This document shows positions 1 through 64,000 of a stretch of 64,000 bases of DNA, one piece after another (position 1 is the stretch's first letter; each line of letters begins with the position of its first letter). The stretch comes from Clostridia bacterium (GTDB taxonomy: Bacteria; Bacillota; Clostridia; RGIG6154). Location of the stretch: assembly GCA_045589295.1 (NCBI GenBank), contig JAZNOU010000012.1, positions 96,001 through 160,000 of the forward strand, written 5' to 3'. The translations under genes were made by a program, and so were the position numbers. The notes below the pieces were generated by a model. That model had not been told where the DNA came from. It worked only from the letters and a program-made list of their open reading frames with translations, and ran no database searches.

Positions 1-162
1 GGTCTTGTTCATATTTCAAAGCTTGACACAAAACGCGTTGAAAAAGTTACAGACGTTGTAACAGAAGGCGATGAAATTATGGTTAAACTTGTTGAAATTG
101 ATCGTCAGGGCAGAATGAATCTTTCAAGAAAAGATGCTTTAGCACCTGCTGAACAAGAGTAA
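1..162 (+). CDS. pnp: Polyribonucleotide nucleotidyltransferase (PNPase), C-terminal S1 domain, 5' partial
   Basis: Frame 1 reads [47 protein letters not shown]...*, typical of the PNPase S1 C-terminus; TAA at 160-162. Confidence 0.85.
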
Positions 163-186
163 AAACAGTTTATTTAAACCAAAAAC

Positions 187-215
187 TTGAAATTTATAAA
201 TTAAAGTATTATAAT
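187..215 (+). promoter_or_regulatory. SigA-type promoter of gap
   Basis: TTGAAA-17bp-TATAAT, followed by AGGAGG RBS. Confidence 0.7.
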
Positions 216-246
216 ACTTTTGATAAACATTAAGGAGGAAATTAAT

Positions 247-1257
247 ATGTCAGTAAAAGTTGCTATTAATGGTTTCGGCCGTATCGGTCGTCTTGCATTC
301 AGACAGATGTTTGGTGCAGAAGGTTATGAAGTTGTTGCTATCAACGACTTAACAGATCCAAAAATGCTTGCTCACCTTTTGAAGTATGATTCTTCACAGG
401 GCAGATATGACGGTCACACCGTAGAAGCAGGCGAAGACTTCATCAAAGTTGATGGAAAAGAAATTAAAATTTATGCTATTAAAGACGCTAACGAATGCCC
501 ATGGGGTGCTTTAGACGTTGACGTAGTATTAGAATGCACAGGTTTCTACTGCTCAAAAGATAAGAGCCAGGCTCATATCAATGCAGGTGCTAAAAAAGTT
601 GTTATCTCAGCTCCAGCTGGTAACGACCTCAAAACAATCGTATTCAGCGTAAATGAAAACACTCTTACAAAAGAAGATACAATCATTTCAGCTGCATCAT
701 GCACAACAAACTGCTTAGCTCCAATGGCTAAAGCTCTTAACGACTACGCTCCAATCCAGAGCGGTATCATGGCTACAATCCATGCTTACACAGGCGATCA
801 GATGATCTTAGACGGTCCACACAGAAAAGGTGACTTAAGAAGAGCTCGTGCTGGTGCTGCTAACATCGTTCCTAACTCAACAGGTGCTGCTAAAGCTATC
901 GGTTTAGTTATTCCAGAACTCAACGGCAAACTTATCGGTGCTGCTCAGCGTGTTCCTGTACCAACAGGTTCAACAACAATTTTAACAGCTGTTGTTAAAG
1001 GCAAAGATGTAACAAAAGAAGGTATCAACGCTGCAATGAAAGCTGCTGCTTCAGATAGCTTTGGTTACAACACAGATGAAATCGTATCTTCAGATATCAT
1101 TGGTATCACATACGGTTCATTATTTGATGCTACACAGACAATGGTAACATCAATCGGCGATGACCTCTATCAGGTACAGGTTGTTTCATGGTATGACAAC
1201 GAAAACTCATACACAAGCCAGATGGTTAGAACAATCAAATACTTCGCAGAACTTTAA
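247..1257 (+). CDS. gap: Type I glyceraldehyde-3-phosphate dehydrogenase
   Basis: INGFGRIGR Rossmann motif and ASCTTNCL active site; ATG at 247 after AAGGAGG (start moved from 220). Confidence 0.98.
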
Positions 1258-1270
1258 TACACAAAAAACA

Positions 1271-1302
1271 AAACGGCGAGAAACCTCGCCGTTTATTTTT
1301 TT
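1271..1302 (+). terminator. Rho-independent terminator after gap
   Basis: AAACGGCGAG-aaac-CTCGCCGTTT plus T run. Confidence 0.85.
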
Positions 1303-1308
1303 CTCAAT

Positions 1309-1450
1309 GGCGAATATACATTCGTTTTGTGCCTCACTTCGTTTGGCACAATCAAATTTATAGGTATAAAAAGTCAGGTACACGCACTCTGACGCGGAAC
1401 TTTTTCTAATATTTGCCGTCAAAAAGGGGCGCAGAAGGATTTTATACATA
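1309..1450. repeat. Dispersed palindromic intergenic repeat, copy A (degenerate)
   Basis: TCAAATTTATAGG.ATAAAA..CAGG.ACACG (1352-1384) is shared with 16860-16892; short flanking hairpins (TGTGCC...GGCACA). Confidence 0.5.
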
Positions 1451-1560
1451 ATATATATAGAAGAAACACCAAAAAACTGTTACAAAACCGCCGTAATATT
1501 ACATAAATTTCGGTAAATTTGCAGTTATTTTACAATTATGTTACAAAGTGCGTTTTTGTA

Positions 1561-1590
1561 TTGACATTTAATTGGCATTTGTTGTATAAT
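1561..1590 (+). promoter_or_regulatory. SigA-type promoter of the S-layer gene
   Basis: TTGACA-18bp-TATAAT; short 5'UTR hairpin GCTACA..TGTAGC at 1607-1624. Confidence 0.7.
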
Positions 1591-1655
1591 TTCAAGCGTA
1601 AAGTAAGCTACATATCCGTGTAGCAAAAAATTATTATGAAAGGGGATTTTTTACT

Positions 1656-4544
1656 ATGAAAAATCTTACAAGAGTTCTTGCATTAGTATTAACTTTTGCT
1701 ATGATGATCAGCACAGTAGCTTTCGCTGCTTCATTCGCTGATATCGAAGCTGGTTCTACTTATGCAGAAGCTACAGCAGTTCTTGCTGACCTTGGTATCC
1801 TCAAAGGTTACGAAGATGGCACATTCGGTGCTGACAAAGTTATCACAAGAGCTGAAGTAGTTGCAGTTGTTAACAGACTGCAGGGATTATCAGATGCTGC
1901 TAAAGCAGCTGGTGGTGCAACTCAGTACACAGACGTTCCTTCAACAGAATGGTTCGCTGGTGACGTAAACCTCGCTACACAGATGGGTATCGTATCTGGT
2001 GACGGCAATGGTTTATTCAGACCAAACGACCAGGTTAAGTATGAAGAAGCTGTTAAAATGGTAGTTGCAGCTCTTGGTTACAACCAGGAATATGTATTAA
2101 AGAGAGGCGGATGGCCAACAGGTTATCTCGTAATCGCTACAGAAGCTGAAATTTCAAAAGGTGTTGCTGCTGGTGCAGGCGAACCTGCTTACAGAGGCAT
2201 CGTTGCTAAGCTCGCTTACAACGCTTTGACAGCTCCTACATTTGCTTTCAATTCATACTCAACAGATGGCAAAGCTATCTACACAGTAAATGAAGAAAAG
2301 ATTACTCTCGAAGAAAAACTTCAGGTTTCAAAATTAACAGGTAATGTTGTTGCTAACTCAATTACAGCATTAGCTGGCGCTAAAACTGAAAATGATGAAG
2401 TAGCTTTCAATGTTACAGACAACAAAACAGGTAAAGCTGCTAACACATTTGCTCTTGGCGTAGACACATTCAAAACAGCTACAGATGTTGCTGATACACT
2501 CGGTTACACAGCTGATGTTTATGTAAAAGCTAACGCTAACAACGAATACGAAATCATTTCTTACGTTGTAAACGCTGGTAAGAATAAGACAGTTGCTATT
2601 GCTGATCCTTCAACAATTCAGTCAACAACTGCTCTCACATACGCTTCAGATTTCGCAAGCGCTAACAAATTCATCTCAGTTTATGATGATGAAAAAGATG
2701 TTATCAACACAACATATGACATCGCTGACGCAGCTAAAGTTATCGTAAATGGCCAGGTTGCTGGTAATGCTACAGCATTAGCTACAACAAACATGTACGA
2801 TATCGCTGGTTTGGCTGCAGCTGAACTCGGTTTAATCTGGGCTCCTGCTTACGGCGAAGTTGAATTACTTGACAACAACAACGATGGCAAATACGATTAT
2901 ATTTTCGTTACATCATACGTTGTATCAGTAGTTGACGAAGTTATCGACACAGCTACATCAAAGAAAATCTATGCTAAAGACGGCGTTATCGACCTTCTTA
3001 AGCACATCGAAGGCGAAAAAGGCTATGCTTACAAACTTACTTTAGATGGTAAAGAAGCAGCTATCGCTGACCTTACTGAAAAAGACGTAATCGCAGTTGC
3101 TATGGCTAAAGATAAGTCTTCATACGACATCAAAGCTACAAGAAAAACAGCTGCTGGTATGGTTACAGAATTAGATAACACATCAGCTAACAGAGCTGAA
3201 TGGGTATTCACAGTTGACGGTACAGAATACAAAATTGCTAACCTCGCTGCTAAAACAAATGCAGGTATGGACAGCGTAAACGCTGGTGACGAAGTTACAA
3301 TGTTCCTCGATGAATTTGGTAACATCGCTCTTGCTGACAAAACTTCTACAACAGCTAAGAACTACGGCTTTATCGTAGGCGCTGGTGTTGAAACATCAAT
3401 CGGTGATGCAACATACCAGGTAAGACTTCTTAACAAAGAAGGCGAAATCGTAACATACGAACTCGCTGACAACGTAAGATTTGCTGGTGCTGGTGCAAAC
3501 GGTGTTGTAGCTACAACACCTGCAGCTACAGTTTACTCTGCAGTATATGCACTCAACACACATGGTTGGGTAATTCAGGCTGCTAGCGCTTCAACAGCTC
3601 AGATCCAGAGCTACGCTAACAGAGTTGTTACTTACAGAGCTAACTCAGAAGGCAAAATTACTGAAATCGTTCTTACATCAACAGGTACTGACAAACCATA
3701 CATCACATTTAACGCTGCTGACGCTGTTACAGCTCAGTACAACGGCAAAACTCAGACATTCATCGGCGAAGCTGCTGTTACAGAAGATACTGTAGTATTC
3801 AATCTTCCTATCACAGCTACAGCTACAAGAGATGACTTTGAAATTTCAACAATCGCATCACTTTCACACGAACAGTCATACGATGTTGCTTTCTTGTCAA
3901 TCGACGATGAAAACGTTGCTGGTGCTCTTATCGTTGTTAACAACGACGCTACAGTAGCTTCTGGTTCTAACCTTGCTGTTGCTACAAAGATTATGGCTGC
4001 TCAGAATGCTGATTACGAAGCTATCTACAATGTAACATTCTTACAGAACGGCGAAACAAAAACATTAGCTACAACAGCTGACGTTGCTGGTATCATCGCT
4101 TCTAAGATGGCTGCAGGCGTAGTATTCGAATATTCAGTAAATGAAGAAGGCGCTATCAATGCAATCGCATTAGGCACAGCTAAAGACGCTGCTTGGGCTG
4201 GCGATGTTGCTACACTTAACAACAATGGTTCTAACTTCGTATTCAACGGTGCTAAAGAACAGTATGTATTTGGTGTAGTATACGCTAAGACAAACAACAG
4301 AGTTCTTGCTATCGGTGCTGCTCAGGATACACACGCTATCGCTGCTGACGCTAACTTCTACCTCGTAGACCTTACAAAAGCTAAGAACAACGTTTCTGTT
4401 TCATCATTCGCTGAAATCAGAAAGTTCAACGCTTTAGGCGGAACTGATTACGACTATGCAGTATTCATGAAATACTTCAATGACGAAATCACAGACGTTG
4501 TAATCTACAAAGGTTACACAACAATGGGCTATGACGCTCTTTAA
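1656..4544 (+). CDS. SLH-domain S-layer protein (probable major surface layer protein)
   Basis: Signal peptide ending AFA; SLH repeats (LGILKGYEDGTFGADKVITRAE; GIVSGDGNGLFRPNDQVKYEE); Ala/Thr/Val-rich body; strong high-expression codon bias; own promoter and terminator. Confidence 0.88.
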   Translation: MKNLTRVLALVLTFAMMISTVAFAASFADIEAGSTYAEATAVLADLGILKGYEDGTFGADKVITRAEVVAVVNRLQGLSDAAKAAGGATQYTDVPSTEWFAGDVNLATQMGIVSGDGNGLFRPNDQVKYEEAVKMVVAALGYNQEYVLKRGGWPTGYLVIATEAEISKGVAAGAGEPAYRGIVAKLAYNALTAPTFAFNSYSTDGKAIYTVNEEKITLEEKLQVSKLTGNVVANSITALAGAKTENDEVAFNVTDNKTGKAANTFALGVDTFKTATDVADTLGYTADVYVKANANNEYEIISYVVNAGKNKTVAIADPSTIQSTTALTYASDFASANKFISVYDDEKDVINTTYDIADAAKVIVNGQVAGNATALATTNMYDIAGLAAAELGLIWAPAYGEVELLDNNNDGKYDYIFVTSYVVSVVDEVIDTATSKKIYAKDGVIDLLKHIEGEKGYAYKLTLDGKEAAIADLTEKDVIAVAMAKDKSSYDIKATRKTAAGMVTELDNTSANRAEWVFTVDGTEYKIANLAAKTNAGMDSVNAGDEVTMFLDEFGNIALADKTSTTAKNYGFIVGAGVETSIGDATYQVRLLNKEGEIVTYELADNVRFAGAGANGVVATTPAATVYSAVYALNTHGWVIQAASASTAQIQSYANRVVTYRANSEGKITEIVLTSTGTDKPYITFNAADAVTAQYNGKTQTFIGEAAVTEDTVVFNLPITATATRDDFEISTIASLSHEQSYDVAFLSIDDENVAGALIVVNNDATVASGSNLAVATKIMAAQNADYEAIYNVTFLQNGETKTLATTADVAGIIASKMAAGVVFEYSVNEEGAINAIALGTAKDAAWAGDVATLNNNGSNFVFNGAKEQYVFGVVYAKTNNRVLAIGAAQDTHAIAADANFYLVDLTKAKNNVSVSSFAEIRKFNALGGTDYDYAVFMKYFNDEITDVVIYKGYTTMGYDAL

Positions 4545-4566
4545 TTCCTAACTTAGGAGTTAACAT

Positions 4567-4598
4567 AAAAACCGAGGACTTAGGTCCTCGGTTTTTTT
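4567..4598 (+). terminator. Rho-independent terminator
   Basis: ACCGAGGAC-ttag-GTCCTCGGT plus T run. Confidence 0.9.
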
Positions 4599-4673
4599 AT
4601 CCCTTACAAAATGATTTGTTTCTTGACCAAAGGTGTTAATTTTGGTATAATCAAATAAAAAACGGAGAGAGAT

Positions 4674-5177
4674 ATGCACAACAAATTAACTAAGGCTGAT
4701 ATAAATAAGATGCAGGAAGAAATTGAATACAGAGAGGTTGTTTTAAGACCGAAAATTTTAGAAGATGTAAATGTTGCACGCGGATACGGCGACCTTTCTG
4801 AAAATGCAGAGTACAAGATTGCAAAGCAAGAAAAGAATCGTAATGAAAGCAGAATAAGACATCTTAAAAATATGATAAAGACGGCAATTATTATAGAAGA
4901 CAACTCAAAAGATGATGAGGTAGGCTTATCCGACACCGTTACGCTTTATATTGAAGACGAAGAGGTTGAAGAAACTTATACAATAGTTACAAATATAAGA
5001 GTTGACTTAACGGGCAGTTATATCAGCTACGAGTCGCCCGTAGCAAAAGCGATTTTAGGCAAAAAACAGGGCGACAGAGTGAAAGTTAAAGTGTCAGATG
5101 ACTATTCTTATTACTGCGTGATAAAAGAATTAAAAAAAGGAACGGAAGACGATTCAAGACCAATCCGTGGTTATTGA
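4674..5177 (+). CDS. greA: Transcription elongation factor GreA
   Basis: ARGYGDLSENAEY and ISYESPVAKAILGK motifs. Confidence 0.93.
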   Translation: MHNKLTKADINKMQEEIEYREVVLRPKILEDVNVARGYGDLSENAEYKIAKQEKNRNESRIRHLKNMIKTAIIIEDNSKDDEVGLSDTVTLYIEDEEVEETYTIVTNIRVDLTGSYISYESPVAKAILGKKQGDRVKVKVSDDYSYYCVIKELKKGTEDDSRPIRGY

Positions 5178-5183
5178 TTAAGA

Positions 5184-5214
5184 AAAAAGGCGATGGGAAA
5201 ACCATCGCCTTTTT
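5184..5214. terminator. Bidirectional terminator
   Basis: A run-GGCGATGG-gaaaa-CCATCGCC-T run between convergent genes. Confidence 0.85.
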
Positions 5215-5226
5215 ATATTAAAAAAT

Positions 5227-5595
5227 TTAATCGTTGTCGATTTCCCACGAGATTATTTTTCCGTCTGACACTGAAATTTCTGCGCTATATTCTGTTCTGC
5301 CTTTACGAAATTCAATTTCATACACTAATATACCATTCTCGTAGTCTTTTTCTGTTCTTTCAAAGATTACATCATTTTCTGTAAGCCCTGCTTTGTCAAG
5401 GGCGATTTTTTTAGCGTCTGCGTCTGTTATTTCGCTTTTAGTTTGTTGTATGCTCTGTTCGTTTTTTACATTAGGAATACCGCCTGACTGGGAAACGGGA
5501 TTTCCTCCACCTTGAAGTTTTGTTGCTGTCATTCCGACAAACAAGCAAGCAAATGCAACAATTACTGTTAGCCATAAAGGAACGCTATTTTTCAT
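5227..5595 (-). CDS. PepSY domain-containing membrane-anchored protein
   Basis: N-terminal TM helix; ITDADAKKIAL...VYEIEF...EYSAEISVSDGKII is a PepSY pattern; ATG at 5595 after GAGGAGG. Confidence 0.8.
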   Translation of the reverse strand: MKNSVPLWLTVIVAFACLFVGMTATKLQGGGNPVSQSGGIPNVKNEQSIQQTKSEITDADAKKIALDKAGLTENDVIFERTEKDYENGILVYEIEFRKGRTEYSAEISVSDGKIISWEIDND

Positions 5596-5637
5596 AAAAT
5601 TACCTCCTCTTAGAATTATAAGCAAAGCTTTTTAAAT

Positions 5638-6177
5638 TTATTCATAGCGGGGAAGTTCTACAACTTTATATGTATGATTTGTATAGGGAACTAATTTTTC
5701 AAAAATATCTTTTGTTCTAATTTTAAGGCTTGAGGTATTTATATTTGGGTGGCAACCGATAAACTCCGACTCTAACAGTTCTTTGTCCACCAAAAGAGTA
5801 ACATTGTTTTCGGTGTCAAAAATAAGTCCTGTTACGCTTGCTGAACCTGGCATTAATCCAAGATATTTTTCCATAGCGCAAGAATCTGCAAAAGAAAGTC
5901 TTGAAGAATTTATCTGTGCCGACAAATCTTTGGTTTTAAACGGCTTATCGCCAGGCATCATCAAAAGATAAAAATCGGTCTTTTGGCGGTTGCACAAAAA
6001 CAAATTTTTGCATATAGCACAACCTAAGGCTTTGTCGATTTCAAGACAAAGCTCCATTGTGTCAGCCTTATCGTGATCAATTCTTTCATATTCTATTTCT
6101 AAACTATCCAAAACATCATAAACTTTTGTTTCTTTTTCGCCTCTTATGTCTTGCGGACGTCCTTTTTGTAAAATCAT
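5638..6177 (-). CDS. YbaK/ProX (PrdX) aminoacyl-tRNA editing deacylase
   Basis: ICKNLFL, SSRLSFA, PGSAS and CHPNINTSSL motifs. Confidence 0.88.
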   Translation of the reverse strand: MILQKGRPQDIRGEKETKVYDVLDSLEIEYERIDHDKADTMELCLEIDKALGCAICKNLFLCNRQKTDFYLLMMPGDKPFKTKDLSAQINSSRLSFADSCAMEKYLGLMPGSASVTGLIFDTENNVTLLVDKELLESEFIGCHPNINTSSLKIRTKDIFEKLVPYTNHTYKVVELPRYE

Positions 6178-6209
6178 AAAATCAACTCCTGATAATTAAA
6201 GTATACAAC

Positions 6210-6241
6210 AAAAAGCTCGCGCTTGCAAGCGCGAGCTTTTT
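6210..6241 (-). terminator. Terminator downstream of the symporter
   Basis: AAAAAGCTCGCGCTT-gc-AAGCGCGAGCTTTTT palindrome. Confidence 0.85.
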
Positions 6242-6252
6242 AAAAATAATAA

Positions 6253-7662
6253 TTATTGTAATTTGTTGCTTTTAGCAGCTTTTGCAACAAGTGGTGCTAA
6301 AGCAAAGAGTGCGATGGCGTTAGGAAGTACCATAAACTGATTGAAGGTATCCTGAGTGAGCCAAACGAGTTCGTTTTCCTGAACAACTGTTCCTACAAAT
6401 ACAAACACAACAGAAATTATTGAGTAAATAATTTTTGATTTTTTGCCGAAGAGATAGTTGAAGTTGATTTCACCAAACATATTCCAGCTGATGATTGTTG
6501 TAAATGCAAAGAACATAAGGCAGATTGCAACGTAAGCATTACCAATAGATGAGCCAAATACTCCGCCAAATGCCATCTGTGCGACATTTGTTTTGTTAAT
6601 TCCTGCGTCTGCCATAAGCTGAGCGTAAGATGCACCGTCTGCACCAGCGAGTGCTCCGTTACCTGTGTAAGTGCATGTAATAACAACTAAAGCTGTCATT
6701 GTAAGAACTACAAAAGTATCAAGGAATACACCCATCATAGCAGAAACACCCTGATCGTGTGGCTTTTTAACGTTTGCCATAGCGTGCGCGTGAGGGGTTG
6801 AACCCATACCAGCTTCGTTTGAGAAAAGACCACGTTTTGCACCCTGGCTGATTGCAGTTTTAAGAGCAATACCGATACCACCACCGATTAAAGCCTGAGG
6901 CTGGAATGCATATTTAAAGATTGCGCCGAATGCTTCAGGAACTCTTGCGATATTAACTGCTAAAACAACAAGACTACCAACTATGTACAAAATTGCCATA
7001 AGTGGAACGATTTTTTCTGCAGTTGCTGCAATTCTCTGTGCACCACCGATAACGATAAATGCAACGATAACTGCCAAAACAAGACCTGTTACCCATGTTG
7101 GGATTGCAAATGCAGTGTTAATTGTAGCACCGATTGAGTTTGACTGAACCATACCGCCGATAAAACCGAGCGAAATTACAGTAGCAATTGCGAAAAATCC
7201 TGCAAGGAACTTACCAAATGCGCCTTTAAATGCTGACTTAATGTAGTAAATAGGACCGCCGTGAACAGTACCGTCGCTATCCACCATTCTTGTTTCCTGA
7301 GCCAAAACTGCTTCTGCGTAAATTGTAGCCATACCTAAAAATGCGATAATCCACATCCAGAAGATAGCACCAGGACCACCGGTAAGAATAGCACCAGAAG
7401 CACCTACGATATTACCTGTACCAACCTGACCTGCAACAGCAGTTGCTAACGCCTGGAATGAACTCATACCGCTTTTTTGTTTTCCGCCCTTTAAAGAAAA
7501 GTTGCCGAAAACATTTTTCATTCCTTCGCCAAAACAACGAACCTGAACAAATCTTGTCTTGAAAGAGAAGAAAAGTCCAACTGCTACGAGCAAAATAATA
7601 AGCACGTAGTCTGCCATGTAGGTGTTAATTACACCCATGACATCAAGTAACCATTTTTCCAT
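6253..7662 (-). CDS. Sodium:alanine/glycine symporter (AGCS family)
   Basis: GQVGTGNIVG, GGPGAIFWMW and RGLFSNEAGMGS motifs; many TM helices; glycine riboswitch upstream. Confidence 0.95.
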   Translation of the reverse strand: MEKWLLDVMGVINTYMADYVLIILLVAVGLFFSFKTRFVQVRCFGEGMKNVFGNFSLKGGKQKSGMSSFQALATAVAGQVGTGNIVGASGAILTGGPGAIFWMWIIAFLGMATIYAEAVLAQETRMVDSDGTVHGGPIYYIKSAFKGAFGKFLAGFFAIATVISLGFIGGMVQSNSIGATINTAFAIPTWVTGLVLAVIVAFIVIGGAQRIAATAEKIVPLMAILYIVGSLVVLAVNIARVPEAFGAIFKYAFQPQALIGGGIGIALKTAISQGAKRGLFSNEAGMGSTPHAHAMANVKKPHDQGVSAMMGVFLDTFVVLTMTALVVITCTYTGNGALAGADGASYAQLMADAGINKTNVAQMAFGGVFGSSIGNAYVAICLMFFAFTTIISWNMFGEINFNYLFGKKSKIIYSIISVVFVFVGTVVQENELVWLTQDTFNQFMVLPNAIALFALAPLVAKAAKSNKLQ

Positions 7663-7689
7663 TTTAAATTCCTCCTAAAAAATTTTTGG

Positions 7690-7722
7690 AAAAAAAAATT
7701 GCCGATATAAAACCAGCAACTC
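7690..7722 (-). terminator. Riboswitch expression-platform terminator
   Basis: Minus strand GTTGCTGGT-tttat-ATCGGCAAT plus T run, before the symporter RBS. Confidence 0.7.
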
Positions 7723-7757
7723 CGGAAAACATAGGGGCATTATAAAGAATTTACCCA

Positions 7758-7885
7758 CTCTGTCCTTTCGCCTGAGAGATTCAGCATATAGCTTTGCACC
7801 TTCGGCACTCATTTAAGAGATTCTCCAGAGTTCCCTACGCAAAGCGGTCTTAAAAAATTCCGCTCGCATCAAAGGGAATATTCAA
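7758..7885 (-). ncRNA. Glycine riboswitch (single aptamer plus 5' ghost hairpin)
   Basis: Minus strand CTCTGGAGA...GCCGAAGGTGCAA...AATCTCTCAGG..AAGGACAGAG (7830-7758); 5' hairpin TTCCCT...AGGGAA (7878-7831); promoter TTGACA(7923-7918)-17bp-TATACT(7900-7895). Confidence 0.92.
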
Positions 7886-7958
7886 CTTTAGCATAGTATA
7901 TCACTAAATTCTTGCTTTGTCAACACAAAAATAAAAAAAAGAGCAAATTTTGCTCTTT

Positions 7959-9011
7959 TTAAAGTTGAATTTGGTTTTTGCGCTCTCTGGAATTAAACAT
8001 ATTGTCAAAAAATTCGATATTGTCAAGTGAAGCACCTGTGCCTACTGCAACACACGATACTGCGTCGGGTGCAACTTCTACTTTTATGCCTGTTTCTCTT
8101 TGCAAAAGCTGGTCAAGGCCGTAAATAAGGCTTCCTCCGCCAGTTAAAACAATTCCTCTTGTACTAATGTCACCGATAAGCTCGGGTGGGGTGTCTTCTA
8201 AAACAGTATGAATTGCATCGCAAATCTGAAGAACAGGTTCTTCTAATGCCTCAAAGGTTTCTTCAGAGGTTATCGTAATAGTTTCAGGAAGACCTGACAC
8301 AAGGCTTCTTCCTTTAAAGGTACAGCTTACAGACTCGTCCCTGAAATAAACACTCCCGATTTGCATTTTTATATCTTCTGCAGTTCTTTCGCCGATTGCA
8401 ACAGAATATTTCTTTCTTATATATTTAATAATAGCTTCGTCAAACTTGTCGCCCGCACACTTAATTGATGTGCTTGTAACAACTCCGCCAAGCGAAATTA
8501 CTGCAACGTCTGTTGTTCCGCCGCCGATATCAACAACCATTGAGCCGTAAGGTTTGGTGATGTCAATTCCTGCACCGATTGCAGCAGCAATAGGTTCTTC
8601 GATTAAGTGAACACTTCTTGCACCTGCATTCATACAAGCATCAACTACGGCACGCTGTTCAACCTCTGTTACTCCGCTTGGAACACAAACTACAACGCGC
8701 GGCTTGAAAACTTTTGATGCGTTAACCTTGCCCAAAAAATACTTGAGCATTTTTTCAGTTGTTTCATAGTCCGAAATAACACCATCGCGAAGCGGACGGA
8801 TTGCAATTATATTCCCAGGGGTTCTGCCTATCATCTCCTGAGCCTCAATTCCAACCTTTAATACCTTTTTGGTAGTGCCGTCAAGGGCAACAACAGAAGG
8901 CTCTCTTATAACAATTCCCTTGTCCTTTACATAAACCAAAACAGTTGCGGTGCCAAGGTCAATTCCTATATCTGTGCCAACCCCAAATAAATTTTTAAAA
9001 AACTCAAACAT
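7959..9011 (-). CDS. mreB: Rod shape-determining protein, MreB/Mbl family
   Basis: GIDLGTA, IRPLRDGVI, IEEPIAAAIGAG, VDIGGGTTD and LTGGGSL motifs. Confidence 0.93.
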   Translation of the reverse strand: MFEFFKNLFGVGTDIGIDLGTATVLVYVKDKGIVIREPSVVALDGTTKKVLKVGIEAQEMIGRTPGNIIAIRPLRDGVISDYETTEKMLKYFLGKVNASKVFKPRVVVCVPSGVTEVEQRAVVDACMNAGARSVHLIEEPIAAAIGAGIDITKPYGSMVVDIGGGTTDVAVISLGGVVTSTSIKCAGDKFDEAIIKYIRKKYSVAIGERTAEDIKMQIGSVYFRDESVSCTFKGRSLVSGLPETITITSEETFEALEEPVLQICDAIHTVLEDTPPELIGDISTRGIVLTGGGSLIYGLDQLLQRETGIKVEVAPDAVSCVAVGTGASLDNIEFFDNMFNSRERKNQIQL

Positions 9012-9130
9012 ACTTTAACTCCTTATCATTGTATATCTATTGTACCATATTTTTTAAAAAAAGCAATAATATTTGACTTGATTTTTTGGTTTTTTTATGG
9101 TATAATAACAGAAGATAATTTTTCGGGGAG

Positions 9131-10741
9131 ATGAATATTATGAAAAAGGCAATTGCTTTATTGCTTGGAGCTATTATGATGCTTTCGTCCGTTTCATGCT
9201 TTGCGGTGGAAGCGACACATAATGAATTACATAAAAATGTTTATGTAGAAGGGAAAGTTAAAGAGTATATTGAAGACAAAGAACTTGTGTTTACATTAAC
9301 GGTTGGCGATGAGATTGTGTATGTTAATGAAGGTGTTGTTAACAAAGATGGCACTTATAAAATTAAGTTTTACCACACAGGAAGCCTTGACGATGCAAAA
9401 ATTAATGTAAAATATGCAGATGAAGATGTTACTACATCAGTAGTTAATGTTAGTGCAACAAGTCAGATTATAGAGGCTGATGTTTATGTTACTGACAAAA
9501 ATGATAAAAGTTATGACGCAGAAATTGACAAAACCATTCCTAAAAAGACATATGCCGAAAAAACTGTTAACGGCGTTACTTTGCCCTATCGTGAATATAC
9601 AAGCGTGTACGCTCCTGAAACTCGTGATGGCTTGAAGGCGGTTGTAAATCTTAAAAATAAATTTGCTTTTGAAGATAAAGTTACAGTTATGGTAGCGGCT
9701 TACGATATAAATAACAAGCTTTTGGGTTGTAAAATTGAAAAATTTGATGTTATGTATGGTTATAACGGCGAAAAACAGGTAGTTGAAACTGCAGATGTTG
9801 TTGTTCCTGAAGGAACTGTAACAGCTAAAGCATTTTGCTGGAGTTCAACATCTGACCTTTTTGCTTATGGAAAAGAAGCGGACGGAACGCTTCCAAAGGT
9901 AGATATCTTCTGTATAGGAGACTCTTTCTGTCAGGATTATTTAGACAGAACATGGTATCCCGAATCTGGTTGGGGAACACATCTTATAGATTATTTTAAT
10001 GAAGAATATGTTACAGTAAAAAATTATGGTAAATCAGGTGGATGGGCACAGTCAATTATGAGTAACACCAATGACCCTATTTATCAGAATAATATTGCAG
10101 AGGGCAAAGAGCCTACAGACGGAATGTATGGTTGGGGTTACTGGAATAAGATGCTTAATGATAATGATTTTAGTGAGGGTGATTATATTATCGTATCTCT
10201 CGGTCTTAATGATACATATCTAAAAGGACCAAATGGCATGCCTGCTGTTGATTGGTATGGTATGGGCATTGAAGAAATGGTTAAAAGTGCGCAAAAAAAT
10301 AAGGCTAACATTATCCTCTGCTCACCAATGCTCCGTGCAAGTGTTGAGGCACCTACAGAGACAAGAGCACTTATCACAAGAACCGAAGAGATTGCTAATA
10401 AGTATGGTGTTACTTACCTTAACGTAAATGATGCGTTGGAAGCACAGTACGCAGAAGAATTTGGTTATGTTAAAGGTGAAACAACTGAAGCAGAAAAAGA
10501 AAAAATAGTAAGAGAAATTTATTCAAAATATTATCTTGACAGAGATGCTTTAAAAGATAAGAACCATGAATTCCATCTTACGGATGAAGAACGTGCAAAT
10601 CATATGCAGAGCACTATGAAAGATGAACATACAGACGGACTTAATTCTCATCCTAATTTAAGGGGTGCAGATAATATGGCAAGATGGATTGCAGTGCTTT
10701 TGAAAGATACTGATTCAGATTTGCGTTTCTACGTAAAATAA
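9131..10741 (+). CDS. Secreted modular SGNH/GDSL esterase (rhamnogalacturonan acetylesterase-like)
   Basis: Signal peptide; IGDS (block I), GWG, NYGKSG (II), SLGLND (III), SHPN (V); N-terminal beta-rich modules. Confidence 0.75.
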   Translation: MNIMKKAIALLLGAIMMLSSVSCFAVEATHNELHKNVYVEGKVKEYIEDKELVFTLTVGDEIVYVNEGVVNKDGTYKIKFYHTGSLDDAKINVKYADEDVTTSVVNVSATSQIIEADVYVTDKNDKSYDAEIDKTIPKKTYAEKTVNGVTLPYREYTSVYAPETRDGLKAVVNLKNKFAFEDKVTVMVAAYDINNKLLGCKIEKFDVMYGYNGEKQVVETADVVVPEGTVTAKAFCWSSTSDLFAYGKEADGTLPKVDIFCIGDSFCQDYLDRTWYPESGWGTHLIDYFNEEYVTVKNYGKSGGWAQSIMSNTNDPIYQNNIAEGKEPTDGMYGWGYWNKMLNDNDFSEGDYIIVSLGLNDTYLKGPNGMPAVDWYGMGIEEMVKSAQKNKANIILCSPMLRASVEAPTETRALITRTEEIANKYGVTYLNVNDALEAQYAEEFGYVKGETTEAEKEKIVREIYSKYYLDRDALKDKNHEFHLTDEERANHMQSTMKDEHTDGLNSHPNLRGADNMARWIAVLLKDTDSDLRFYVK

Positions 10742-10780
10742 CAAAAACAAACCGCGCTTTAAAGCGCGGTTTGTTTTTGT
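10741..10780 (+). terminator. Rho-independent terminator
   Basis: ACAAAAACAAACCGCGCTTT/AAAGCGCGGTTTGTTTTTGT perfect inverted repeat. Confidence 0.85.
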
Positions 10781-10847
10781 TATTACAATATTGATTTTTT
10801 GAGTTTTTTATGGTATTATTTAATGTAGAATAAAAAGGGGTGATAAA

Positions 10848-11477
10848 ATGTCGATACAACAAAATCTGGAGAACATTAAGGCTCAAATCGGCACGGCACA
10901 GCTTATATGTGTGAGCAAATATCACACCGAGGAAGAAATTATGCAGGCGTACAATCTGGGGCAAAGAGATTTTGGCGAGAACAAAGTGCAAGACCTTGTT
11001 AAAAAGCGGGAAAATCTTCCAAAAGACATAAGATGGCACTTAATCGGGCATTTACAGACCAATAAGGTTAAATATATAATAGGAAAAACTCATCTTATTC
11101 AGTCGGTTGACCGATTTGAACTGGCGGAACTTATTAATAAAAAGTCTTTTGATGCAGATGTTGTTACAGATGTGCTTGTTCAGGTTAACTCAACGGGCAT
11201 TGAGTCAAGGTTTGGCGTAGATCCCGAAAAAACAGTTGAGTTTATAAAACAGATTTCTGAGTTTAAAAACATAAATATAAAAGGCATTATGGGAATGGCA
11301 CCCATTTGCGACAACCCAAAGGATTATTTTGACAAGCTGAAAAAATTATTTGATGAGTGCAAGGCACTTGGAATTTTAAATGGCGATATTCTTTCCATGG
11401 GTATGAGTGGTGACTACAAAAGTGCAGTACAGGCGGGCAGCACAATGGTGAGAATAGGCAGTAAAATTTTTGCATGA
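10848..11477 (+). CDS. yggS: YggS-family PLP homeostasis protein
   Basis: CVSKY, FGENKVQ, WHLIGHLQTNKVK, LSMGMSGD and MVRIGSKIF motifs. Confidence 0.95.
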   Translation: MSIQQNLENIKAQIGTAQLICVSKYHTEEEIMQAYNLGQRDFGENKVQDLVKKRENLPKDIRWHLIGHLQTNKVKYIIGKTHLIQSVDRFELAELINKKSFDADVVTDVLVQVNSTGIESRFGVDPEKTVEFIKQISEFKNINIKGIMGMAPICDNPKDYFDKLKKLFDECKALGILNGDILSMGMSGDYKSAVQAGSTMVRIGSKIFA

Positions 11478-11490
11478 GGGGGCAATAAAA

Positions 11491-12696
11491 ATGAAATATG
11501 TTGTATTTTTAGGAGACGGAATGGCGGATTTCCCTGTAAAAGAATTGGGGAATAAGACGCCTTTAGAGGTGGCAAATAAGCCGAATATTGATTTTCTTGC
11601 ATCAAAGGGAATTTCGGGAATGATTAAAACAGTTCCTGACGGAATGAAACCCGGCAGTGATGTTGCAAATTTAGGAGCGATGGGTTTTGACCCTAAAAAA
11701 TATTACACGGGACGTTCGCCGCTTGAGGCAGTGAGTGTTGGTATAAAACTTTTAGATGATGACATTACTTTCAGGGCAAATCTTGTAACGCTTTCAGATG
11801 AAGAAAATTACGAAGATAAAACAATGATTGATTACAGCTCGGATGAAATTACAACACAAGAGGCGACAATTCTAATAAATGACCTTGCAAAAGAGCTTAA
11901 CACAGATGTTTATAAGTTTTATCCAGGTTTTTCATATCGCCACGTGCTTGTGTGGAATGGCGGACACACCGATTTTGAATTAACACCGCCTCACGATATT
12001 ACGGGCAAAAAAGTAACAGATTATCTTCCTAAGGGTAAAAACAGCGAAGCACTTTTAAATTTTATGAAAAAAAGCTGTGAGATTTTAAAAGAGCATCCGA
12101 TAAACAAAAAGCGAATTGAAAAAGGCTTAAGACCTGCATCAAGTCTGTGGGTATGGGGAGAGGGCAAAAAAGCGGTTCTTCCGGAATTTGAGAAAATGAG
12201 AGGATTAAAAGGTGCGGTAGTTTCTGCGGTTGACCTTATTAAAGGTATCGGAATGAGTGCAAAAATGACTTGCGCCGAGGTTGAGGGTGCGACAGGTAAT
12301 ATTCATACCAATTTTGATGGCAAGGCAAAAGCTGCAATTGACCTTTTAAAAGACCACGACTTTGTTTATATTCACGTTGAAGCACCCGATGAGTGCGGAC
12401 ACAGAGCGGAAATCGAAAACAAAGTTAAATCTATTGAAATTATAGATAAGAAAATCGTAGGACCTGTTTTGGAATATCTTAATCAGACAGGAGAAAATTA
12501 CAAGGCGTTGGTTATGCCTGACCATCCTACACCGCTTGAGTTAATGACGCACGTTTCAGACCCAGTTCCTTTCGTTGTTTATGAAAAAAATAACGAAAAA
12601 GAGAATGAAATTAAAGTGTATACCGAAGAAAGTTGCAAAAAAAGTAAAATTTTCTATCAAGACGGATATAAACTTATGGATGATTTTATTGGTTAA
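11491..12696 (+). CDS. apgM: Cofactor-independent phosphoglycerate mutase, ApgM type
   Basis: GDGMAD, KTPLE, PGSDVAN, YTGRSPLEA, HVEAPDECGH and PDHPTP motifs; start MKYVV after GAGGGG. Confidence 0.9.
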   Translation: MKYVVFLGDGMADFPVKELGNKTPLEVANKPNIDFLASKGISGMIKTVPDGMKPGSDVANLGAMGFDPKKYYTGRSPLEAVSVGIKLLDDDITFRANLVTLSDEENYEDKTMIDYSSDEITTQEATILINDLAKELNTDVYKFYPGFSYRHVLVWNGGHTDFELTPPHDITGKKVTDYLPKGKNSEALLNFMKKSCEILKEHPINKKRIEKGLRPASSLWVWGEGKKAVLPEFEKMRGLKGAVVSAVDLIKGIGMSAKMTCAEVEGATGNIHTNFDGKAKAAIDLLKDHDFVYIHVEAPDECGHRAEIENKVKSIEIIDKKIVGPVLEYLNQTGENYKALVMPDHPTPLELMTHVSDPVPFVVYEKNNEKENEIKVYTEESCKKSKIFYQDGYKLMDDFIG

Positions 12697-12708
12697 TTAA
12701 ATATATGT

Positions 12709-12750
12709 AAAAGTCAGGACGTATGCCCTGACTTTTTATGATTTTAAAAC
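12709..12750. terminator. Bidirectional terminator / dispersed repeat copy B
   Basis: AAAAGTCAGG-acgtatgc-CCTGACTTTT followed by TATGATTTTA, as in the 16874-16913 copy. Confidence 0.75.
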
Positions 12751-12846
12751 TTATCTGTTTTCGTTGTTTTTCTGGTTGTTGTTTTTTTGCTGATTGTTGT
12801 TCTGGTTGTTTTGTTTGTTGTTTTTGATTTCTTTGTTCTTTTCCAT
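12751..12846 (-). CDS. 31-aa Asn/Gln/Lys-rich microprotein (not in the ORF track)
   Basis: MEKNKEIKNNKQNNQNNNQQKNNNQKNNENR*; AGAAGG RBS; 13 of 14 Asn codons are AAC; terminator directly downstream. Confidence 0.65.
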   Translation of the reverse strand: MEKNKEIKNNKQNNQNNNQQKNNNQKNNENR

Positions 12847-12977
12847 TTTTAAAGCCTTCTTTCTTTAAAAAATTTGATATATATAAAGGTTACGTAACCA
12901 ATACTATTGTTAGCTTAATTTATAAAAAATATTATAATTTTTGATTAGCAAATATTTCAAAAATTTGGTTAAAATTG

Positions 12978-13006
12978 TTGATTTTTAAAATGTTTGGTGA
13001 TATAAT
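12978..13006 (+). promoter_or_regulatory. SigA-type promoter of the oad operon
   Basis: TTGATT-17bp-TGaTATAAT; inverted repeat AAAGTGTTTT...AAAAGCACTTT at 13027-13052 in the 5'UTR. Confidence 0.6.
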
Positions 13007-13090
13007 ATACGTTGGGTTAAGTTGTGAAAGTGTTTTTTGATAAAAGCACTTTAAGATACATAATACTATTTTCAAAAAGGAGGCTTTAAA

Positions 13091-13366
13091 ATGACCGGAA
13101 TACCAAACTGGTTCGTAGTTGTAATGGGTATAGGCACAGTTTTCGTTGGTCTTATCTGCATTATTTTACTTTGCAATCTGCTTGGCGCAGTATGTAAAGG
13201 TCTTGTAAAAGAAAGTCCTGTAAAAGAAGCAGAAGCACCTGTAAAAAGCAGTTTACCAATGCCTGCTAACAAACAGGAAATTTTAGCCGGAGTTTGCGCA
13301 GTTATTGCAGAAGAACTCGGCACAGATGTAGAAGCACTTAAAGTAGTATCATTTAAAAGAGTATAA
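13091..13366 (+). CDS. oadG: Na+-translocating decarboxylase gamma/delta subunit (OadG family)
   Basis: MGIGTVFVGL single TM, Pro/Ala linker, AVIAEE; operon context. Confidence 0.8.
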   Translation: MTGIPNWFVVVMGIGTVFVGLICIILLCNLLGAVCKGLVKESPVKEAEAPVKSSLPMPANKQEILAGVCAVIAEELGTDVEALKVVSFKRV

Positions 13367-13384
13367 TTTTGGAGGTAATTTAAA

Positions 13385-13750
13385 ATGAAAAAGTATAAGG
13401 TTAATGTTAATGGAACAGATTATGAAATCGCAGTAGAATTAATTGGCGAAGCAGAAGCTAAAGCAGCACCTGCTCCTCAGGCTCCTGCAGCTGAAGCTCC
13501 AAAGGCAGCAGCTCCTGCGCCTCAAGCTAACGGTGAAGGTGAAAAAGTTGAAGCTCCAATGCCTGGTAATATCATTGATATCAAAGTTGCAGTTGGTGAC
13601 AGCGTTAAAGCAGGTCAGGTATTAGTAATTTTAGAAGCTATGAAAATGGAAAATGAAATTATGGCAGGTGTAGACGGTACAGTTACTTCAATCGGAGTTA
13701 CAAAAGGTTCAACAGTTGAAGCTGGCACTGTGCTTTTAACAATTAAATAA
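13385..13750 (+). CDS. Biotin carboxyl carrier protein of the Na+-pumping decarboxylase
   Basis: EAMKMENEI biotinylation motif; Ala/Pro linker. Confidence 0.95.
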   Translation: MKKYKVNVNGTDYEIAVELIGEAEAKAAPAPQAPAAEAPKAAAPAPQANGEGEKVEAPMPGNIIDIKVAVGDSVKAGQVLVILEAMKMENEIMAGVDGTVTSIGVTKGSTVEAGTVLLTIK

Positions 13751-13768
13751 TAAACGGAGCGAATTATC

Positions 13769-15367
13769 ATGAAAAAATTATTTGCAGCACTTTTAGCATG
13801 CCTCATTGTTTTCTCAAGCTTTTTGGTATGCTTTGCAGATGGTGAGATTATTTCTGTTAAAAATGCCAAATACGAAGAAGGCATTTTAACATTTGCTATC
13901 GCAAACACCACAAAAACAAATATTTCTGATTCTATGATTGCTTTTGTATATGATGAAAACGAAGTAGAAATCATAGATTATATGGGCGGCTTTATGACCG
14001 GCGAAATTAAAGGCGGCATGGAAAAAGACGTAAAAGTTGCAGTTAACATCAAAGATTTTGATGAAAAAAATCCGCCGAAAATCGGTCTTGAATTTCAGTA
14101 CATAGAAGAAATGGGAGCGGTTGATACAACGGCTCAGCAGGGAATAAAAGCGCAGTCAATTGATAACATCTTCCCTGAAAGCACAACTCCTATGCAGGCA
14201 GTTAAAAACTTTTTAGGACAGACAGGCTTTAAAGCACTTGCTGACAATTACAAGCTTATCATTATGCTTTTAATTTCATTTGTGCTTATGTACCTGGCTA
14301 TTGTTAAACAGTTTGAACCGCTTTTGCTTTTGCCAATTGCATTTGGTATGATGCTTACAAATCTTCCTGGTGCTGGTATGTTTCACGAAGAATTGTTTGC
14401 AGATGGCCATGTTCACTGGGAGCTTTTCTCAGCATCAAACACTATTACTGTAGGACTTATTGATATTTTATACCTTGGCGTAAAGCTTGGAATTTATCCT
14501 TGCCTTATCTTCTTGGGCGTTGGTGCAATGACAGACTTCGAGCCTTTAATTGCTAATCCTAAGAGTCTTTTGTTGGGTGCAGCGGCTCAGCTTGGTATCT
14601 TTATAACATTTATTGCAGCAAGTTACTTAGGCTTTAATGCAGCAGAAGGCGGTTCAATCGGTATTATCGGCGGTGCAGACGGCCCTACAGCAACCTTTGT
14701 TACATCAAAGCTTGCACCACATCTTTTAGGACCTATCGCGGTTGCAGCTTATTCATATATGGCGCTTGTTCCTGTAATTCAGCCGCCTATTATGAAAGCT
14801 CTTACAACAAAAGCAGAAAGACAGATTGTTATGAAACCGCTTAGAAAGGTTTCAAAAACAGAAAAAATCTTGTTCCCAATTGCAGTTACAGTTTTTGTAA
14901 CACTTTTAGTACCATCTGCAGGTCCGTTAGTTGGATGCTTGATGCTTGGTAACCTTGCAAGAGAATGCGGCGTTGTTGACAGAATTTCAAAAACTGCTCA
15001 GAACGAACTTATGAACATTGTAACAATTTTCCTTGGAATTTCTGTTGGTGCAACAGCTACAGCTAACACATTCCTTTCATTTGCTACAATTAAAATCATT
15101 ATTATGGGCGTAGTGGCATTTGGTGTTGGTACAGCAGGCGGTGTGTTACTTGCTAAATTTATGAACTTGTTCTTAAAGAACAAAATCAATCCTTTAATCG
15201 GTTCTGCAGGCGTGTCTGCTGTTCCGATGGCGGCACGTGTTTCACAGACAGTAGGTCAGAAGGAAAACCCGAAAAACTTCCTTCTTATGCATGCTATGGG
15301 ACCAAACGTTGCAGGCGTTATCGGTTCTGCAATCGCAGCAGGTGTGTTAATCGCATTATTCGGTTAA
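13769..15367 (+). CDS. oadB: Na+-translocating decarboxylase beta subunit with an N-terminal secreted extension
   Basis: [34 protein letters not shown] and [13 protein letters not shown] motifs; ~140 extra N-terminal residues with a signal peptide. Confidence 0.92.
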
Positions 15368-15382
15368 GAAAGGATGATTTAA

Positions 15383-16765
15383 ATGTCAAAATTATATATT
15401 ACAGATACAATATTGCGTGATGCTCATCAATCACAGGCTGCTACAAGAATGAAGCTTGAAGATATGCTTCCTGCTTGTAAAATCTTAGATGACATTGGTT
15501 ACTGGTCATTAGAGTGCTGGGGTGGTGCGACATTTGACGCATGTATGAGATTTTTGAATGAAGATCCATGGGAAAGACTTCGCGAGCTTAAAAAGGCTAT
15601 GCCAAAAACAAAGCTTCAGATGTTGTTCCGCGGTCAGAATATCTTAGGTTACAAGCACTACGCAGATGATGTTGTTGAAGCGTTCTGCAAAAAGTCAATT
15701 GAAAATGGTATTGATGTTGTCAGAGTTTTTGACGCACTCAACGACCCAAGAAATATGGAAGCTGCGATTAAATATGTTAAAGAATATGGCGGAATTTGTG
15801 AAACTGCAATCAGCTACACAACAAGCCCTGTTCACAACGAAGAATACTTTGTAAAACTTGCTATGCAGCTCGAAAAAATGGGTGCAGACGTTATCTGTAT
15901 AAAGGATATGGCAAACCTTTTATTGCCATACGATGCATACAGCCTTGTTAAAAAACTTAAAGACAACGTTTCGGTTCCAATTCATCTTCACACCCACAAT
16001 ACTGCGGGAACAGGTGATATGACCAACCTTATGGCGGCTCAGGCTGGCGTTGATATTGTTGACTGTGCACTTTCACCAATGGCAAACGGTACTGCACAGC
16101 CGTCAACTGAAGCTATGGTTGCAACAATGCAGGGTACAGACAGAGATACAGGTCTTGATCTTAAGAAATTAAGCGAAGCAGCTGCTCACTTCAGAGGTAT
16201 TGCAGAAAAGATGAAAAAAGAAGGAACACTTGACCCTAAAGTGTTAAATGTTGATCCGAACGCGCTTTTATATCAGGTTCCGGGCGGAATGCTTTCAAAT
16301 CTTATTTCACAATTAAAGCAGCAGAATGCTGAAGATAAATATTATGAGGTTTTAGCTGAAATCCCAAGAGTAAGAGAAGACTTCGGTTATCCGCCGCTTG
16401 TTACACCAACTAGCCAGATTGTTGGTACTCAGGCAGTATTAAACGTACTTATGGGCAGATACAAAATGATTTCAAAAGAATCAAAAGGTGTGCTTCGTGG
16501 TGAGTACGGTGCGCTTCCTGGTAAGGTTAACGAAGAGGTAAGAAAGCTTGCTATCGGCGACGAGCAGCCTATTACCTGCCGTCCTGCAGACCTTATTGAA
16601 CCAGAAATTGAAAAATATCGTAAGGAAACTGAAGGCGTTGCAAAATGTGAAGAAGATGTACTTTCTTATGCACTCTTCCCACAGGTTGCTTCAAAATTCT
16701 TTGAAACAAGAGATAAAAAGCCAGAAGACGAAGTTAGAACACTTTACGTTAAGGATTTATCATAA
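15383..16765 (+). CDS. oadA: Oxaloacetate decarboxylase alpha subunit (carboxyltransferase, no biotin domain)
   Basis: LRDAHQS, ECWGGATFD, IKDMA, HLHTH and GYPPLVTPTSQIVG motifs. Confidence 0.93.
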   Translation: MSKLYITDTILRDAHQSQAATRMKLEDMLPACKILDDIGYWSLECWGGATFDACMRFLNEDPWERLRELKKAMPKTKLQMLFRGQNILGYKHYADDVVEAFCKKSIENGIDVVRVFDALNDPRNMEAAIKYVKEYGGICETAISYTTSPVHNEEYFVKLAMQLEKMGADVICIKDMANLLLPYDAYSLVKKLKDNVSVPIHLHTHNTAGTGDMTNLMAAQAGVDIVDCALSPMANGTAQPSTEAMVATMQGTDRDTGLDLKKLSEAAAHFRGIAEKMKKEGTLDPKVLNVDPNALLYQVPGGMLSNLISQLKQQNAEDKYYEVLAEIPRVREDFGYPPLVTPTSQIVGTQAVLNVLMGRYKMISKESKGVLRGEYGALPGKVNEEVRKLAIGDEQPITCRPADLIEPEIEKYRKETEGVAKCEEDVLSYALFPQVASKFFETRDKKPEDEVRTLYVKDLS

Positions 16766-16918
16766 GGAACGCTCTGCATTCCTCAAAGTGAAATTATCAT
16801 TTCACTTTGGTTACAAATTTGTCCGTTCGCACAAAGTCCCCAATGTATATTGGGGACTTTCAAATTTATAGGAATAAAATTCCAGGCACACGTCCTGGAA
16901 TTTTATGATTTTATACTT
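16766..16918. repeat. Cluster of tandem hairpins / dispersed repeat copy C (includes the likely oad terminator)
   Basis: CAAAGTGAAAT/ATTTCACTTTG, AAAGTCCCCA/TGGGGACTTT and ATAAAATTCCAGG/CCTGGAATTTTAT palindromes in series. Confidence 0.65.
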
Positions 16919-17098
16919 TTTACCTGTTGCAGTTATGTAAACAATGGTTGGTTGAACTTCTTCAACATCTTGTATTTGGGTATAAACCTCATTAGTAATA
17001 GGTTCATATGCAGCAACATTTGTAGAGGGGTTGTCACTGCAACCGATACAGGTTGTGATTATAAATAAGAGCAAAGCTATTATAAATAACTTCCGCAT
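16811..17098 (-). pseudogene. Lipoprotein with truncated Ada-like Zn-binding domain (probable pseudogene)
   Basis: AAGGAG RBS and lipobox CIGC; VYITATGKKY stops just before the expected H..C..CxxC and reads on into the palindromic repeat. Confidence 0.6.
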
Positions 17099-17115
17099 AT
17101 AATTCTCCTTTAATT

Positions 17116-17295
17116 AAAAAAGTGTGTAGCCTTGAAACAAGAGCCACACACTAAAAAACGCAGGGACTCCCATTCAAAGTTTGCTACAACTTATGAATAT
17201 ATCTTAAACCCCAGAGGACAAGAAGTGAGAGTATACGCTTTTTACAAATAGCGTATACCTCTAGAGTTAAATATATTCAAATCCAAGTTGTAGCA
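17116..17295 (-). ncRNA. Structured 5' leader / attenuator: long hairpin plus intrinsic terminator
   Basis: TGCTACAACTT (17182-17192) and AAGTTGTAGCA (17285-17295) close a nested stem; terminator GTGTGTGGC...GCTACACAC plus T run at 17116-17152; promoter TTGTAA-17bp-TGaTATACT at 17329-17301. Confidence 0.65.
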
Positions 17296-17345
17296 CTATT
17301 AGTATATCACAAACTTTTTAAAATTACAACTATAAAAATCATATC

Positions 17346-17379
17346 AAAAATAAATGGGCGAATGTATTTATTCGCCCGT
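17346..17379 (-). terminator. Terminator of the protease-partner operon
   Basis: GGGCGAAT/ATTCGCCC hairpin with A-rich flank on the plus strand. Confidence 0.75.
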
Positions 17380-17402
17380 ATGCTAAATTTTCACAAAATT
17401 AT

Positions 17403-18068
17403 TTATTCACCAAACAAAGCCTTGTTTCTTTCTTCAACTTCTTTTCTCTTTTCAAGTTGCTCTTCCTTATAATTGGGATTTGAAGCTTTAACCTCAAAAA
17501 TCTGTTTTGTTAATTCTGCTACATTTAATGTTCCTTTTTCGTTTGAGTAGGAGGACTGATTTTTCGATGCTTTATCCATAGTATATTTGCCTTGCAGGCA
17601 TCCGACTACAACATAATAGTCTTCGTCTGTTGCAACGTCGCTGTCAGACCTACAAAGAAACAGCAACACATTTTCACCTTTTTTGAATTCTGGACTTTCA
17701 CTGTTTGTATATATGGTGGTTTTATCTTCTCCACCGTCAATTCTTACAGTTACCTGCTTGTTTTTATCCTCTCCGAACAAGACATTATCTACATTGATTA
17801 TAACATCCGTCTGCAAAATATTTCGTATTTCTTTACCTCTTTTAAAATCTGAGTTACTCCACTTGCTGTCTGAAAATTCTTGTACTGTACCTTCTATTAT
17901 TAAATCTGAGTTTAAAATTAAATCAGGTACATCCATGTTTGCAATTATGCCCGACGAGTGTATTAGGATTTTACCTGTGTTTGCTTTGTATATTTTTACT
18001 CCTGTATGTGCTGCGCAAACAACTAAAATTATACATAAAACTGAGATTGTGATCTTTGCTTTTTTCAT
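17403..18068 (-). CDS. Membrane-anchored/secreted hypothetical protein, TIMP/NTR-like OB-fold pattern
   Basis: N-terminal hydrophobic segment; NSDLIIEGTV...VIINVDNVLFG...DGG...FKKGENVLLFL...QGKY; RBS overlaps the upstream protease stop. Confidence 0.7.
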   Translation of the reverse strand: MKKAKITISVLCIILVVCAAHTGVKIYKANTGKILIHSSGIIANMDVPDLILNSDLIIEGTVQEFSDSKWSNSDFKRGKEIRNILQTDVIINVDNVLFGEDKNKQVTVRIDGGEDKTTIYTNSESPEFKKGENVLLFLCRSDSDVATDEDYYVVVGCLQGKYTMDKASKNQSSYSNEKGTLNVAELTKQIFEVKASNPNYKEEQLEKRKEVEERNKALFGE

Positions 18069-18077
18069 ATTTTCCTC

Positions 18078-18659
18078 CTAATATATTGCAGCTATTCCTG
18101 CAATATCGTCGTCTGTTATAGTTCTTGTTTCACCAGGATTTAAGTAAGCGTACATAACGGCTGAACTAATATTGGTATGTTCTAAACCTAATAAATGACC
18201 TAATTCATGAGTTATTGCAGTTTGTGTATTAAATGATGTAGTTGCTGTTCCCCAGTCACAACTTACATTTATATCTATATCGGCTTCATAAATTGTTTCT
18301 GTTGTTATAGATTTTTGGATATAATAAGTCTGCATTAAATATGTTTCATTATATGATCCTCTATAACCTTTAGTTATTTCATTTGTGTTATTTTTAAGTG
18401 GGTACATTGTGTTAGAATGAGTTGCAGTATTGCGATATACTAACGCACTACTATGTGTTCCATTCCATGCAACGCATGAGTTATGGATAGCTGATAAAGT
18501 TGCGTTAGAGAAGCCGTCATAACATTTAACATAGGTAGGAACAGGGTCAAACCCTGAAGAATAACCAATATTATAAGCGTGTCCAACATATATTGTTCCA
18601 AATATTGCAATAAGCAAAATAATGATTGTTATATATAACTTGATCTTTTGCATTTTCAT
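18078..18659 (-). CDS. Secreted matrixin-like (M10) zinc metalloprotease
   Basis: Signal peptide; HELGHLLGLEH (HEXXHXXGXXH), Met-turn SAVMY, C-terminal DDIAGIAAIY as in MMP catalytic domains. Confidence 0.88.
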   Translation of the reverse strand: MKMQKIKLYITIIILLIAIFGTIYVGHAYNIGYSSGFDPVPTYVKCYDGFSNATLSAIHNSCVAWNGTHSSALVYRNTATHSNTMYPLKNNTNEITKGYRGSYNETYLMQTYYIQKSITTETIYEADIDINVSCDWGTATTSFNTQTAITHELGHLLGLEHTNISSAVMYAYLNPGETRTITDDDIAGIAAIY

Positions 18660-18745
18660 ATTTTTTTCCTGTATAAGTTTTGTTATATTTTATTATAAGC
18701 CAAGTTTTATTTATTCCACATGACACATTATCACACCTTTCAAAT

Positions 18746-18782
18746 AAAAAGCACAAGTCAATCTTTGAGACTGACTTGTGCT
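18746..18782 (-). terminator. Intrinsic terminator/attenuator upstream of the protease
   Basis: AGCACAAGTCA...TGACTTGTGCT hairpin plus T run on the minus strand. Confidence 0.8.
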
Positions 18783-18808
18783 AAATCTTATGGTTAATGT
18801 TTTTATTT

Positions 18809-18886
18809 TTAATAACTTATATAAGGAACATAACGATGATTTAAATTAAACAAGCCAATCCGTTTTGAAGTAAACAATAAAACCAT
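18809..18886 (-). CDS. Putative 25-aa leader/small peptide
   Basis: GGAGGT RBS, then MVLLFTSKRIGLFNLNHRYVPYISY*; lies between a consensus promoter and a terminator. Confidence 0.45.
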   Translation of the reverse strand: MVLLFTSKRIGLFNLNHRYVPYISY

Positions 18887-18931
18887 CGTTAACACCTCCA
18901 GTACAACTGTTTGGTTTCTCTATCTAGTTAA

Positions 18932-18960
18932 AATATAGCATATCTTTCATTAAATGTCAA
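18932..18960 (-). promoter_or_regulatory. SigA-type promoter
   Basis: TTGACA-17bp-TGcTATATT on the minus strand. Confidence 0.7.
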
Positions 18961-19023
18961 TAATTAATATTGCAGTGGTAGACAAAAATCTGTCCTTGTA
19001 CTATTTATTCTGCATATTTAAAT

Positions 19024-19293
19024 TTACGGCTTACAAACTGTGCAAGGCGTAAGTCCCGCTTTGATTGCATCAGATGTTTTTATGGCAGTTATGTACCCTT
19101 TATGTCTGCAACTGTTTCTGTGGTACTGCTTGTTTCCTTTTGCCTTATAAACAATTTTGTCTGTAGTTCTTTTCCCGTTTATCCTTGTGTTATGTATTGG
19201 CGTGTTTAGTGTTACCTCGCTGTTTTTACTTTCGCAGCCTACACAGCTTGATATTGTTATCATAAGTAAAAGTAAACTTAAAACTTTTCTCAT
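19024..19293 (-). CDS. Small lipoprotein with Ada-like Zn-binding domain
   Basis: GGAGGAG RBS, lipobox CVGC, YHRNSC...AIKAGLTPCTVCKP. Confidence 0.75.
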   Translation of the reverse strand: MRKVLSLLLLMITISSCVGCESKNSEVTLNTPIHNTRINGKRTTDKIVYKAKGNKQYHRNSCRHKGYITAIKTSDAIKAGLTPCTVCKP

Positions 19294-19358
19294 ATAACTC
19301 CTCCCTTTAAATAAAGTATACCATAATTTCTAAAAAACTCCAATGGAAAAACATTCCT

Positions 19359-19436
19359 TTAAAGCAGGTTTCTCAGTGTTGTCAGCACAGCAAGGAAAAG
19401 CAACACTAAAAGCATAATTTTTAAAATCCGTTTCAT
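19359..19436 (-). CDS. 25-aa hydrophobic peptide or frameshifted lipoprotein remnant
   Basis: AAGGAGG RBS, then MKRILKIMLLVLLFLAVLTTLRNLL*. Confidence 0.45.
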   Translation of the reverse strand: MKRILKIMLLVLLFLAVLTTLRNLL

Positions 19437-19557
19437 AATTTGTCCTCCTTAACCAATTATATTAAAATTTTAGAGGATTATTAGCATTTACCTTGAAAAA
19501 ATATGTAAAATGGTATATACTAATAAAAAAGTATAATTGTATTAAGCAGAGGTAGTT

Positions 19558-20616
19558 ATGATTTTAGAAAAAACCGAAAAAAACTTAAGAGAATATGAAG
19601 AATTTGTAAAGAATTGCCCCAAAGGTCATTTTGCGCAAACGCCTATGTGGGCAAAGCTAAAGGACAACTGGAAAAATGAGATTGTTGTAAGCTATGATGA
19701 TGAGGGAAAAATCAACGGTGCAATGAGCATACTCATAAGAAAAGTGCCTGTTTTCAAAAGCACGCTTATGTATAGTCCGCGCGGACCTGTTTGCGATGTT
19801 CACAACAAAGAAATTCTTAAAAATCTTTTAGAAGGTGCGAAAACCTTAGCTAAAAAATATAATGCTTACGTTTTAAAGCTTGACCCAGATGTAAAAATCT
19901 CGGATACAGAATTTTTAGATATTATGAAAGACCTTGGGTTTAAGGTTAAGAGCGCGGGCAAAAACTTTGAAGGTATTCAGCCTAAATTCGTATTTCGCCT
20001 TGATGTTGAGGGAAAAACCGAGGACGAAATCTTTGCTGCATTTCATAACAAAACCAGATATAATATAAGAGTGGCTATCAAAAACGGAGTAACCACTTCA
20101 ATCGGCACAAGAGATGATTTAAAAAGATTTCACGAAATTATGGTTGAAACAGGTGCACGTGACGAATTTGTTATTCGCCCGCTGGAATACTTTGAAAAAA
20201 TGTATGATGCAATGGCGCCGACTGATAATTTAAGGCTTTATCTTGCACATTATGACGGAAAAATAATTTCTGGAACAATCGCTATAAAATACGGCGATAA
20301 GGTATGGTATCTTTATGGTGCAAGTTCTAACAGCTATCGTAATGTTATGCCAAACTACCTTTTGCAGTGGGAAATGATTAAGTGGGCAATAGAACAAAAA
20401 TGCAGAATTTATGATTTCCGCGGTGTTTCGGGCGATCTGAGCGAAGACAATCCGCTTTATGGACTTTACAGATTTAAAAAAGGTTTTTCGGGTGAATTTA
20501 CCGAGTTTGCAGGAGATATTGACTATGCTTTCAACCCTTTGATGAAGCTGATGGTCGAAAAAGGTGAACCTGTTTTCAGAAAAGTTAGAAGAAAGGTAAT
20601 GCTTTTAAAGAAATGA
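19558..20616 (+). CDS. FemAB/FemX/MurM-family peptidoglycan bridge aminoacyltransferase
   Basis: HFAQTPMWAKLK, YSPRGPV, KTRYNIR, YLYGASS, NYLLQW, YDFRG and GLYRFKKGF motifs. Confidence 0.92.
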   Translation: MILEKTEKNLREYEEFVKNCPKGHFAQTPMWAKLKDNWKNEIVVSYDDEGKINGAMSILIRKVPVFKSTLMYSPRGPVCDVHNKEILKNLLEGAKTLAKKYNAYVLKLDPDVKISDTEFLDIMKDLGFKVKSAGKNFEGIQPKFVFRLDVEGKTEDEIFAAFHNKTRYNIRVAIKNGVTTSIGTRDDLKRFHEIMVETGARDEFVIRPLEYFEKMYDAMAPTDNLRLYLAHYDGKIISGTIAIKYGDKVWYLYGASSNSYRNVMPNYLLQWEMIKWAIEQKCRIYDFRGVSGDLSEDNPLYGLYRFKKGFSGEFTEFAGDIDYAFNPLMKLMVEKGEPVFRKVRRKVMLLKK

Positions 20617-21701
20617 TTAAATACGTTGTTGATAAAGATATTTTAAGAGAAAATATAAGCATTATAAAATCCCTTGCAGGCACAACTCCTGTAATTGCAG
20701 TTTTAAAATGTAACGGCTACGGTTTGGGAACAGTTGAGCTTGCCAAGTTTTTGCTTTATCGTGGGATTGAGATTTTTGGCGTTTCTGATTTGAGTGAGGC
20801 GCTCACTTTAAGAAAAGCGGGCATTTTAAATGAAATAATTCTGCTTTCTTCAAATGCAGTTCCTGAGGACAACGAAAAGATTGTTGAAAATGATATTATA
20901 GCAACAGTCGGCTCAACAGATGCGGCAAAGGCGCTTGATGAGGTAGGCAAAAAGCTTGGCAAAACACCAAAGGCGCATATTAAAATTAATACAGGCATGG
21001 GAAGATATGGCTTTAACTGCGAGGATTTATTGTGGGTTAACGAGCTTAAAAAAACCGAGATTGATTTTTGCGGAACATTTACACATTTCTCGTTTTCTTT
21101 TTCGAAAGATGAAAAAGATGTGTCAAATCAGCTTGCAAAGTTTAAGACATGCATTAAAAAATTAAGACAAGCAGGTTTTGAAACAGGTGTTGTTCATGCT
21201 GCAAATTCACACGCGTTTTTAAAATATCCCAAAACCCATCTGGATGCCGTGCGTGTTGGCTCTGCATTTTTGGGCAGAGTAAATGGCGCTAAGGCATACG
21301 GACTTAAACCTGTCGGCTTTTTAGAAAGCAAAGTAAGCGATATAAATCACCTGAAAAAAGGCGAAAATATCGGATACGGAAACACATATAAAGCAAAAAG
21401 AGATATGAAAATTGCAATTGTTCCTGTTGGGTTTTCTAACGGATATGGAACAGAAAAATCAAGAGATACCTTTCGCATAAGGGATATTTTAAGGTATATT
21501 TTAAGTGACATTATCCCTAAGAAAAAGCATGTTAAGATAAATGGCAATGCCTATAAACTTGTTGGAAGGGTTGCAACGCTTAATGTTATTGCCGATGTAA
21601 CGGGTTCTGATGTAAAGCCAGGCGATAAAGTTGTTTTAAGCGCAAATCCGCTTCTTGTAGATTCCGGCGTGGAAAGAGAATTCAGGGGACTTGACTTGTA
21701 A
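20613..21701 (+). CDS. Alanine racemase-family PLP enzyme (atypical)
   Basis: AVLKCNGYGLG PLP-lysine motif, HIKINTGMGRYG, FTHF, AANS, VRVG, IGYG; ATGA overlap with the fem gene. Confidence 0.85.
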   Translation: MIKYVVDKDILRENISIIKSLAGTTPVIAVLKCNGYGLGTVELAKFLLYRGIEIFGVSDLSEALTLRKAGILNEIILLSSNAVPEDNEKIVENDIIATVGSTDAAKALDEVGKKLGKTPKAHIKINTGMGRYGFNCEDLLWVNELKKTEIDFCGTFTHFSFSFSKDEKDVSNQLAKFKTCIKKLRQAGFETGVVHAANSHAFLKYPKTHLDAVRVGSAFLGRVNGAKAYGLKPVGFLESKVSDINHLKKGENIGYGNTYKAKRDMKIAIVPVGFSNGYGTEKSRDTFRIRDILRYILSDIIPKKKHVKINGNAYKLVGRVATLNVIADVTGSDVKPGDKVVLSANPLLVDSGVEREFRGLDL

Positions 21702-21718
21702 TACAATATTTTAAATAT

Positions 21719-21753
21719 AAACAGGGACTGTTGATTTTTACAGTCCCTGTTTT
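21719..21753. terminator. Bidirectional terminator
   Basis: AAACAGGGACTG...CAGTCCCTGTTT. Confidence 0.85.
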
Positions 21754-21783
21754 GTAATTTGAATATGAAAAGACACTTTATTT

Positions 21784-22611
21784 TTACTTTATTGGTGATT
21801 TGCTTGCAGAGGCTTTATACTTGCTTGGGGTAATCCCAAAAGCCTTTTTAAAACTTTGGGTATAGTGGTTTTGCGAAGAATAGGACAAAATTTCCGAAAC
21901 CTCGCATATAGGGATATCGCTTTTAAGCAGTTCTTTTGAGTATTCGAGTTTTAATGAATTAAAGTGGTGGATTGCCCCGTTTCCTGTATACTTTTTAAAC
22001 ACCTTTTTTAAGTTTGCAACACTGGTGTTGGAGTATTTTGCAATCTCGTCTATTGTAATGTTGCGCCTTATGTTTGAGTTCATAAAGTGAAGTGCTTTGT
22101 AAAAAATATCACCTGTTGTTGAACTAAAAACAGATGCCTCACGGCGCTGTCTTAATAGCGAAAGAACAAGGCACTCGATTAAGTTTTTAAGCATCTGGCC
22201 GGTGCCGAATGGCGCAGTTTCGGTATCGCTTCCAACCCAAGGAAGGCCTTCTGACAAAATTCTTTCTATGTAAATAAAGTCTGTTTGCGAGATGTTGTAA
22301 ACCGCGTTGTCAGGAATTTTAGCAGAAAATGTCTGCATATCAAACGACATAACCAAAAGGCGCGCTTTCTCTTGTCCCACAACCCAGTTTTTGTGAAAAC
22401 AGTCAGGCTTTATGATAAATGCCTGCCCTTTTTTTAGTTCAAAAAGTTTGTCGTCTGCGGTTGTACCTACAGAGCCTTCCAAAACAATATTAATTTCGTA
22501 AAATGGGTGCGTTTCTCCGTAAAAAATGTAGTCTTTTTGCAGAGAAAGGTCATATAAAGTGTAAATCGAAGAAACAGAAATCACAGGGTCAAGTATTTTT
22601 TTTGAACGCAT
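21784..22611 (-). CDS. AraC-family transcriptional regulator (cupin plus HTH)
   Basis: GETHPFYE cupin motif; C-terminal LKKVFKKYTG...YSSQNHYTQSFKKAFGITPSKY; start MRSKK after GAGGTGA. Confidence 0.9.
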   Translation of the reverse strand: MRSKKILDPVISVSSIYTLYDLSLQKDYIFYGETHPFYEINIVLEGSVGTTADDKLFELKKGQAFIIKPDCFHKNWVVGQEKARLLVMSFDMQTFSAKIPDNAVYNISQTDFIYIERILSEGLPWVGSDTETAPFGTGQMLKNLIECLVLSLLRQRREASVFSSTTGDIFYKALHFMNSNIRRNITIDEIAKYSNTSVANLKKVFKKYTGNGAIHHFNSLKLEYSKELLKSDIPICEVSEILSYSSQNHYTQSFKKAFGITPSKYKASASKSPIK

Positions 22612-22751
22612 AATCTCACCTCGAAAAGTAGCCGAATTTATAAATCTTGTAGCTAAATAAGTGTAGATTTTTGGCAAAAAATCTATTACAATTATTATGA
22701 TAACAAGTAAAATTTTGTTTGTCAATAGTTTTTTATAAAGGTGAGGTATTT

Positions 22752-24026
22752 ATGAAAAAAGTTAAAGTTGTTTTAATTGGTGCAGGTCTTCGTGGCATGG
22801 GGTATGCCAAGATAATGGCGGCAAGTCCGGAAAAATTCGAAATTGTTGCTGTAGCAGAACCTATTGAAAGCAGAAGAAATTTAATTAAGGAAATGTATAA
22901 CATTCCTGAAGATAAGTGCTTTGATGATTACAAGCCTCTTTTAGAGCTTGGCAAAATTGCAGATATCGCAGTTATTGCAAATCAGGATCGTCAGCATTTT
23001 GACTGTGCAATGATGGCAATTACATTAAAGTATGATCTTTTGCTTGAAAAACCGATTGCACCAACACCTGAAGAGTGCGTAAAGCTTGCAGCTTACGCAA
23101 AAGAAATGGGCGTAAGGGTTATTATTTGCCACGTTTTGAGATTTACACCATTTTTTGTTACTCTTAAAAATATTATTGACAGTGGAAAAATCGGTAAGCT
23201 TATGAACATTCATCACATGGAAAGCGTTGGAAATGTTCATCACAGCCACAGCTTCACAAGAGGTAACTGGGGCAATTCAGAAAGATCAAGCACAATGCTT
23301 TTGCAGAAAACCTGTCATGATATGGACATTTTGCAGTGGCTTGTTGGCAAAAAATGCAAAAAGGTAAGCTCATTCGGTAACCTTACATACTTTACACAGG
23401 CAAATGCTCCTGAGGGCTCAGCAGACAGATGCCTGGATTGTAAATATCAGGATACATGCCGTTTCAGTGCTAAAAAACTTTACTTAGAAAGTGATGACAA
23501 CGAATGGTTCAGACCAGCTTGTGCAAGAAAAGTAGAACCTACAGATGAAGATATTTTAGAAGCACTTAACACAACACAGTATGGCAAATGTGTGTATAAG
23601 TGTGATAATGACGTTGTTGACCATCAGGTTGTTAATATGGAATTTGAAGATGATATTTTGTGTGCATTTACAATGTCATCCTTTGGCGAAAGCGGCAGAT
23701 TTATAAACGTTATGGGAACAGAGGGCAACATCAATGTGAAGATGGAAGATGCGTCTGAGAAAATTCCTGTTTATAACTTTAACACATGGAAAACTGAGTA
23801 CGTTGACGTTGTTCAGGATGGTCTTAGCATGGGTTCACACAGCGGTGGTGACACAGGTATCATTGAAACACTTTATCAGTTTATCACAGGTACATACCAG
23901 GGTAAATCAATTTGCACAATCGAACAGTCAAAAGATAATCATATGATTGTTTTTGCGGCAGAAAAAGCGAGAGAAACAGGAACTATCGTTGACGTTGACG
24001 AATTTGTAAAAGATTATCAGTATTAA
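22752..24026 (+). CDS. Gfo/Idh/MocA-family NAD-dependent oxidoreductase (copy 1)
   Basis: IGAGLRG, LLEKP, HSFTRGNW, KTCHDMD and HSGGD motifs; ATG at 22752 after GAGGT. Confidence 0.9.
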   Translation: MKKVKVVLIGAGLRGMGYAKIMAASPEKFEIVAVAEPIESRRNLIKEMYNIPEDKCFDDYKPLLELGKIADIAVIANQDRQHFDCAMMAITLKYDLLLEKPIAPTPEECVKLAAYAKEMGVRVIICHVLRFTPFFVTLKNIIDSGKIGKLMNIHHMESVGNVHHSHSFTRGNWGNSERSSTMLLQKTCHDMDILQWLVGKKCKKVSSFGNLTYFTQANAPEGSADRCLDCKYQDTCRFSAKKLYLESDDNEWFRPACARKVEPTDEDILEALNTTQYGKCVYKCDNDVVDHQVVNMEFEDDILCAFTMSSFGESGRFINVMGTEGNINVKMEDASEKIPVYNFNTWKTEYVDVVQDGLSMGSHSGGDTGIIETLYQFITGTYQGKSICTIEQSKDNHMIVFAAEKARETGTIVDVDEFVKDYQY

Positions 24027-24060
24027 TTCTATAAATAACCTTCGCGGAGGTGTATGGATT

Positions 24061-25323
24061 ATGAATAAAGTTAAGGTGATTTTAATTGGCGCAAGCACAA
24101 GAGGTATAATTTATACCGATATTATGGCAAACCATCCTGATAAATTCCAGGTGGTTGCAGTAGCAGACCCGTCGAAAACCCGCAGAGATTACATAAAAGA
24201 AACTCACGGGATTTCAGACGATATGTGCTTTGACGATTACAAACCGCTTTTAGCACTTGGTAAAATTGCAGACGTTGCAGTGATTGCAACACAAGACCGC
24301 CTGCATTTTGAACCTGCAATGATGGCGATTTCTTTAAAATATGACCTTTTGCTTGAAAAACCGATTGCTCCAACTCCCGAAGAGTGTGTACAAATTGCAA
24401 GAAAAGCAAACGAAATGGGGTCAAAGGTTATAATCTGCCATGTCCTAAGATTTACACCGTTTTTTAATACTTTAAAAGATATTATTGACAGCGGAAAAAT
24501 CGGCAGAATTATAAACATCGACCATGTCGAAGGTGTTGGAAATGACCATTACGCCCACAGCTTTGTAAGAGGCAACTGGAGCAACAGCAAAGTGTCAAGT
24601 CCGATGCTTTTGCAAAAATCCTGCCACGATATAGATATTTTGCAGTGGCTTATCGGAAAGCAGTGCAAAAGAGTAAGCTCAGTAGGCATGCTTACTTATT
24701 TTAAAGAAGAAAATGCCCCTAAGGGCTCTGCAGAAAGATGCATGGATTGCAAGTATCAAGACACTTGCGGATACAGTGCTAAAAAGAAATATCTTGAAAG
24801 TGACGATAACACATGGATAAGACCTGCGTGCACAAACACAGTAAATCCAAGCGATGAAGAAGTTTTGCATGCCCTTAACACAACCACGTGGGGCAAGTGC
24901 GTGTTCAGGTGCGACAACGATGTAGTTGACCATCAGGTTGTAACTATGGAATTTGAAGATGACATTTTGTGTTCATTTACAATGTCAGGTTTTGCAGGCA
25001 TGGAAAGACATCTCTTTATTATGGGTACTGAGGGCGACATTAAAACAACCGCGACATCTGATAAAATTGCAGTTCACAATCACATAACAAACCAAACCGA
25101 ATATATTTCGCTTCCCGATGATGCACAAGAGAGTGCTCATGGCGGCGGTGATATAGGCATAGTTGATGCCCTTTACGAAGTTGTAAATGGAACATATAAA
25201 GGAAAATCAGTATGCTCAATCGAACAATCCAAAGACAACCATATGATAGTTTTTGCAGCCGAAAAAGCAAGAGAACAAGCCGTATGGATTGATATGGACG
25301 AGTACCTAAAAAGTTTTAACTAA
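24061..25323 (+). CDS. Gfo/Idh/MocA-family NAD-dependent oxidoreductase (copy 2, tandem paralogue)
   Basis: IGASTRG, LLEKP, HSFVRGNW, KSCHDID and HGGGD motifs; colinear with copy 1. Confidence 0.9.
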   Translation: MNKVKVILIGASTRGIIYTDIMANHPDKFQVVAVADPSKTRRDYIKETHGISDDMCFDDYKPLLALGKIADVAVIATQDRLHFEPAMMAISLKYDLLLEKPIAPTPEECVQIARKANEMGSKVIICHVLRFTPFFNTLKDIIDSGKIGRIINIDHVEGVGNDHYAHSFVRGNWSNSKVSSPMLLQKSCHDIDILQWLIGKQCKRVSSVGMLTYFKEENAPKGSAERCMDCKYQDTCGYSAKKKYLESDDNTWIRPACTNTVNPSDEEVLHALNTTTWGKCVFRCDNDVVDHQVVTMEFEDDILCSFTMSGFAGMERHLFIMGTEGDIKTTATSDKIAVHNHITNQTEYISLPDDAQESAHGGGDIGIVDALYEVVNGTYKGKSVCSIEQSKDNHMIVFAAEKAREQAVWIDMDEYLKSFN

Positions 25324-25353
25324 AAAAGCGATGCTTTAAGCATCGCTTTTTTT
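25322..25353. terminator. Bidirectional terminator
   Basis: AAAAAAGCGATGCT-tta-AGCATCGCTTTTTT. Confidence 0.88.
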
Positions 25354-25355
25354 AG

Positions 25356-27770
25356 TTATTCGACATATTTCTGACCCTTAATAAAGTCTTTTATCTTTCT
25401 CGGGATGGTTGTAAGGAACCAGCCAAGTTTGTAACTTGTCGAACTTCTTATTTCTTTTATTGTTGCCTCTAAAGTCTCAGCGTAGTGGGATTGACGCAAC
25501 CAATCTTTATTTGGGACTTCTAAAGGAACTTGCTGATATTGAATCTGAGGCTGTGTATACATTCTTGCAAGTATTCCCTGCCCGGTGTAATGAACAAGAG
25601 TGTTTATAGCAGACTGCTCAGGTGTCTTTTTAATTTCTGCTGTGTCAGGATTCAAAGTTTTTTCAAATATGTAATCCCAATGTTTTGCAAGGTCAATGCT
25701 CAGTATCTCTTCTGCACTTTCTCTTGCCTCTTTGCCCATCTGCTTTTTAAGTTTGTCATCGGATAATATTTCAATAATCTTTTCTGCAGCAGCATCAATA
25801 TCATTTTGCGGAACTACCGCCATACCCTTTGCATCTCTTACGGTGTCAAGATTCGGAAGGTCATAAATAACAAGAGGAAGGCCGCAAATTTTACCTTCTA
25901 ACAAAGATAAACAAAATCCTTCAATTTTACTAGTTATAAGCATAACATCAGCAGACTGGTAATAGGGCAGAACATTTTTCTTAAAACCAACCATTTTTAC
26001 AATATCATCGAGTTTATGCTCTTTTATATAGTTTGTTAAATCATTTTTGTAACATTCATCTCCGCCACCTACAATGGTGAAAGTAACATCTGGGATTTTA
26101 AGCGAAACCTGTTCAACTATTTTTATTGCATCCAAAACTTGCTTTTCCTGAGATATTCTGCAAGTCATTACCACATTGTTGGATTTAAGCTGAGAAGTTT
26201 TGGTGTTGAGCGGAAGAGGTGATGGATTTGTTGTTTGTATAGCATTAAGATTAAAGCTTTTCCAGTATGCCTGATCTGCTTGGGTGAGAGTAATAACATT
26301 ATCACATAAGGCATACATCTTAGGAAGTTTCGTGTTTATAAAAGCACAATAGCTGTCAGTGCTTTGAAAATCGGTACAACATACGCCATGAGTGTGAGAA
26401 ATAAACGGTATTCCGAGACTTTTTACAATTAATTCATCATATACAATGTAGTGAAACATCCATGCGTGGTATACCATAATATCTACGTTATACTTTTGAA
26501 GATTTTCTCTAAAATCTTTTACCCTGTCAGCGTATGAGGAATATTTGTCAAACACATATTCCGGTAAAATAACACGTTTTATTTTAGGGTTTATATAGTA
26601 ATCGTCATCGCTTTTTGGTTGGTCGGTGAATAATACCACATTATAGCCGTTTTTTACCCATATATCAGTTAGTTGCGATATAACATTTTCAATACCGCCG
26701 TTATATACCCTGAAATAGAATGTGCCTATAGTTCTTTTATCTTTTCGTACAGTCTTGAAAATATCAAGATTTGCACATATTTCAGCAAGTTCATCTCGTC
26801 TTTTAATACATTGGTTGTTAACCATATACGAAATAATGGAAATAAAGTTTTCAACAGGACAATATTCAAGAACACGATTTACAAAACTGTTTTGTTTTTC
26901 TTTTGGACACTGAACCAAAAGAGCATAGCCTATATTTTCCAACATTTGCATTTTGAGTGATTCGAGACGGGTTTTGCATATTTTCAAAGCTCCGTTCTGT
27001 TTTGTCCAGTTTTTCAAATAATCATAAATGAAATAACATTTCGCAATTGCATTAAGCCTTGTTTCGCTAATAGTTTTGCTGGTTGAGATTCCGCTTCCGA
27101 ATCTGTAATTATATAACTTTTTGTTAATATAACTATATGATTTGGCAAGGAAGCAAGCAATAAATGAGAATAATACGTCTTCTGCTACAATTAAATGTTC
27201 GTTGGGGAGTTGTGAATTAGCAGCATCGACAAGTTGCTTTTTGAAAATCTTATTTCTCATTGTGAAATTTAATTTATCTTTTGAAAGTTTACTACCCAAA
27301 AGACCAGCTTTACCGGGAGCAAATATTTTCATGGAGGGGCCTTTCAAGTATTTATATGCACTTTGTATTTCTCTGCTTTTTTTCTCAAGCACTTCTTTTT
27401 CTGCAAAAATGTTCATCTCAAATTGCAAGATATCTACATTTTCTTTATTGATGGCATTGTACGCTGTTTCACATGCCTTAAAGTCAAGTATATCATCGCC
27501 ATCGAGAAACATAATGTATTCTCCTGTTGCAGCGTCGCATCCATATTTACAAGTAAGCATAGTGCCGGAGTTTTGTTTATTTTTAATAACTTTTATTCGA
27601 TGGTCGGCCTTTGCTAATTCGCAGATTATTTTGTGTGTTGTATCTGTTGAGCCGTCGTCAACAACGATAAATTCGACATCTTCTAATGTCTGGTTTATAA
27701 GACTGTGCAAACATTCTTCTATGTATTCTTCAACATTATACGCGGCAACGATAACGCTAACTTTTGGCAT
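25356..27770 (-). CDS. Bifunctional glycosyltransferase (GT2 plus GT4/GT-B)
   Basis: N-terminal VSVIVAAYN, VVDDGSTD, FLDGDD; C-terminal RISQEK and EGFCLSLLEG; amphipathic C-terminal tail. Confidence 0.88.
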   Translation of the reverse strand: MPKVSVIVAAYNVEEYIEECLHSLINQTLEDVEFIVVDDGSTDTTHKIICELAKADHRIKVIKNKQNSGTMLTCKYGCDAATGEYIMFLDGDDILDFKACETAYNAINKENVDILQFEMNIFAEKEVLEKKSREIQSAYKYLKGPSMKIFAPGKAGLLGSKLSKDKLNFTMRNKIFKKQLVDAANSQLPNEHLIVAEDVLFSFIACFLAKSYSYINKKLYNYRFGSGISTSKTISETRLNAIAKCYFIYDYLKNWTKQNGALKICKTRLESLKMQMLENIGYALLVQCPKEKQNSFVNRVLEYCPVENFISIISYMVNNQCIKRRDELAEICANLDIFKTVRKDKRTIGTFYFRVYNGGIENVISQLTDIWVKNGYNVVLFTDQPKSDDDYYINPKIKRVILPEYVFDKYSSYADRVKDFRENLQKYNVDIMVYHAWMFHYIVYDELIVKSLGIPFISHTHGVCCTDFQSTDSYCAFINTKLPKMYALCDNVITLTQADQAYWKSFNLNAIQTTNPSPLPLNTKTSQLKSNNVVMTCRISQEKQVLDAIKIVEQVSLKIPDVTFTIVGGGDECYKNDLTNYIKEHKLDDIVKMVGFKKNVLPYYQSADVMLITSKIEGFCLSLLEGKICGLPLVIYDLPNLDTVRDAKGMAVVPQNDIDAAAEKIIEILSDDKLKKQMGKEARESAEEILSIDLAKHWDYIFEKTLNPDTAEIKKTPEQSAINTLVHYTGQGILARMYTQPQIQYQQVPLEVPNKDWLRQSHYAETLEATIKEIRSSTSYKLGWFLTTIPRKIKDFIKGQKYVE

Positions 27771-27797
27771 AATTTTATCTCCTTGCTTTTTGACAGA

Positions 27798-29858
27798 TTA
27801 TTTTAATACAGCATGTTTGATTTTACGTAGCTTTAATAATAAGCGGTCATACTTTTGTTTTGCTTGGTATTTGTATATTTTTTTATTGTTTGAATAGTAT
27901 TGCTTGTCAACACGACAAATCAATTCGATGGTTTTGGTTTTTTTAATAATGTCAGGACTTAAGTTAATCCACGCGAAAACACCGCAGTTTTTGGGAGCGG
28001 TGGGATAAATGTCTGAAACATCATATCGGGAAGATTTTTGAGAATCAAACAGATATTCTTTGCCTGCCGTATCTGTCAGGCGTACATAAATCTCACTTTC
28101 CTGATTTTTACAAAAACCCCAGCCTGTTAAAAGAATCATGTCGTCTGAATAAAGATTTACCGAGTCAATAGCATACAAAAAGTCTGAATTTTCGCAAACA
28201 TTCGAAAAAATTTTTGTTTGCAAAATACTCTTTTGCATATATTTGTTTCTGATTTCTTTTTCGTTAAGTCTGAGTAAAGCAGTTCTTTCCTTTGTGGCAA
28301 ATGCGTTTGCGGGCACACGATAGACAGAGGTGGTTTTTTCAATAAGGAAATAGTCGGCAAAGGTTGAATATTTTAGCCACAAATCCCAATCTTCCAAATA
28401 TTCATATTTTGTGTTAAAGCCCCCTATCTTTTCGTACACTTCTCGCTTGAAAAAGACTGACTGAATTGGAAAGAGGTTGTTAATAACAAGGTTTGATTTT
28501 GTATATTCAGGTCTTTGAATATCTGCATAATCCTTGATTTCGTAGATATATGGTTCCTTGGATTTAATTTCAATGGGAGTTTCATAGCATTTTGCGTAAA
28601 ACATTTTTTCTGACGGATACTTTAATGCTTCGTTTATCATAGTTTCAATATGGTCGCAGTAAAACACATCATCGTCATCAAGGAAATTGAGATACTCTCC
28701 CGTTGACATGGAAAGAGCAAGATTTCCTGCATAACTTCTCCCTTTCTTTTCGCCTGTTGAAATATATTTAATGTTCAAATCCGGAAAATTTTCTTTAATG
28801 AAATTTTCCGAATAGTTTTCACCGTCTTCTGCTATGCAAACTTCTACGTTTTTGTATGTCTGATTTCTGATTGATTCAAGACACTCCTTTAAAACGTATG
28901 GTCTTTGACATGTTCGTACAATAACCGAAACCAGTGGGGTGTTTGATTCATCATAACGCCTGCTTTCATAAAAAGCGCCGCACCTTGCATATTCGTACTC
29001 AAATCCGATGAATTTTGCGATATTAAAGCTTGCTTTTTTGAATTTATTCCTGAAAGGAAAGCCGTTGATGAGCGAGTTAAATATAATTGAAAGGACCTTA
29101 CATCTTGCTTTCGGGAAATGATTTGGTTTTATAACATATCTTGCTAAATTAACATATCCCGTAAGAATATCTTTGAATTTTCCGTATCTCCATCTGAGTA
29201 AAATGTTTGCCCTTAAAGAACCAAAATATTGCAATGGTTTTACTTCATTTGCCTGGGTGTATGAATAATGGTTTATACAGCAACTGGGCAAATACATAAG
29301 CTTGTACCCAAGACTGCGAATTCTCCAGGAAAGCTCCACATCTTCGCCATACATAAATATATCTTCATCAAATCCGCCTGTTTTTTCAAAAATATCCCTT
29401 TGTAAAACAAAACAGGCACCGCTTACCCATGATGTTTCCAAAGTTGCAGGATTATATATTTTCGGATGCTCATAGGGGAGTTGGCGCATTTCCCATGCAC
29501 CTACATCATCACTTGAACTATCAATGCTTTCACAGAGTCTGATAAGGGCATCTTTTTCAATGCAAGTATCAATGTTGACAAAAAACACATAAGGACTTTG
29601 ACCTGCACTTGCAGCCTTATTACAGCCAGCGCCGAACCCGGCATTTTGTTCATTGTTGATTATTTGGAAGGTCCCAAAGGCCCGTAAGGATGGGTGATTT
29701 TTTAAAGTTTCTACAGTATTGTCGGTTGAACAGTTATCCACAAAATAAAAATGCAGTTTCGACAAATCAACCTCTTGTAAATTTTCAAAAGAGGTCAAAA
29801 ATCCATCAATCCATTTTTCAGAGTTATATGTTACAACAGCAATATCTATATCTATCAT
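27798..29858 (-). CDS. Tandem GT2-GT2 glycosyltransferase with C-terminal beta domain
   Basis: First GT2 (VDNCSTD, NAGFGAGCN, FMYGEDVE; rhamnosyltransferase-like), second GT2 (VSVIVRT, FLDDDD, EDWDLW). Confidence 0.88.
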   Translation of the reverse strand: MIDIDIAVVTYNSEKWIDGFLTSFENLQEVDLSKLHFYFVDNCSTDNTVETLKNHPSLRAFGTFQIINNEQNAGFGAGCNKAASAGQSPYVFFVNIDTCIEKDALIRLCESIDSSSDDVGAWEMRQLPYEHPKIYNPATLETSWVSGACFVLQRDIFEKTGGFDEDIFMYGEDVELSWRIRSLGYKLMYLPSCCINHYSYTQANEVKPLQYFGSLRANILLRWRYGKFKDILTGYVNLARYVIKPNHFPKARCKVLSIIFNSLINGFPFRNKFKKASFNIAKFIGFEYEYARCGAFYESRRYDESNTPLVSVIVRTCQRPYVLKECLESIRNQTYKNVEVCIAEDGENYSENFIKENFPDLNIKYISTGEKKGRSYAGNLALSMSTGEYLNFLDDDDVFYCDHIETMINEALKYPSEKMFYAKCYETPIEIKSKEPYIYEIKDYADIQRPEYTKSNLVINNLFPIQSVFFKREVYEKIGGFNTKYEYLEDWDLWLKYSTFADYFLIEKTTSVYRVPANAFATKERTALLRLNEKEIRNKYMQKSILQTKIFSNVCENSDFLYAIDSVNLYSDDMILLTGWGFCKNQESEIYVRLTDTAGKEYLFDSQKSSRYDVSDIYPTAPKNCGVFAWINLSPDIIKKTKTIELICRVDKQYYSNNKKIYKYQAKQKYDRLLLKLRKIKHAVLK

Positions 29859-29867
29859 AAAAAATCC

Positions 29868-30599
29868 TTAATTACTATTTTTGTATGTATTACATACTTG
29901 GTTCGTTTCACCAATCATTTTCATTTTACCTTTTTCGAGCCATAAAACACGGTCGCACAGTTTTTTGATTTGCTCTAATGTGTGCGAAACGATTATTACC
30001 GTAGTTCCGCCGGACATCATTTCTTTGATACGTTTTTCACATTTTTCCTGAAATTTGTAGTCACCGACAGAAAGAATTTCATCAACAATCAGGATGTCGG
30101 GTTTTACTAGGGTGGCGATTGAAAAACCTAGTCTTGCAACCATGCCGGAAGAGAAATTTTTGATGGGAACATCTAAAAATTCTTCAAGCTCAGAAAATTC
30201 AACTATTTCGTTGAATTTTTCGTTTATATACTGTTTGGTGTAACCAAGCACATAACCGTTTAAGTATATGTTCTCTCTTGCGGTAAGGTCAGGGTCGAAG
30301 CCTGCACCAAGCTCAATCAGAGGAGAAATATTTCCATTTACCATAACATTTCCGTTGGATGGTTTTAAGATTCCCGAAATTATTTTCAAAAGTGTTGATT
30401 TGCCAGAACCATTTAATCCGACAATGCCGAAAACTTCACCTTTTTTTACTTGGAATGAAACATCGGTAAGGGCTGAAAACTCTGTATATAAAAGTTTGCC
30501 TTTAACAAGTTTAACAAAGTATTCTTTTATACTGTCTATTTTTTCTTTAGACATATTGAATTTCATTGAAACATTATTAACTTCAACTGCAAATTTCAA
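29868..30599 (-). CDS. Polysaccharide ABC exporter ATP-binding subunit (Wzt/RgpD-like)
   Basis: GLNGSGKST, LGAGF, FSSGMVARLGF and VDEILSVGD motifs; TTG start. Confidence 0.92.
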   Translation of the reverse strand: MKFAVEVNNVSMKFNMSKEKIDSIKEYFVKLVKGKLLYTEFSALTDVSFQVKKGEVFGIVGLNGSGKSTLLKIISGILKPSNGNVMVNGNISPLIELGAGFDPDLTARENIYLNGYVLGYTKQYINEKFNEIVEFSELEEFLDVPIKNFSSGMVARLGFSIATLVKPDILIVDEILSVGDYKFQEKCEKRIKEMMSGGTTVIIVSHTLEQIKKLCDRVLWLEKGKMKMIGETNQVCNTYKNSN

Positions 30600-30613
30600 A
30601 TTTGGTCACCTCA

Positions 30614-31390
30614 TTAAATGTACAAGATAAATTTGTCCTGTTTTTTCTTGAAGAAAGCAACTCCAATCAACAGCATTATAGCAGAGAATCCAATACAAAT
30701 AAGATTTGTGCGAAGATCAGGGATGTGATTGTCAAGAATCAGTGCTCTAAAATATAAAATGTAATGATAAAGTGGGTTGAATGTAATAAGTTCTTTCATA
30801 AAGTCAGGGAGCATGTCCATAGGATAAAAGATAGGTGTTAAATACATCCACGCCGTTGTGAAAACACTATAAAGATGCGCAATGTCCCTGAAAAAAACAT
30901 TTGCTGCCGCAAGGAAAAAGCTTAATCCTACCGAAAAAACGAATAAATACAGCATTGGAATCGTGAATGCAAAAAAAGATGGTGTTATCGGCACCTTGAG
31001 CGCTATCATAACTATAATTGTTGCTATAAAAGAAAACAGCATATTTACAAAGCTGAAAATACATTTTTCGAGAGGGAAAATGTATTTGGGAACATATACT
31101 TTCTTTATCAGCGAACCGGAACTGATAATAGAAGTCATGCTGGAGTTTGTGGATTCCGTAACAAATGAAAAGAAAAGGTATCCTGTAAGATAATATATCG
31201 GGAAATTTTCTATATTTGAACGAAACAAATTCTGAAATACCGCCGTGATTACAACCATCATTAACAGAGGATTTAAAATACTCCAGGCAAAGCCGAGTAC
31301 GGAACGACGGTACTTGATTTTTAAATCTCGCACAACAAGATTCCAGAGTAAGGATTTATATTTTAATAAATTTGATACATATTGTTTCAT
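30614..31390 (-). CDS. Polysaccharide ABC exporter permease (Wzm/RgpC-like)
   Basis: RDLKIKYRRSVLGFAWSILNPL, YLTPIFYP and NPLYH motifs. Confidence 0.92.
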   Translation of the reverse strand: MKQYVSNLLKYKSLLWNLVVRDLKIKYRRSVLGFAWSILNPLLMMVVITAVFQNLFRSNIENFPIYYLTGYLFFSFVTESTNSSMTSIISSGSLIKKVYVPKYIFPLEKCIFSFVNMLFSFIATIIVMIALKVPITPSFFAFTIPMLYLFVFSVGLSFFLAAANVFFRDIAHLYSVFTTAWMYLTPIFYPMDMLPDFMKELITFNPLYHYILYFRALILDNHIPDLRTNLICIGFSAIMLLIGVAFFKKKQDKFILYI

Positions 31391-31545
31391 GTTAAGATAC
31401 CTTTCGACAAGTTATATAAATATTATAGCACAAGGAACTTGATAAATCAACAAAAATGGGAGAATTTTATACAATAAAGTAAACTTGCCAAGAGGGCGGA
31501 TTTATGGTACAATTTATATAACAATGTTTTAAAAGAGGTGTTATA

Positions 31546-33219
31546 ATGAAAAAAGCTACTTGCGATTATCCATGGAATGAAACCGTAAAGACTGATTCTT
31601 TATACGAAATGATTTGTATGGCAGAAAACGAGGTGCCCGACAGGGCGGTTTTCAAATACAGACAGGGTAAAGACAATATAATTGAAATTACAAACAAGGA
31701 ACTTAAAAGCAGTGTTGATGCTATGTATCTTGCGTTTAACAATTTAGGGGCAGAAAGCACACATATTGCTTTAATCGGGCCATCAAGCTATAAATGGTTG
31801 CTCGCATACATTTCAGGGCTTTGCTCGGAAAATGTTGTTGTTCCTGTTGATAAGGACTTGCCTGAAAGTGATTTGATTTATGTTATTAATCACTCAGATG
31901 CTGAGTATGTATTTTGTGCAACAAAAAAATACGAGGACTTTTTCAAAGAAAAAAGAGCGGAATTTCCAAACATCAAGAAATTTATTTCTTTCGACAAAGA
32001 AGAAGACGAAGGCGACTTTTTGTCATTCGATAAGCTTTTCGAAGGGGGAAAAGCGGCACTTGAAACAAGTGAAAAAAGACCATACTTCCATACAGAGGTT
32101 GACAAACTCAAACTTTTGGTTTACACATCAGGAACAACAGGCAGAGCAAAGGGCGTTATGCTTTCTGAAAGAAACATTACATCTTGCTGTTGCTACGGCC
32201 TTATGATTTCAGACATTGAAGGTGTTTGCCTTTCTGTACTGCCTTATCATCATACATACGAAGCGGTTATTGGTATCTGGGTTGCAATTCACAGACATAA
32301 CACGATTTGTATAAATGAAAACTTAAAAACGGTAGTTGGAAACCTTAAGCTTTACAAACCTAATTATTTGTTGCTTGTTCCTGCCTTTGTTGAAAGCTTT
32401 TATTCAAAAATCTGGAGCACAATTAGAGAACAGAAGAAAGAAAAAGCATTTAAAATTTTAATTAAGCTCAGCAATTTTATGTTAAAACTTGGTATTGATA
32501 ACAGAAAGAAACTTTTTGGCTCAGTTCATAAAGTGTTTGGTGGCGAGCTTGAAAAAATTGTTTGCGGCGGCGCACCAATCAGAAAAGAGGTTGCGGACTT
32601 TTTTGAAGCAATCGGTATTGCACTTTTAAACGGCTATGGAATTACAGAATGTTCACCGCTTGTAAGTGTTAACCGCGACTATTTCAACGATCCTGCAACA
32701 GTTGGCGTTAAGCTTCCTTGCATTGAGGTTAAGCTTGATGACATCAACGAAGACGGAAATGGTGAAATTTGCGTATCCGGTCCAACTGTTATGCTTGGCT
32801 ATTATAAAAATGAAGAAGAAACTGCAAAAGCTATTGTTGATGGCTGGTTCCACACAGGTGACTATGGTATGATTAACGAGCACAAGCAGATTATCATTAC
32901 CGGCAGAAAGAAGAACCTTATTGTATTAAACAACGGTAAAAATATTTACCCTGAAGAAATCGAGGATTATATCCAGGGCATTGACGAAGTATCAGAAGTT
33001 ATTGTTTATTCGCCAAAAGATGAAAGCGGGATTCAGAAGGTTTTAATTGCAGAAGTATTCTTAGGTGAAGAAATTTCAAAAGAGGCTTTGGAAGCTAAAG
33101 TAAAAGAAGTTTTAGCACCTCTTCCGTCATACAAACAGGTAAGTGAGGTTATAATAAGAGAAGAAGAGTTTGAAAAAACCACTTCAAGAAAAATCAAAAG
33201 AGCACAGTATAATGCTTAA
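31546..33219 (+). CDS. Long-chain fatty acid-CoA ligase (AMP-binding)
   Basis: YTSGTTGRAKG, GYGITECSP, WFHTGD and GRKKNLI motifs. Confidence 0.9.
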   Translation: MKKATCDYPWNETVKTDSLYEMICMAENEVPDRAVFKYRQGKDNIIEITNKELKSSVDAMYLAFNNLGAESTHIALIGPSSYKWLLAYISGLCSENVVVPVDKDLPESDLIYVINHSDAEYVFCATKKYEDFFKEKRAEFPNIKKFISFDKEEDEGDFLSFDKLFEGGKAALETSEKRPYFHTEVDKLKLLVYTSGTTGRAKGVMLSERNITSCCCYGLMISDIEGVCLSVLPYHHTYEAVIGIWVAIHRHNTICINENLKTVVGNLKLYKPNYLLLVPAFVESFYSKIWSTIREQKKEKAFKILIKLSNFMLKLGIDNRKKLFGSVHKVFGGELEKIVCGGAPIRKEVADFFEAIGIALLNGYGITECSPLVSVNRDYFNDPATVGVKLPCIEVKLDDINEDGNGEICVSGPTVMLGYYKNEEETAKAIVDGWFHTGDYGMINEHKQIIITGRKKNLIVLNNGKNIYPEEIEDYIQGIDEVSEVIVYSPKDESGIQKVLIAEVFLGEEISKEALEAKVKEVLAPLPSYKQVSEVIIREEEFEKTTSRKIKRAQYNA

Positions 33220-33229
33220 AGGATAGCTT

Positions 33230-34138
33230 ATGACAGATTTAATAATAATTGGAGCAGGCCCTGCGGGGCTTGCTTGTGCAATATACGCTATTCGCTCAGG
33301 GCTTAGCGTTAAAGTTTTTGAAGAGCTTTCTCCCGGCGGTCAGGCGGCTGTTACACCTGAAATTGAAAACTATCCCGGAATTAAAAAAATCAGCGGTGCA
33401 GATTTTGCACTTGGGCTTTTTGAACAAGCTACAGAACTTGGGGCAGAAATCGCATTTGAGTCTGTTTTGGCGATAGAAGAAAATGGCAAATATAAAATTG
33501 TTAAAACTGCATCTTCGCAATATGAGACAAAGGCGGTTGTTATCGCAAACGGAGCAAAAAGAAGAAAGCTTGAGATAAAAGGCGAGGACGAGTTTTCCGG
33601 CAGGGGAGTTTCGTATTGTGCGGTTTGTGATGGCTCATTTTTTAAAGATAAAACAGTTGCCGTAATAGGCGGAGGAAATACTGCGCTGGAAGATGCCCTC
33701 TACCTTGCAAATATTTGTAAAAAAGTGTATCTTGTTCACAGACGTGATGAGTTTCGTGCGGTTAAAAGTCTTGTTTCAAAAGCAAATCAAAACGACAAGA
33801 TTGAAATTTTATATTCTTTTGTCCCTGAAAAAATTGAGGGTGAACAAAAGGTAAATCGGGTAGTTTTCAAAAATGTAAAGACAGGCGAATTTTTAACAAA
33901 AGAAATCGACGGAGTTTTTGTTGCAATAGGCTTGGTCCCGGAAAACTTACGCTTTGAAAACGTTGTTGTTTTAGAAAACGGATATATCAGCGCGACGGAG
34001 AATTGCAAAACTTCAAATGAAGGCATTTTTGCAGCAGGTGATACAAGGACAAAAACTGTAAGACAAGTTGTTACTGCAGCATCTGATGGTGCGGTGGCGG
34101 CAACGGCAGCACTAGATTATATAAATCAGAATTTTTAA
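33230..34138 (+). CDS. trxB: Thioredoxin reductase
   Basis: GAGPAG, GVSYCAVCDG, GGGNTA, HRRDEFRA and FAAGD motifs. Confidence 0.93.
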   Translation: MTDLIIIGAGPAGLACAIYAIRSGLSVKVFEELSPGGQAAVTPEIENYPGIKKISGADFALGLFEQATELGAEIAFESVLAIEENGKYKIVKTASSQYETKAVVIANGAKRRKLEIKGEDEFSGRGVSYCAVCDGSFFKDKTVAVIGGGNTALEDALYLANICKKVYLVHRRDEFRAVKSLVSKANQNDKIEILYSFVPEKIEGEQKVNRVVFKNVKTGEFLTKEIDGVFVAIGLVPENLRFENVVVLENGYISATENCKTSNEGIFAAGDTRTKTVRQVVTAASDGAVAATAALDYINQNF

Positions 34139-34140
34139 AG

Positions 34141-34168
34141 AAAAGGGCAAACTGGTACGTTTGCCCTT
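34141..34168 (+). terminator. Hairpin/terminator after trxB
   Basis: AAGGGCAAAC...GTTTGCCCTT. Confidence 0.65.
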
Positions 34169-34189
34169 GCTTTTGAGGAGTGGAGTTTT

Positions 34190-34315
34190 TTGAATAAAAA
34201 ATATATGCTTACAGCCATCTGGATGTTTCTGTCGGTGGTAGTTATTTATCTCCTTTTGGATAAATTCATTTTAACGCCTGTGATTAACTGGATAAAAGTG
34301 TATTTGGGATGGTAA
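34190..34315 (+). CDS. 41-aa hydrophobic membrane peptide (not in the ORF track)
   Basis: GAGGAG/GGAG RBS, TTG start, MNKKYMLTAIWMFLSVVVIYLLLDKFILTPVINWIKVYLGW*; ends 6 bp before the next ATG. Confidence 0.6.
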   Translation: MNKKYMLTAIWMFLSVVVIYLLLDKFILTPVINWIKVYLGW

Positions 34316-34321
34316 TAGATT

Positions 34322-34936
34322 ATGAAATTTATAAAATGGAAAAGTCTTATTGTAACTTGCATAGTGTGTCTTTTGCCTATTATTTTAGGATTGGTATTAT
34401 GGAATGATTTGCCTGACAAAATAGCAATTCACTTTAATTTTTACAATCAGCCTGATAATTTTACATCAAAAGGGTTTTCGGTATTTGGACTTCCTGTAAT
34501 GATGATGTTTTTGCAGATTGTTTGTTGCATTATCAATGATGTAGATGCAAAAAAGCACGGCGACTGTAAAAATTTTGAAGCACCAGCAAAATGGTTAATT
34601 CCGTTTATGGCTGTTGTTTTGCAGACAGTAATTTTATGCTATGCTTTAGGATGGAACATTGATATAAGAAAAGTAGTTGCAGTAATATTAGGCGTGGTAT
34701 TTCTTGTGATTGGTATCTGTTTGTCTAAATGCGATTATGTTAAAAATCATGATGTAGATACTGAAAAAGCGAGAAAAATAAACAAATTTATAGGGTATGA
34801 AACAGTAATTATGGGCATTTTAATACTTTTGACAATTTTCTTGCCGCCCGTTGCGACGATAATATGGTTAATTTTGTTATTGCCTTATACTGCTTTAGGT
34901 ATCATATACGGAATAAAAGTAGCTAAAAACGACTGA
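34322..34936 (+). CDS. DUF1648/SdpI-family membrane (immunity-type) protein
   Basis: WNDLPDKIAIHFNFYNQPDNF N-terminal motif; about 6 TM helices. Confidence 0.78.
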   Translation: MKFIKWKSLIVTCIVCLLPIILGLVLWNDLPDKIAIHFNFYNQPDNFTSKGFSVFGLPVMMMFLQIVCCIINDVDAKKHGDCKNFEAPAKWLIPFMAVVLQTVILCYALGWNIDIRKVVAVILGVVFLVIGICLSKCDYVKNHDVDTEKARKINKFIGYETVIMGILILLTIFLPPVATIIWLILLLPYTALGIIYGIKVAKND

Positions 34937-34940
34937 TATA

Positions 34941-34979
34941 AACCGGCTTTTAGACTTGCCTCAAAGCCGGTTCTTTTTT
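34941..34979 (+). terminator. Rho-independent terminator
   Basis: AACCGGCTTT...AAAGCCGGTT plus T run. Confidence 0.8.
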
Positions 34980-34990
34980 GAGTAATAGTA

Positions 34991-35019
34991 TTGACAATTA
35001 TAAACTTAAATGGTATAAT
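34991..35019 (+). promoter_or_regulatory. SigA promoter of eda-kdgK
   Basis: TTGACA-17bp-TGgTATAAT consensus. Confidence 0.8.
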
Positions 35020-35058
35020 TATCTCTATCTATGAACACTTTACAAGGAGATGTAGATT

Positions 35059-36024
35059 ATGGATATTTTAAAGAAAATTTCTGACATTGGTATTGTTCCT
35101 GTTATTAAAATTAATGATGCTAAAAAAGCGGTTCCGCTTGCAAAAGCATTAATTGACGGCGGACTTCCGGTTGCTGAAATTACATTCAGAACAGATGCGG
35201 CTGAAGAAGCTATTAAATTAGTATCAGAAGCTTATCCTGAAATGATTGTTGGTGCAGGTACAGTTTTAACAATCGAACAGGCTGAGCGCGCTAAGAATGC
35301 GGGTGCTAAATTTATCGTAAGCCCTGGATTTAACCCAAAAGTTGTTAAATGGTGCGTTGAAAATAACATTTTGGCAACACCCGGATGCACATCACCATCT
35401 GAAATTGAACAGGCTTTGGAACTTGGACTTAAAGTTGTTAAATTCTTCCCTGCTGAACAAAGCGGCGGACTTGAAAAAATTAAGGCACTCTCTGCTCCTT
35501 ACGGAAATCTTAAATTTATGCCTACAGGCGGAATTAACCTCAAAAACTTAACCGAATATATGGCTAACAAGAAAATTGTTGCTTGCGGCGGAAGCTTTAT
35601 GGTTAAAGAAGAGTACATAAATGATGATCAGTGGGATAAAATCACACAGCTTACAAAAGATGCTGTTGATATTATGCTTGGATTAGAAGTTGTTCACATC
35701 GGTATCAATTCAGCTGATGAAAACGCTGCAAAAGAGACAGGTTTAAAACTTTCACAGGTTATCAGCAAGCCAATCGAAAGAGAATCAGAAAAAGGCATGT
35801 TTGTAGGTCCTCAGTTTGAAGTTATGAAATCTATGGGCAGAGGAACTCACGGTCATATCGCAGTAGGAACACCAAATGTTGAACGTGCTATTTACCACTT
35901 GTCACAAAGAGGTGTTAAATTTGATGAAGCTTCTGCTACATTTAATGCAGACGGTTCAAGAAAATTCATCTATTTGGCTGAAGAAATCGGCGGATTTGGT
36001 ATACACTTGGTAGAAAAGAAATAA
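35059..36024 (+). CDS. eda: KDPG/KHG aldolase with C-terminal extension
   Basis: EITFRT, GAGTVL, FIVSPG, KFFPA and MPTGGI motifs. Confidence 0.92.
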   Translation: MDILKKISDIGIVPVIKINDAKKAVPLAKALIDGGLPVAEITFRTDAAEEAIKLVSEAYPEMIVGAGTVLTIEQAERAKNAGAKFIVSPGFNPKVVKWCVENNILATPGCTSPSEIEQALELGLKVVKFFPAEQSGGLEKIKALSAPYGNLKFMPTGGINLKNLTEYMANKKIVACGGSFMVKEEYINDDQWDKITQLTKDAVDIMLGLEVVHIGINSADENAAKETGLKLSQVISKPIERESEKGMFVGPQFEVMKSMGRGTHGHIAVGTPNVERAIYHLSQRGVKFDEASATFNADGSRKFIYLAEEIGGFGIHLVEKK

Positions 36025-36042
36025 TCGGAAAGGACGAAAAAT

Positions 36043-37068
36043 ATGAAAATTGTTACTTTAGGCGAAATTATGTTAAGACTTAAATCTCCTGGTCTTGAGA
36101 GATTTATGCAGTCACCTGCTTTTGAAGCTACATTTGGTGGCGGCGAAGCAAACGTTGCAGTTTCACTTGCAAACTACGGAATGGATGCTAAATTTGTTAC
36201 AGCGCTTCCTGAAAATGCTATTGCAGAAGCTTGTGTTAGAGAATTAAGAGGCTTTGGTGTTGATGTTTCTGACATTCAGTACACAAAAGGCAGAGTTGGT
36301 ATTTACTATTTGGAATCAGGCACAAACCAGAGACCTTCAAAGGTTATTTACGACAGAGCAGATTCTTCAATCGCTCTTGCTACACCTGATGTTTTTGATT
36401 TCAATAAGATTTTTGATGGCGCAAACTGGCTCCATATCACAGGTATCACTCCTGCACTTTCACAGTCATCAGCTGACGTTTCACTTGCTGCTGTTAAAGC
36501 TGCAAAAGAAATGGGACTTACAGTTTCTTGCGACTTAAACTACAGAAAGAACCTCTGGAAGTATGGCAAAGAAGCAAAAGAAGTTATGAGAGAGCTTGTT
36601 AAATACGTTGACGTTATCATCGCAAACGAAGAAGACTGCCAGAAATCACTTGGTATGGAAAGCTCATCAAACGTTGAAAGCGGCGAACTTGATACTAAAA
36701 AGTATGAAATTTTAGCAAAAGACGTTTTAGACCTTTATCCAAATGCACAGAGAATTGCAATCACACTTCGTGAAAGCAAGAGCGCAAATCACAACGACTG
36801 GGCTGCATGTATTTATGACAGAAAAGAATTTTATGTTTCTAAAAAATATGAAATCAAGAATATCTTAGACAGAGTTGGCGGCGGCGACAGCTTTGGCGGC
36901 GGACTTATCTATGGTCTTTTAAACTACGACAATCAGAGAGATGCTCTTGAGTTTGCAGTTGCTGCAAGTTGCTTAAAGCACTCAATTTCAGGTGACTACA
37001 ACAGAGTTACTGTTAAAGAAGTTGAAGCATTAATGGGCGGCGACGGTTCAGGCAGAGTTCAGAGATAA
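36043..37068 (+). CDS. kdgK: 2-keto-3-deoxygluconate kinase (PfkB family)
   Basis: [20 protein letters not shown] and DRVGGGDSF motifs; adjacent to eda. Confidence 0.88.
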
Positions 37069-37082
37069 TCAAGCATAATTTG

Positions 37083-37109
37083 GCAGGGACAGGTTTGTCC
37101 CTGCTTTTT
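37083..37109 (+). terminator. Rho-independent terminator
   Basis: GCAGGGACA-ggtt-TGTCCCTGC plus T run. Confidence 0.8.
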
Positions 37110-37125
37110 ACTTGGAAGGTAATTT

Positions 37126-37932
37126 ATGATAATAGATTTTCATACCCACATTTTCCCCGACATAATAGCAAAAAGAACGGTTGAGGCTTTAAAAAAACAG
37201 TCAACAGACAATGGTTATCCTATCGAAAACCATTCGTCTGCCACACTTTCGGGGATTTTAGGCTCAATGCAAGAAAAAAGCATAGATATTTCGGTTGTTC
37301 TTCCTATTGCAACAAAGCCATCTCACTTTGAGTCAATGAACAGGTTTGCATCAGAGGTCAATAAACAACAAAATGTTATTTCTTTTGGTGCAATTCACCC
37401 CCAAGATGATGACTTGAAAGCACGTATGAAGCAAATCAAAGATATGGGCTTTAAGGGGATAAAGCTTCACCCTTATTTTCAGAACGTTAAAATTGACGAC
37501 ATCAAATTTATAAAAACTGTTGAAGAAGCGGTTAAAAATGATTTGATTGTTGCAATTCATTCGGGACTTGACAGTGGCTTTAAAACTGATATGGCAACCC
37601 CGAAAGATACATTAAAGCTTGTAAAAAACATTGACTGCTCAAAAGTTGTGTTTGCTCATATGGGCGGATGTATGCAGTGGGATTTGGTGGAAGAATACTT
37701 GGTTGGAGAAAATGTTTTATTTGATACAAGTTACTGCTTAGACATTATAAAAGATCAAGACCAATTTTTTAGGATTGTAAAAAACCATGGGGCAGATAAG
37801 ATTTTGTTTGGCTCAGATTTTCCTTGGACAGATGGCAGACAAAACGCACACAAAATCGACCAAATGCCGTTTTCACAAGAAGAAAGAGATGCCATTTTTG
37901 CAGGTAATGCAAAAAGGGTTTTAGGATTATAA
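37126..37932 (+). CDS. Amidohydrolase_2-family metal-dependent hydrolase
   Basis: IDFHTH, GIKLHP, AHMGG and LFGSDFPW motifs. Confidence 0.88.
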   Translation: MIIDFHTHIFPDIIAKRTVEALKKQSTDNGYPIENHSSATLSGILGSMQEKSIDISVVLPIATKPSHFESMNRFASEVNKQQNVISFGAIHPQDDDLKARMKQIKDMGFKGIKLHPYFQNVKIDDIKFIKTVEEAVKNDLIVAIHSGLDSGFKTDMATPKDTLKLVKNIDCSKVVFAHMGGCMQWDLVEEYLVGENVLFDTSYCLDIIKDQDQFFRIVKNHGADKILFGSDFPWTDGRQNAHKIDQMPFSQEERDAIFAGNAKRVLGL

Positions 37933-38001
37933 AAAAAGTTGCAAGAAGTTCATATTTATGGTATACTGAAGTGGACACATATTTTTGAAAGGAATGGTTA
38001 G

Positions 38002-38739
38002 ATGTCAGGACACAGTAAGTGGTCTAATATTAAACACAAAAAAGAAAAAAGCGATAGTCAGAAAGCAAAAATCTTTACAAAAATGGGTAGAGAAATTGCT
38101 GTTGCAGTAAAACTAGGAGGTCCTGACCCCGATGCCAACTCAAGACTTAAAGATATTATCGCAAAGGCAAAGTCAATGAATGTGCCTAATGATAACATAG
38201 AAAGAAGTATTAAAAAGGCTGCAGGCGACGGAGATACAAACAATTACGAAGATATCGTATACGAAGGCTATGGTCCGTCAGGAGTTGCGGTTATTGTTGA
38301 AACTCTTACAGACAACAGAAACAGAACAGCATCTGATATGCGCCACTATTTTGATAAATTCGGCGGCAACTTAGGTCAGATGGGTTGCGTTAGCTTTATG
38401 TTTGACAAAAAAGGTATTATCATTATTGATAATGAAGAAGCGGCTTTGGACGAAGAAGAAGTTATGATGGATGCATTAGATGCAGGTGCGGCGGACTTTA
38501 TCGCAGAAGAGAACTATTTTGAAGTACAAACAGAGCCTAATGATTTTTCAAGCGTTGTTTCTGCTTTGGAAGCAAAGGGCTATAAGTTTGCTTCAGCTCA
38601 GGTTGAAAATGTACCGCAAACAACAGTAAAACTTGAAAAAGAAGAAGATATTATCAATATGAACAAGCTTATTGATATTTTAGAAGACAACGACGACGTT
38701 CAAAATATTTATCACAACTGGGAAGAAGACGATGAGTAG
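38002..38739 (+). CDS. yebC: YebC/PmpR-family protein
   Basis: [20 protein letters not shown] and TDNRNRT motifs. Confidence 0.95.
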
Positions 38740-39235
38740 TTTAAATATTGTTTTAATAGAGCCCCAGATTCCTCAGAATACGGGGAATATCGCAAGAACG
38801 TGTGCGGCAACCAATACCATTTTGCACTTGGTTGAGCCTATGGGTTTTAAAATTGATGATAAAAAGTTAAAGCGAGCAGGACTTGACTACTGGCACTTTT
38901 TAGACATCCGCTATTATGATTCCACGGAGGATTTTTTTGAAAAAAATAAAGGCGGTGAATTTTTCTACTTCACCACCAAGGCGCTTTTAAGACATTCTGA
39001 TGTAAAATATCCCGACAACGCATACCTTGTTTTCGGCAGAGAAGATGCAGGGCTTAATGAAGCGCTTTTGCATGATAACAAAGACCATTGTGTAAGATTT
39101 CCGATGCAAAATGAAGCAAGGAGCTTAAATCTTTCAAATGCAGTTGCAATCGGGGTTTATGAGGTTTTAAGACAATGGGATTACCCCGAGCTTTTAACAA
39201 AAGGAAATTTAACAAAGTTTTCGTGGGACGAATAA
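38732..39235 (+). CDS. trmL: tRNA (cytidine/uridine-34-2'-O)-methyltransferase
   Basis: [24 protein letters not shown] and RSLNLSN motifs. Confidence 0.93.
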
Positions 39236-39305
39236 GTTTTTAAGAGGGTGATTTTTACTTAATATAAAAATCTTCCTCTTTGTTTTTCTTTATAAGGAGT
39301 AAATC

Positions 39306-40235
39306 ATGTCTTTTACACTTAAAATCAAAAGAGAAATATGTAAAAATTACCCCAAAGACAGGCAAACAGCTTTAGCTGAACTTTTGGGGGTTATTTGCTT
39401 TGGCGCAAACATTAAGGGTACTTCTTTAAACGTAAAAATTGAAAATGCTTTTGTGGCAAAAAGAATTTTTTCCTTGGTAAAGCAGTGTTTTGCGGTATCG
39501 CCAGTTATTAAGACAAGCGGGACTAAAACCAAAAACATTTATTTTGTTGAAATTGCAAATGGAATGGAAGCAATTGATATTTTATCAGAACTTTTGATGG
39601 TTAAAAACTCACACGAGATGAAGAATTTTGTGTCATTTGGTATTGACGAAATATTCATCCCCGATGAAGAAACAAAGCTTGCGGTGTTAAGAGGTGCGTT
39701 TTTAATGGCAGGGTCTTGTGCGCTTCCTGAAAAAGGGTATCACTTAGAAATTGCAACAAACAAATTAAAGCTTGCAAAAGAACTTTTGCGCATAATGGAA
39801 AGTTTTGATATTTATCCTAAGCAAATAAGAAGGACATCCAACTATGTAGTATATTTAAAGGATTCCGAGCAGATTTCAGATTTTCTGGGCGGAATTGGCG
39901 CGACTACAGCAATGTCACATATGCATGACACAATGATTGTAAAAGAAATTAAAAATAATATAAACAGAATAGCAAACTGCGAGTCTGCCAATCTTGAAAA
40001 ATCAATGGATGTAGGGTTTAAACAGGCGACAAAAATTGAAAAAATCAAAGACAACATCGGTCTTGATTCGCTTGAAAGCTCACTGAAAGAGATAGCAATT
40101 TTAAGACTTGAAAATAAGTCGGCATCATTAAAAGAACTTGGAGAAATGCTTTCAAAACCGCTTTCAAAATCGGGAGTTAATCATAAACTTAAAAAATTAG
40201 AAGAAATTGCAGATAGTATAAAGGAGGTAAGGTAA
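39306..40235 (+). CDS. whiA: DNA-binding protein WhiA
   Basis: MSFT..IKRE, LRGAFLMAGS, YHLEI, NRIANCESAN and SKSGVNH motifs. Confidence 0.93.
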   Translation: MSFTLKIKREICKNYPKDRQTALAELLGVICFGANIKGTSLNVKIENAFVAKRIFSLVKQCFAVSPVIKTSGTKTKNIYFVEIANGMEAIDILSELLMVKNSHEMKNFVSFGIDEIFIPDEETKLAVLRGAFLMAGSCALPEKGYHLEIATNKLKLAKELLRIMESFDIYPKQIRRTSNYVVYLKDSEQISDFLGGIGATTAMSHMHDTMIVKEIKNNINRIANCESANLEKSMDVGFKQATKIEKIKDNIGLDSLESSLKEIAILRLENKSASLKELGEMLSKPLSKSGVNHKLKKLEEIADSIKEVR

Positions 40236-43200
40236 TGGCATTTGTTCATCTGCACGTGCACAGTCAGTATAGCTTACTTGACGGCGCGTGTAAAATAACC
40301 GACCTTGTGGATAAGGTAAAAGCACTTGGACAGACCGCTGTTGCCATTACTGACCATGGTGCAATGTATGGTGCGGTGGATTTTTATAAATATGCAAAAA
40401 AACAAGGAATTAAGCCCATTATAGGGTGCGAGGTATACACCGCAAAGAGAAATTTAGAGGATAAAACGGCAGAACTAGACTCTGACTATGGACACTTGGT
40501 TTTGCTTGCTGAAAATCAGACAGGTTATAAAAATTTAATAAAGCTTGTTTCAATAGGCTTTACTGATGGATTTTATTATAAACCCAGAATTGATATGAAA
40601 ACCCTTAAAAAATATTCTGAGGGCATAATTGCGCTTTCAGCGTGTTTGGCGGGTGATGTACCTGGAAGGCTTGTAAAAGATGACTACGAGGGTGCAAAAC
40701 AAAAAGCAAAAGAATATCTTGAGATTTTTGGAAAAGAAAACTATTTTATAGAACTTCAAAATCACGGAATAGAAGAACAGATTAAAATAAATCCGCTTTT
40801 GTTAAAGCTTGCAAACGAACTTGGTGTGGAAACAGTTGTTACAAACGATGTTCACTACATAAATAAAAAAGACGCGTTTGCACAAGATGTTTTAATGTGC
40901 ATACAGATGAATAAGCTTGTGACAGATGAAACAAGATTAAAACACGAAACGAGCGAGTTTTATTTAAAATCGGAAGAAGAAATGAAAAAGGTATTTCCAA
41001 ACCTTGAAAAAAGCTTTGAAAATACTGCCGAAATTGCAAAAAGATGCAATGTTGAATTTGATTTTTCACAAAGATTTTTGCCTGAATTCCCCGTGCCTGA
41101 AGATTACACTTCAGAGCAGTATTTAAGACACCAGTGTGCGCTTGGTTTGAAAAAGAGATACGGTGAAAATAATAACGAGGCGAAACAGCGCCTCGAATAT
41201 GAGCTTTCGGTTATATCGTCTATGGGCTTTGTCGACTACTTTTTGATCGTGTGGGATGTTATAAAGTACGCAAAGGATAACGGCATACCTGTCGGACCGG
41301 GCAGAGGTTCGGCGGCAGGAAGCATTGTTTCATACTGTCTTGAAATAACAGATATTGACCCTATAAAATACAGCCTCTTTTTTGAGAGATTTTTAAATTC
41401 AGAGCGTGTTAGTATGCCTGATATTGATATGGATTTTTGTTATGAGCGCAGACAAGAGGTTTTGGATTATGTAACACAAAAATATGGCGAAAATAGAGTT
41501 GCTCAGATAATAACTTTCGGTACCATGAAAGCAAGAAATGCCGTGCGTGACGTAGGACGTGCTTTGGGGTATCCTTATGCTATGTGCGATGAAATTGCAA
41601 AGTTAATACCAAAAGAATTAAACATTACAATTGAAAGCTCACTTGAAAAAAGCAAAGAACTTAAAATGCGTTATGATGAAGATGATGAAGTCAGAAAGCT
41701 TATTGACACTGCAATCACATTAGAGGGAATGCCGCGTCATGCTTCAACTCATGCGGCGGGGGTTGTTATCACAAAAGACCCCGTTTCGACTTACGTTCCG
41801 CTTTATCGTAACGGCGACCTTATTTCAACTCAGTACACAATGGTAACATTAGAGGAATTGGGACTTTTAAAGATGGACTTTTTGGGATTAAGGACGCTTA
41901 CTGTTATCAAACACGCGGCAAATCTTTCGGGCGAAAATCTTGATATGGGAAAGATTGACTATTCAGATGCCAAAGTCTATGAAATGATAGGAAATGGTGA
42001 TACTGAGGGCGTTTTTCAGCTTGAAAGCGGCGGAATGAAAAGGTTTATGCGCGAGCTTAAGCCAAAAAGCTTAGAAGACATTATAGCGGGAATTTCACTT
42101 TACCGACCAGGGCCCATGGATTCAATTCCGACTTATGTAAAAAACAAAAACAACCCTGATGAAGTAACATATCTTCACCCAATGTTAAAACCTATTTTAG
42201 ACGTAACGTATGGATGTATAGTGTATCAGGAACAGGTTATGGAAATAGTTAAACAACTTGCGGGCTTTTCGATGGGCGGTGCGGATATGGTACGCCGAGC
42301 GATGAGTAAGAAAAAAGCGGCTGAAATGGAAAAGGCAAGAAATGAATTTTTGCACGGTAAAAAGGACGAAAACGGAAATGTTTTGGTTGATGGCGCAATA
42401 AGACGCGGAATAGATGAAAAAGTAGCGGGCGAGATAATTGACCACATTATGAGTTTTGCAAGCTATGCGTTTAACAAATCTCACGCGGCGGCATACGCAG
42501 TTGTTGCGTATCAGACTGCTTATTTAAAATGTCATTATCCCGTTGCATTTATGGCAGCGCTAATGTCAAGCTTTTTGGAAGACACCGATAAAATCACTGA
42601 ATATATTGAGCTTTGCAAAAAGATGGGTATGGAGGTTAAAAAGCCTGATGTTAACAAAAGCTTTTTGGAGTTCTCGGTTGAGGATAACAACATAAGATTT
42701 GGCCTTGCTGCAGTTAAAAACGTTGGAAGAAACTTTGTAAAAGCACTCACCGACGAAAGAGAGCAGGGGGGCGAGTTTGAAACCTTTAATCAGTTTGTTG
42801 AGAGAATGATAAAGTATGACAGCTTTAACAAGCGTGCGGTTGAAAGCCTTATACTAAGCGGTTCTATGGATTGCTTTGGACTTAATCGCTCACAGCTTGT
42901 ATTCATATATGAAAGGCTGATTGATGCAAAGACAGATGATATGAAAAGGGTTTCTGAAAATCAGATGTCGTTTTTTGCAGACGATAAACCGACAGAGGTT
43001 GAAATTCCAAAGCTTGATGAAATGGACCTTATGCTTCGTCTTTCCCATGAAAAGCAGACGCTTGGAATTTATATTTCAGGTCACCCTGTAGAGCGTTATA
43101 AAGAGCAATACAAACCTCTTGTAAACTGCAACACACTAGATATTAAAAGAACGGCTTTTGAAGAAGAAACTGATCTTAAAGACGGAGATTTGGTGGCATT

Positions 43201-43675
43201 TGCTGGAATAGTTTCGTCGAGAAAAATAAAATACACCAAGAAAAACGAAGAAATGGCATTTATTTCTTTAGAGGACAAGCTTGGTTCGGTTGAACTTGTG
43301 GCTTTTCCTAAAGTGTTTGCAGAGTTTAAAAAGAACTTGGCAGAGGGTACGGTTATTGTTGCAAAGGGCAGACTTCAGATAAGAGATGAGCAAGACAGTA
43401 CAGTCATTTTAAACCACGTAACAGAGCTTAAATCAAATGTAAAACCAAGAAGACTTTATATAAGATTTGAAAAAGGACAGACTCACTCAGAAGAAGAAAT
43501 TTTAGCGGTTTTGGATAAGTACAAAGGGGATATTCCCGTTATACTTTACGACGAGAAAACAAAGGTTACCAAAACGGCAAGAGCCGACCATTTTGTTACA
43601 ATCAGCGACAGGCTTATTGATGAACTCTCTGATATTTTAGGTGCAAGAAACGTTAAAATCACGGGAAATTCGTGA
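40235..43675 (+). CDS. dnaE: DNA polymerase III alpha subunit
   Basis: FVHLHVHSQYSLLDG PHP domain, GPGRGSAAGS, MPDIDMD, KMDFLGL and YAFNKSH motifs; no intein-sized insertion. Confidence 0.97.
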   Translation: MAFVHLHVHSQYSLLDGACKITDLVDKVKALGQTAVAITDHGAMYGAVDFYKYAKKQGIKPIIGCEVYTAKRNLEDKTAELDSDYGHLVLLAENQTGYKNLIKLVSIGFTDGFYYKPRIDMKTLKKYSEGIIALSACLAGDVPGRLVKDDYEGAKQKAKEYLEIFGKENYFIELQNHGIEEQIKINPLLLKLANELGVETVVTNDVHYINKKDAFAQDVLMCIQMNKLVTDETRLKHETSEFYLKSEEEMKKVFPNLEKSFENTAEIAKRCNVEFDFSQRFLPEFPVPEDYTSEQYLRHQCALGLKKRYGENNNEAKQRLEYELSVISSMGFVDYFLIVWDVIKYAKDNGIPVGPGRGSAAGSIVSYCLEITDIDPIKYSLFFERFLNSERVSMPDIDMDFCYERRQEVLDYVTQKYGENRVAQIITFGTMKARNAVRDVGRALGYPYAMCDEIAKLIPKELNITIESSLEKSKELKMRYDEDDEVRKLIDTAITLEGMPRHASTHAAGVVITKDPVSTYVPLYRNGDLISTQYTMVTLEELGLLKMDFLGLRTLTVIKHAANLSGENLDMGKIDYSDAKVYEMIGNGDTEGVFQLESGGMKRFMRELKPKSLEDIIAGISLYRPGPMDSIPTYVKNKNNPDEVTYLHPMLKPILDVTYGCIVYQEQVMEIVKQLAGFSMGGADMVRRAMSKKKAAEMEKARNEFLHGKKDENGNVLVDGAIRRGIDEKVAGEIIDHIMSFASYAFNKSHAAAYAVVAYQTAYLKCHYPVAFMAALMSSFLEDTDKITEYIELCKKMGMEVKKPDVNKSFLEFSVEDNNIRFGLAAVKNVGRNFVKALTDEREQGGEFETFNQFVERMIKYDSFNKRAVESLILSGSMDCFGLNRSQLVFIYERLIDAKTDDMKRVSENQMSFFADDKPTEVEIPKLDEMDLMLRLSHEKQTLGIYISGHPVERYKEQYKPLVNCNTLDIKRTAFEEETDLKDGDLVAFAGIVSSRKIKYTKKNEEMAFISLEDKLGSVELVAFPKVFAEFKKNLAEGTVIVAKGRLQIRDEQDSTVILNHVTELKSNVKPRRLYIRFEKGQTHSEEEILAVLDKYKGDIPVILYDEKTKVTKTARADHFVTISDRLIDELSDILGARNVKITGNS

Positions 43676-43694
43676 CTTTTGGAGTATTTTGCCC

Positions 43695-43723
43695 TTGACA
43701 GAGGGAAAAAGTTATTATATAAT
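43695..43723 (+). promoter_or_regulatory. SigA promoter of ftsZ
   Basis: TTGACA-17bp-TATAAT perfect consensus. Confidence 0.8.
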
Positions 43724-43825
43724 AAGTAATAATAGCCGATTTATGCACTTTTGCATATTTCACATATTTGACAAAAAAATTAAAAATACTTAATAAAAAG
43801 ATGTAATTCGTTAGGAGGAAAACAC

Positions 43826-44962
43826 ATGGCAATCGATTTTGTTGCTGACGGCATGAACGTTACACAGATTAAAGTTGTAGGCTGCGGTGGCGGCGGAAAC
43901 AACGCTGTTAACACAATGGTTCGTGCAGGTTTAAAAGGTGTTGAGTTTATCGCAATCAACACAGATAAGCAGGCTTTACTTACTTCTGAGGCAGACGTTA
44001 AAATACAGATTGGCGAAAAGATTACAAAGGGTTTGGGCGCAGGTGCTAATCCTGAAATCGGTGCTAAAGCTGCAGAAGAAAGCCTTGAAGAAATTTCTCA
44101 GGTATTAAAAGGCGCAGATATGGTATTTGTTACTGCTGGTATGGGTGGCGGAACAGGTACAGGTTCAGCTCCGGTTGTTGCAAAGCTCGCAAGAGAAATG
44201 GGTATTTTAACAGTTGGTGTTGTAACAAAGCCTTTCTCATTTGAAGGTCAGCTCAGAGCTAAAAACGCTGCATCAGGAATTGAAAACTTAAAAGACAGTG
44301 TTGATACACTTATCACAATTCCAAATGACAAGCTTTTTGAAATCGCTCAGAAAAATACACTTTTAACAGACGCATTTGCAGTTGCAAATGATATTTTAAG
44401 ACAGGGTGTTCAGAGTATTTCTGATATTATCACAGGTCACGGATACATTAACCTTGACTTTGCTGACGTTAAGACAATCATGAAAGATTCTGGTTATGCT
44501 CATATGGGTATCGGCAGAGCAAAGGGCGACAATCGTGCAGAAGAAGCGGCACTTGCTGCTATCAACAGCCCAATCTTAGAAACTTCTATCGATGGTGCAA
44601 GAGGCGTACTCTTAAAAATTACAGGTGCAAGCCTTGGCATCTTGGAAGTTCGTCAGGCTGCAGAACTTATTCAGCAGTATGTTGACCCATCAGCTAACAT
44701 CATCTTTGGTGCTACTATTGATGAAAGCCTTGGTGAAGAAATCGAAATCACTGTTATTGCAACAGGTTTTGACACTAGAAAAGGCGGTCTTCCGTTTGGA
44801 CAGAAAAAAACTGAAGAAGGCCCTTACGTTCGTCCTACAGGCTCAATATTTGAAACTTTAAAGCAGGAAAATGCTGAAAAAGAAACAAAGAAAGAAGCGC
44901 CAGCTGAAAAAGATGACGAATACGAAATTCCTAACTTTTTAAAGTGGAATAAAAACGACTAA
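43826..44962 (+). CDS. ftsZ: Cell division protein FtsZ
   Basis: [24 protein letters not shown] and C-terminal EIPNFLK motifs. Confidence 0.98.
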
Positions 44963-44970
44963 TCTAAAAA

Positions 44971-45008
44971 AAAGCACCGCAAGAAAGTATCGCTTGCGGT
45001 GTTTTTTT
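44971..45008. terminator. Bidirectional terminator after ftsZ
   Basis: GCACCGCAAG...CTTGCGGTGT with A/T runs. Confidence 0.85.
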
Positions 45009-45016
45009 ATGCAGTT

Positions 45017-45190
45017 TTATTTATTTTCTTGTTCAAAAAAATGTTCTAAAATACTGATTATAACATTATTGAAGCTTGTTTCATTTTCTATTGCCATTTT
45101 ATTAACCTTTTCAGCCAGAACATCAGAAATGTAAAGAGTTTTATATCCGGCTTTAACCTTTTGTTTTGTAGGTTTAAGTTTAAATTCCAT
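45017..45190 (-). CDS. Small ribbon-helix-helix-like DNA-binding protein
   Basis: GAGGTGA RBS, then MEFKLK...KTLYISDVLAEKVNKMAIENETSFNNVIISIL (strand-helix-helix pattern). Confidence 0.6.
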   Translation of the reverse strand: MEFKLKPTKQKVKAGYKTLYISDVLAEKVNKMAIENETSFNNVIISILEHFFEQENK

Positions 45191-45299
45191 GTAATTCACC
45201 TCTGGATATATTTTAATATAAAACAAAACATTATAATATATTTTAAATTTCTGTTGTATTTTTAACATTTATATGCTAAAATATGTATGAGGTGATAAT

Positions 45300-45539
45300 A
45301 TGGATTTAAGATTAGAGCTTATTTCAAAAGAGCTTATGTCAAGGATTTGTGAAGAAATAAAGGGTATTGACATTGACGTTAATCAGATAGCACAAAGTGC
45401 GGCTATAACTGTATTGGAAAGAATAAAAAAAGTAATAATCACAGATGATGATGTACTTGATGATTGCGAGAAAATTGACAAAATACTTTATATTTTTGAA
45501 GAATATAATATTGAAACAGGTTCGTGTCATGATTATTAA
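45300..45539 (+). CDS. Small acidic hypothetical protein
   Basis: GAGGTGA RBS, 79-aa ORF, terminator directly after. Confidence 0.65.
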   Translation: MDLRLELISKELMSRICEEIKGIDIDVNQIAQSAAITVLERIKKVIITDDDVLDDCEKIDKILYIFEEYNIETGSCHDY

Positions 45540-45573
45540 AAAATACCCCCCACACTTTGTGGGGGGATTTTTT
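45540..45573. terminator. Bidirectional terminator
   Basis: CCCCCCACA-cttt-GTGGGGGG with A/T flanks. Confidence 0.85.
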
Positions 45574-45579
45574 CGTGTT

Positions 45580-47991
45580 TTATCTTACAACTACGTTTAC
45601 AAGCTTGTTAGGAACTGCAATTACTTTTACAATTTGCTTTCCTTCGGTAAGCTCTTTAATTTTTTCATTTTCAGTTGCAATTTTTTCCAGGTCTTCTTTC
45701 GAAGTTCCTGCAGGAACATTTATTTTATCTTTGATTTTGCCGTTAATCTGAACAACAATTTCAATTTCAGCATCAATTGTCTTTGCCTCGTCATATTTAG
45801 GCCATGGTGTTGCCGCAATTGTATTTTCAAAGCCTAAGATTTCCCACATTTCTTCTGTGATATGAGGTGCGGTTGGATTTAAGAGCTGAATAAATGTTTT
45901 AAGTTCACCCTTGGTAATAGATTTTTTCTTATAAAAATCATTAATGAGTGCCATAAGAGCAGCAATAGCAGTATTAAACTTCATTTTTTCGATATCGTCA
46001 GATACTTTTTTAATTGTTTTGTGCATACTGCTTTCTAATTCTTTTGAATATCCATTTTCATCAGTTACAAAGTCTAAAAGCCCCCAAACTCTCTCTAAGA
46101 ATTTATGGCAACCTTTAACGCCCTGTTCTGACCATGGTGTTGCCAGGTCAAACGCACCTATAAACATTTCATAGGTTCTGAAAGTATCAGCACCATAGTT
46201 TTCAACAATTTCGTCGGGGTTTACAACGTTTCCTCTTGATTTAGACATCTTTTCGCCGTTTGCACCCAAAATCATACCATGGCTTGTGCGTTTTGCGTAA
46301 GGCTCTTTTGTGTTTACTACGCCGATATCATATAAGAATTTGTGCCAGAATCTTGAATACAAAAGGTGAAGTGTGGTGTGTTCCATACCGCCGTTGTACC
46401 AGTCAACAGGCATCCAGTAATCCAAAAGCTCTTTTGCAGCAAGTGCATCATTATTATCAGGGTCGATATATCTTAAGAAATACCAAGAAGATCCTGCCCA
46501 CTGAGGCATTGTATCTGTTTCCCTTTTAGCTTTAGCACCACACTTAGGACAAACTGTTTCAACCCAGTCTGTCATTTTAGCAAGTGGTGACTGACCATCA
46601 TCGGTAGGTTCGTAGTTTTCAACTTCGGGAAGTGTTAAAGGAAGCTCGCTTTCAGGAATCGGAACGTAACCGCAGTGCTCACAGTGAACAAGCGGAATAG
46701 GTTCGCCCCAATAACGCTGTCTTGAGAACACCCAGTCGCGAAGCTTGTAGTTAACTTTTTTCTTGCCAACACCTTTTTCTGATAAAAATTCAATCATTTT
46801 GGCGATTGCATCTTTAACCTGAAGGCCGTTTAAAAAGCCTGAGTTTATCAATGTGCCTTCGCTCACATCGGTAAACGCTTCTTTTTCTAAATCACAGTCA
46901 TCGCCTGCAACAACCTGAATAATAGGAAGATTGAATTTTTTTGCAAATTCAAAGTCACGTGTGTCGTGTGCTGGAACTGCCATAATAGCGCCTGTTCCGT
47001 AAGTCATCAAAACGTAGTCTGAAATCCAGATAGGGATTTCTTTATCTGTTACGGGGTTGATTGCACGGATGCCTTTGATTTCAACGCCTGTTTTGTCTTT
47101 TGCAAGCTCAACACGTTCAAAATCTGATTTTTTGGCAGCCTCTGCCTGATAAGCCTTAACCTCGTCTAAGTTTTCAATTTTATCTTTATATTTTTCAATA
47201 ATCGGATGCTCAGGTGAGATAACCATGTATGTAGCTCCGAAAAGTGTATCTGCACGGGTTGTATAAACTGTAAGATTTTCGCCTGTAGTAAGCGCAAAAT
47301 CAATTTCAGCGCCCTCAGAACGTCCTATCCAGTTTTTTTGCTGAATTTTAACCTTTTCAATAAAGTCAAGCTCATCTAAATCGTCAATAAGTCTTTGAGC
47401 ATACTCTGTGATTTTAAGCATCCACTGGCTCTTTAACTTTTGCACAACTTCGCCGCCGCAACGTTCACAAACACCGTTAACAACTTCTTCGTTGGCAAGA
47501 CCGCATTTGCAGCTTGTACACCAGTTAACAGGCATTTCCTGTTTGTAAGCAAGACCTTTTTCAAATAATTTAAGGAAAATCCACTGTGTCCATTTAAAAT
47601 ATTTGGGGTCGGTTGTATTTACTTCTTTTGACCAGTCAAAAGAAAAACCAATACTTTTAAGCTGACGCTTGAAGTTTGCAATATTTTGGGCTGTAACATC
47701 TTTTGGATGAACTTTGTTTTTTATAGCAAAGTTTTCTGTCGGAAGTCCGAAAGCATCCCAACCCATAGGGTACAAAACATTGTATCCTTCCATACGTTTT
47801 TTTCTTGAAACTATATCAAGTGCGGTATAGCTTCTTGGGTGACCAACGTGAAGTCCGTGACCTGACGGGTAGGGGAATTCAACAAGACCGTAAAATTTAG
47901 GCTTTGAAAGGTCTGTGCCTGATTTAAAGGTCTGGTTGTCGTCCCAGTATTTTTGCCATTTTTTTTCAATTTCATTAAATTTGTAATCCAT
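45580..47991 (-). CDS. leuS: Leucine--tRNA ligase
   Basis: [24 protein letters not shown] editing domain and KMSKS motifs. Confidence 0.98.
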
Positions 47992-48016
47992 TATCCTTAA
48001 GTCCTTTCGGAAAAGT

Positions 48017-48373
48017 TTAATCTATAAGCCAGTTTGATATATCAACTTCTTGAGCATCTGACCACAAACGCTCTAAACTGTAAAACATTCTGGAGTCTTT
48101 TAAAAACAGGTGGACAACAGCAAAGCCATAGTCCAAAAGAATCCATGAAGCGCTGTCGTATCCTTCAATGTGGAGAGGCTTGATGTCATCTTTTGCAAGC
48201 TCAAACTCAATTTCACCAGCGAGCGCTTTTAACTGAGTTGTGTTAGATGCGCTTGCAATAACAAAATAGTCAGACAAAACTGTAAGTTCGTCAATTTTTA
48301 AAAGCGTAATATCGCTTGCTTTTTTGCTATCTAAGGTTTTTATAATTTTTTCGACTGATGTCAAAATTTCCAT
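48017..48373 (-). CDS. rsfS: Ribosome silencing factor
   Basis: [20 protein letters not shown] and FYSLERLW motifs. Confidence 0.95.
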
Positions 48374-48407
48374 ACATTACCTCCGTGGGTTTAATACTAT
48401 TATTTTA

Positions 48408-48974
48408 TCACATTTGACCTGATTTAGTCAACAAAAAATTCCTTGTTTTTACAGACGGATAGTGTATTTTTTTGTTTGTTTTTATAAGGTGCAAAAGCGT
48501 TGAGTTAAGACAAGCCAGAACTGCCTTGTCAAGGTCAGTTTTTGCAAGCGTCTTAATTTCATCAAGACCTGAAAAATCCCTTGATGGTTCTATCATATCA
48601 GACAAAAAAACTATTTTTTCAAGTTTTGTCATATTCTCTCTTCCTGTTGTGTGATATCTGCAGGCGTTATAAACCTCAACAGGAACGCAAAAAAGATTTT
48701 TTGCAAGCTCAGCCCCTGCAATTGCATGCATCATAGCTTTTGAACACCTGATGCTTTCATCAAGGTCGAGCTCTTTGGTGATTTCATTCATCTGCTGTAA
48801 AGTAAGCTCTTTTGCAATATCGTGAAGATACCCTGACATTTCCGCATAAAGCTCATTTTCACCGTAAAAGCACGCAAGGTCCTTTGCAGTTTTTGCAACA
48901 CCTGTTATATGAATAAATCTTTTCTCTGAGAGATTATTTTTTACATATTCTATAATTTCAGTTAAATCGGTCAA
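48408..48974 (-). CDS. yqeK: HD-domain Ap4A hydrolase YqeK
   Basis: KRFIH, LHDIAK, YHTTG and SDMIEPSR motifs; nadD-yqeK-rsfS synteny; TTG start. Confidence 0.9.
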   Translation of the reverse strand: MTDLTEIIEYVKNNLSEKRFIHITGVAKTAKDLACFYGENELYAEMSGYLHDIAKELTLQQMNEITKELDLDESIRCSKAMMHAIAGAELAKNLFCVPVEVYNACRYHTTGRENMTKLEKIVFLSDMIEPSRDFSGLDEIKTLAKTDLDKAVLACLNSTLLHLIKTNKKIHYPSVKTRNFLLTKSGQM

Positions 48975-48975
48975 T

Positions 48976-49572
48976 TTATTCGCTCCTTAAATATAAACCA
49001 TGGGTTTTGATATAATCTGCGACTTCTTTTGGTACAAGGCCTGATATGTCTCCATTCTGCTGGACAATACTGCGCACCAAAGTTGAAGAAATATCGGGAG
49101 TTTTAACATCTACCACAAAAGCGCTTGCAAGAGATAAAATTTCTTCAAAAAGCTGTTTGTTTTTGTTGTCTTTAAAAAAACCGTTTCTGTCAATTGCAAT
49201 GAACTTGAATTTTTGTATCAAATCGTCACTTCTGTACCATTTTTTTAAAGATAAAAACATATCAGCTCCTGTAATAAAGTAAAACTCATCATCGGGGTTT
49301 TGCTTAGATAAACAAGTTAATGTGTCATAAGTGTAATTTGTTTGTTTATTTAGTTCAATGTCCGATGTAAAAGTTTTGATGTTATCACATACAAGCGACA
49401 CCATATTAAATCGGTGAATAGCACTTGTTTTTATTTCTGATTTGTGGGGTGGGTTTCCGGCCACTACAAACATAATTTTATCGACAATTTGGCTTTGTAA
49501 AATTGCCTCTGCCATTTTTATGTGTCCGTTGTGGATAGGATTAAATGTTCCCCCAAAAACACCTGTTCTCAT
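48976..49572 (-). CDS. nadD: Nicotinate-nucleotide adenylyltransferase
   Basis: FGGTFNPIHNGH, PPHK, GAD and ISSTLVR motifs. Confidence 0.95.
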   Translation of the reverse strand: MRTGVFGGTFNPIHNGHIKMAEAILQSQIVDKIMFVVAGNPPHKSEIKTSAIHRFNMVSLVCDNIKTFTSDIELNKQTNYTYDTLTCLSKQNPDDEFYFITGADMFLSLKKWYRSDDLIQKFKFIAIDRNGFFKDNKNKQLFEEILSLASAFVVDVKTPDISSTLVRSIVQQNGDISGLVPKEVADYIKTHGLYLRSE

Positions 49573-49581
49573 AATTTCACC

Positions 49582-50850
49582 TTAGTAAATAAACTCAAAT
49601 TCAAGGTCATACATACGAACCAAGTCGCCTTCTTTGATACCCCTTGCTTCAAGAGCTTTTATAACACCATTTTTACGCAGGGAGTTTTGGAAATAACTTA
49701 AGGATTCGTAGTCTTCCAAGTTACAAGAACCAAGAAGTTTCTTGATATAGTCGCCCTCAACCACATAAACACCATTGTCATTTACAACAGTAAACGGAGT
49801 TTCTTTTTCAAATGTATAAACCTTTGTTTCAGGTTGTTCAATTTCAATTTCAGGGACAGGAATGTCTTTTAGCATACTTCCTGCATACATTATAAGTTCT
49901 CTGACACCTGATTTAGTTGCGGCTGAAATTTCAAAAACTTTAAAGCCCCTGTTTTCAATTTCAGCTTTAAAATCGTCATACATTTTCTGGTCGGTTAAAA
50001 TATCTGTTTTATTCGCGGCAACAATTTGCATACGATTTTCTAAGTCCGCATTATAGCTTTTTAGTTCGTTGTTAATGGTATCAAAATCTTCTATGGGATT
50101 TCTGCCCTCAATTCCTGAAACGTCAACAACGTGAATTAAGAGTCTTGTTCTTTCAACGTGACGCAAAAATTCGTGACCTAAGCCCAATCCTTCGCTTGCA
50201 CCTTCGATAAGTCCCGGAATATCTGCAACTACAAAGCTTTCGCCTTCGCCTGCTTTTACAACGCCGAGGTTTGGAACGAGTGTTGTAAAGTGATAGTTTG
50301 CAATTTTAGGTTTAGCATCGCTTACAACAGATAAAAGTGTTGACTTTCCTACATTTGGAAATCCTACAAGGCCAACATCAGCTAAAAGCTTAAGTTCAAG
50401 TTCCAACTCTTTTTCTTCACCGGCAAGACCCAGTTTTGCAAATTTGGGTGCTTGTCTTGTTGCGGTTGCAAAATGACAGTTACCCCAACCACCGTTTCCG
50501 CCTTTTGCGGCAATAAACTCACTTTCTTTGGAGTTAAGGTCTGCAATAACCTTGCCGTTTTCTTTTATAACTGTTCCCACAGGAACTTTTATATATAAAT
50601 TTTCGCCGCTTTTACCATTACAACGGGCAGCACCACCGTCAGCACCATTTGCGGCGGCATATTTTTTCTTATATTTAAAATCAAGCAGGGTGGATAAATT
50701 ATTATCGGTAACAAAAATTACGCTGCCGCCTTTTCCACCGTCACCACCATCGGGACCGCCTGCTGCAACATATTTTTCACGGTGAAATGACATACTGCCG
50801 TGACCACCGTTTCCTGCTTTTACATATATTTTCGCTTTATCTGTAAACAT
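49582..50850 (-). CDS. obgE: GTPase ObgE
   Basis: GGPDGGDGG, GFPNVGKST, YHFTT, DIPGLIEGA and NKTD motifs. Confidence 0.97.
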   Translation of the reverse strand: MFTDKAKIYVKAGNGGHGSMSFHREKYVAAGGPDGGDGGKGGSVIFVTDNNLSTLLDFKYKKKYAAANGADGGAARCNGKSGENLYIKVPVGTVIKENGKVIADLNSKESEFIAAKGGNGGWGNCHFATATRQAPKFAKLGLAGEEKELELELKLLADVGLVGFPNVGKSTLLSVVSDAKPKIANYHFTTLVPNLGVVKAGEGESFVVADIPGLIEGASEGLGLGHEFLRHVERTRLLIHVVDVSGIEGRNPIEDFDTINNELKSYNADLENRMQIVAANKTDILTDQKMYDDFKAEIENRGFKVFEISAATKSGVRELIMYAGSMLKDIPVPEIEIEQPETKVYTFEKETPFTVVNDNGVYVVEGDYIKKLLGSCNLEDYESLSYFQNSLRKNGVIKALEARGIKEGDLVRMYDLEFEFIY

Positions 50851-50877
50851 AGTATCATACCTTTCTCAAGGATGTTA

Positions 50878-50910
50878 AAAAAACAAGCGCCGATATTATT
50901 ATCGGCGCTG
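50878..50910 (-). terminator. Terminator after rpmA
   Basis: AGCGCCGATA/TATCGGCGCT hairpin with T run on the minus strand. Confidence 0.8.
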
Positions 50911-50920
50911 ATTTCGTGTA

Positions 50921-51178
50921 TTATTCTGCTGCGTAAACACTTACTTGTTTTCTTGTTTTGTCTTTTCTTTCGAATTTAACGTGTCCGTCAACAAGTGCAA
51001 AAAGTGTATCATCTCCGCCTTTTTTAACATTAAGACCGGGATGGATTTTTGTTCCTCTCTGTCTAACAAGAATGTTTCCTGCTAAAACAAACTGACCGTC
51101 AGCTCTTTTAACACCAAGTCGCTTGGATTCGGAATCTCTGCCGTTTTTGGTACTTCCGACACCTTTCTTATGAGCCAT
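50921..51178 (-). CDS. rpmA: 50S ribosomal protein L27
   Basis: [16 protein letters not shown]...[10 protein letters not shown]; GGAGGTG RBS directly before this ATG. Confidence 0.97.
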
Positions 51179-51216
51179 TTATTGCACCTCCATTTTACAT
51201 GCAAATTTTTAACTTA

Positions 51217-51522
51217 TTATAAGTTGATTTTTTCGATTTTAACCTTTGTATAAGGCTGTCTGTGTCCCTGCTTTTTGTGGTAGCCTTTCTTTGGCTTGTA
51301 CTTGTAAACGATAATTTTCTTATCTTTACCGTGAGCAACAACTGTTGCATCAACAGAAGCGTTTGCAGGATTAACACTGAAGTTTCCGTCTGCATCAGAT
51401 ACTGCTAAAACTTCTTCAAATTTAACAGCTTCTCCGATCGCAACATCTTTCTTTTCGATGAAAAGTGTATCGCCTTCAGAAACCTTATACTGCTTGCCGC
51501 CTGTAACGATAATAGCGTACAT
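51217..51522 (-). CDS. rplU: 50S ribosomal protein L21
   Basis: [14 protein letters not shown]...GHRQPYT. Confidence 0.97.
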
Positions 51523-51544
51523 AACGGTTCACCTCCTAAAACAT

Positions 51545-51606
51545 TAGACTCGCTGACACAAAGGTAGCCATAAAGCATTTTAAAACCTTTATCACGCGGT
51601 TGCCGT
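51545..51606 (-). ncRNA. Ribosomal protein L21 leader
   Basis: Minus strand ACCGCGTGATAAAGGT...ACCTTTGTGTCAGCGAGTC hairpin between promoter (TTGACA 51638-51633, TATTAT 51615-51610) and the rplU RBS. Confidence 0.65.
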
Positions 51607-51807
51607 AATATAATATCACTTTTTGGTATGTTTGTCAATAGTTTTTTTATAAATTTTGGTGAAAGCTACATATATAATATATTAATGCATATTTTGAAAA
51701 TTTTGGTGCGATTTTTGTTATTTTTTTTTGAAAAAAGGAAATGTGAAGAAAATGTAGAATATATTTTAAGGCACAAAAATAGTTTATTTGTTTTCGGAGG
51801 TACGCTG

Positions 51808-53562
51808 TTGGCAATTCCAAGTCAGATTATTCAGGAGATTACTGATAAATGTGACATAGTTGACTTTATTTCAAAGTATGTTCGCCTGAAAAGAAGTTCG
51901 GGCGAATATGTGGGGTTATGCCCGTTTCACGGGGAAAAGACCCCTTCTTTTCATGTTTCGGCAGATAAACAGCTTTATCACTGCTTTGGTTGCGGTGAGG
52001 GCGGAACCATTATAAACTTTGTTATGAAGATGGAGAACTTAAGCTTTGTAGAAGCAGTTAAGTTTTTGGGAGAAAGAGTTGGGGTTGCTATCCCTGAGAC
52101 CACCGATTTTGATGATAAAGCAGCAAAAAGAAAGCAAAGGCTTTATGAAATAAATAAGGAAGCGGGAAGATTTTTTTACTCGCAACTGGGAACAGATGAG
52201 GGTAAAATTGCAAGGGAATATTTTAATGGTCGCGGACTTTCAAAAGAAACTATTGTAAAATTCGGGCTTGGCTTTGCGCCTGACAGCTGGGACAAGCTTT
52301 TTAAACACCTAAAGGCAAAAGGCTTTACCGAGTACGAGGCACTGGATGCAGGGCTTATTGTAAAAAGTCAGAAAGGTTCGGTTTACGACAGATTCAGAAA
52401 CAGAGTAATGTTTCCTATTTTTGATATAAGGGGAAATTTAATTGCATTCGGCGGACGTGTTTTAGATGATTCAAAACCCAAGTATTTAAACACAAATGAC
52501 ACGCCGGTTTTTGACAAGAGTTCAAATCTATTTGCACTTAATCTTGCAAAAAAATCTAACAATAAAACATTTGTAGTGGTAGAGGGGTATATGGACGTTA
52601 TAACCCTCCATCAGTATGGAATAGACACTGCGGTAGCATCGCTTGGAACATCACTAACTGACGGACATGCAAACCTTTTAAAAAGGTATGCTGAAGCTGT
52701 TGTACTTTGTTACGATTCAGACGAGGCGGGCGTTAAAGCAGCAAACAGGGGAATGGAAATTTTGTCAAGGCACGACATAAAAACCAAGATAATTACGTTG
52801 CCCGGCTCTAAAGATCCTGACGAATTTTGCCGTAAAAACGGTGCAGATGCGTTTTTAATGGCAATAAGCGGTGCGAAAAACCCCATTTTGTATAAAATAG
52901 GTAATTTAAAGGCAAAATATGACTTAAATGAACCCGACCAAAAAGTTGAATTTATAAAAGAAGCGGCTTTGGAGCTTGTAAAGTTAAACTCGCAGGTGGA
53001 GCAGGAAATTTATGCAAAAGAAATTTCTGTTTCCTGTGATGTTTCATTTGAATCTGTAATGGCTCAGCTAAAACAAAAACGAAAAAGCTTTGTTAAAAAA
53101 GAAACTAAGAAAGAATTAGAAGCAACAATCCGCGATTTAAGTCAGAAAACCATTGTTAAAGACGGAAAGAATATACTTTTGACAGAAACAGAAGAAAAAA
53201 TTATAAATCTTATGTTTTACAGTCATCAGGCATTTGAATTTTTGTCGGCAAAGTATAAGGAAACTGATTTTTCCGACGAGCTGTTGGGAATGATGTTCAA
53301 AAAAATCACCGAGCTTAAAATTGATAAATCAGATATTTCTGAAAGCGAATTTATTTCGCATTTTGAGATGGAAAATGCAAGCAGGATTGCAAAAATATTA
53401 AACATAAAAAACTCTTATCCGGACCCGCGTATTGCGGCAACGCAAATATCTCAGAGTTTGGATAAATTAAAAAAAGACATACAAATCAAGGACTTGGCAA
53501 AGTCGCATGATATGGAAAAAGTGAAACAAATGATTTCGGAAAGAAATCGCAAGGAGGATTAG
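51808..53562 (+). CDS. dnaG: DNA primase
   Basis: [15 protein letters not shown] Zn finger, DRFRNR, KYLN, EGYMD and YDSDEAG motifs; TTG start after GGAGG. Confidence 0.96.
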
Positions 53563-53567
53563 CCGAT

Positions 53568-54653
53568 ATGGCAGAGGACAAAAAAAATGTTATTAAAGCT
53601 CTTCTGGAAAAAGGAAAGAAACAGGGCAAAATTTCTTACCAGGAGATAGCAGACACATTGGAAGAGGTAGAGTTAGACCCTGAAAAAATTGAAAAGGTTT
53701 ATGAAACTCTAGAGCAAATGGGAGTTGAAGTTATAGGCACAGATTTGGAAATTGAAAAAGATGACGACATCCCATTTGACGAGATTGAAGAGGTAGAGAT
53801 TGACCTTACAATTCCAGAGGGTGTAAGCGTTGAAGACCATGTAAGAATGTACTTAAAGGAAATTGGCAAGGTGCCGCTTTTGACAACCGAAGAAGAGATA
53901 GAGCTTTCAGAAAGAATGTTAAAAGGCGATGAAAGTGCAAAACAACGTCTGGCAGAAGCGAATTTACGACTTGTTGTAAGTATTGCAAAAAGATATGTTG
54001 GTCGCGGAATGTTATTTTTGGATCTTATTCAGGAAGGCAACCTTGGTCTTATCAAAGCAGTTGAAAAATTCGACTACACAAAAGGATTTAAGTTTTCTAC
54101 TTATGCAACCTGGTGGATAAGACAGGCTATCACCCGTGCTATTGCTGATCAGGCAAGAACAATCAGAATTCCTGTTCATATGGTTGAAACTATCAACAAG
54201 CTTATGAGAATTCAGCGTCAGCTTATCCAGGAATTCGGTAGGGAGCCTCAGGTTGAGGAAATTGCAAAAGAAATGAATATGTCGGTGGACAAAGTGCGTG
54301 AAATTATGAAGGTTGCACAAGAGCCTGTTTCTTTGGAAACCCCGATTGGCGAAGAAGAAGACAGCCACTTAGGAGACTTTATCGAAGACGTTGATGCTCC
54401 GCCTCCGGCAGATGCGGCATCTTTCATTCTTTTGAAAGAACAGCTTGCCAACGTATTAGGAACACTTACACCAAGAGAAGAAAAAGTGTTAAGATTAAGA
54501 TACGGTCTTGATGACGGAAGATCAAGAACTTTAGAAGAAGTAGGCAAAGAGTTTGATGTAACAAGAGAAAGAATTAGACAGATTGAAGCAAAGGCATTAA
54601 GAAAATTACGTCATCCGTCAAGAAGTAAAAAGTTGAAAGACTATTTAGATTAA
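53568..54653 (+). CDS. rpoD: Primary sigma factor SigA/RpoD
   Basis: [39 protein letters not shown] and TRERIRQIE motifs. Confidence 0.98.
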
Positions 54654-54667
54654 AGAAGGACATAAAA

Positions 54668-55915
54668 ATGGACAAATTTGAGAATATTGGATTTATTCCT
54701 TGTGATATCTTACTTCCAAAAACAGAGGATTTTTCAAAGTGGAGCGTTGTTGCGTGTGACCAGTATACATCACAGCCTGATTATTGGGATAAGGTTAAAG
54801 AGTATGTCGGCAGTGAAAAAAGCACACTGGGTATGATTTATCCTGAAATTTACTTAAATGAAAATGATGGAGATAAACGAATTGAAAATATAAATAAAAC
54901 AATGAAGAGTTATTTAGACGGCGAAGATTTTAATTGCCTTTCAAACTCGTTTGTATATGTACAAAGAACTGTTGCGGGCGGGAAAGTACGTCATGGTTTA
55001 GTTGGTGCAATTGATCTTGAAAAGTATGACTATGAAAAGGACTCAAAGGCACATGTGAGAGCAACGGAAGGCACAGTTAAAGAAAGAATTCCTCCCAGAG
55101 TAAAAATAAGAAAAAATGCTCCCTTGGAGCTTCCGCATATTATGCTTTTGATTGATGACCCTGATGATTTGGTTTTTGGCGCAGTAGAAAAGGCAGAAAA
55201 GACAGCGGTTTATGATTTTGACCTCATGATGAACTCAGGCAATATAAAGGGATATAAGGTTGCTCCAAGTGATGAGATTGCAGATGCGTTTTTAACACTT
55301 AAAAATGTGCAGGATAAAGAAAACACACTTTTGTTTGCTGTAGGTGATGGCAATCATTCTCTTGCAACCGCAAAAGAGTGCTGGAATTTAATTAAAGCAA
55401 ATCTTTCGGAAAATGATGCAAGAAACCATCCTGCAAGATATGCGCTGGTTGAGGTTGTAAACATTCACGACAGCTCTTTAGAGTTTGAACCTATTCACAG
55501 AATAGTGTTTAATGCAGATTACAAAATCATGGAAAAAGAATTGTTTGAATTTTATCCTACAGCTACTTATGAAAAATCGGACAGTCAGAATTTTGATGTA
55601 GTGGTAGATGGCGTAAGTAAAACAATATACATAAAAGAGCCTGAATTTGAACTTGCAGTTGGCAGTTTGCAGAACTTCCTGGATGCCTTTGTTAAAAAGC
55701 ATCCTGAGGCGGAGATTGATTACATTCACGGCGATGATGTTACAAAAGACCTTTCAAAAAAGGAAAATTCGGTTGGATTTATCCTTTCTTCGATGAAAAA
55801 AGGTGATTTGTTCAAGAGTGTAAGAAGTGATGGTGCACTTCCAAGAAAAACATTCTCAATGGGAGAAGCATTTGAAAAGAGATTTTATTTAGAGTGCAGA
55901 AAAATTTCAAAATAG
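54668..55915 (+). CDS. DUF1015-family protein
   Basis: WSVVACDQYTS, RATEGT, FAVGDGNHSLATAK and LPRKTFSMG motifs. Confidence 0.8.
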   Translation: MDKFENIGFIPCDILLPKTEDFSKWSVVACDQYTSQPDYWDKVKEYVGSEKSTLGMIYPEIYLNENDGDKRIENINKTMKSYLDGEDFNCLSNSFVYVQRTVAGGKVRHGLVGAIDLEKYDYEKDSKAHVRATEGTVKERIPPRVKIRKNAPLELPHIMLLIDDPDDLVFGAVEKAEKTAVYDFDLMMNSGNIKGYKVAPSDEIADAFLTLKNVQDKENTLLFAVGDGNHSLATAKECWNLIKANLSENDARNHPARYALVEVVNIHDSSLEFEPIHRIVFNADYKIMEKELFEFYPTATYEKSDSQNFDVVVDGVSKTIYIKEPEFELAVGSLQNFLDAFVKKHPEAEIDYIHGDDVTKDLSKKENSVGFILSSMKKGDLFKSVRSDGALPRKTFSMGEAFEKRFYLECRKISK

Positions 55916-56052
55916 GGGAATGTAAAAAGCTCAGAACATAAAAAGGCTTATATTATTACGATAAGCCTTTTTATTACGAAAAACTATAACATTCAGCGTA
56001 TCTAACGCTCTTGCTCAGTTTTTAAGTTCTGAATATTTTTTCCTATTCCCTT
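55911..56052. other. Nested inverted-repeat intergenic element (terminator plus outer stem)
   Basis: Inner AAAAAGGCTTAT/ATAAGCCTTTTT; outer TCAGAACATAAAAA versus TTTTTAAGTTCTGA; AATAGG/CCTATT ends. Confidence 0.5.
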
Positions 56053-56074
56053 GTAGCATTTATATGAGGAAAAT

Positions 56075-57973
56075 ATGAAAAATGGATTTTTACCAACAAC
56101 TAAAGATGAATTAATTGAGCGTGGCATAGACCAACTTGATTTTGTGCTTGTTTCGGCTGATGCGTATGTTGACCATCCGTCTTTTGGTCATGCAATTATT
56201 TCAAGAGTGTTGGAGTCAGAAGGTTTTACTGTTGGTATTATTGCTCAGCCTGACTGGCATAGTAAAGAAGATTTTATGCGTCTTGGCAAGCCAAGACTTG
56301 CTTTTTTGGTAAGCACCGGGAATATTGATTCAATGGTGTGCCACTATACTGCATCAAAAAAGAAAAGAAATGATGACAGTTATTCGCCCGGAGGCAAGGC
56401 AGGATACCGTCCGGACCGTCCTGCAATTGTTTATACAAACCGAATTAAAGAGGCGTATGTCAAAGTGCCAGTTATTATTGGCGGTATTGAGGCATCATTA
56501 AGAAGATTTGCGCACTATGATTATTGGGACGATAAAGTTCGTCATTCTATTTTAATTGATTCGGGAGCAGACCTTGTTATCTACGGAATGGGTGAAAAAC
56601 CTATTACAGAAATTGCAAAAAGGCTTGATATGGGGATACCTTTGAGCGAAATTACAGATGTTGAGGGAACTTGCTATTTAAGCAAAACAATTCCCGAAAA
56701 ATGTTTTGCGTGTCACTCATATAACGAGGTTAGAAGCGATAAGAAAAAATACGCCGAAAGCTTTATGATACAATATAAAAATCAGGACCCGTTCTCAGGG
56801 AATATTGTAATTCAGCAACATGGCGATATGTACGTGGTACAAAACAAACCGGCAAAACCGCTTTCAACCAGAGAGATGGACAAGGTTTATTCACTACCTT
56901 ATGTGGGAACTTATCATCCTGATTATGAAAAAGACGGCGGAATTCCGGCAATCGAAGAAGTTAAGTTTTCACTTGTTTCGTCAAGAGGTTGTTTTGGAAA
57001 TTGTTCGTTTTGTGCGCTTGCTTTCCATCAGGGCAGAATTATTTCTGCAAGAAGCGAAAAATCACTTTTAAAAGAGGCTGAAAAGCTTGTGTGGGATCCC
57101 GATTTTAAAGGTTACATCCATGATGTAGGCGGACCTACTGCAAACTTCAGAAAACCTTCCTGCAAAAAGCAGGGCGAAAAGGGAAGTTGCCCCAAAAGAC
57201 AGTGTTTGTTCCCTGTTCCTTGCGAAAATCTTGAGGTTGACCATAAGGAATACGCCTCGCTTTTAAGGAAGCTTTCAGAAATTCCAAAAGTAAAAAAAGT
57301 GTTTGTACGTTCGGGTATAAGATATGATTATTTAATTTATGATAAAGATGACACGTTTTTCAATCAGCTATGTGAGAATCATATAAGTGGTCAGCTGAAA
57401 GTAGCACCAGAGCACGTTTCTGATGATGTTCTTTATTATATGGGTAAACCGTCATTTGAGGTTTACAAAAGATTTGCTCAAAAGTATAAAGCGATAAACG
57501 AAAAACTAGGCAAAAAACAGTTTTTAGTGCCTTATTTAATGTCAAGTCATCCCGGCTCAACTCTCCACGATGCTATACTTTTAGCTGAGTATTTAAGAGA
57601 TATAAATTACTCACCCGAGCAGGTGCAGGATTTTTATCCCACCCCTGGAACTCTTTCAACCTGTATGTATTTTACAGGGCTTGACCCAAGAGATATGAGC
57701 AAGGTTTATGTTCCAAAAAGTTACGAGGAAAAGAAAATGCAAAGGGCACTGCTTCAATACAGACGTCCTGAAAATTATGAAATTGTAAAAAAAGCGCTGC
57801 TTAAGGCAGGCAGAGCTGATTTAATAGGATTTGAAAAGCATTGTTTGATAAAACCGCGTGTGATCAAAGGAGGAAATAAAAATGAGCGCACAGATAATAG
57901 ACGGCAAAAAAGTGTCGGCAAGAATAAAAGAGGAATTAAAGCAGGAGGTAGCAAAACTAAAAGAAGAAGGTAA
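56075..57973 (+). CDS. YgiQ-family radical SAM protein
   Basis: [20 protein letters not shown] (CxxxCxxC), DVGGPTAN and QVQDFYPTP motifs. Confidence 0.93.
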
Positions 57974-58727
57974 AACGGTTGGTCTTGCAGTTATGATTGT
58001 AGGTAACAACTCGGCCTCAAGAGTGTATGTCGACAACAAAAAAAAGGCGTGTGCTGAAATCGGCATTTATTCTGAAGAATATGCACTTCCTGAACAGACA
58101 ACTCAGCAGGAAATTCTACAGATTATCGAAAAGCTTAATAAAAAAGATGATATTGACGGCATTTTAGTTCAGCTTCCGCTTCCTAAACATATTGACGAAA
58201 AAGCGGTAATCAATACAATTGCCCCTAAAAAAGATGTTGATGCATTCCACCCTGTTAATGTAGGAAAAATTATGATTGGCGATTTTGATTTTGTGCCGTG
58301 TACCCCTGCAGGCGTGATGGAGCTTATTAAAGAAAGCGGAATTGACGTTAAGGGTAAGGAATGTGTTGTAATAGGAAGAAGCAACATTGTAGGAAAGCCT
58401 CAGGCAATGCTGTTGCTCCACAGCAACGCTACCGTTACAATCTGCCATTCAAAAACTGTTGACCTTAAGGAAGTTACAAAGCGTGCCGACGTTTTGGTTG
58501 CGGCAGTTGGAATTGCGAAATTTGTCAAGGCGGATATGGTTAAAGAAGGTGCTGTTGTAATTGATGTCGGTATGAACAGAGATGAAAACGGAAAACTTTG
58601 CGGAGACGTTGATTTTGAAGAAGTAAAAAATGTTGCATCAGCCATTACACCTGTTCCGGGCGGCGTAGGACCTATGACTATTGCAATGCTTATGAAAAAC
58701 ACCGTAAAATCAGCAACAATTAAATAA
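57882..58727 (+). CDS. folD: Bifunctional methylene-THF dehydrogenase/cyclohydrolase
   Basis: [29 protein letters not shown] and [11 protein letters not shown] motifs; AGGAGG RBS inside ygiQ. Confidence 0.97.
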
Positions 58728-58731
58728 ATAT

Positions 58732-58771
58732 AAAAGAAAAAAACACCAAGTTTTTGGTGTTTTTTCTTTTT
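58732..58771. terminator. Bidirectional terminator
   Basis: A-rich flank, AAACACCAA...TTGGTGTTT hairpin, T-rich flank. Confidence 0.8.
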
Positions 58772-58844
58772 AAATTTTTAATAGCGGATATTACAGATGT
58801 TGTCTGCATATTCATTTAAGCACATAACCTTTTTTAGTCTTAAA

Positions 58845-59957
58845 TTAAGATACTGTTGTTCCCTTTGGTATTATCAGGGGAATTTCTTTAGACCCGCAAA
58901 GCGCTACATTTTCATTTATTGTTACATTTTTATCAATTATTACGTATTCAAGGCGTGCACCTTTTCCTATTTTAGAACCTTGCATTACAATGCAGTTTTG
59001 TACTAAAGCACCTGCTTTTAATTTAACGTCTCTGAAAAATATAGAATTTTTTGCAATTCCTGTTAATGTGCATCCGTCGGCTATAATGCAGTTTTCCACA
59101 ACTGAGTTTTTATGATAAAAAGTAGGGGCCTCGTCGCGGACTTTGGTGTAAACAGGTGCTCCTTTTGAAAAAATTTCATCACGTACTTTAAGATCCATAA
59201 GTTTAAAATTATTTTCAAAATACGATTTTATGCTGTGGTTTTTCAAAACGGTTTTTTCAAATTTGAAAACATTTACATTCAGATTTCCCAGATTAAATTC
59301 ATCTTGCAGAAAATCTCTTTCAAAACTGAACCTTCCGCGTGCAACATAGTTTTGTACTGCGGTTATGAGCATCTTACGGTCAATTACAAACATTCCCATT
59401 CCCAAAAGAAAGTCATCTGCAACAGGTTTTCCTATTGAAATATCTGTTGCTTTTCCGCTTGTTTCTTTTACAAACAGGTCTGTTGGGGCAAAATTCGTCT
59501 TATCGGGAGATGCAATAACAGTTATGTCGGCTTTGGATTTTTTGTGGTTTTCAAGAACGTCTTCAAAATTTATATTGCAGATTACCGTTGTATCACACAT
59601 AATAACATACTTTTCTTTGCGGGTGTATAAAAAAGAAAGCGCGTTTTCCAAAGCCTCTAAATTCCCTCTGTAAACGTTGGTAAATCCCGTTGCAAAGGGG
59701 GGGATAATGTAAACACCTGAATTTTTTCTGTTTAAGTCCCATTCGCTGCAACTTCCCAAGTGGTCCATAAGCGACTGATAGTTGTATTTTGTTATAATTC
59801 CAATTGATGTTAATCCTGAGTTCGACATATTTGAAAGCACAAAGTCAATAAATCTGTATCTTCCTCCAAATGGCATTGACGCAACTGTTCTGCGTTTGGT
59901 GAGTTCTCCCATGGGGGCGTCATACAGATTAGAAAAAATAATTCCTGCCGCGTTCAT
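58845..59957 (-). CDS. glgD: Glucose-1-phosphate adenylyltransferase subunit GlgD
   Basis: ASMPFGGRYRFIDF, SLMDHLGS..WDL and YTKVRDEAPT motifs; lacks the GGxGxRL motif. Confidence 0.93.
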   Translation of the reverse strand: MNAAGIIFSNLYDAPMGELTKRRTVASMPFGGRYRFIDFVLSNMSNSGLTSIGIITKYNYQSLMDHLGSCSEWDLNRKNSGVYIIPPFATGFTNVYRGNLEALENALSFLYTRKEKYVIMCDTTVICNINFEDVLENHKKSKADITVIASPDKTNFAPTDLFVKETSGKATDISIGKPVADDFLLGMGMFVIDRKMLITAVQNYVARGRFSFERDFLQDEFNLGNLNVNVFKFEKTVLKNHSIKSYFENNFKLMDLKVRDEIFSKGAPVYTKVRDEAPTFYHKNSVVENCIIADGCTLTGIAKNSIFFRDVKLKAGALVQNCIVMQGSKIGKGARLEYVIIDKNVTINENVALCGSKEIPLIIPKGTTVS

Positions 59958-59959
59958 AA

Positions 59960-61126
59960 TTAAACCTCCTGACCCTGTAGTTTTAAACCTCTTTTAACGA
60001 TTTTGTTATGTTCAATTACACTTATTTTTCTGTTGTTTGTTCCCACCTGTGCATTTTCTTCAATAATGCAGTTTTCGCCGATTATTGAGTAATTTATCAA
60101 AGCGCCGCTCTTTACAACAGTGTTCGGCATTATAACGCTGTTTTGAACTATTGCATTTTCTGCTATTTCACAACCTACCGATACAATTGAGTTTAACACT
60201 TTGCCCTTAATAATACAGCCTTCTGCTACGAATGAGTTATCCAAAACTGCATTTTCTGAAATATAGCTTGATGGCTTGGCGTAGTTTCTGGCATAAATTT
60301 TAAAGTTGGGGTCTTTGAGTTGGATAGGTATTTCGGGGGCTAAAAGATCCATGTTTGCTTCCCACAGACTTTCTATAGTTCCTACGTCTTTCCAGTATCC
60401 ATCAAAAAGATACGCAAAAAGGCGTTTTTCATCTTTTAAAAGCTTTGGAATAATATCTTTGCCGAAATCGTTTGATGAGAGTGGGTTTTGTTCATCTTTT
60501 ATCAGATACTCTTTCAAAAGTGTCCAGTTAAATATATAAATACCCATTGAAGCTTTTGTGCTTTTGGGGTTTTTGGGTTTTTCTTCAAATTCGTAGATTT
60601 TAAAGTCTGGAGTTAAATTCATAATCCCAAATCTTGATGCTTCACTTAAAGTTACATCCAACACGGCAATAGTACAGTCTGCACCTTTTTCCTTATGAAA
60701 CTCGAGCATTTTGGAATAGTCCATTTTATAGATATGGTCGCCCGATAAAATTATTACATACTCCGGATTGTATCGTTCAATAAATTTTATGTTTTGGTAG
60801 ATTGCATTTGCAGTACCTTTGTACCATTCGCTTTTTTTGCTTTTGGCATACGGCGGAAGAATGTGAACGCCTCCGAAGCTGCTGTTTAATCCCCAAGGCC
60901 GACCGTTACCTATATAATCGTTAAGTTCCAAGGGTTGATACTGCGTCATAATGCCTACTGTATCAAGACCTGAATTTACGCAGTTTGATAACGGAAAGTC
61001 AATAATTCTGTATTTTCCGCCAAACGGGACAGCGGGTTTTGCGGTATGTTTTGTAAGTACGCCAAGTCTGCTTCCTTGGCCGCCTGCTAAAAGCATTGCT
61101 ACACATTTTTTTCGTCTTTGACTCAT
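59960..61126 (-). CDS. glgC: Glucose-1-phosphate adenylyltransferase
   Basis: [40 protein letters not shown] and YWKDVGT motifs. Confidence 0.96.
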
Positions 61127-61436
61127 TATTAATCCTCCTAATCAAAATTTTTATAGTAAACGGCACAAATCGGCGGAATTGTCAGACATAGCAAAAAGGC
61201 AGATTGTGCATAGGTGACTTTTTGCTTTTAAGTTTTTATTTATCATAGTGGTCATTCCTTATTTCTGACGTTATCATATATTATATAAATTTTGTCCAAT
61301 TTTTATGTTATTTTTTTGTGTATGGAGGGAAAAATAAGCAAAACTTTCTTCACATTGAAAAAGAAATGCAAAATTTTTTAAAAAATTATTAAAAAAGTAT
61401 TGAATTTTTTTTGAAAATAGTTTATTATATAAGTAA

Positions 61437-61475
61437 AAGTGGGGGAAAGTGTCATGAGTTGGTAACAAAGTGGGA
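61437..61475 (+). promoter_or_regulatory. MraZ-binding direct repeats
   Basis: GTGG/GTGT/TTGG/GTGG at ~10-bp spacing (61439, 61449, 61459, 61470) upstream of mraZ. Confidence 0.7.
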
Positions 61476-61510
61476 CTTTTTTCTGATATTTTAATGAAAG
61501 GAGCAGGTAT

Positions 61511-61942
61511 ATGCTTATAGGTGAATACACACATAGTTTAGACCCAAAAGGCAGACTTATTATGCCTGCTAAATTCAGAGAAGATATTGGTTCTCACTTT
61601 TATGTAACAATCGGAACTGATGCTTGCCTTCGTGCTTATTCATTTGAAGAATGGGAAAAGTATAAGGCTAAAATAGAAGCTCTTCCTGATAGTGACATCA
61701 AGGCACGTCAGTATAAAAGAGCAATCTTTTCAAATTCAAATGAGTGCGAAGTGGACAAGCAGGGCAGAATTTTAATAGCTTCAAACCTTAAAAACTATGC
61801 AAAGCTTGAAAAAGATGTTGTTATAATAGGGCAGTCGTCATACATAGAAATATGGAGCCTTGATAACTGGAATAATTACAACAAAGAGCAGGATATTAAT
61901 CTTGACGAGTTAGTGAGCGGGCTTTCAGATTACGGGTTATAA
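61511..61942 (+). CDS. mraZ: Division/cell wall cluster repressor MraZ
   Basis: GEYTHSLDPKGRLIMP, DKQGRI and IEIW motifs. Confidence 0.96.
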   Translation: MLIGEYTHSLDPKGRLIMPAKFREDIGSHFYVTIGTDACLRAYSFEEWEKYKAKIEALPDSDIKARQYKRAIFSNSNECEVDKQGRILIASNLKNYAKLEKDVVIIGQSSYIEIWSLDNWNNYNKEQDINLDELVSGLSDYGL

Positions 61943-61944
61943 AA

Positions 61945-62877
61945 ATGGAATTTTCACATGTTTCGGTTTTACTTGAAGAGAGTATTAACGCACTTTCTGT
62001 TAAGCAAGTTGGAATATATGTGGACGGTACGTTAGGAGGAGGAGGTCACTCCTCCCGACTGCTAACACATTCAGATGGAGCTAAACTCATTGGAATTGAC
62101 AGAGATAAAGAGGCGCTGTCTGCTGCAAGAAAGAGGCTTGAGTGTTTTGGTGACAGGGTTTCGTACTGTCATGGGAACTACTGCGAAATAAAACAAATTT
62201 TAAAAGACAAGGGCATTGATAAAATAGATGGTGCAATTTTAGACCTTGGAGTATCTTCGTATCAGCTTGATAATGGTGAGAGGGGATTTTCCTATAATCA
62301 TAATGCAAAGCTTGATATGAGAATGGACAGATCTAAAGGTATAACTGCCTATGACGTTGTTAACGGATATGAAAAGCATGAGCTTGTAAGAATTTTTCGC
62401 GACTACGGCGAGGAAAAGTTTGCAAGCCAAATTGCAAACAAAATCATTGGTTTCAGACAAACAAAGCCTGTTGAAACCACGTTCGAGCTTTCAGAACTGA
62501 TTAAGGAAGGGATTCCGGCGGCAAAGAGGCGCGAAGGTGGCCACCCTGCGAAAAGGGTTTTTCAGGCTATTCGTATAGAGGTAAATGGCGAGCTTGAGGT
62601 TTTAAGACAATCAGTTGAAGATTTCTTTGACTGTTTAAAACCCGGCGGAAGACTTGCCATAATAACATTCCATTCTTTGGAAGACAGAATAGTAAAGCAA
62701 AGCTTTAACGATTTTTGTAAAGGATGCACCTGTCCTCCGGATTTCCCTATTTGCGTATGCGGGAACAAACCAAGAGGCAGATTAGTGTTTAAAAAACCTG
62801 TTATTGCAGGTGGGGCAGAGCTTGAAGTAAACTCACGTTCATCGTGTGCAAAGCTAAGAGTTATTGAAAAATTGTAA
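61945..62877 (+). CDS. rsmH: 16S rRNA m4C1402 methyltransferase
   Basis: HVSVLL, DGTLGGGGHS, DLGVSS, FQAIRIEVN and FHSLEDR motifs. Confidence 0.97.
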   Translation: MEFSHVSVLLEESINALSVKQVGIYVDGTLGGGGHSSRLLTHSDGAKLIGIDRDKEALSAARKRLECFGDRVSYCHGNYCEIKQILKDKGIDKIDGAILDLGVSSYQLDNGERGFSYNHNAKLDMRMDRSKGITAYDVVNGYEKHELVRIFRDYGEEKFASQIANKIIGFRQTKPVETTFELSELIKEGIPAAKRREGGHPAKRVFQAIRIEVNGELEVLRQSVEDFFDCLKPGGRLAIITFHSLEDRIVKQSFNDFCKGCTCPPDFPICVCGNKPRGRLVFKKPVIAGGAELEVNSRSSCAKLRVIEKL

Positions 62878-62885
62878 AAAAGGAG

Positions 62886-63356
62886 ATGATACCGTTGGCA
62901 CAAACAAGTACAGCTTATGATAATGCACTATATACACCTCAGCCGACTGTTGAGGTTGAGCAGCCCAAGGTCAGAAAAGCCAGTAAACAAAAAGCAAAAG
63001 CAAATCTTGTTGTAAGAGCATCAGTGGCGGTACTTTTCCTTATGATATTTACCGTTGTGTTAAGATACACAATGATAAACGAAAGATTGGCGCAGATAAA
63101 TTCGCTTGAAAAAGAGCTTCAGGAATTAACTGCCGCAAATGAACAGCATATGGTTTATTTGGACAGAAGTTCGGATCTTAAAAGTGTTGAGCAAACAGCT
63201 AAAACCGAACTTAACATGGGCGTCCCTCAAAGCCACCAGGTCGTAAATGTCAGCTTAAATATGAAAGACAAGACTATAAAACCCGTTCAGGAGAAAAACG
63301 GCTTTTTAAATTCTGCCAAAAGCGTTATATCTTATTGTCTGGAATATTTATATTAA
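62886..63356 (+). CDS. ftsL: Cell division protein FtsL-like / septum formation initiator
   Basis: Single TM, coiled coil, VEQTAKTELNM; position after rsmH. Confidence 0.7.
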   Translation: MIPLAQTSTAYDNALYTPQPTVEVEQPKVRKASKQKAKANLVVRASVAVLFLMIFTVVLRYTMINERLAQINSLEKELQELTAANEQHMVYLDRSSDLKSVEQTAKTELNMGVPQSHQVVNVSLNMKDKTIKPVQEKNGFLNSAKSVISYCLEYLY

Positions 63357-63374
63357 TCAAACTCATAAGTATGT

Positions 63375-63406
63375 AAAAGGGATTTATAAAATGTAAATCC
63401 CTTTTT
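63375..63406 (+). terminator. Hairpin/terminator after ftsL
   Basis: AAAAGGGATTTA...TAAATCCCTTTTT. Confidence 0.65.
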
Positions 63407-63457
63407 ATGTCTTTTTAAGACGCGCAGCAGTGTTGCGGAAAGGAAATCATAAAAAGT

Positions 63458-64000
63458 ATGAACAAATTGGGCAAAGGTGTTAAAATAAGATTAGTAGGTT
63501 CGCTTTATTTAGTGTTTGCTCTGCTGGCACTTTTGGTTGTACGCATATCATATCACCAGTTTGTAAAAGGTGAAGAATACAGCCGCATGGCAATCGAACA
63601 GCAAACCCGTGACAGAATAATCAGTTCCAAGAGAGGAACCATTTATGACCGAAATATGAAACCTTTGGCAGTATCTGCATCGGTTGAAACCGTTACTGCC
63701 AATCCCAGCGTTGTAAAAGCGGAAAAGCAGGCAGAAGAAACAGCCAGATACCTAGCTGACATTCTTGGTGAAGAATATAATGATATATATAAAAAGCTGA
63801 CTAAAAACAGCAGTTATGAATACATAAAAAGAAAAATTGAGTCAGAACAGGCTGAGCAAATCAAGAAATTAATGGCGGAAGGCAAACTAAAAGGCATAAG
63901 TCTTGATGAAGACTCAAAGAGATATTATCCTTATTCAAACTTTGCCTCCCACGTAATAGGTTTTACGGGAATAGACAATCAGGGACTTTCTGGAATTGAA
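63458..64000 (+). CDS. Class B penicillin-binding protein (SpoVD/FtsI-like), 3' partial
   Basis: ATG 63458: MNKLGKGVKIRL...TM...KRGTIYDRN...KRYYP...GFTG...GLSGIE (PBP dimerisation domain); runs off the window. Confidence 0.88.
   Translation, partial: MNKLGKGVKIRLVGSLYLVFALLALLVVRISYHQFVKGEEYSRMAIEQQTRDRIISSKRGTIYDRNMKPLAVSASVETVTANPSVVKAEKQAEETARYLADILGEEYNDIYKKLTKNSSYEYIKRKIESEQAEQIKKLMAEGKLKGISLDEDSKRYYPYSNFASHVIGFTGIDNQGLSGIE

Follow-up and report, generated by a model that had tools for sequence, protein, structure and literature searches.

A propeptide-less matrixin and a tethered partner of predicted TIMP-like fold encoded as a two-gene operon in a gut Clostridia bacterium

A 64,000-nt stretch of DNA from a gut Clostridia bacterium (assembly GCA_045589295.1, contig JAZNOU010000012.1, positions 96,001-160,000; the whole stretch is called the window here) encodes on its minus strand a secreted matrixin without a propeptide (18078-18659, 193 aa) and, directly downstream, a partner protein of predicted NTR/TIMP-like fold (17403-18068, 221 aa). 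In silico work established the two genes, the families and fold of their products and the linkage of the genes in genomes, and gave a confident prediction of an interface between the two proteins. We consider it fairly probable that the membrane-tethered partner blocks the protease's active-site cleft, is likely cut by it, and may stay bound afterwards as an inhibitor. The common view of TIMPs is that animals invented them. The pair offers a way in which a matrixin lacking a propeptide could be kept latent, and the predicted complex gives a precise hypothesis that names the strand lying in the cleft, the bond being cut and the reason for a TIMP-like product.

The protease and partner genes form a bicistronic, translationally coupled operon bracketed by terminator-like hairpins (all features given below are on the minus strand). 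The stop codon TAG of the protease gene (18080-18078) overlaps the Shine-Dalgarno sequence AGGAGG of the partner gene (18079-18074), so that the coupling element spans 18074-18080, and the partner starts with ATG at 18068. On the 5' side, a hairpin with a 15-pair stem and a following T run (18782-18750) terminates a small lipoprotein gene that precedes the pair and delimits the two-gene unit; on the 3' side, an intrinsic-terminator-like hairpin (17377-17356) closes the unit after the partner gene. The terminator scan returned 2 such sites, compared with 0.5 expected from shuffled sequence. The surrounding genes are housekeeping genes (oxaloacetate decarboxylase, FemAB, alanine racemase and AraC). 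One metatranscriptome contig of 232 letters, from a single run, matched 18474-18704 at 95-99%, a match that is no proof of transcription of the operon and carries no information, for or against, on the rest of it.

The protease is a member of the matrixin family Peptidase_M10 (PF00413, MEROPS M10A), and a PF00413 search found it to be the sole M10 protein in its genome. It opens with a hydrophobic signal peptide (residues 1-28, 18576-18659) ending in VGHA/YNIGY; the putative cleavage site was placed from the sequence, without a dedicated predictor, and its A-Y junction is kept in 14 relatives (alignment A2). The remainder (residues 29-193, 18081-18575) is a minimal catalytic domain, identified by PF00413, karilysin and Foldseek matches. 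Pfam returned PF00413 at E 9.4e-14 and 52 bits (cut-off 24), with residues 104-193 covering profile positions 70-158 of 159; since only about 75 residues remain between the 28-residue signal and this match, and the first 69 profile positions have to be accommodated there, a propeptide would not fit. The cysteine-switch motif PRCGxPD is absent from the sequence, and the signal peptide is followed immediately by the catalytic domain. A cysteine-switch propeptide is the mark of typical MMP zymogens, not of the catalytic family. The zinc-binding motif HELGHLLGLEH (residues 151-161, 18177-18209) includes Glu152 as the catalytic base. The Met-turn AVMY (residues 167-170) aligns to SALMY of karilysin, its Met169 (18153-18155) being invariant across the 14 relatives, and the C-terminus reads DDDIAGIAAIY. 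Karilysin is also the closest solved relative by sequence (E 3.4e-8) and the top Foldseek match (E 1e-7) of an AF2 model of moderate confidence (pLDDT 69.8), in which region 81-126, where S-loop zinc and calcium sites would lie, is short and of low confidence. The best 50 Foldseek matches listed for this model were all karilysin or MMP catalytic domains.

The partner begins with a hydrophobic helix (residues 3-21, 18006-18062) that, judged from the sequence, the model and its relatives, serves either to anchor the protein or as a signal peptide; in several relatives a lipobox takes its place. A short segment, LIHSSGIIANM (residues 35-45, 17934-17966), separates the helix region from the globular domain (residues 46-198, 17475-17933), and a C-terminal helix with a conserved tail ending in N-x-x-LFGE follows (residues 200-221, 17406-17471; seen in the alignment, the model and the complex). 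Several structural comparisons support an NTR/TIMP-like OB fold for the modeled domain, i.e., a barrel with terminal helices. The AF2 model (pLDDT 84.5, pTM 0.78) gave as best Foldseek matches agrin NtA (E 1.2e-4), TIMP-2 (E 1.2e-3), PCOLCE NTR, TIMP-1 and TIMP-3. In a VIA-align search of 48,161 chains, NTR modules filled ranks 1-8; the scored matches include agrin NtA 1jb3 (Z 10.3, rmsd 3.1, 117 aligned), N-TIMP-3 3cki_B (Z 9.4, rmsd 2.9, 118 aligned), PCOLCE NTR (Z 8.4), C4 (Z 7.9) and TIMP-1 (Z 7.7). Both TIMP alignments begin at partner residue 40, which is paired with TIMP residue 1. The nearest named ESM-Atlas clusters were TIMP, NtA and NTR at 0.76-0.82, values that serve as leads only.

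The likeness to TIMP is one of fold and not of detectable sequence. Pfam and NCBIfam searches of the partner returned no TIMP or NTR match at E<=1, only sub-threshold chance matches, and neither a 30-aa piece of the partner nor the profile of a 128-sequence family alignment (A3) matched any chain among PDB sequences at E<=10. The whole partner listed two Tic22 matches at E 0.2, which we dismissed as chance. The mature protein has two cysteines, Cys139 and Cys157, neither conserved among 21 relatives (alignment A1), and by sequence across these relatives it has neither the N-terminal Cys1-X-Cys3 of TIMPs nor conserved disulfides. The family amounts to 565 clusters at 50% identity and is without a Pfam or NCBIfam model; a profile search with A3 added just 6 new close relatives. 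Among cluster members, names were available only for entries from Paenibacillus and Tumebacillus, annotated as 'matrixin family metalloprotease', and for 'hypothetical protein' entries. The partner family merits a name and a profile for annotation. These results bear out the original prediction on several points: a signal peptide followed by a bare MMP-type domain without propeptide, a ribosome-binding site overlapping the protease stop, a terminator common to both genes, and an exported or anchored partner with the motifs NSDLIIEGTV, VIINVDNVLFG and GENVLLFL, all three of which are present. Its by-eye assignment of a TIMP/NTR fold agrees with the model-based matches, and its caveat that the partner lacks Cys-X-Cys was correct.

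We then compared the occurrence of the two genes. Viewed from the protease side, the linkage is tight. A search of 399 genomes of the class found the protease in 6 at E<=1e-15. Besides the window's genome these are five, and in four of them the next gene downstream, in the same orientation, belongs to the partner family; in the fifth, the protease lies at a contig edge and the C-terminal piece of a partner opens another contig. Every assessable close relative of the protease (4/4) thus has the partner just downstream. Distant M10 proteases were examined at 79 metagenomic loci, of which only 22 extend 700 bp or more to either side; 16 of the 79 carry the partner domain, 13 as an abutting gene and 3 within the same open frame. 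A scan of 20 long family members found two natural fusions of M10 with the partner domain (P0121 and P0093). The domain lies C-terminal to M10 in these two and in L080, and N-terminal to M10 within one open frame in L061 and L076. In some of the pairs the protease relative departs from the consensus at catalytic or zinc residues: L009 reads HDIGH, and L017 and L024 have another residue in place of the third His. A search of viral contigs with A2 gave 76 M10-like loci, matched in the C-terminal zinc motif only, and 0 of the 76 carried the partner domain, which argues that the domain is not a generic neighbor of any zincin motif. We concluded that adjacency seen from the protease, natural fusions and recurrence in distant lineages support a real functional link between partner and matrixin.

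The reverse does not hold. Of 15 assessable loci found from the partner side, 10 had no protease (one orphan partner, L002, comes from the window's own genus), and PF00413 exceeded the Pfam cut-off in 0 of 5 genomes with an orphan partner (the same profile matched 14 control genomes, Listeria not being among them). On the partner tree, members with and without a protease are intermixed. Because orphans are common, some of their genomes show no M10 above the cut-off and the tree is mixed, the partner has a life without a cognate protease; the cleft-binding motif described below is retained in most orphans too. The neighborhood survey proposed with the original prediction therefore gave a divided answer, with co-occurrence and fusions on the protease side and orphan loci on the other. 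The proposed module of a protease and its cognate inhibitor or chaperone stands as a link to matrixins, and is weakened where it would make the partner strictly cognate.

Complex prediction for the protease and the partner scored 0.95 in 3 of 3 runs, while the best of 3 controls scored 0.00. In the calibration of this mark, 116 of 157 solved complexes attained it, as did 2 of 215 mismatched pairs, although the score is the model's own confidence, and our own-built alignments and the zinc included in the runs depart from the calibration of the tool. Part of the pass may also be recall of a similar complex, since MMP-TIMP complexes have already been solved. The runs share at least 96% of contacts, with pLDDT of at least 88 for the partner and 94-95 for the protease chain. 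In the predicted pose, partner residues 38-44 fill the cleft in a substrate-like manner, antiparallel to the upper-rim strand of the protease, with Ile41 at His151/Glu152. Residues 35-45 are predicted to contact rim strand 107-112, A148, H151, E152, H155 and the S1' wall 171-175. The motif G-[ILVM]-[IM]-[PA] in this segment is conserved among partner relatives (A1), and Gly40-Ile41 would correspond to P1-P1'. The predicted interface takes in the OB domain and the C-terminal tail (141-143 confident contacts), the tail (200-221) approaching protease residues 47-54. The model thus supports occlusion of the active-site cleft by the partner, the outcome that a complex check was expected to give if the original prediction was right. 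As far as computation shows, none of the findings named beforehand as speaking against that prediction (an unrelated fold, no co-occurrence with matrixins, no binding or effect) turned up. A substrate-like pose fits an inhibitor and a plain substrate alike.

As to whether the two proteins bind in vivo, where the cut falls, whether the protease is inhibited and what the pair does in the cell, we infer the following. The partner would dock onto the protease and its pre-domain strand (residues 38-44, SSG-IIAN) would enter the cleft in substrate direction, placing Ile41 on the S1' side by His151/Glu152, so that the enzyme would stay on the cell surface, its cleft occupied. The protease would most likely cut the partner at or near Gly40-Ile41 and free the TIMP-like domain from its anchor, as experiments demonstrated for the Listeria Mtz-Tim pair. 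The freed domain may then remain bound as a product-type, TIMP-like inhibitor, because its new N-terminus falls at the position of the zinc-chelating Cys1 of TIMP. A stricter form of this mechanism, to which we give limited credence, is that of a self-arming bacterial TIMP: after the cut at Gly40-Ile41 the new alpha-amino terminus would chelate the catalytic zinc and turn a substrate into a tight product-type inhibitor. If true, the operon would be a prokaryotic prototype, and possibly an ancestor, of the animal MMP-TIMP system, given the spread of pairs and fusions in bacteria and archaea.

The leading alternative, which we nevertheless regard as unlikely, is a literal transfer of the Listeria model, in which the protease acts as a sheddase and the partner as its effector: the tethered partner would be inactive, and the freed domain would act elsewhere (on the cell wall or autolysins) and not on the protease. 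The substrate-like pose with G-I at the catalytic site would suit such a role, as would the persistence of conserved partners without a protease, expected of a protein with a function of its own. The phenotypes described for Listeria depend on both Tim and catalytically active Mtz (PMC8235301), and the window's pair adjoins the cell-wall genes FemAB and alanine racemase, possibly by coincidence. Against this, an interface of that size, with the OB domain and the tail engaged, exceeds the needs of a cleavage site; M10 fusions with the domain on either side better suit a regulatory or prodomain-like role; and pairs are retained where catalytic or zinc residues of the protease are altered.

Self-protection is less probable still. 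Here the protease would be an outward weapon or a nutrient enzyme, the tethered partner would shield the producer, and orphan partners would guard against the proteases of neighbors. Proteases always accompanied by a partner, and partners that also occur alone, make up the usual pattern of toxin and orphan immunity; the partner is membrane-tethered; and potempin A (PotA) of Tannerella forsythia, a membrane-anchored OB-fold inhibitor encoded beside the matrixin karilysin, is reported to protect the cell surface (PMC9890683). But the neighboring genes of the window's pair are housekeeping genes with no competition-system genes among them, the protease has no known target, and PotA is absent among the 50 fold matches listed for the partner. 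This explanation overlaps the cleft-blocking mechanism that we favor and does not exclude it.

It is very improbable that the partner is a prodomain acting in trans or a chaperone whose sole task is the folding or stabilization of the protease. The missing propeptide and the prodomain-like position of the partner domain in L061 and L076 are in keeping with it, as is the rise in protease pLDDT from 69.8 alone (AF2) to that seen in the complex, a weak indication given that the methods differ. A chaperone should not outlive its client, yet two thirds of the assessable partner loci (10/15) are orphan and interleaved with paired ones on the tree, and P0093, P0121 and L080 put the domain on the C-terminal side. 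Finally, although most close partner relatives lack a protease, a chance neighborhood without functional relation is hardly credible in view of the adjacency conserved in every assessable protease relative, the translational coupling, the recurrence in distant lineages and fusions, the absence of the domain from all 76 viral M10-like loci, and a complex prediction that passes its controls.

The predicted OB barrel with flanking helices is shared with the vertebrate TIMPs (MEROPS I35, PF00965) and with the NTR modules (PF01759) of agrin NtA, PCOLCE, complement C345C and netrins. As with TIMPs, the genetic companion of the partner is a matrixin, and the stretch predicted to lie in the cleft coincides with that aligned to the N-terminus of TIMP. 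Unlike TIMP and NTR proteins, the partner has no sequence similarity to them, no Cys1-X-Cys3 and no conserved disulfides, and it has an additional C-terminal helix and LFGE tail. Its cleft segment is internal, about 20 residues past the anchor, and would span the non-primed as well as the primed subsites; TIMP, by contrast, uses a free N-terminus to occupy the primed side. Among bacterial metzincins, the serralysin/alkaline protease group has a co-encoded periplasmic inhibitor (Inh/APRin) whose N-terminal segment enters the cleft; the inhibitor differs in fold, being an eight-stranded barrel, and serralysin belongs to another subfamily (M10B) secreted by a T1SS route. Co-encoded inhibitors of serralysin-type metzincins are also mentioned in the discussion of PMC8235301.

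The PotA-karilysin pair likewise consists of a bacterial matrixin gene adjoining a gene for a membrane-anchored OB-fold protein, and of endogenous inhibitors of bacterial matrixins, PotA is the sole one for which we found a published structure. In the account given in PMC9890683, loops of PotA occupy primed and non-primed subsites of karilysin, PotA is a lipoprotein of 98-132 residues with a five-stranded OB fold, unrelated to TIMPs according to the authors, and the potempin gene lies upstream of the peptidase gene, compared with downstream for the partner here. Karilysin is described with a propeptide and a C-terminal domain, unlike the bare catalytic domain of the window's protease. PotA was not among the 50 matches listed in either the Foldseek or the VIA-align search of the partner.

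The closest counterpart is the Mtz-Tim pair of Listeria monocytogenes (LMRG_00713/LMRG_00714; Boichis et al., 2021, PMC8235301), a precedent that the original prediction did not take into account. That study is the one experimental work on this type of partner, and it included neither a structure nor an assay of inhibition. In the paper's description, Mtz is a secreted metzincin of small size that carries HExxHxxGxxH/D as well as a Met-turn, and for which no prodomain is described; it removes about 50 N-terminal residues from the TIMP-like lipoprotein Tim, and the E136A substitution abolishes the cleavage. Such pairs are reported there across Gram-positive bacteria, Clostridium included. As in Mtz-Tim, the window has a secreted, prodomain-less metzincin gene immediately 5' of a gene for a membrane-tethered protein of predicted TIMP fold, and the loss of about 50 residues from Tim agrees with the site predicted in the partner, 40/41. 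Two differences are apparent. Tim is a lipoprotein with the lipobox LTAC, whereas the partner has a hydrophobic helix without lipobox, though several of its relatives have one. The Listeria pair is described in a prophage or mobile-element context under a cI/cro-like switch, whereas the window's pair stands among housekeeping genes, and searches of phage, plasmid and viral collections turned up no relatives of it (no match came from a plasmid collection, nor from 50,697 phage records queried by tblastn with the partner, the protease and a protease relative from Tumebacillus). Judged by architecture and predicted fold, we regard the window's pair as a new case of the published, little-studied Mtz-Tim type.

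The two genes of the pair lie on the minus strand exactly where the original prediction placed them: the protease (193 aa) at window 18078-18659 and the partner (221 aa) at 17403-18068. The protease opens with a signal sequence (residues 1-28, ending VGHA/YNIGY), and a matrixin catalytic domain begins directly after it. Pfam Peptidase_M10 matched residues 104-193 to profile positions 70-158 of 159 with 52 bits (cut-off 24), and this stretch includes the zinc motif HELGHLLGLEH (residues 151-161), the Met-turn (Met169) and the C-terminus DDDIAGIAAIY. Among solved structures, karilysin of Tannerella forsythia is closest in sequence (E 3.4e-8), human MMPs being next. An AF2 model of moderate quality (pLDDT 69.8) gave the same picture in Foldseek: karilysin was first (E 1e-7), and 50 of the 50 listed matches were karilysin or MMP catalytic domains. 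From the signal cleavage site to the C-terminus there are 165 residues, as against 166-167 in karilysin catalytic-domain chains, so there is no room for a propeptide; the cysteine-switch motif is also absent from the protease sequence, which bears out the bare catalytic domain that had been proposed. The gene is the sole M10 gene of its genome (1.54 Mb, 97% complete).

The overlap noticed earlier between the protease stop codon and the next ribosome-binding site was confirmed: TAG (18080-18078) overlaps AGGAGG (18079-18074), and the partner ATG is at 18068. One terminator-like hairpin closely precedes the protease (18782-18750) and another closely follows the partner (17377-17356), two sites in the scan vs 0.5 expected. 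The two genes form a two-gene transcription unit. Around it lie genes of housekeeping type, namely oxaloacetate decarboxylase beta and alpha, a FemAB-family gene, alanine racemase and an AraC regulator, with no sign of an integrase or of phage genes. The oxaloacetate decarboxylase alpha gene is again next to the pair in one relative (locus L010). The FemAB-family and alanine-racemase genes overlap by 4 bases and are encoded on the plus strand (19558-21701), opposite to the pair and immediately upstream of it. They make up a cell-wall cross-bridge context. This may be coincidence, though the Listeria pair reportedly acts on the cell wall. Two small lipoprotein-like ORFs flank the pair on the minus strand, of 89 aa (19024-19293) and 95 aa (16811-17098); the former has a Cys-rich tail (CRHKG...CTVCKP) and a weak Ada zinc-binding match (E 0.028). 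In oxaloacetate decarboxylase beta (13769-15367, plus strand) ∼160 additional N-terminal residues, with a signal-like start of their own, precede the Pfam match, which starts only at residue 164. DNA near-identical to window 17300-18800 occurs in animal gut metagenome runs from several studies; one contig (run X1) bridges both genes, and one metatranscriptome contig covers only 18474-18704.

The partner gave no match of any weight in Pfam, NCBIfam or PDB sequence searches. A word-indexed search found 20 relatives at E<=1e-3, and at this threshold the partner family comprises 565 clusters in an exhaustive HMMER scan over 1.84 billion representatives, 94 of them at E<=1e-10. In the partner alignment (21 relatives) the N-terminus is a hydrophobic helix, replaced by a lipobox in several relatives, and it is accompanied by a conserved strand x-I-x-I-x-G-[ILVM]-[IM]-[PA], a domain with the invariants ILxSxxIxGxV, SxW, QTD, VR..G, P.F, LFLxR and T.E.Y, and a C-terminal helix ending N-x-x-LFGE. 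AlphaFold2 with this alignment gave a model of pLDDT 84.5 and pTM 0.78. Foldseek against PDB ranked agrin NtA first (E 1.2e-4), followed by TIMP-2 (E 1.2e-3), the PCOLCE NTR domain, TIMP-1, TIMP-3 and complement C345C. VIA-align, which is independent of Foldseek, compared the model with 48,161 chains and placed NTR modules at ranks 1-8: NtA (Z 10.3, rmsd 3.1, 117 aligned), N-TIMP-3 (Z 9.4, rmsd 2.9, 118 aligned), PCOLCE NTR (Z 8.4), C4 (7.9), TIMP-1 (7.7), meteorin NTR (7.4), C5 (7.3) and C3 (7.3); generic OB folds (PriB, SSB, MCM) rank only beneath them. The closest named clusters in ESM Atlas were TIMP, NtA and NTR families (0.76-0.82), which we take as a lead only. The TIMP/NTR OB-fold call, originally made by eye, is thus supported by the top of both structural lists. 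The family lacks Cys-X-Cys and any conserved cysteines in the alignment, and neither the family nor its motif piece gave a sequence-level signal to TIMP among PDB sequences; the likeness suggested by the predicted model is structural. In family member P0104 the partner domain is joined to an anti-sigma N-terminus of zf-HC2 type with a transmembrane segment (P0084 looks alike), in P0051 it is combined with the N-terminal domain of a copper amine oxidase, and P0036 and P0037 carry it as tandem repeats. The domain looks like a general extracytoplasmic module.

Next, linkage was surveyed from the protease side. The 13 protease relatives at E<=1e-3 are all ∼180-230 aa with the same signal/AY.I junction, and they include "matrixin family metalloprotease" entries of Paenibacillus and Tumebacillus. 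At E<=1e-15 the protease is present in 6 of 399 scored genomes of the class. A partner-family gene lies directly downstream on the same strand in four of the five besides that of the window (loci L023-L026), and the adjacency persists despite strong divergence of both proteins (partner E 5e-11 in L025 and 1.7e-22 in L026). In the fifth genome (G011) the pair is split over two contig ends (L022 and L007): the protease ORF ends 132 bases short of the first, and the second starts with a C-terminal fragment of the partner, its final 49 residues; there seems to be a repeat or assembly break inside the partner gene. Among 79 metagenomic loci of remote M10 proteases, examined as stop-to-stop frames rather than gene calls, the partner domain is present at 16. 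This is a lower bound, as flanks of 700 bp on each side of the M10 frame are available at only 22 of the 79. At 13 of the 16 the domain is encoded by a same-strand ORF that abuts or overlaps that of M10, upstream in 11 (one with two tandem partner-M10 pairs, L063) and downstream in two; at the other three it shares one open frame with M10, N-terminal in L061 and L076 and C-terminal in L080. A Pfam scan found such fusions in 2 of 20 long family members: P0121 (PKD domains, M10 at 656-730, partner domain at 748-892) and P0093 (M10 at 90-162, partner domain at 184-330). Both the co-occurrence and the fusion sought in the original prediction were found; by contrast, at viral-contig loci with M10-like zinc motifs, the partner domain was within 4 kb in 0 of 76.

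We predicted the complex of mature protease 29-193 (alignment of 14 relatives) with partner 21-221, without its anchor, adding one zinc. All three runs scored 0.95 (best of three controls 0.00), a mark reached by 116 of 157 solved complexes vs 2 of 215 mismatched pairs; the score expresses confidence, not affinity, and our own alignments and the riding zinc depart from its calibration. The runs have at least 96% of contacts in common, with partner pLDDT of at least 88. The pass may partly reflect likeness to known complexes, because MMP-TIMP complexes are solved. As the proposed active-site occlusion would demand, partner residues 35-45 (LIHSSGIIANM) are placed in the cleft, contacting rim strand 107-112, Ala148, His151, Glu152, His155 and the S1' wall (171-175). 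Residues 38/39 pair with 111/112, 41 with 107-110, and 42-43 with 107-108; the rim index drops as the partner index climbs, so the predicted strand runs antiparallel to the upper rim like a substrate. Ile41 makes the closest predicted contacts to His151, Glu152 and Ala148, and from these contacts alone we infer Gly40-Ile41 as P1-P1'. Residues 75-84, 139-144 and 153-157 of the OB domain also belong to the predicted interface, as does the C-terminal tail (204-221), which meets protease residues 47-54.

The best reading, which we hold to be rather probable, is that a secreted prodomain-less matrixin is held and blocked at the cell surface by a tethered TIMP-fold partner. The pre-domain strand would occupy the cleft in vivo, and the protease probably cuts it at or near Gly40-Ile41, releasing the partner domain, which could stay bound as a product-type inhibitor. 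Both TIMP alignments of VIA-align open with partner-model residue 40 opposite TIMP residue 1, so the new N-terminus of the freed domain would lie at the site of the zinc-chelating Cys1 of TIMP. The partner may equally be a released substrate.

The partner is present in 7 of 18 genomes of the order. With two edge fragments set aside and duplicate records counted once, a protease lies upstream in only five of 15 assessable partner loci (L001, L009, L010, L011, L017) and is absent in 10. Set against the adjacency in four of five protease genomes, this means that the protease is always accompanied by the partner, and the partner survives without the protease. None of five orphan-partner genomes (82-96% complete) has PF00413 over the cut-off; one has a 17.5-bit match with an internal stop. 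A tree built from 19 partner genes (11 orphan and 8 paired, three of the latter found through the protease) has the two states interleaved, with four changes by parsimony, at least two forced by well-supported branches. On this tree, which is rooted by midpoint only, the partner of the window has an orphan from its own genus as its sister. Two partner-family paralogues also stand in tandem at L014:3848-5298, with no protease nearby. Several paired protease relatives deviate from HExxHxxGxxH: the motif of L009 reads HDIGH (catalytic Glu to Asp), L017 (HELGHLLGLDE), L024 (HEIGHLLGLGEE), P0178 and P0180 are without the third His, and L026 reads HELGHALFAGD; the partner gene is kept wherever the locus is known. 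A partner with a function of its own, the "effector" reading of the Listeria pair, fits the orphans in genomes without M10 over the Pfam cut-off, the cleft-binding motif kept by most orphans, and the changed catalytic or zinc residues of paired proteases (L009, L017, L024). The same three facts fit a partner that guards against foreign proteases, in the manner of potempins or orphan immunity proteins. All three speak against a partner that is solely a cognate inhibitor or chaperone. The original interpretation is partly supported: it holds for the fold, the linkage and the cleft occupancy of the predicted complex, and inhibition is a candidate function.

The pair type is already known and barely studied; the value of the present case is in the size of the unannotated partner family and the specific hypotheses from the predicted complex. 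Potempin A, the second of two precedents, is an OB-fold lipoprotein of the outer membrane whose gene adjoins that of karilysin; it occupies primed as well as non-primed subsites and protects the cell surface (PMC9890683). The first is in Listeria monocytogenes, where Boichis et al. (2021; PMC8235301) describe LMRG_00713 (Mtz) as a secreted metzincin that has the extended zinc motif and a Met-turn; these authors found no prior record of bacterial TIMP-like proteins. Mtz, and not its E136A variant, cuts the TIMP-like lipoprotein Tim (LMRG_00714), taking off about 50 N-terminal residues; shortened Tim scores better as TIMP, and the released fragment, alone or with Mtz, makes cells sensitive to lysins and penicillin. 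Such pairs are described there across Gram-positive bacteria including Clostridium. Relative to that account, the pair of the window has no prophage or cI/cro context, an anchor helix instead of a lipobox, and a C-terminal LFGE tail. Compared by description rather than by sequence, it otherwise fits Mtz-Tim point by point, and the putative cut after partner residue 40 matches the experimental Tim site in position.
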